From contig JALDTO010000288.1 in NCBI GenBank assembly GCA_023515725.1, positions 131,214-195,213 on the forward strand: 64,000 bases of DNA. The letters are read 5' to 3'. The notes beneath the pieces are model-generated. The model did no database searches. It had not been told where the DNA came from and saw only the letters and a program-made list of their open reading frames with translations. The translations under genes and the position numbers were made by a program. Positions 1 through 64,000 of the stretch are shown piece by piece. Source of the DNA: Amoeboaphelidium protococcarum X5 (Eukaryota; Fungi; Aphelidiomycota). The first letter of the stretch is position 1. Each line of letters begins with the position of its first letter.

Positions 1-29091: not shown

Positions 29092-29348
29092 TACACTATT
29101 AAGGCGATTGTTGCTCAGTATATAACAAATGATGATAAATTACTTGTCTATGTTGGGCGCGTAATATAATTTCTAAATTATTCAAATGGCAGATGGACTA
29201 AATAAATTAGTGAACTTTTAAGGTAAGGTATCATTGATTTTATACCAAATTCTTGGATATCTTTTACATAACGTTCATAATCCTATCGGCATCGTTGTTA
29301 AAAATCTTCGTTGACGCCTTCTAAACCCAAATCCGCGTAATAAACATC

Positions 29349-30654
29349 ATGTCAGACAGCAATAGATCGCAGTATTTGCAAAGCTTAATTAATAAAGACT
29401 TTGCATCAGATAAGGTGATGAAAAGATTTGAGATTAAGCATAAGCTTGGGGAGGGAACGTATGCTGTGGTGCATAGTGGAACCGATAAAGTTAATCAAAA
29501 TTAAATGGTGGCTGTCAAGATGATCAAGATTGGCCAGTTTAGAGATGGTCTTGATATGTCTGCTATAAGGGAAATCAAGTTTCTTAATGAACTCAGTCAC
29601 GAGAATGTGGTTAAGCTGCTGGCAGTGTATACTAATGGTAGGAACATCAATCTAGTATTGGAGTACCTTCCTTATGATTTGGAGATTCTGATCAAGGACA
29701 AGTCTACTCTGCTCAGTAGTGCTGATATAAAATCGTACATGGGCATGATGTTGAGAGGCGTCGAGCATATACACCGGCACTATATAATTCACAGAGATTT
29801 GAAGCCAAATAACATGCTCATATCAGCCAGCGGTCTATTGAAAGTTGCTGATTTTGGTTTGGCGCGATCATATGGTGAACCAACTGGAAATATGTCCACT
29901 CAAGTCGTCACCAGGTGAGTTTTACAAAAAGTTCAGTGGTGTCTCTTGATGAAATGTGATTAATACAAGATTCCGTTGATGATGTAGATGGTATAGAGCG
30001 CCAGAGATTTTGTTTGGGGCGCGTGACTATGGCGATAAAGTTGATATGTGGTCGATGGGGTGTATATTTGCTGAGCTCATGCTACGTACTCCATTTCTGG
30101 TGGGAGACACTGATCTTTAACAGCTAGAAACGATATTTCGTGCTTTAGGGACACCGTCATAGAACGATTGGCCGGTAATTTTTAACTGTAAGAATAGAGG
30201 TAATGAGAAAATCTCTTATTTCTATAATGTAGGGACTAGATCAGTTGCCTAATTATGTGGAACTTACCAAGTATCCAAAGCCTCAGTTGCGCTAATTGTT
30301 TAATGCTGCATCGTCTGATACTCTAGATCTTATGGCTCAAATGTTTTGCTATTATCCATTAAAGAGAATTTCAGCAAAAGATGTAGGATATATGTAAAAT
30401 AGTCGCGTTATTCACCCATTGAGCATTTGTAGGCTTTATTGCATGAGTATTTCAAAAGAGAACCTTATGCGACTAGTCCAGAAAATTTGCCCAAGATTAA
30501 GCAGGCTGTTGATAATAAAAGTCAAACTTAAGCAGCATCAACCGCTGCATCTAAATAAGAATCTGATCTGAATAGCGGTAAACGAAAAGGGCAAGCTTCC
30601 ACCACCACCGCTCAGACTGAAAAGAAAGCTAAGCAGTAAAAGAGAGACTAATGA
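29349..30654 (+). CDS. CDK7: CDK7/Kin28 TFIIH kinase (374 aa; introns 29915-29987, 30175-30232, 30383-30432)
   Basis: [43 protein letters not shown]|WYRAPE. Confidence 0.93.
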
Positions 30655-30702
30655 GTTAAGAAATAGCTTTATCATGATTTATAGTCAAGAAATGTATCGC
30701 TA

Positions 30703-31354
30703 TCACTTTTTAAGACCATAAATCTGCTCCAAGTATGTTTTAAACTCGTTGTAAGCGCGTTCCAGATTGTCGTTGACAATGATTTTATCGTAAATATTCT
30801 TCTGTTTGGAGTATGCCAGGTCATCTTTCACTGATTACATGCGCTTCTAAACGCTTTCTTCACTCTCAGTGCCACGCGATCTCAGTCGAGTCTCCAGCTC
30901 ATCTACAGATGGTGGAGCAATGAAAAGGAAGTTGGCAGAGTTGAATTGGCTCTGCGGATTGTCGATAAGCCGCTTCACATTCTATACACCTTGACGATCA
31001 ATGTCGAGAATACAAATCTTGCCGCTTTAGGCCACACTGTTAACGGCACTCACCGACGTACCATAATAATTACCGCCAAATTGTGCATACTCTAAAAAGT
31101 GATTGTCCGCAATGAGTTATTTAAATTTTTCCACTGAGACATAATGATAATCCACACCATCTTGTTCTCCAGCTCGAGGATTGCGCGTTGTATCTACACA
31201 AAATTCATTGTGGACATTATCATGAAAAGTTAAATATACGTATCATACGAGATACTGAGAAACCAAAATTCTCTGGATAATCCAAGAATAGCTTCTTAAG
31301 TAGAGTAGATTTGCCCACTCCGGATGATCCAGACAGTACCAGCGGCGTTTTCAT
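30703..31354 (-). CDS. GUK1: Guanylate kinase (198 aa; intron 31194-31248)
   Basis: [15 protein letters not shown]|[40 protein letters not shown]. Confidence 0.93.
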
Positions 31355-31562
31355 TATCAATTACAATTTTACAAGGCTTCAAAAAAGGGAGTAAGAGAGC
31401 TTTAAAGGAAAACTCAGATACGCGCTATAATACATAAGAACATGGAGTAAAATAAAAATAATGAACATATATCCAACATTGGTATATCTATTGTCTTCTA
31501 ATAACTTGCCTAGTGTGGCAATGATATGATAGCCTTCATCATCATCAATATCATCATTATTA

Positions 31563-33167
31563 TCACTGTGATGACTCCTGTTGAGCAGCATCAACACCTT
31601 ATTGAGAAGGCATTGAGGACGCGATTTCTCGTGGATGACCAAGTAAATGCTTGCGGAGAGTTCTCTAATGATAGAACGATTTGCCACATCCTTCAACATG
31701 ACATACAAACTCTTTCACCCCAGAATGTGTCTTCAAATGTGTAGTGAGCGAATCCTTCCGGCTAAAACTCTTTCCACATCCTTCCACAGGACAGCAGAAA
31801 GGCTTCTCTTTGGTATGGACCGCGATATGATTTAAAATGCGCAGTCTCTTTTAGAAAGGTTCCTTATTACGGGAGCAGTTCTCCCAATGACAAATGTATT
31901 TGCCGCTCTCATCAGGCGCTATATGCACCTCAACTATGTGTTCGCGTAAATCACCTACAGTTGGGCAAAGCAGATTACATCCTTGCCAGCAACACTTGTG
32001 GACCGAAGATATTTCAGTGCCTTCTGAAGATCTTCTATAATTTGGTTCGCGTTACCCTGCATACAACTAATTCTACAACTAGAGCACCATTTTGATGAGA
32101 TTATCTTTGGTCATACCAGCCAATTGTTACCAGGTGTAGTTTTACTCAGAATCACCGACAAACTGCAGTTCTTCTACGCTCTTTACAGATGCAGGCGTAC
32201 GTGAGCGTGCACTAGAAATCGCCAAACCATGCAGTGAGCTTTAATGACTACTTGCGATGCTTTAATTAAAATCAATGATCGCACCTTATTGTGATGACAA
32301 CAAGGACTATTATCTACCAACGATAAATGGAGACGATGGAGACCCAACTGATATCTGCGAGTTGAATGAATTTTCCATCAGCTGTACCGCTTGCTATTGA
32401 GATTGACGGATCAGTGGTGATTAAACAGATATAACTTGTCCACTCTACAAAAGCGTGGTATTGTCCGATAATGACAAAGACTGGCGGCTATTAATCTACT
32501 GCTACAGATTCTGGGCCTACGCAAGCTACTATTCTTGAATTATTGAAGGCTCATTATGTGTCTGTACTTGCATCTGCATTGCGAGGTCATTCAGCATTAC
32601 CTATTATTGCAACTACTGCTACTCTTGCATCACGAGCTGTTGAGTCTACTATATTTATTGCTCCATATTTCTCAACTGAGCATTGACATCCTGCTATTGA
32701 GCCATTGCAAACGCGCCTAAGGCATCCAGCATCGCCTGCTAATCAGAGGATGATACAGAGGAATTCAGAGATATCTCTGCCTAAAGAGTCTGCTGTGGAT
32801 ATTAAATCTACTGATGTTACTCATTAAAATTTTATACAGCTGACTATTGCTATGCCTAAATTAAAAGATCAGTGCCATCAGCAATCGCATGTGCACCTTA
32901 TTGTAGCAGTAAGATAGAGGCGGCATCAGACAGGGAGCTACTACTAAGCACACTACTTCCATGAGACGCGTTCAGCATCAAATTTGCGCCTTATATTGCA
33001 ATATCATCGCCTGCCTAGGTGTTATTTTAGAATATCTGCGAAACTTCAACGACACCACTGCTATCTTGGTATTACTGCACCGAATTTTCAATCATTGATG
33101 ATAGAGCGGCATTGTTCAATTCATTAAACGCGATAGTTGATACCGACTGAGTGCTATCACGGTCCAT
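31563..33167 (-). CDS. C2H2 zinc-finger transcription factor (GLI/ZIC-like fingers; 534 aa)
   Basis: Gln-rich low-complexity N-terminus; [62 protein letters not shown]. Confidence 0.85.
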
Positions 33168-33424
33168 TTATTACTTGCTATTAACTATATATGATATAAT
33201 GACGATTCACAATGATCTGCTAATAAAAATTTAGATTTTACGCGAAAAAGAGCAAATCTAATGTTGCTTCAACCCCTGTTGTAATGAAGCATGCACAGGC
33301 CACTATCATACAGGTGAATGACCTAAAACGTGGTTACACTAATAACGTGAAGACCAACAACCTTGAAGCAAATTCAAATTTCTGCTCAATAGTCTCAAAA
33401 TTAAAAAGCCTATTATACATTTAT

Positions 33425-35155
33425 TCAATTATGTCTGGGCTTTTATGAAGAGTCATGATAATGAATTCCCTACACAAATCGGAATGAATGTGTTACTTGT
33501 AGACGCGCGTTATACTCAAAAACATACCTCTGTGTCTAAAGTCTATTGCAAAGCCTTCTTGGAGCACTTGATACTTCCTTCAGACAGCTTCTAGTGCAAT
33601 TCATTCAGTTCCAGCTGCTAGTAAGTCAGAATCTTCTCATACAGATCGTTCTGAGACTTTATAAATAGTTTTACATGATCGCGCAATGCATTCCCGATCG
33701 TTTGTTTCAGATCGCGGACATGATCAGAAGCAGCTGCTAATTATGACTATGACTATGTCTATGACTATGATGATGTGGATTACTATGGCGCCTAGGAAGT
33801 CATCCCTTAATGAGCATTAGGTCTGTTACCGTTCTAACATTACTGTATATCTACTTTAGATGTATTACCAATCAACCTTTTTATCTACACTCAATTCATA
33901 AAAATTACCAAGACGACATGCAGTCTTCTACAATTGATGGACTTACAGCGAGCATATGAGACTCTGCGAGGTGATGAATCTCTCTGATAGCAGCGACAGT
34001 TCGCCGCGAAATTTACTCTTTCACAGTGTCATTAATAAAAGTGAAGCTATCCAGTTCCGCTTTATACTGAAGAACAGCGTTTTAAGATGATGCCTAGCAG
34101 CCTTCAATAGACTTTGAATGGAACGCCTGTAGAGGATCAGTCTACCTCTAAACTTCAAATAAAGTTTTATCTTACTTTGCTCGGGCGGAATGCTGTGATG
34201 AAGAATCAGTATTCTTCAAGTTGGGTTAGTAAGCCGATCCAACATTATCCATTATAAAAGAATTAGCATCATCAATTGCCATTATATCAAACGTGGCAGT
34301 CTAATCTTTCACCTGTCCTTTACCGTGAGATGATTTTCGTCTATTAGGACGCGTTTGTTCAAGGACCATCTATAAAGCATCATCATTAACATCAATCCTG
34401 GAATTAGAGGTAGACTTATTTACAAAAACTTTATACACCGACTCCATGTTGTCGAAATCTTCATCAACTTCATCTAAAGCGCTATTCGCATCCACTGGAA
34501 GCACCAAGTCCACAGTCTTTTGAGGCATTGCTTTGTGTTTCTACTGTGTCGTTTCAGCGCGCGTCGACGTGTTCTATGACCTTTATGACACTGAAGCTTA
34601 CTTTGCGGCATGTCCAATATCCGATAATCTTTTGGTATCATCTTCAACAAGCCTTTTCACTTCAGCCATTGATAGTTTACTTCGATTGACGCACTCTTTG
34701 AGATGCTTTTAAATTTTAGAACTAACGGCAGACTGCTTAACACCAGAAAGGTTAAATACCAATGCACAGACAGGACATTGACCGAGAGAGGCGACTTTAC
34801 TAATCAAATCAGTCTACTGAATCTAAGTTTCAGTCTCGCAAGATTCCACTATACTGTTATAGCTACTATGCTCTTAGTCTAGACATGCGTTGACATGCCG
34901 CTCTTGATCCACAACCGAGAACCCTGTCAAGTCCATATCACAAACTATACATCGTTACTGAACCGCTTCATCATTCGATTATACCACAGAAATCTAAGAC
35001 TACTCCTAATTATTTTCCATACAAGATTCAATATGGTATTGTCGGGCCATTTGCGACTTGAATATAGACAAATTAGCCTAGCATATAGGACAGACTACAC
35101 TCTGGTCCCTACTGGACCCTCCACTACCGCTTTAGAGCTCATCGGCGAGATTCAT
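33425..35155 (-). CDS. SLX4: SLX4-like structure-specific endonuclease scaffold (536 aa; introns 33885-33946, 33470-33527)
   Basis: Three UBZ-like fingers (CPIC..HIESC, CIVC..HVNAC, CPVC..HLKEC); C-terminal LYEKILTYQQLELNELHQKL..IKCSKKALQQTLDTEGI resembles the Slx1-binding domain. Confidence 0.75.
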
Positions 35156-35573
35156 TTTATCAGCGATTCTTTTAGTAGACAAATTAAGCTTAGATTTGAG
35201 CATATTATCACTGTTATGACACCTTGCAGACCTTCAAAATTAATTGTTTCAACGCGAGTTAGAGTTGCCGCAGAAAAAGCTGAGAGAAGATCTTATACAT
35301 TATCTGATCAGCTATAAAATATCTTTATAGAGTTTTTAAACTGCAAAAATGATGATTTGCAACTCTATGAAGATACTTATAAGATAAAGCCTAACTGATA
35401 ATGCATAAACAGTTAGTCATGAAAGCTTAAGTACTCAAATGATAAGCAGATGGTGAATTTTAGGGGTCGCGTTTTGAATTTTTTCAAGTTTTCGCTGAAT
35501 TCTTCTCCTTCGTTTCTTCGCTCGGTCTGTAACAACTTCTAATTAGCGAATTCAATATATACACACGATTGTC

Positions 35574-38411
35574 ATGATTGAGTAGATTGTCAAGATAGCT
35601 CTGTAAGAACTCGCATATGAAGGATCGGATGGATGCAGTGTAAAGAAATTATTACGGCTGGTAAATAAGCAGCTGCCTGATGTCGATTCGTCTAGCGATC
35701 AGATGGCCAGATTTGTGCATGATATTCTGGTGAAAATTCCATGCGTTGATAGCGGCGACACTGCTGATGATTAATAGTCTTCCATAGTCCGAATGAATGA
35801 TTAGGACAGGTGTCAATGGTTGCTTGATAAATCCGCCCTAACGCCGGAGTAGCTGACACCTAAAATCGCACAGATACTGGATGTTGTAGCGTGCCGTCGA
35901 TGGCGTGGAATATCACAGATTGAATTGTGTAAATAATTATCAATTGACGCGCGATCTCTCAATTATTACACGAAGCTCCTTCTAGAGAATGGTGTTATCC
36001 TCAGACGTAATGGTAGATCTAATGTCAGCGGCAGTAGCTACAATATCATTCTCCATCATTAGCGATTTGTTAATGAAGAAGAAGAAGATGATGCTGGTGA
36101 ATTAAACGCTGCGGCTGCCGATAATGGTGGTGATAGTGAAAGTAAAAAGAGCGCAGAGGGTCTTAATAGAACCAGCATTGAGTATAGAGTATAGATATGT
36201 AAGGCACTAGAGTAGGCAAAGAATCGAACTCTTACTCTATCTGATTTGCGTCGTATGGTCACTATAGACAACGTTCAAGAGAGCCGTCAATATAAACGAG
36301 GGAGAGAGTGGTTGAAAAACAATGGATACATTGAGAAGCTGTTTGTTGACTTTTCACCTGCTGATGCAGAGATGGCTGATTCTAACTTACCTGATTAATC
36401 GGATAAATAGTCGTCTTCATCTGGATAAAGATTTAGTTCAGAACCTGAGGATGAAGCTCAAGGCGAAGAAGAGTAGGATGTTTAAGTTGTCAGTGGTGGT
36501 GGTAAACTTACTACGTGCATCAGACTAATTAAGCCATACAATCCCGTGTCTGAAGATCCTAAAGCATTTAGAGTTAAGGCTTAGGACGACATTGTTTAGG
36601 CGTCCGCTGATGACAAAGAAATGGGCCTGGACACGGATGTGGTTGGTTGCAATAATACTTTTACTTACGGATTCGCGTCTGATTACTAAATGTTTAACGT
36701 GATCGCTTGGAGCAAGACTGGCCTCACCACTTAGGACCTCCGGAAATAGATGAGTAATCTTAATGGCCGCGTTCTGAATACAATGGCGGAGAGATTATGC
36801 TGTACGACATCACCCAACTCTAACAGTAGCTAGAAGTCGGGCAAGTTCAAAAAAAAGTAAAATAGCAAGTCTTTTAACGCGTACACTCAGTATCATATGC
36901 CTAGTGTCAATCGTGCCATTGAATTCAATAAGAAAGAGAAGACTTTGAAGTTGACTGTGACCAATATGTACTGCCCATCTATAATACGGGACGTAGCAGA
37001 TGCTTAGGAATAGACTTTTGGTGTCTCTGCTGTTGATGGCGTCAATCTATAGTCAGCCGCTGATATTCTGTAATAGTCTTAATCTACTACTGCTTCAGCT
37101 ATACGTACAGAAGATGTCACTCCACCGTCATCAGTTACTTAATCTCCTGTGCCTCAACTTAAAGCGGCTTCGGTTGATACGGTCGCTCTTCCACAGTAGC
37201 AGAATCTCAATCTGACAGCTCTGGCTAGATCGAAACTTTTGTTATCGATTCTAGATCAAGAACCGATTGTGTAATTGGATATCTATTTTCTGAGAAAGTT
37301 TAGTCAACTTATCTACTTGGATAAGAAGGACAAAGCTGAGGTCGATCGCAAGACTTTAGAGCGGAACATTAAGCTCTTGGAGTAGCATGGATTTTTAAAG
37401 ACATTGAAAGTGGCCTGTCGCCGGGTGAATGGCAGTACATGCTATCGTATGCTTTTATTGCACAGAAATGTGTAGGTGGACGACGATAATGAAGAGTTGT
37501 GCGATGAAATCGAAGTTGTAAAGTCTGGAGCACATTGTGGTTAGTTTGGCTCAGAGTATGCGCAATAGAAACCACCAGAGATTCCTAATGTGGTCACTGA
37601 TCTGGAAATTGATAGATTACCTCCACTCCCTAAGCCTGTCAAGACTAGATTGCAGTTGAGAAAAGAGAGAAATCGAAGCAAGAGACGGCGTCGTAGTGAT
37701 GAATATGATGATAGCGACGAAACTTCTGCTTATGAGTCTGACTATAGTTCGAATAGTGATGCAGAAGATGGCGATTATATTGAGTCGGATCGTAGGCATA
37801 GATTGAAATCTAAAGGAATGCTCTTGCTCAAACCCCCTCAAGAGTTGTATGACTGGTAAACTGTGTCGTACGATACATTATCTGATCTGTATAGGCTTAA
37901 GAGGCGACTGCCACCAGCTCCCTTTTAATAATCTGGTGAATAGATTAGTGGAATTGATGACGGCTCAACCTAGAGTAAGAAGTTTGATAATTTATTAGGC
38001 GCAACGTTGGCCATGCCTCTGCTTGGAACTCAAGTCAGCGATGGTGACTAGTAAATTAGTACAGAAGACATAGTCTGGCAGTAGGCAATTACGCAAGTTT
38101 AACACTAACTGATTGCAGAAGGTGACGGTGGTGATGAAGTTATGGAATAGGATGCAACATCCAGAAAGAGTATATATGATCCCATCGGTCAATAGCTTGA
38201 TGTTAAAAGTTGTAGAATCCCAGACAATCTTACAAACATAATTAATGTTAGAGCTAATGAGGATATCTATTGGTTATTGAACGCTGTATCAAGCTAAATG
38301 GCAGTTCTGAAGCCTCGTGAGCTGTCTCTCTCCAACGAGCAATGGAGTTCCATATTGGTGAATAAGTAACTAGCAAAACTTGGATTGTCTTTTGATATCA
38401 ATTTACTATGA
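35574..38411 (+). CDS. TFIIIC B-box-binding subunit (tau138/GTF3C1-like; 945 aa)
   Basis: LQELAYEGSDGCS start; ILDVVACRRWRGISQIELC..IDARSLNYYTKLLLENGVI winged-helix B-block motif; IDRKTLERNIKLL. Confidence 0.78.
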
Positions 38412-38639
38412 ACAGTTGACAAAGTGAGTTATAATTACTGTATTTAATCATATAATGCTAATGCATGAATATTGCTTAACCGCCGTCGTGAAAATCACAC
38501 GGTATCAAGAGGAAGATGATAAATTATGAATTAAGTCTGCAAACCAACTTTGTGTATACACTTATTCATTCATAAAACTTTTGATATCACGATCTTATAC
38601 GTCAATAGTCTCTACCAGTATCTTTGCGTCTCTGAGTGT

Positions 38640-40019
38640 TCAAAAGTTCATTTGAGACGCGTTGAAATTAGAGTTGTGTGATTTCAAATCTGCGTCAATA
38701 CTGTCTCGGAACCTCTTCATAACACCACTGAAATCTTTCAAACTCGTCTTTTACCAATCTACACATACAATTTTTATTAGATATATTCCTTAGATACTTG
38801 TTAACAGTAACAATATTACCTTTTAATTGAGTATTAGAAGCGCCAGATCTGTCATGTGCCATCATCTCCTGTATGACTCCATTCATGGTGGGCACTGTTA
38901 GAGGATTGAATTTGTCTGCATCCACAGCATCAATAGGAACACAAATTTTACCTACAAATTATGCATTAGGTTCAGCGTAGAACCATGATTTGTAAAAATT
39001 GAACATAAGCATAGTGAGAACTTACCAGTTTTGGGGTGAACACAGAATGGGCTCTTGAGCAAGTGATTTAAATGCATACTAACCTGAGCATCTAGGCGAG
39101 GATACATGTAAAAGAATTAAATGTTCCTAACACAATTATCCAACTTCTTATCTTTCATTCCACCAACGTACTCTGTCAACACTCTCCATTACTCTGCAGC
39201 AGAGTGTTATTGGGACCAGTGATCACTCAACTTCTACCGTAATGCCTCATGCGGCACCAATTTCAACATATCTAGAGGCAACTTTGGAGCATCGGGTCCG
39301 AGCATGCAACCACGAAAGTACTAGTCTATTATGGCAGCACTTCTCGACATATGCGGATGCTGATAACTCATTTTACTGGCCGCGTCACCACTCAGGGCAC
39401 GAACAACTTCCAGATACTGCACCACACTACGCCTGCTCTCTTCATTCATCACACGCGCACGCTTGTCAGCCACCCACAAATGAACACCTCTACGACCGCT
39501 GTATACCCATAACAGACACTGGAAGCCAAAGTCTGATCTGAGACACTCGTCAATCACCTTGATAGAGACGGTCATGAGAGTCCAACACTTTCGACAAATG
39601 TCAGCACCGGCACAGCATGAACGCACCTGATCATAATCCGTCATATCGATATCAATGACAAACTCTCTCTGCACCGGCTTGAAGCTCTTCGTCATGGACT
39701 TATTCTTGGGCTTGGTAGAGTACACGGCGCCAATGTCAATCTTGGCCGGATTCTTCTTGCACAGATCAGCGTGGAACTCCCTGTGTGTCATGTACGACTG
39801 GTAACGCACGTAGATCTCTTCCCCACTGGAACCGGTCAGAGTGTACGACCATTCTCTATTGTGTAAAATGGTAGGATCACCATAGCTCAGCCACTGCAGC
39901 ATCCACTCTGACGGGAAGAGACGCTCATAAAACATCTTCCGCAACACCTACATGTCATCCACAAGCAGAATCTACTCATCACTCTCATCCACTTGGTTCA
40001 CAGGATCACTGACTGTCAT
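38640..40019 (-). CDS. PRI1: DNA primase small (catalytic) subunit (414 aa; introns 38952-39025, 38759-38819)
   Basis: [66 protein letters not shown]. Confidence 0.95.
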
Positions 40020-40690
40020 TTCTCAGACTTTTAAGCACTAGTTATTATATGCAAACAGAAGTTTATTATGTGATGCCACTTAATGCTATTCCTTGGGAAA
40101 GTCTCGTTCTTTATGCAGAGCTATCCGGTCGCAACTATCTATTTAGAGGTGAACGCGCGTCTTTGAATAGTTGAAACGAGACGAAGAACTGTCTGTCTGG
40201 CTGTCCGTCTGCTGAACAGAAAGAGAAATCGCTTCCAGATACTATGAAACAGAAGTGGCGCTCTTGTTAGTGTTCACCACCCTCTATGTCATAGAGAAGT
40301 TATTGTACACTGTATACGGCGATTTATCAAGAAATACTAAATCAAGAAATTTTTTATTTTAAGGCTATAAAGTGTCGTTGCAGTTTTGACACTAAGAGTG
40401 GTGAGTTTTCGTTTGGTATTGTTGACAGGTATCTGGAAACATTATTTTCACGATAATTATACCAACTTCTAAGAGTATAAGCACGTATATTTAGTCCTTT
40501 GATACTGTAATAAACGTTTACAACCATACACACACGCTTAGAAGACGCTCCGATCGTGTAAATTCACTTTCTACGGAGACAGGCGCGCGTTTCTCTTCCA
40601 TCTCTTTAGTCTCTACAAATCTGTTAAAGTTCTTTTTATTAAACGAATATATAATCAAAGATTAGGCAGTTGAATTGATTTGGCGCTATA

Positions 40691-42559
40691 ATGATTTTGA
40701 TGATGCACCTTTCAATATTATTCTTAAGCGGATTAATACATTTCGCGATGTCTAATGAACATGATCATGTCTATGAGGATGGGGAAGAGGTGGTTGTATG
40801 GGCGAATACTGTTGGACCGTATGATAATAGATAGGAAACGTACGAATACTTTCAACTTCCGTACTGCTAAGGAGAGAGGGAGCCTCAGCATCATCATGAG
40901 ACTCTAGGTGAGGCATTGCTGGGCATGGAACTGGTGAGTACTGGCATGGAGATTGGATTTAGACGCAACGCGGAGAAGCGGCCCATTTGTGAAGATTATG
41001 AGCTCAATTCGCGTCAGATTACTCTGTTCCAATACGCCATCAGTAATAACTACTTCTTTCAGTACTTTATCGATGACCTGTACGTTGGTGGTTATGTGGG
41101 TGAGAGCGATGTGGGAGATGATGGTCTTTACTTGTACACGCATTAATCATTCGAGTTCCATTACAACGAAGACAGGATTATTGGCGTGTCCCTGCAGATG
41201 GCTAATCCTGTCCTTTTAGGATAAGAGCTGGATAGTATCAAGTTGAATTTCACGTATTCAGTTGTGTGGACAGAGACATCAGTAGAATTTAAAGATCGAT
41301 TTGACTTTTATCTGGATACAGAGTTCTTTGAGCATCAGATTCACTGGTTTGCTATCGCCAACTCTTTCATGATGGTTCTGTTCTTGATTGCCTTTGTTGT
41401 TGTTATTCTGATGAGAGCCCTGCGTATGGATTATGCTCGTTATGATAGACTAAGTGGTGGATCTGATGGTAGGAATAGTTCTAATAATGTATCTCCGCCG
41501 TATTCCAGTAGTACCAGTAATAATACTAACTATAGTAACGCTGTTGGCTAATCATATAGTGGTAGATTTGGAGATGAAGAGTTGATGGATTTCAGTGAAG
41601 ATTATGGATGGAAATTGGTTCATGGCGACGTGTTTAGGCGACCAGAGAAGCTTTCTCTTCTTAGTGCGTCTATAGGTACTGGGTACTAGTTGAACGTGAT
41701 GTGTGTTCTCATAAGTATTCTGGCTCTCGTGGGCAATATGTACACAGAGAGAGCCTCAATCCTTACTGGGTGTATTTTCATTTTTGCCGCCACTTCCTTC
41801 ATCAGTGGATACTATTCGGCACATTTCTTTGTGGGATATGGTGGACGGCGTTGGATCAGAACTTTGATGTTGAGTGCATCTCTATGGTCTGGTGCTGTGT
41901 GTGTCATCACTATCATAGTGAACTTTATAGCGATTTACTATCATAGTACAAAGGCTATACCTGCTGGAACGATGGTTGCCATATTTTGTATATGGGCGTT
42001 CATGGTGTTTCCATTGACTTTACTGGGCACTATCGTTGGCAAGAACTGGACTAGGAAGTTTTCGTTCCCCACCAGAGTTAATCCTATTCCTCGGCCTGTG
42101 CCTGAGCGGTAGTGGTACAATGAACCAGGTTTCTTGATATTTGTTGGCGGTATTCTTCCCTTTGGATCTATTTTCATCGAAGTGTATTTTGTGTTCACCT
42201 CATTCTGGACTTACAAGGTGTATTACGTGTTTGGATTCCTTCTTCTGGTAATAGCGAATCTATGGATAGTGACTGCCTGTGTATCCATAGTGGTTACTTA
42301 TTATCTATTGAATAGTGAGGATTGGCGGTGGCAGTGGGTATCTTTCCTTACTGGAGGATCAGTTTCGCTTTACATATTCATGTACTCGATATATTACTTC
42401 TTTGCAATGACTAAAATGTATGGCCTGTTCTAGACTGCATTCTACTTTGGTTATACCTCAGTTCTCTGTCTCGGCGTTTTTTTAATGTGTGGATCTATTG
42501 GGTACTCTGCTGCGTCTGCATTTGTACGTCGCATTTACGCCACTGTCAAAATTGACTGA
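40691..42559 (+). CDS. Transmembrane 9 superfamily protein (TM9SF3/EMP70-like; 622 aa)
   Basis: NTVGPYDNR(Q)[48 protein letters not shown]-terminal VKID. Confidence 0.93.
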
Positions 42560-42630
42560 TATGATTGTTAGATTAAGAAAATTATATCCTTATAAACTTA
42601 AATATACATTGAACAAAATAGACTCAACAT

Positions 42631-44196
42631 TCATTGATTACTAGATATAACAGATTTAAAGCCGACATTGTCCAATTCCATGATGGACGCTGAGCCAGTT
42701 TACTTTTTACGCATTTAATCAGACCTGGTCATTATGATGTCTTTAGATGGTTATACAATAATGTTCTTCAGAAGTGACGCATCGTCATGAAAGAGGGAAT
42801 CGCAAGATATTCTAAATTGACTATGCGGAAATATCGGGGCAAGTTCTTAAGTGAGCGAACGTCTCTTCTCCAGCAGATCGTGCAAGTTCTCCAGTACGAG
42901 ACCATCAATCGGGCGCTTTCTCTTGTTACGTACACCATTTTTATACAGTTTCGAGTAATGAGATTCAATCTACTTGTTCAAATCCTCTACCACTTACAAG
43001 TACTCTTGATAGGCCATTCGATCCTGGGCGACTTACTCTAGAATACGACGTCTATTCTAATTTAGCTGATGCACTTGGCGTAAATCCTGCTATAATCTAC
43101 GTAGCTCCAGGCATATCTCATCATCTTCGTCATTACTCCAATGAGGGCCATTGTTCGCGTCCGAGTTCAAATCAAGTAGTCCTAAATGTTACAGCTCTCT
43201 TCTGATACGCTCCTCTACATCATAGTTGAAGTCGGCATCATTCGGTAAAGTGCCAATTTACTTTTGATGCAATCCATCTTAATCAGTGACAAGTTCAGCG
43301 CCCTCACTGGATTCTGGTTCCAACTCCGGAGCTACGATATTTTCCTCTACCAGTGCAGATAACAATCGCTCAGTCAAACTACCGAGCCCAGATTGTAAAT
43401 GCTCTTGAGATGGTAGCATAGCATTGTCACCATCAGCCCACACTTCTCGATAATGCCTTCCGAGCGGAGGTATCAGGAATGCACTGACATCGTCTTGACT
43501 CGCCAAATACAAGTTTTACACGTCTTGTTCCGTGATTAATTTAAAGAATTGTTCGACATAATTCCAGAAGGTATTAGATGGAGTCTGCTGAGACGGCTTT
43601 AGCTTTGGCGGTGGCTGATCAGAGTACGCAACAGCCTGTCCGGCGACTTGATCCGGCTCCTGTGTTTCCGCACGCGAACTCTCATCCAAAAAAGTGGACT
43701 ATCGTCTCTATCGCTTCAGAGTATCAGTATCATCATCATCACCTTAATCATTCTTGTGATCAGCTGCAGTGGCCGCAGTAGATCGCTTACGTTTCACCTT
43801 CGAGTCGCTCTTATCTTTCACCACGTCTTAACTTCCAACCGCAGAAACCGCCGTCGGCCGTTGAGCGTTAATTATTCCTACAGAATCGCCACTTTTGGCA
43901 GCTTGGGCCGACACAGCGTCGTTGAAGACACTACCTGCAGTTGGACCAACACGCATCTCCTTTTATTTTATCTTGATATATTTTTCAGCTTTCACCAGCT
44001 CGTCTTGCAGATATTATATCTTGTCAGTATTCTGCTTCTTCCATTGCTTGATCTCTCTGCGCATCGTCTTGAGCAATTTCTACTCAGCCTCCCCGCTAAC
44101 AGCGCCATTTAAATATTTCTTGGCCGAAGGACAGCATTCATCTAATGATACTGCAGATAAAGTATTGAATAATAGTTTCTCTAGATTTTAATCCAT
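42631..44196 (-). CDS. ADA3: SAGA/ADA complex subunit Ada3 (521 aa)
   Basis: NTFWNYVEQFF, FLIPPLGRHYREVWA, GSLTERLLSALVEEN, EERIRREL, EDDEICLELRRLQ. Confidence 0.88.
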
Positions 44197-44449
44197 TATA
44201 TAAATGTACAATGCAGTGCAGTGATGTGTGTAGTAAGGGTGTGTAATTCGTGATGTCGTTGAAGTGATGATCGGGTTGCGTCACTTTCAGTCGTCTCCTT
44301 GAACTTGGCGAGCACAAAGCCCCTTTGTCGCCGCGCTTAGAATTTGCGGTAATAATGAAACATTGCAAGAAGCCATAAGTAATCGTGACCCTTAAAAAAG
44401 ACATGTTAATAAATTATCTGCTAAAAATGAATATATTTAGTTTCAAAGT

Positions 44450-46321
44450 TCAAGCACAAGTTGCTGCGTGACCAAATCTACTTAGATTATACGTGTTCAG
44501 ACAGCCATCGGTAAGCAGACGCGTAAGTCTTTCATTAGCGCTTGTGTCGCCACTAGCTGCTGCTGCTTCATACCATCGCAGAGCTTCGTGAAGATTCTTA
44601 TCAACACCCAAACCTTTTTCATAGCAATTTCCTAATTAAAATTGAGCCGCTGTGTGATTCTGCTCTGCTGCTTTCCTGAACCAATACACGGCCTGTTGTG
44701 GATCAGAGTTGCATCCGACTCCGTTCAGATAGCACTGGCCTAGTTTGTTTTACGCCCTTGCATGCTCCTAACACGCAGCCTTATGATACCAATGGAATGC
44801 AACTTCATCGCTTCTCTCCACACCAAGTCCCTCGGAATAGCAAAAGCCGAGATTACATTGAGCCCATGGATTATTCTACTATGCAGATAGTAAATACCAC
44901 TTAGCAGCCAGTTTGTAATCTTTAGCAACTCCAATTCCATCTTCATAACAGTAGCCGAGAGAGTTCTGAGCAAGAGCATTGCCCTGTTCAGCGCTCAGAC
45001 TAAACCACCTAGCAGCCTCAGCAGGATTTTTCTCAACACCAATTCCATTTCTGTAACAGTAACCCAGACTGAGTTGAGCAGGGGCATGACTCTGCTCGGC
45101 CGACTTTGTATAAAATTCGACAGCTTTCTGATGATCCACAAGTACACCAATGCCGTTTTGGTAACAGTATCCCAAACTATGGTAAGCAAACGCGTTACCA
45201 TGCTCAGCCGACTTGGTATACCAATGTACAGCCTCATAGTAGTTCTAAGGGACACCAATACCATTCTGATAGCAGTAACCCAAGTTGTGTTGCGCACGAG
45301 AATGCCCTTATTGTGCAGCCTTCAGATACCATTGCGCACCGATAGCCTCATTTCTCTCAACACCGATTCCGTTTTGGTAGCAGTAGCCAAGATTGCACTC
45401 AGCCCATGGGTATCCTTGTTCCGCTGATCGTGTGTACCAGGTGACTGCCATTAAAGGATCTGGCTCAACACCAATACCATCCTCATAGCAGTAGCCAAGT
45501 GAATTTTGAGCAAAGGCATTACCTTACTCAGCACTAAGTCTGTACCACTTTACAGCCTCAGTCTCATTCTTCTCGACACCAATGCCATCTTCATAACAAT
45601 AACCTACATTGTAAATGGCCACAGATTCTCCCTACTGAGCAGCTAGTAGATAATAACGCATTGCCTCTTGCTCATCCTTCTCGACGCCGAAGCCTTCTCC
45701 ATAACAGTAACCCAGAATGCCTTGTCCACGAGGATGACCTTGAGCAGCAGACAGCTTGTACCAGTAAACAGCTTTACGATCATCCTTATCAACACCGACA
45801 CCATCGTGGTAGCACACTCCCAGTGCATACTGTGCAGAGGCGTCAGATTCTTGTTCAGCAGCGTTGATGAGCCACTCCACAGATTTTGATCCGATTGCAT
45901 TAGCACGCTGCTGCCACTCTTCAGCTTCAACGCGGTTGATCTTCACACCCGGGCGACCGTACTTTCGCAGAAATGCAAGGCGCGCACAACACAAGCCATC
46001 ACCCAACATTGATCCATCAATGTAAAGCTTTTCAGCACCCTTGAAATCCATCTGAATACCAATTCCAAATTCATAGCAGAAACCTAGTACACCAAAAGCC
46101 TCAGGAAGCTACCGTGTGACGGCTTGCGCGAAGTAATTCACAGCCTTTGTTTCATCTCTTGCCTCATTGTCTTTGCCAAATAGAAATCTCTCTCCGAGTT
46201 TTAAAAGCGCTTACGCACGCGTTTACTCTCTCGTCGACAAGTAATTTCTGCTGAGTCGATTGAACACGCTCTTGGATTATGAATATAGCGTGTTTGATAC
46301 CTTGTTACAACCTTGAACCAT
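44450..46321 (-). CDS. Sel1-like repeat protein (623 aa)
   Basis: More than 12 tandem ~36-aa repeats of AQxxLGYCYxxGIGVxxDxxxAxxWYxxSAxQG. Confidence 0.92.
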
Positions 46322-46667
46322 TGTGATTATTGTTTGATAATGCAATGATTAGATAAAAGATATTGCTCAATGTCCAACGCAATATCAAATAGATAAAAGA
46401 ATAGTTAATGCAAAATTGCTAATGTCGATAAAAAGTAAGCGAAAAGTGTGAACACCAACTAATAAATTAACTGATCTGATCACATTTAAAGGAGCTCAAA
46501 CGCGCCAATCAGTAAAGGGGCTGTCTATTTTCTGATTGGTCAGGCCCACATTTTTAATGCAGCTATAACACTTGAAATAATTGATTATGTATGTATTTTA
46601 GTATCGCATTTCATTTATTTCATTCATTGATTTCAAAATTTATTTCGAATAAATTTCCTTATCTTAC

Positions 46668-48320
46668 TCACTTACTACCAGTTTTTGGTTTGGAAGCAGC
46701 AGGTGCAGCCTTTGCCGGCTTTTGAGGCACAGCTGGAGCTTTTGCAGGAGTCGGAGCTTTTGCTGGAGTAGGAGCCTTTACGGGAACTTTTGCTGGAGTA
46801 GGAGCTTTGATAGGTGCTGGAGCAGGAGCCTTGATAGGAGCCTAGACGGGAGCTTTGACATCAGCACTTTGGCGAGGCTACTGGGAAGTGGGCGGCTACT
46901 TAATAGCATTGATACCAACGCCTTGTTGTTAAGCGCCAGCATTGGGCACAGTTTCAGGTCTTTGAACGCCGGCAGTGTCCTACTACGAATTCACTTTGGT
47001 TGCAACAGCAGCAGTTTCGGCCGGAGGACTAACACCAGAGGCTACTACAGGCACTGGCGCTGGGGTATTACCTGGTAAATCAGACTAAACTTTTGCACCA
47101 TTGGCATCAGCGGAAGGAGCAGAAGGGACAGCCTGTTGTTGCAAATTTGGAGGCAAAGTATCTTCAGCATTTGAATTCTTAGCTTGAGCTTCCTATCCAG
47201 AAGATGGCTCCGGAGTAGAAGTAGATTCAGAGGCCACGGGAGCACCAGGTTGCTGATTAGTTTGAGGACTGGTTCTTTAATTTAATTCCTACTTTAATTG
47301 CTCAGCTCTTGGCTAAATCCATTACTTAATCTCATCACTAGTCCAACCGTCAGCTTCCAGAGCAGCCGCGTCTTTAAGACCAGTAGGATTTCCTTGCGCA
47401 TCGACCTCAAATGCGTCAATCAGAGGTTTGCCGTGCAGACTCGCATCTTTGATATGATCCGAAGTTGTAGGCATCCGTTAAGAAGAATCTCCAGCTTAGA
47501 CCCTATTTCCTTCGGCATTATCACTATCAACACCAGAAGGAGTGACGCCATCTTAAGGGTTGCCAGCACCAACTTGATCAGATGGTGTAGGAGCTCCATC
47601 ACCAGCAGCTGGGGCAGGCAATTCTTCTTTAGGAGGAGCGCCAGCAGCAGCAGCACCTTCAGATTACCCAGACTCAGTAGCGCTTGGTGAGCCTTACGCG
47701 TTGGCTGTCTTCTGTCGCTCTTCACCAAGTTCTTAAGCCCTCTGCTTAAGCAATTCGATTTCTTCTGGAGTCCAACTTTTCTGCAATTCGGCATCATCTT
47801 TCAGACCGATAGGATTACCCTAATCGTCGGTTTCAAACGCATCCAACATGCGCCCTCCATGGTAAATGGAAGCTCGTATATGATTAGTCACACTGTTGGG
47901 AGGGAAGTCAGGAGAAGGTGCTCTTCCGCGAGCATAGGCTTCTTGTTCAGCAACTTCTTGGGGCGACATATTCAGTGCCTCAGCAACGCGCTTTCTCCCT
48001 GCCTCTGACATCACTTGGCGATCATCAGTCAAGAAACGACTTTGCATAGTACTACGTAGATTTTGCTTATTATACTCTTGCAACAACTTTGCATTTTAAG
48101 GAGATACACCCTCATTCACCAGATCCTCTTCAGTTTTAATCAAGCCATCGGAATCGTAGTAGTTAGGCTGCATTTGAAACCCTTCAAGAGCAGATAAATC
48201 AGCAGGACCGTCATCAGAAGATTGACGCTTGAATAGGGACTATTGATGTTCGTTAGGACCGTGCAAAGGAACAGACAACACAATAGACGCGGATATTAAT
48301 AGTAGAATAGTAAATTTCAT
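46668..48320 (-). CDS. Secreted protein with a duplicated ~60-aa domain and a Pro/Ala/Lys-rich tail (550 aa)
   Basis: Signal peptide MKFTILLLISASIVLS, propeptide ending LFKR; two copies of H..DAFExDxQGNPxGLKDxAxL..WTxxEI; KAPTPA repeats. Confidence 0.8.
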
Positions 48321-48870
48321 TGTTTAGATTTAGCAGATTATTCAATAGATCTCAATAGTTTGTTACCGGGATAAAGAAGTAGATATCACTGCTCCCGCTT
48401 TTATAGTGATACGACCAAATTCCTAGCCAATAGAATAGCAAAAATCTGGTCACCAGGTGCGTGTGACCGTCCAATGTGCGACGTTTGTGTTTCCATTGAA
48501 CAATCAGAGGGAAGTATCTGATGTAAGACAAACTTTGTAGAATCTGATTCGTATTGCAACATTGCAGAAGCCAATCAACACCCTTCGAATTGGGTTACAT
48601 CATTACATGATACTACCAGAGAAATTCTTGCAAATGCACAACCATGCAGACAGGTTAATAGGTGTTACCGCAATACACTGAGTAAATAAGCATCCATATA
48701 TCATTCATTTACCATTGTATACCTCGGAGTTGTAACTCATTGATCAAACAGAACAAAACGCGTTAATTTCTATTGAAAGTTTCCAATGTAAAATCACACC
48801 ATCTCCCACATTGCGAGCAAGAGAAATAACAACATAATTGGAGTTCAAATCAAAATATAAGAATTTACAT

Positions 48871-49278
48871 TCATCGTTTAATATTCAGATTTCTCACCTT
48901 TCTAATCGCCTCAAGGGAGGGAGATTACGACTTTTTACTACTAAATAGTACTGATGATCTTGCGCTCAATACAGTAGATGCCTTTCCGGATTGATATTTT
49001 AAGACCGAAGAATAATCTTATCTATAATCTTCACCATCCGTCTTCTGCTCTGTAGTCATCTTATCATGTCTATCCTCCGCCAGACCTTCTTTTTTCAATA
49101 GCTTATGGTAAGCGCGCTTCAACTTCATCCTCTGGACCAACTCAGCCTTATCCTTTGCCTCTACACAATCCCATTGTATTTCGCGCTATATAAGTATATA
49201 TTAGCATCACAAACACTTACTTTTGTACTGATACGTGTTTCTAGGCGTAAGAAGTCTTTTATTCTATTTACCAGTCAT
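48871..49278 (-). CDS. Small basic protein, FYV7/rRNA-processing-like (115 aa; intron 49161-49220)
   Basis: After splicing: TYQYKKAKDKAELVQRMKLKRAYHKLLKKEG; C-terminus atypical. Confidence 0.45.
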
Positions 49279-49446
49279 GATTATATGGTGTAAATTACCG
49301 TTGTGCACTTTCTCTCACTTTTCGTCAAGAGGAAATCGCCAATCCTTAATCGCCTTATTTAAACAGTTTGGCGTTGGTGACGAATCCTACACGTTATAAA
49401 GCTTTGAAATATCTTGAAAATTAATATTCAAATCATTCGGCGATTG

Positions 49447-50262
49447 ATGCCCTTCTATGCCGTCAGAGTGGGCAGGAGAGCAGGCATCTTTAAGACATGG
49501 TCGGAGTGTGAAGCTCAAGTGAAAGGATTCCCCGGTGCCAAGTATAAAAAGTTTACTTCGGAATCTGATGCATTATCATTTTGTTAAACGGATAGCTTGA
49601 CGGCGGCGGCATCTTTGACTTCACAAGAAATTGCTGGTAATGAATTTGAAAAGGTATAACAAAGTGTCAAGAATATAGTTTCATAATCAGTCTCCTCAGC
49701 GACTGTTAAAAGATTGAGAGATCCCAGTCCTGATGGCATAATCAACAGTACTAAAATAGAGTCGCAGCGAAACAAGAAACATTTGAGATTGACAGACGAT
49801 GAGATGAGACGCGTAACGTAACAAGAGCAATCGGTCATAGTGTACGTTGATGGTAGTTCATTGAACAATGGCAGCATAGGATCGAGAGCTGGTGCTGGTA
49901 TTTATTACGGTCCGGGTGATGGTAGAAACATTTCGCGTTATCTTGGCACTAATGTCACTAATCAGATGGCTGAATTGATGGCTGTAAAGCTGTGCTTACA
50001 AAACGCACCTAGTGACACCAATTTACTGATAAAGACAGACTCATAATACACCATCAAAGGCGTGACTGAGTGGATGCTTAAATGGAAAGCAAATGGATTC
50101 AAGACCAAAGTAAAGAATCTGGATCTGTTCAAAGATATAGATTAACTTATCATTGGACGGACGGGATCTGTGTAATTTGAATATGTTCCAGGCCATTAAG
50201 GCTTTGAAGGAAACGAGATGGCTGATCGGCTCGCTCGCAACGCTGCCTTGAACAATTGTTGA
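49447..50262 (+). CDS. RNH1: Ribonuclease H1 (271 aa)
   Basis: Hybrid-binding domain FYAVRVGRRAGIFKTWSECEAQVKGFPGAKYKKF; catalytic VYVDGS, TNQMAEL, TDS, GH(Q)GFEGNEMADRLA. Confidence 0.93.
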
Positions 50263-50509
50263 ATGATTTTGAATGCTAGACAATCAATTTGCATATCATT
50301 TAAATGCGTTATATTTTTATATTTAGCCAGGATAAAGAAGCTACTGACGGTAGAAATTTCACTTTTAATCATCACTTTGTAACAGGCAAAGAAAAGCCCC
50401 TCTTTTCACCTACAATATTTGATCAAGTTTGTACAGACAGGCGGATCTCTTTATAAATCGGCGACGGCTCGGGAGATTTTAATTGTTTATATGCTAGCTG
50501 TATATAAGA

Positions 50510-51592
50510 ATGAATTTGAAGCTAATAAGAAATGTCGTTGGATGGCTACCTGTTGCCTTTGTTGTGTCGCTTCTCATTTGGGCATGGCAAGCTTACACTG
50601 TAAATTTATGGCCGCACTGGTGGACTCAATAGCAGGCAGGCTGGCTGATTCTATTGATTTTCCAGATTCTCTTTGTATTACTAATGTGGACATATTACCG
50701 TGTGGTTATGACTGATCCCGGCTCTCCTCTCCACTATGAGCATCTCAGATTATAGTCCTCTGATCTATAGCATCTATCCTCCAATCAAGATGCAGCGATG
50801 GATTCTACCTTAATGAATGACAATACTAATGATAATTATAAAAATATTAGTGAGGATGCTCTTATAACAGCCACAGTAAAATCAAATGGTCAACGACGGC
50901 ATTGCAGAAAGTGTCACGTATGGAAACCAGATAGATGTCACCATGACTCAATGTCTTAGAGGTGTGTACTCAAGTTTGATCACTTTTGTCCATGGATTAA
51001 TAATTGTGTTGGACACTATACCTAGAAGTACTTTGTGCTGTTCTTGTATTATGTAGTTGTGTTTAGCTTGTATACCGGCTTTACCACTCTTCCCATTGTT
51101 ATGAATATAAAGGGCGTGTTAGATATTCAAACTCTATTCCTCACAATCATTGGATGCATATTTGGTGCTGCATTGACGCTGTTCTTTGCGATGCATTTAT
51201 ATTACGTGTTTGCCAATAAAACTACTCTGGAGGCTTTTGATTATAAGAAATATCAAGTGCCTGTTAGAGTACAGTCTCTGAATAGAAGTAGACGTTCTGG
51301 GCTGGTACGAACTTCTGGTATATTGAAGTTATTCGGTCGACATTAGCAGAGAACTCGATCTCGGTCCTCTTCTATAATGAATACAGATGATAGTCAAGAT
51401 GGCTATGATATCAAGTACGTGAATATGTTCAATGTTGGATGGCGATTAAATTTCATGCAAGTTTTTGGCTCCAATCCGTATCTATGGCTCCTCCCTGTGT
51501 AAACTACTCAGGGTGATGGACTCTCTTATCCCAGCGTTACCTCCTCTTCTCCTCTCCCTTCTCCTCCTACCCATGTCAATGATTTAGTTTGA
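50510..51592 (+). CDS. DHHC-family palmitoyltransferase (Pfa3/ZDHHC2-like) with a DHFC variant motif (360 aa)
   Basis: 4 TM segments, TDPG, [61 protein letters not shown]. Confidence 0.88.
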
Positions 51593-51698
51593 GAATTTCT
51601 CTAAATTTACTGTACTTGTAATGATTTTGTTGCTTATAATGAATGACAAGGTATAGAAAAGTAAAAACTTATATGGAATCAATGTAGTAAATAAAATT

Positions 51699-53243
51699 TC
51701 ATTCTTCATTATGAATTTCAAATCGTTAAGACGACAATGATGTTTAAGAGGATCCTGACTATTTTCGCTGCATTACAATTTTAGATGCATAGACATGATC
51801 AAGGACGGACAGAGTAAACTCCAAAGACATTTTATCTGACCAGTTCACCCCAGATGGATCATTCTCCAGCCAGGCAATGTGTCCGCCAACTTTCGTAGTA
51901 ATTAGAGCCAGATTGGGATTCTTGCGGAACATTTGATACGGTATTGCATCAGCAGGTATTATGGGATCGTCCAGTGCTTGTACAGTCAAGAATGGCACTT
52001 TAATACTAGACATAAAGTTGACACCACTAGCCTCTGAATAGTATTCTCGAATAGTGTTATAACCCCAGAGTTTAGTAGTCAGGCGTTCATCATATTCTTG
52101 AAGAGTTTTACACTTCAGCACCTCCTCGATATCATACTCATTCTAGGTTGCTGTAGACATTTATTGGTTATCCAAAGCTGCAGCTGATGACAACGCATCC
52201 GAACTTTTACAAGTCTGAAATACCGATTTATGCTGTGTCAAGTATTTGGCTAAACTCTTGGCCAACACGAAATTATAAACATGCTTGTTGATTCCATCCT
52301 TCTATAACCACTCGTCGATCACCAACCAATTGAATGGATTAGCAACAGCAATAGCGGCAGTCAATTTACAATCTCCGCCCTGCTCACCAAGATATTTGGT
52401 CAATAAATTAGCTCCTAGAGAATAGGCTGTGGCAAAGAGAGGAGCCTGAGGATATTGAGAATGCACATGACCAACCACCTGCCTGATATCATCAGTGTAA
52501 TGGCAAGAAAAGTACTTGGTGGTTTTCAATTCAGATGCTCCACACCCGCGAGCATTCATAACAACAGGGCGGATCCCATTCTGGGCGAGCAGTGTGACAT
52601 AATGCCTCACATACTGAGTGTGTGAACCTCCTGTTACTCCGTGAATTATAATCATCACTGGTGAATCCTCGGCAAACCGAAACATGAACTCTCTGCTATG
52701 GCGCACGTAATAATCAAGAGCAATAACACCACCATCTTCAGTTGCCAGTAAGTGTCTTTAAAATTCAACGTCTGGCACTATGCGCAGGTACTCGTGCAAG
52801 AACGTTTACAGATGACCACTCATGTTCCAACTGGCAGGAACCAAATACTTTAGCGGGCTAATATTGCATAGCATTGTATAAAAATATGGCTTATATTTCC
52901 TATTTAACAACTAACATCGCCGGAGTATAGACTTCATTCGGACAGAGTTTCTAGTATAGTACACAGCGGGACGCTCACATTCTGCATTGTATAACAGCCA
53001 CATGGCGACGATCAGCGGCCAACATGTCAATACAACCATGAACCAAATCAGCTTTAACGCAATTTTTGTAAACGAAAACATAAGCGACATGTATTTCTGA
53101 GGTATAAATGCACTGGATACATACTACTCTCTAACAACCGTCTTGTGGTGGAACGACTTGCTCTCAGCAAACGCCAAGTCGAAAGCAAATTCCTTGAATT
53201 GTTCAAACCAGCTCTCAAGATCTTAATTAGAGGGCAATCTCAT
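51699..53243 (-). CDS. Alpha/beta hydrolase, ABHD1-3/YheT/Eht1 family (514 aa)
   Basis: HGVTGGS, NARGC, AYSLGANLLTKYLGE (Ser nucleophile), QALDDP, GGHIAW. Confidence 0.9.
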
Positions 53244-53604
53244 CCTTTGTAGTAAGAAGACAAGTATTCCGTTTGTAGATATTATGATGGGCAGTATTGG
53301 AAATAGAGGCCAAGTTAAAATATTCCAAATCGCTCTTTATAGGAAACAGCACTTTAGTTACCTGAATGTATGCTATTAACAAACTCGCCCGCCTGTTGGA
53401 GTTTGAGAATTGAACGAGACACAAACGCGCGCGTGCGGGGAAGCTCGAGACAGAATCGCGATCGCTCAAAGATGTTTCACACAGCCGTGTGGAGGAGCTG
53501 TGAACATTACAGTAGTGAGACTCCTGATTAGATGGGTGAGAAGAAGACGACTCAATTAGAAAAAGTACAGAGATAGATAAAATTTTATTGCTTGTTTAGA
53601 TTAT

Positions 53605-55239
53605 TCAATTACCGACATTGTCGTCATCGTCTTCCCATTCAGACTCTTCATCGTCGATATAGTCCGCACCCTGGACCATCCATGGCTCAAATGGATCTTC
53701 AAATTGATCAACAAACGCGTCTTCTCTATCAGCCGGATGCAACTCAGTATCATCAGCAATTGACTACCACTGCTCCCACTCAATGTCATCCAAAAGACAC
53801 GAGTCAAGAGCACTGGTCAACTATTCACGATCAATATCAATTCCGATAAATACTATTTCTTGACGTCTGTCGCCATACTTGCCTTCAAAATCAGCTCTTA
53901 AAGCATCTTGGAATTCTTGCTCCACAGGCCATTGATCTTCATCTAGCTCACAGAACCACGGCTGACCACCATTTATCGTCAGCACACAACCAGCTTGAGA
54001 CCACTCTCCCCACACAGAATATCGACTAGCCAACCAAATGAAACCTTTCGAACGCAAAACTGGGCCAAATAATGGATCCTTCTTCTTATTTTTCGCAATT
54101 TGCTAAGGTGATGAAGGATTTACTAACGAGGTTTCTTTTTCTTCCTCTTCAACTTCTTCTGGAGAGCCTTCTTAAACAACCTCACCCTTCTGACTATCAC
54201 CATCTTCCATTTCATAATCATCATCCTCCTCAGGCTCATATTATTCTTGGATTAGAAGAAACTTGTCTCCAATTAAATCCGCAAGTCTTTGCGGATGAAA
54301 TGGTTTCCTGGCAGTATAGATAAAATGACCAATGCCATACTCTTCAGATTCAGGCTTAGGCGCTAGCTTACCATTGCGCTGCAACTGCATCTCACTCAGT
54401 GATTACAGCCACCCAGGAGAATTGCGCGCCTCTTCAAAGTCAAACAGACCGGTATTCAAAATGTTCTTCAAATCAATCTAAGAATTCAGAGTGCGAATTA
54501 TGCGGGCTTTAGGATTCAGCTTCTTGATAAAGCCTTCCATCTTGTTAAGAACATCTTTCGATACCAGGTCAGTCTTGTTCAACATGATGACATTTGCAAA
54601 CTCAATCTGTTCAACCATCAGACTCGAAACGTTACGATCATCATACTACTCGACGTCCTGGTACTTATCAGACAACAGCTCTGCAGTATCGCAATCGTTA
54701 AAGAAATTAAAAGAGTCCACCACAGTAACGCAGGTATCCAACACAGCCAACTTGCTAATACCACCGATACGCTTCAATTCGGCCAAAATTGTCGGATCAA
54801 TCTGATCTACCTGATCGCCATTCTAGCCATCGCCCGACTGAACGGCAGCCGTAATAGTTCCGTCAATGAATTCGGTGGAAAACGTTTCAGCCACCTGCAT
54901 TGGCTCAGAAATACCAGTGCTTTCAATCACAATGTAATCAAACTTGTCAGCGCCTGTAGTCAGATGGTAGATCTATTCGATCAGGTCACCGCGTAAAGTA
55001 CAGCATATGCAGCCATTTTGCATTGATACAAGGCGTTCCTTGGTTCCAATGACGTTCTCGTTCTTGATCAGCTCAGAATCAATGTTGAGGGATGCCATAT
55101 CATTGACAATCACAGCACATTTCAGGTTACTATCCTTGGAATGAAGGATATGTTGCAGCAGTGTAGTCTTACCAGCACCAAGAAATCCACTCAGCAAAGT
55201 TATCGGGATCGGACGCGTCTATTCAGTTAAGTTTACCAT
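53605..55239 (-). CDS. COG0523/CobW (ZNG1-type) zinc metallochaperone GTPase (544 aa)
   Basis: [36 protein letters not shown]-terminal [20 protein letters not shown]. Confidence 0.93.
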
Positions 55240-55806
55240 TTTTATAGTCTATCACGTAATATTCCTAACAAGTTTCTTAAAGGAGTGAAATGCTCACATA
55301 GTATTGTTGATCCTCTATACCTGAAAATGACGTGATTTCTACAGTAAATGACGAGTGATCTTGGATCTGTACCCCTGCTCTTCAACGATGATGATCTAGA
55401 GTATCAGCAAACGAGTTAATACGAGATTAGTCGGACTGAAATTCGCCCCAGGTGATAGTATTTACTCCTTACTGTCACCTTGTTATTGCGATCTATATGA
55501 TTACTTCTAGTGGAGGAGGTGGATGAATTCGATTCGCAGCTTCACTAGTGAACGAACAACCGGACGAAAAAAGATATATTCTAAGTACTAAGAAATTTTC
55601 TCAAGTCTTGGTGGGTGAGTTACGCGTAAATTTCTCAAGAGTAAGTCAATAGTGCTGAACTTCAACCTTCAAAGTATATTCGAATGGTTTAAATTCCCCG
55701 TTGATGCCGCAATTGATTTCTGTAAGATGCGAGCCGGTAATGGAAAATATATCCCAATTTAAAACCACCAACACTTTCCACCTTGAATAAATAACTCATA
55801 TTAAAT

Positions 55807-56022
55807 TCAGTATTTCACTTGTTACCTATACATGGAGCCAGTAATTTTTTCATCTCTCTCTTCCATCACGTAGTCAAAGTAGTCCATTGCTCGTCTACGA
55901 GGCAGTCCTTGTGTCTCAAAGGATCGGTAATACCAATCCAGCATACTTCCAGTGGCAACACAAAGACCAGTGATTCCAGCAATAGGTAAAAGAGAACTCC
56001 ACGGGACTTGATATCTCGGCAT
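55807..56022 (-). CDS. NDUFA1: NADH dehydrogenase subunit NDUFA1 (MWFE)-like (71 aa)
   Basis: VPWSSLLPIAGI (TM)...RRRAMDYFDYVMEERDEKITG. Confidence 0.8.
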
Positions 56023-56893
56023 ATTAATATTTTGTCTGCTGTGTAAGTAATAGGAGAGATTGGGGTTGGATGAACACTTTCTTATTATCAACTTGCAGAG
56101 TTCTACGGAATCCGAGAGCCGCAAAAGCGCGTCGCTATTTAAAAAGCAGAAACGAATATTTGTTTCTTACAACTGTTTTTGTTTTTAATGTTCGAGAGCC
56201 GCAATCAGTGCCTCACATTAATACATAACGTTTTTGCACTTGTAATACGCGAATGCGACTTAACAAATTGATTAATTTTTGTGATTACTTTCTTATTTAT
56301 ATCATGCTGCAAAATCAAATGTATTAGTCATGCACCGTGTGTGTGTTGCTTTACTTTAATGTGCAACTTGCGCAACTGCAGCAGTATTGGTGTAAATATC
56401 TCAAGATTTTTAATATAGCAGTATTTGCTCCGCTTCTCTAGTAAAGAAATATATGCACCAAACCTCAAGCAAAAATTTGCAAACTGTTTGTGAGTAGTGG
56501 TTGCTCGATCTTTGTCACAACTGATTGCTTGATGCGTTAATCTCGAAACTGGCGCTTGCAATTTAACAGTAAGTAAGCGATTATTTGTGATAAATTGTTT
56601 TGATACTGAATGATACTTTATTATCTCTTACACACTATTCACTAAACTACTTTTTAACAACGTACAATCTTATTTGCGAGATAAGCATACAGGTATAAGC
56701 AATGCAGCATTGGGACGCCGTAGTGTTGTCATTACTTGCTGCGCCACCCCCCTTACGCCACTCTAAGATCTTACGCAATCATATTATTAATAACAGCTCT
56801 CATAGTTCAGATAACTAAAACGCGACAAATATACGCAATCTCTTTAGTTGATATCTATATCCTAGTGTCTTTTGAATAGAATCAGTATCAAGC

Positions 56894-58909
56894 ATGTTTA
56901 ATCCGTTGTAAGATGTGTTATGTCCCAATTCGTCCGGACTCAAAAGGGAGGACTGTCATTGTGCTGGATGTAAATCTTGGCAATAGGCGCAAGCCTAGTT
57001 GATGCATTCACAAATGCAATTTGAGTAAAAGAAAAAGCTTGCGGTGCAGACAAGAACCGAGTCAATGGTAAATAGATTGCACAGTGGATACCAGACTAAG
57101 CCGCCGCCCCCTGTTCATAGAAACGGTCCTGGTAGTGGAAATAGAGGTTTGACGCGTAAAAACGCGCTGGTGCAAATTAGCATTGTCCCTTGTATTTCAG
57201 GATCAAAGGTTGGATAATTTAAGCGTCTGGAAAATGTTGGCCCATAGATGATTTAGATTGACAAGTATAATGACAATTATCAATCTGTCTTAGCATAAGC
57301 TTGTGCATTGTTTCACTATCAAGTTGAGCAATCGTCAATTGGACAAAGTCAAATCCACCAAATCCCCTAATTTGGAGTTGATTTTGACGTAATATAATGG
57401 ACCCAGAATATTCAATTGGCAGGATGTAAGTATACCTCTAATAAGGATAAGGTGCTATATTTGATTCCGTTGGTTGAAAGCAATCGCGTGTAATTGCATC
57501 CTAGTTTAAAGAGAAACTATGAGTCTCTACAGTAGCTGAATTTTTTGAATGTCGAGGACTTTGATTACTAGTATGGTTTGCCAGATGAGAAGATGCAGGA
57601 TAAGGATGATTTTGAAATTGTTGAACCGACGCGTACTTTAGATGAGCCTATTATTCAACCTGTCAAGCCTGTCAAAAAGATCAAATCTGCGCAGGAGTCT
57701 ACGATCATACCTGTCAGTTCAAATGTTGCGAGAAATAGTTAGATTGAACATAAGAATAAGTTTTGCTAGTTTGAAAACATTTCCAAGGTGTCCCCTCAGC
57801 GTGTAATAAAAAATACGCGCTCCTTGTAAGGCAGTGTGGTTGTGCATGTCTACGACTATGAAACAGGCTCCTGGTTCACTGAGGATCCAGGAGTAGTTGG
57901 AATGCCAGATCTGGCAGGAAAGACTAACAAAGGGAATATAAAAAGATGCTACTATAATGGATCTCTGGTCAAGTTTTTTCCAGATCTGCCAGTAGTCTTT
58001 AAGTGCGCAATTGATAAGGATGACGATGATTATGGATTACATGCTAGGGAAATATTAAACTCTGTTTGCGCTCAAAGGTGCTTCCTAGATTTTGACGCGG
58101 AATTGATTAAGACGCTGCTGGGTTAAGAATATCTATAGGTTGCTGGTGAGTAGCGTGGAGTTTGTGCTGGCGTGATGCTGGAGATTAGAGACAAATAAAA
58201 TGAGGAATTTGGTGATATGGTGGATCTAGCAAAGATATGGACAGTTGAACCCTTCGTAGATGGCCAATTTGTGAAGTATATCGACAACGAGCATTTTATG
58301 CAAATTTGTGATGATGATCAGACTTATGAGGAGAACTTTCGTGAAGAAGTGGCCTGGGCTTTTGCCCATTACTCCTATTATTGGTTTGAGAAGGAGAACT
58401 ACGAGTAAATGATAGTTGATATTCAAGGCTCTAAGTGTCACTTTACAGATCTTTAGGTGTGCACTGTCAATGGCACCGATTGCAGTATTGGCAATATGGG
58501 TTTACCAGCAATTGTGAAGTTCTTCGTTATGCACTAGTGCAATTAGATTTGCAAGGCTTTGCATTTAGATGTCGCGACCATTCCGTCTTTAGTAATGGAG
58601 AAGATTATGGAAGATTCTCTCTTAATGGATAAATTCGAGTCCACTGTGTTTGGATCTCCAGCATAGGCCGCTCCTAATCCTCTTGGATAGTAGAAGACAT
58701 CATTGAAGTCGGATGTCTCCATAACTTCTGTGTCTAAACAGGTAGAAGTTAATAATCAAGCCACTCAGGATTTGCAGATAGTAAAGGAGAAATCTAAGAT
58801 TAAGTTGGTGGATCCTATTGTTAAAAACATACGTCCGTCTAGCAGAAGACCTAATACGCGTGCTAAAAATGCTGCGTAGAAGAAATTGCCAACTTTGACT
58901 GAGGATTGA
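56894..58909 (+). CDS. Alpha-kinase (eEF2K/MHCK family) carried inside the transposon (~671 aa; 5' end uncertain)
   Basis: VVFKC, WTVEPFVDGQFVKYIDN, AWAFAHYSY, MIVDIQG, FTDL(Q)V, GNMGLPAIVKFFVMH(Q)CN(Q)IC zinc site. Confidence 0.88.
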
Positions 58910-58994
58910 GTATTTAGTAGCTCTGGTGGAGTTAACAATGAGTACGTAAAGATAGTAATAGCAATAAGAAATTTTTAATTATTCAGACCATTCT

Positions 58995-60374
58995 TCACTA
59001 AGCAATTTCCTACCCTCTCACTTACTATTCTGCTATCAACAATTAATCTCTAAATGCATCCAGCGCGCTTACGAGATCGCCATCGGACACTAAAGCCTTG
59101 AACACATCTTGACAATTGTCAAAGGTAAGTTGATCAAAACCTTTCTCTATAACAACTTCATCAATAAGATGCCTAGCGTAATTAATTCTAAACCTATCAT
59201 TCATATCTATAGTACTTGGTCCAAACAATTGAATAGCCATATCACGCATGTCTTGAGGAGGCTCCAAACCACATTCTACTCCATCAAACATCTCGGGAAC
59301 TTGATAACGCATGATGGGCTGTCCTTGATTTCGAATCTTATGGTAATTCCACAAGGTGGTAATTTTATCTAAACACTCAGCGATATAATGTCCAAAACAA
59401 TACTGAGAAATTGTCTTATGAGAATAAAGCGTGGTATTAAAATAACCTGCAAAGTGAAGATTGTTCAGCGTTCCTATCCAATATTCAAGCCCATAATGAT
59501 TCTATCTGCCCCAGTAACTTTCTATACGCGTATTGAAATTGGATGAACCCACAATATAAGAGTTCTCACCTACCAATATTTCTTGCAATTACTTGATGTA
59601 ATTGTTCTCAGTTCCGCCATCAACACGAACTTTTCCAGGCATAACATTGCATTTGTCAGCCGCATCCAGAAAATATTCCAGTATGTAACGCGCGGGCCTA
59701 TTCGTATCTGCGACCATACTAAACACAACATACCTACTAAAACCATCTACACACGCACTTATTCCAAAGCCAAACTACGACAGCTTATCGAAGCCATCTA
59801 TATGCCACACTTAATTAGGACCATCATTTTAATATTCACGGCGTTTCAACTTGCGCCTTTTACGCATTTACACAGCCTCTGGATTGTCGAATCTTTAGCA
59901 AACCATAACCATGTCTCGAGATACTTATTGGCCTGATAGTTCACGAAGGACTTATGTAGTTGATCTAATTCCCAATCTTTCACCTTCATCCTGATTTACA
60001 ACATGCACTAAATCCAAAACTTCGACAGGAGATAGCGCACAATGTCTCGTTCCAATTTAATGCTGCGACAAAATCGATTGCAAAGTCCTTAAGGACATTT
60101 AAATATTATGCTTCTATTTCAGCCAATCCAATAATTATTGTTAAGTGGACCCGCCATTAATTAGATGGCGAGCTTCTTCAATCCAATGTTCACTTTAATC
60201 CGCAAATGTGGCTCTATTTAAAGCAGTACTCAATCCATGTTCAGTCATAAACCGGTCCAATTTGGACTTGGAGCAGATTGTTCCACTAGAATTTAGAGTA
60301 TCTAAAATTTCCTTGCGCTTCAAACCTTAATTTACTAACTGCCGTACCTGTTCCAAGTCGATTTCTTAAGACAT
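58995..60374 (-). CDS. IS3-like DDE transposase/integrase with N-terminal HTH (Clr5-like) repeats (459 aa)
   Basis: LKRREYQNDGPNQVWHIDGFDKL..ISACVDGFSRY..PGKVRVDGGTEN..GSSNFNTRIESYW..WNYHKIR; D, D and E all present; ORF intact under TAR=Gln. Confidence 0.9.
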
Positions 60375-60726
60375 TTTGCTGCAAAAAATGAATTCGAGTT
60401 AAGATGTCCCCTATTATAAGGCGGATATAGTGCATGATAAGAAACAAAATAGCAATGAATTTATTTTTAAAATTACAAAACAAAATAAAAATTAAAAATC
60501 ATTTAAAATATTAATGGGAACTTTCATTTTACTTTCTATGTTTAGTAATTTTAAACTGCGAGGCGGTTTTGCGTTTCTCGAACTCCGTAGAGTTCGGTCA
60601 GCCTCTGAGAGAAGGAAAGATTCAACGAAGCGTGTTGCGTCCTTCGAATGCTTTCACCTTCACGCTCCAACCGCCATTTCAAGAAAAAGTATAAAATCGA
60701 GTGATCAAACATTAACAGCACTAGGC

Positions 60727-61302
60727 ATGTCTATCACATCTGATATTTAGAAATAATACCAAGATGTCTATCAATTTTTACTGAAGCAAGATGAGATTAA
60801 ACTGGCAAAGAAGGTGAGAAAATCATGCTTGAAGAAGCACGATTTTGATGTGTCCAAGCCGGTGTCTTCTACCTCTTCTAATGAGAATGTGGTCAATGCA
60901 AATGACACCAAATCATCATCTTCAGTATCAGTGCCAGTATTGGAAGAAAGAAAGCGAAAGACATCCGAGTCTTAGTCTGAGGATCTGAATCCAATTGACG
61001 CGTCAGCAACTGCAGTGGATTCTCTTAAATAGGCTGCCAAGAAAATTAAGCAAAGGTTTCAGAGGGTAGATCCTAAAGATGTGCAATTTGTCGATGATAG
61101 GTTGAAAGATAACACGTTTCTTGCGAAAGGTGGTGCAACTCAAAACAGCTATGGATACAAGGCCAATGAAGATCTGTCTAAGGTGAGAGGTAAAGGATTT
61201 ACCAAGAGTAAAAATAAAATGAAGAAGGGATCGTATCGCGGTGGAGCCATTGACACCAAGACACATTCCATCAAGTTCAGCACTAGTAGTGACGAGGAAT
61301 GA
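60727..61302 (+). CDS. SRP40: SRP40/Nopp140-like nucleolar protein, short form (191 aa)
   Basis: LisH-like start (DVYQFLLKQDEIKLAKK); C-terminal FQRVDP..LKDNTF..YGYKANEDLSKVRGKGFTKSKNKMKKGSYRGGAID..SIKF. Confidence 0.88.
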
Positions 61303-61689
61303 TCAACCGCAAATATATGAATTTCAACAATTTCGTTCAAGTAGATTAATTTAATCGGATATTATTCGTTTAAAATCTATTCATAAGATTCACGTCCATA
61401 GATAAAGGATGGAGTCACCTAGGATTCTTGCCTGCTCATTTCGGCACTGTAACAGTTTACTCGTTTGAAAATCAGTTTAATGAACTTGACTTTATCGCAG
61501 TGTCTTCATGTGCTGTTGTGAGCTCTAGTGTGAGCCAATCATTGTCCTGGGCCAATCACTAGTTTCGCTTATGCACTTTCACACTGTTTCTTAGTAAATT
61601 TGGCCGACTTAAAACATTGCTGACAGTAATAATACTATAATAATCAAATTGAATACGGAGCTTCATAGCGAATTGCACGCGACTATAAC

Positions 61690-63330
61690 ATGGATTATGT
61701 CAACGTTAGAGAGCATAATGTGTATCCCTCTGGATCAGGCAGCTCCTATGTTGGTAGCGCTGTGGCCGCTGCAATGGTAGATTCTAATGATTGGAAATTT
61801 AACTTCACCGAGCATCTGCTGAGATTTTAAAGCGCTAAAGAAATTGAAACTGTAAACTCTGCAGCGGAGGTTGTGCGCGTCAAATTGGAGGAGTTGGCTG
61901 ATATGCCGGAGGACACTTAAGAATATGATACAGTGACCAACGTGATAAAATTGCTGCAATGCGCGACTGATGCACTGTAAGGAATTTCTCACAGTTTTGA
62001 GTGGAAGAGAGAGGTGGAGATGCCGCGCAATGTTGTTGGATAATCAGAGGAGAATAAGTTTGATAATTATATGATGAGTAGAGTCTATTGGCCTAGGATT
62101 AGCATTTTTGATCTAATGTTGCCAAAATCTGATGTTGATCAAATTATCGGTCCTCTTGCTTAGATCAAGCAGAATAGCGAATTGTCTTAGAAATTGTAAC
62201 AATATACTCTGCAAGATGGGCTCTTTGGTATCGGCTTTATTCAACGTGTATTTCCTATGCTGCCAAGCCACGATGTCAGCTGTATATTTGGAGAGGAGTG
62301 GTATGTTTACGTACCATTGATGTCTCATAAAAGCCTTTACATTGTGCGCATAGATTTGTGCGATATTTATGGCACTGGTAAAATCATCATTGCTAGGTCT
62401 GGTCGTCTTTAAGGCGTGTAAATGGCCAACCGTCTGACGTCCTGGGTAAAATGGGCGATCAGAGTGTATGAACAGTTGCAAACGCGCGCTAATCTACAGG
62501 TGACCCCCCTACTCATGACCACCATACTCATGTCCACTTACCCTTCTTAAATCGTGATTTTTTAGTATGTTATAATTTCGAATACGCTGATTCCGAAAAT
62601 ATAATTTTTCAATTTTTTTCAATATATGAAATTTTGGACAGGCACGGTTTGGACCTTAACTCATGTCCATATCGCTCCTCACTTGTTTCTAACAGATCGT
62701 TCCGCGGAGCTAACAAACGCTAATATCAAAGGCCCATATCAGCGACTCTAATTCGCAATTTAAATATATTGAAGAATATTAAGACATACTTACGTTACTT
62801 AAAGATATTAAAATCGAACTACAACAAAAAATTTCTCAAAACGTTACTATATTGGGCATTTTCATTGAGGTGGACATGAGTCGACTCGTGTCCAGTGATC
62901 GCGCGCGTTTTCCTGTAATTTTAGTGGACATGAGTAGGGGGGGTCACCTGTATTGAATGCACCAGTTGCATAGTACTGCTGGATTGCTCCTCATCTATTA
63001 TGCCGGATTTTCCCAAATTTGGATCATTCCAAGTTGGTTGCTCGACCATCATTTTACAATCCTATATACATTGATTAAGATCAGGGCCATGTCTACAAAT
63101 TATACAGCTTTTGGACTGCTAACTTATGTCCTGTTGAAAATGAAATTAGGAAAGATCCTTTTCTATGTGATGGATGGTATCTTCGAGGTACCGTATTAAA
63201 GAATGCCTCTCTACGAACAGGGCGACTTGAAACAGAATCCGCCTCGTGACTTCAAGAAGCTAGTGGATGTGTTAGTGTAAATTGTAACCATATTGATACA
63301 TTTAGCAGAGAAGCGTAAATTTTACGGTTA
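61690..63330 (+). pseudogene. Disrupted gene with a C-terminal protein-kinase-like region
   Basis: ORF from ATG 61690 continues in frame once the MITE and one TA are removed (..RANL|LNAPVAQYCW..GHVYKLYSF); +1 frameshift near 63200 before MPLYEQGDLKQNPPRDFKKLVDVLVQIVTILIHL; then runs into the satellite. Confidence 0.65.
62497..62950. mobile_element. Non-autonomous Tc1/mariner-type MITE (454 bp)
   Basis: TA duplication at 62495-62496 and 62951-62952; TIR CAGGTGACCCCCC(C)TACTCATG[a/t]CCAC; subterminal ACTCATGTCCA repeats in both orientations. Confidence 0.9.
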
Positions 63331-64000
63331 GATCATGAATCTACCGGAGAAATTACGGTTAGCTGTAACAACTACAATTCAGACAGCAGCACTTCGCTGA
63401 ATGGAATTTCTAGTGTAAATAAGTGCTAGCTTCATCAATTGCCAAGAATTAAATAAGAGACTGTGCTTTACCGGGAGTTCCCAGCGTGATAATGGTGAAG
63501 CGTAAATTCTACGGTTAGATCATGAGGCGACCGGAGAAATTACGGTTAAAAGTAACAACTACAATTCAGACAGCAGCACTTCGCTGAATGGAATTTCTAG
63601 TATGAATGAGTTAAACTGATCGTCTCAGTGGAGAGTACTCCGCAGCTGTGCTTTACCGGGAGTTCCCAGCGTGATAATGGTGAAGCGTAAATTCTACGGT
63701 TAGATCATGAGGCGACCGGAGAAATTACGGTTAAAAGTAACAACTACAATTCAGACAGCAGCACTTCGCTGAATGGAATTTCTAGTATGAATGAGTTAAA
63801 CTGATCGTCTCAGTGGAGAGTACTCCGCAGCTGTGCTTTACCGGGAGTTCCCACCGCGATAATGGTGAAGCGTAAATTCTACGGTTAGATCATGAGGCGA
63901 CCGGAGAAATTACGGTTAGCTGTTACAACTACAATTCAGACAGCAGCACTTCGTTGAATGTAATTTCTAGTATGAATAAGTGCTAGCTTCATCAATTGCC
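63311..64000. repeat. Tandem satellite, 185-187 bp unit, at least 3.7 copies, continuing past the window end
   Basis: Units start with AAGCGTAAATT at 63311, 63498, 63683 and 63868; two variants of a ~45-bp segment in the order A,B,B,A. Confidence 0.93.

Follow-up and report, generated by a model that had tools for sequence, protein, structure and literature searches.

Elements of the eukaryotic IS3EU superfamily of DNA transposons have been listed in Repbase since 2013; they group with GingerRoot, have TA..TA termini, and usually produce 6-bp target site duplications (TSDs) (PMC10045372). Their transposase is of the integrase-like DDD/E type without the HHCC motif, and its first Asp lies 100-300 residues from the N-terminus (PMC10045372). 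Described IS3EU members encode two proteins (PMC8232023). Kojima (2025) reported IS3EU elements of rusts and truffles that have TAYGG..CCRTA ends and 6-bp TSDs and whose transposase and alpha-kinase genes point in opposite directions (PMC12730594, section 4.1). In the literature searched, this is the sole paper that joins IS3EU with an alpha-kinase, and its brief mention neither proposes nor tests a function. Alpha-kinases are strongly expanded in rusts, with 79 and 39 genes in two of them (PMC4469406; also PMC5295586), and the passages on the expansion in these reports draw no link to transposons. The initial annotation of the present locus, in an aphelid, regarded its combination of transposase and kinase as an undescribed system. 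Because the pairing was already catalogued, an outcome that the annotation itself had named as decisive, this claim of novelty fails. New here is a compact, TET-less, intronless, and very recently active IS3EU member in an aphelid.

The window, which is the whole stretch of 64,000 nucleotides that was analyzed, contains many long ORFs when TAA and TAG are read as Gln and almost none under the standard code. The UAR = Gln code is known for the aphelid Amoeboaphelidium protococcarum (PMC5304391). The transposon occupies positions 56104-60589 (4486 bp) with TACGG...CCGTA ends, and its insertion site is between the divergent NDUFA1 and SRP40-like genes (Table 1). All parts of the element as first described (terminal inverted repeats [TIRs], length, TAC..GTA ends, and exact GAGTTC duplication) were found, the TIRs being imperfect (~78% over 37 bp, with 12/14, 29/37, and 33/45 matches). 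None of 200,000 random pairs of 37-mers drawn from the window reached the level of 29/37. The exact repeat of the 12-bp TIR core at 56193 is a candidate additional binding site for the transposase. An LTR element or a Polinton was ruled out because no LTR, reverse transcriptase, or polymerase is present between the ends.

Table 1. Features of the transposon and its flanking genes (positions in the window)
Feature	Position	Strand	Remarks
Host gene NDUFA1/MWFE	55807..56022	-	PF15879, E 1e-8; outside the element; start ~80 bp from left end
Left TSD copy GAGTTC	56098..56103	.	Exact match to right copy; other genome copies have other 6-bp TSDs
Left TIR, begins TACGG	56104..56140	+	29/37 matches to right end
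Subterminal exact repeat of 12-bp TIR core (56113-56124)	56193..56204	+	
Alpha-kinase ORF, 671 aa	56894..58909	+	TAA/TAG = Gln, no introns; PF02816 (Alpha_kinase), 81 bits (cut-off 21.3)
Spacer between convergent stop codons	58910..58994	.	85 bp
DDE transposase ORF, 459 aa	58995..60374	-	PF24764 (rva_4), 98 bits (cut-off 26); D193, D252, E285
Right TIR, closes CCGTA	60553..60589	-	29/37 matches to left end
Right TSD copy GAGTTC	60590..60595	.	Exact match to left copy
Host gene with SRP40 C-terminal domain	60727..61302	+	PF05022, E 3e-28; start codon inferred; outside the element

Other repeats were observed elsewhere in the window. A MITE-like segment of 458 bp (62495-62952) has a perfect 15-nt inverted repeat, whose outer ends both include TA, and further copies of the arm in its interior; it may be Tc1/mariner-like, and the genome search found a single copy. 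A tandem array at 63274-63981 consists of approximately four 185-bp units, two of which are identical. Within a minus-strand ORF of 638 aa, a 108-bp (36-codon) repeat array spans 44600-45823, and its period suggests Sel1/TPR-like repeats.

With TAA and TAG read as Gln, the two convergent ORFs of the initial annotation are indeed uninterrupted; the transposase frame contains 26 TAR codons over its entire open length, and the kinase ORF contains 28 internal TAR codons. The convergent layout could give rise to overlapping transcripts and self-silencing RNA. An Atlas search with a transposase piece also led to rva_4. In the catalytic triad, 32 residues separate D252 and E285, and the HHCC motif was not seen in the translation. 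Basic residues clustered at aa 171-179 resemble an NLS and plausibly serve as a nuclear signal. A single-sequence fold of one transposase piece gave only a low-confidence model (pLDDT 39). The enzyme had been called an IS3-like DDE transposase. The DDE triad is in place, and transposase pieces, which were short and of low power, matched the eukaryote-type rva_4 model but none of the bacterial IS3/IS481 NCBIfam models. Membership in the prokaryotic IS3/IS481 group is not supported by this result, by the ends (TA..TA, not TG..CA), or by the absence of rva_4 from 14 control genomes.

The other gene encodes a protein with a Cys-containing N-terminal region, an alpha-kinase domain at ~aa 340-560, and a Ser/Thr- and Lys/Arg-rich tail. 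The intact VDIQG, TDxQ, and HxCNxxC motifs that had been read from the sequence are borne out by the PF02816 match and by the residues themselves: VDIQG (D509), TDLQ (D519 and Q521), and K370 for catalysis, and H492 together with HxCNxxC (H547, C549, and C553) as the zinc ligands. In a global alignment with the host-type kinase of the same genome (score 41.5, shuffled maximum -3), the P-loop, the lysine strand, and the C-lobe motifs align, and the helix-C region aligns loosely; the P-loop Lys of the element kinase is replaced by Arg in the host-type kinase. Because the translation has no signal peptide or hydrophobic membrane segment and the tail is basic, the kinase is predicted to act inside the cell, and its residues are those of a putatively competent Ser/Thr alpha-kinase. 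A secreted effector was ruled out by the absence of a signal peptide.

The genome contains 17 full-length copies at 100% identity, one of which bears a single non-coding substitution. In addition, one copy is interrupted and several ends coincide with contig breaks or gaps, giving 21 left and 22 right ends and ~20 insertions altogether, which amount to roughly 0.4% of the 23.6-Mb assembly. Exact 6-bp TSDs, all different, flank 10 of the 16 copies that have flanks, and an eleventh spans the interrupted copy; the remaining flanked copies comprise two with swapped TSDs, three that are one base off, and one that is irregular. Target choice shows little sequence preference; the GC content is 0.57 in the TSDs versus ~0.39 in the flanks. 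At the homeologous locus (C264:549481-551643), the coordinates place both flanks 1 bp apart with the element absent, and this is the empty site whose search had been suggested; homeologous regions of the genome are 87% identical. What moves is a unit of fixed length (4486 bp), delimited by the TACGG..CCGTA TIRs and flanked by a 6-bp target duplication, and practically every copy retains the two genes intact. The two-gene mobile unit and the recurrence of kinase plus transposase between TIRs, both anticipated in the initial annotation, are thereby substantiated.

Variants of the element at 99.3-99.5% identity are also present on two JGI metagenome contigs (L050 and L051; samples 3300048586 and 3300048833). 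The 99.5% variant (L050) carries both ORFs and a right flank unseen among the copies of this genome. Judging from these sequences, the host or a close relative occurs in both samples. An assembly artefact is an extremely unlikely source of the numerous identical copies. The 100% identity could raise this suspicion, as could a contig that consists of the element alone (C104) and the copies at contig breaks or gaps, and polishing of the assembly may partly account for the near-perfect identity. However, the copies differ in their flanks, and each is bracketed by a 6-bp duplication of its own (chance ~1e-31), the homeologous site is empty, and an independent metagenome holds a variant at another site.

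Several copies have peculiarities of their own. Two copies in opposite orientation (L011 and L012; G000:C142:18577-23062 and 361907-366392) have reciprocally swapped TSDs, which probably reflect a ~340-kb inversion by recombination between them, or else a misassembly. The interrupted copy (L018/L019; G000:C146:608889-617419) is broken inside the kinase ORF by an insert of ~4.0 kb that contains a long ORF, has GG..CC ends, and is flanked by a target duplication of 9 bp; the insert is Mutator-like judged by the TSD length. At the irregular left junction of L016 (G000:C69:102076), 6-8 bp of the right-flank duplication sits 13-15 bp from the left end, and the intervening short TACG..CGTA stretch resembles an excision footprint. 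Past the scaffold gap that ends L021 (G000:C264, ~1091760-1093258), a frame of 423 aa containing a Walker A motif resembles, by eye, the D5-like primase-helicases of Polinton-like or viral elements.

No end among the 21 left and 22 right ones belongs to a kinase-less deletion derivative, so the copies without a kinase that the initial annotation had considered as a counterargument did not appear. Such a result is also expected from a very young burst and is not proof that the kinase is needed. The truncated copies L020 and L021 were ruled out as true deletion derivatives, as both stop at scaffold gaps.

Since the full copies are all identical, selection cannot be measured among them. The element kinase was compared by the Nei-Gojobori method with two decayed, frameshifted relics of an older related family (C212 and C233; ~84% DNA identity), at dS of ~0.5-0.7. 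The dN/dS values were ~0.06-0.13 in the kinase core, including 0.06 for aa 481-560 in the C-lobe (dS 0.70, Fisher p 1.5e-11). Higher values were obtained for aa 289-375 (0.22) and for the tail (0.33). Because the relics decay neutrally after insertion, these values are upper bounds for the active lineages. By this comparison, the kinase has evidently been under strong purifying selection between element families, in agreement with the earlier view that it is maintained. The tail of one relic kinase is broken by a short fragment resembling a Copia reverse transcriptase by eye (L022:2119-2273).

Of the 20 PF02816 matches in the genome, 19 are the element or its relic, in line with the suggestion that such elements are a route for alpha-kinase expansion. 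The remaining locus is the host-type kinase (L030; G000:C98:489738-490280), which is 26% identical to the element kinase; it has an in-frame TGA between two catalytic motifs, which may mark a pseudogene, an intron, or readthrough. As dN/dS against the relics is low and the only host-type locus is so distant and contains this TGA, the kinase is neither newly captured from this host nor a passive passenger. A recently captured host gene hitchhiking without function, as in Pack-type elements, is very improbable and largely refuted, even though fragments of host genes are common in GingerRoot elements (PMC6839031) and the identical copies themselves are silent on selection. The dN/dS of 0.06-0.2 rules out neutral cargo, the sole host-type locus is itself broken, and IS3EU elements of rusts and truffles show the pairing as well (PMC12730594). 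The kinase gene appears to be a standing component of this IS3EU lineage.

What this gene does can be addressed by comparing three kinds of role. The kinase might be kept for the benefit of the host cell (signalling, stress, or parasitism of the algal host), with the element as a vehicle only. The element copies are the sole intact PF02816 genes found in the genome, and PGTG_17927, an alpha-kinase of comparable size (711 aa) from a rust, shows increased expression during infection and evolves under diversifying selection (PMC4150398). We nevertheless consider such a benefit unlikely, because no intact, immobilised, TIR-less kinase copy was found in the genome, the older relatives carry frameshifts and are decaying, as is typical of transposon genes and not of domesticated ones, and the protein has no secretion signal. 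Alpha-kinases include eEF2K, which controls translation, and selfish elements can encode such functions. The kinase may be a selfish toxin in an addiction system or an eEF2K-like translation modulator that protects or drives the element without acting on transposition. This is likewise improbable: there is no third gene as a possible antidote, ~20 copies are tolerated, and no eEF2K accessory domains were recognised in the pieces searched. The decay of old copies without domestication and the lack of an antidote candidate weaken these two roles. On balance, the sequence evidence favors a regulator that serves the element itself, and only a slim chance is left for roles outside these three.

Based on DDE chemistry and the features described above, the following mechanism can be proposed for the element-serving kinase. 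The transposase would bind the TIRs, possibly together with the subterminal core repeat, cut the element out, and integrate it with a 6-bp stagger. In the least certain step, the kinase may phosphorylate the transposase complex or nuclear chromatin or silencing proteins of the host, and thereby promote or time transposition. By analogy, the TET/JBP anti-silencing genes of fungal IS3EU would be consistent with an element-serving kinase, without being evidence for that role. A more far-reaching version, which we offer tentatively and rate at somewhat less than even odds, is that the kinase is an ancient dedicated component of one IS3EU lineage, predating the split of aphelids and fungi, and phosphorylates the transposase or the host silencing machinery to license transposition. 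If this is true, a DNA transposon would be regulated by its own protein kinase, and the rust alpha-kinase expansions would be explained as transposon genes.

The assignment to IS3EU/GingerRoot rests on the termini, TSD, TIR length, transposase type, and the presence of two proteins. The element has TA..TA (TAYGG..CCRTA) ends, a 6-bp TSD, TIRs of >30 bp (37 bp, 29/37), and an integrase-like DDE transposase without HHCC whose first Asp is at position 193; it encodes two proteins, and its alpha-kinase is in opposite orientation to the transposase, as in the alpha-kinase-bearing fungal IS3EU. The IS3EU-type termini and TSD recognised at the outset (TACGG..CCGTA and GAGTTC) therefore match the published features. 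We estimate a probability of roughly 85% that it is an autonomous IS3EU/GingerRoot-superfamily DNA transposon of the alpha-kinase type described in fungi and that its burst was very recent. Searches with short, stop-free protein pieces, which as short queries have no bearing on rarity, gave no matches among representatives or in viral and metagenome scans; homologue searches with such pieces returned only near-identical JGI fragments of this element, and a PDB search with short pieces gave only a non-significant kinase match.

This element extends the pairing of IS3EU and an alpha-kinase beyond Dikarya and represents its simplest form, with two intronless genes in 4.5 kb, very recent mobility, and a kinase under purifying selection. 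Because of this simplicity, recent mobility, and strong selection, it would be a good reagent for studying the function of transposon kinases. It also shows directly that a burst of an IS3EU element can account for almost the entire set of alpha-kinase genes in a genome, a point relevant to the interpretation of the rust expansions.

Among the known systems, the closest are the fungal elements IS3EU-1_PGra, IS3EU-7_PSt, IS3EU-3_PCor, and IS3EU-1_TuIn (PMC12730594), which share with it the TAYGG..CCRTA ends, TIRs of >30 bp, 6-bp TSDs, and oppositely oriented genes. They have Dikarya hosts and a TET/JBP gene between the two genes, whereas this element resides in a TAR = Gln aphelid and has only the 85-bp spacer at that place, and is thus not a TET+ IS3EU. 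They were compared by description, which does not state whether the genes are convergent or divergent, and the kinases are taken to share a common origin. The host alpha-kinases (eEF2K, MHCK, TRPM7, and vWA kinases; PF02816) share the catalytic Lys, DxQG, TDxQ, and the His/His/Cys/Cys zinc site with the element kinase, which differs in its flanking regions, in being transposon-encoded, and in the low identity to the host-type locus noted above. The wider IS3EU/GingerRoot group (Repbase; PMC10045372, PMC6839031) has in common with it the integrase-like DDE transposase, TA..TA ends, 6-bp TSD, two proteins, and a mild preference for GC-rich targets; in contrast, Selaginella GingerRoot has TIRs of 100-150 bp and host gene fragments, with no kinase mentioned (PMC6839031). 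Styx/REP9 of Zymoseptoria (PMC8232023, PMC10853768) is also related to IS3EU and resembles the aphelid element in its TIRs, 6-bp TSD, recent bursts, and association with chromosomal rearrangements (in the aphelid, the probable inversion between two copies), but it has four genes, none described as a kinase, whereas the aphelid element has two, one of them the alpha-kinase.
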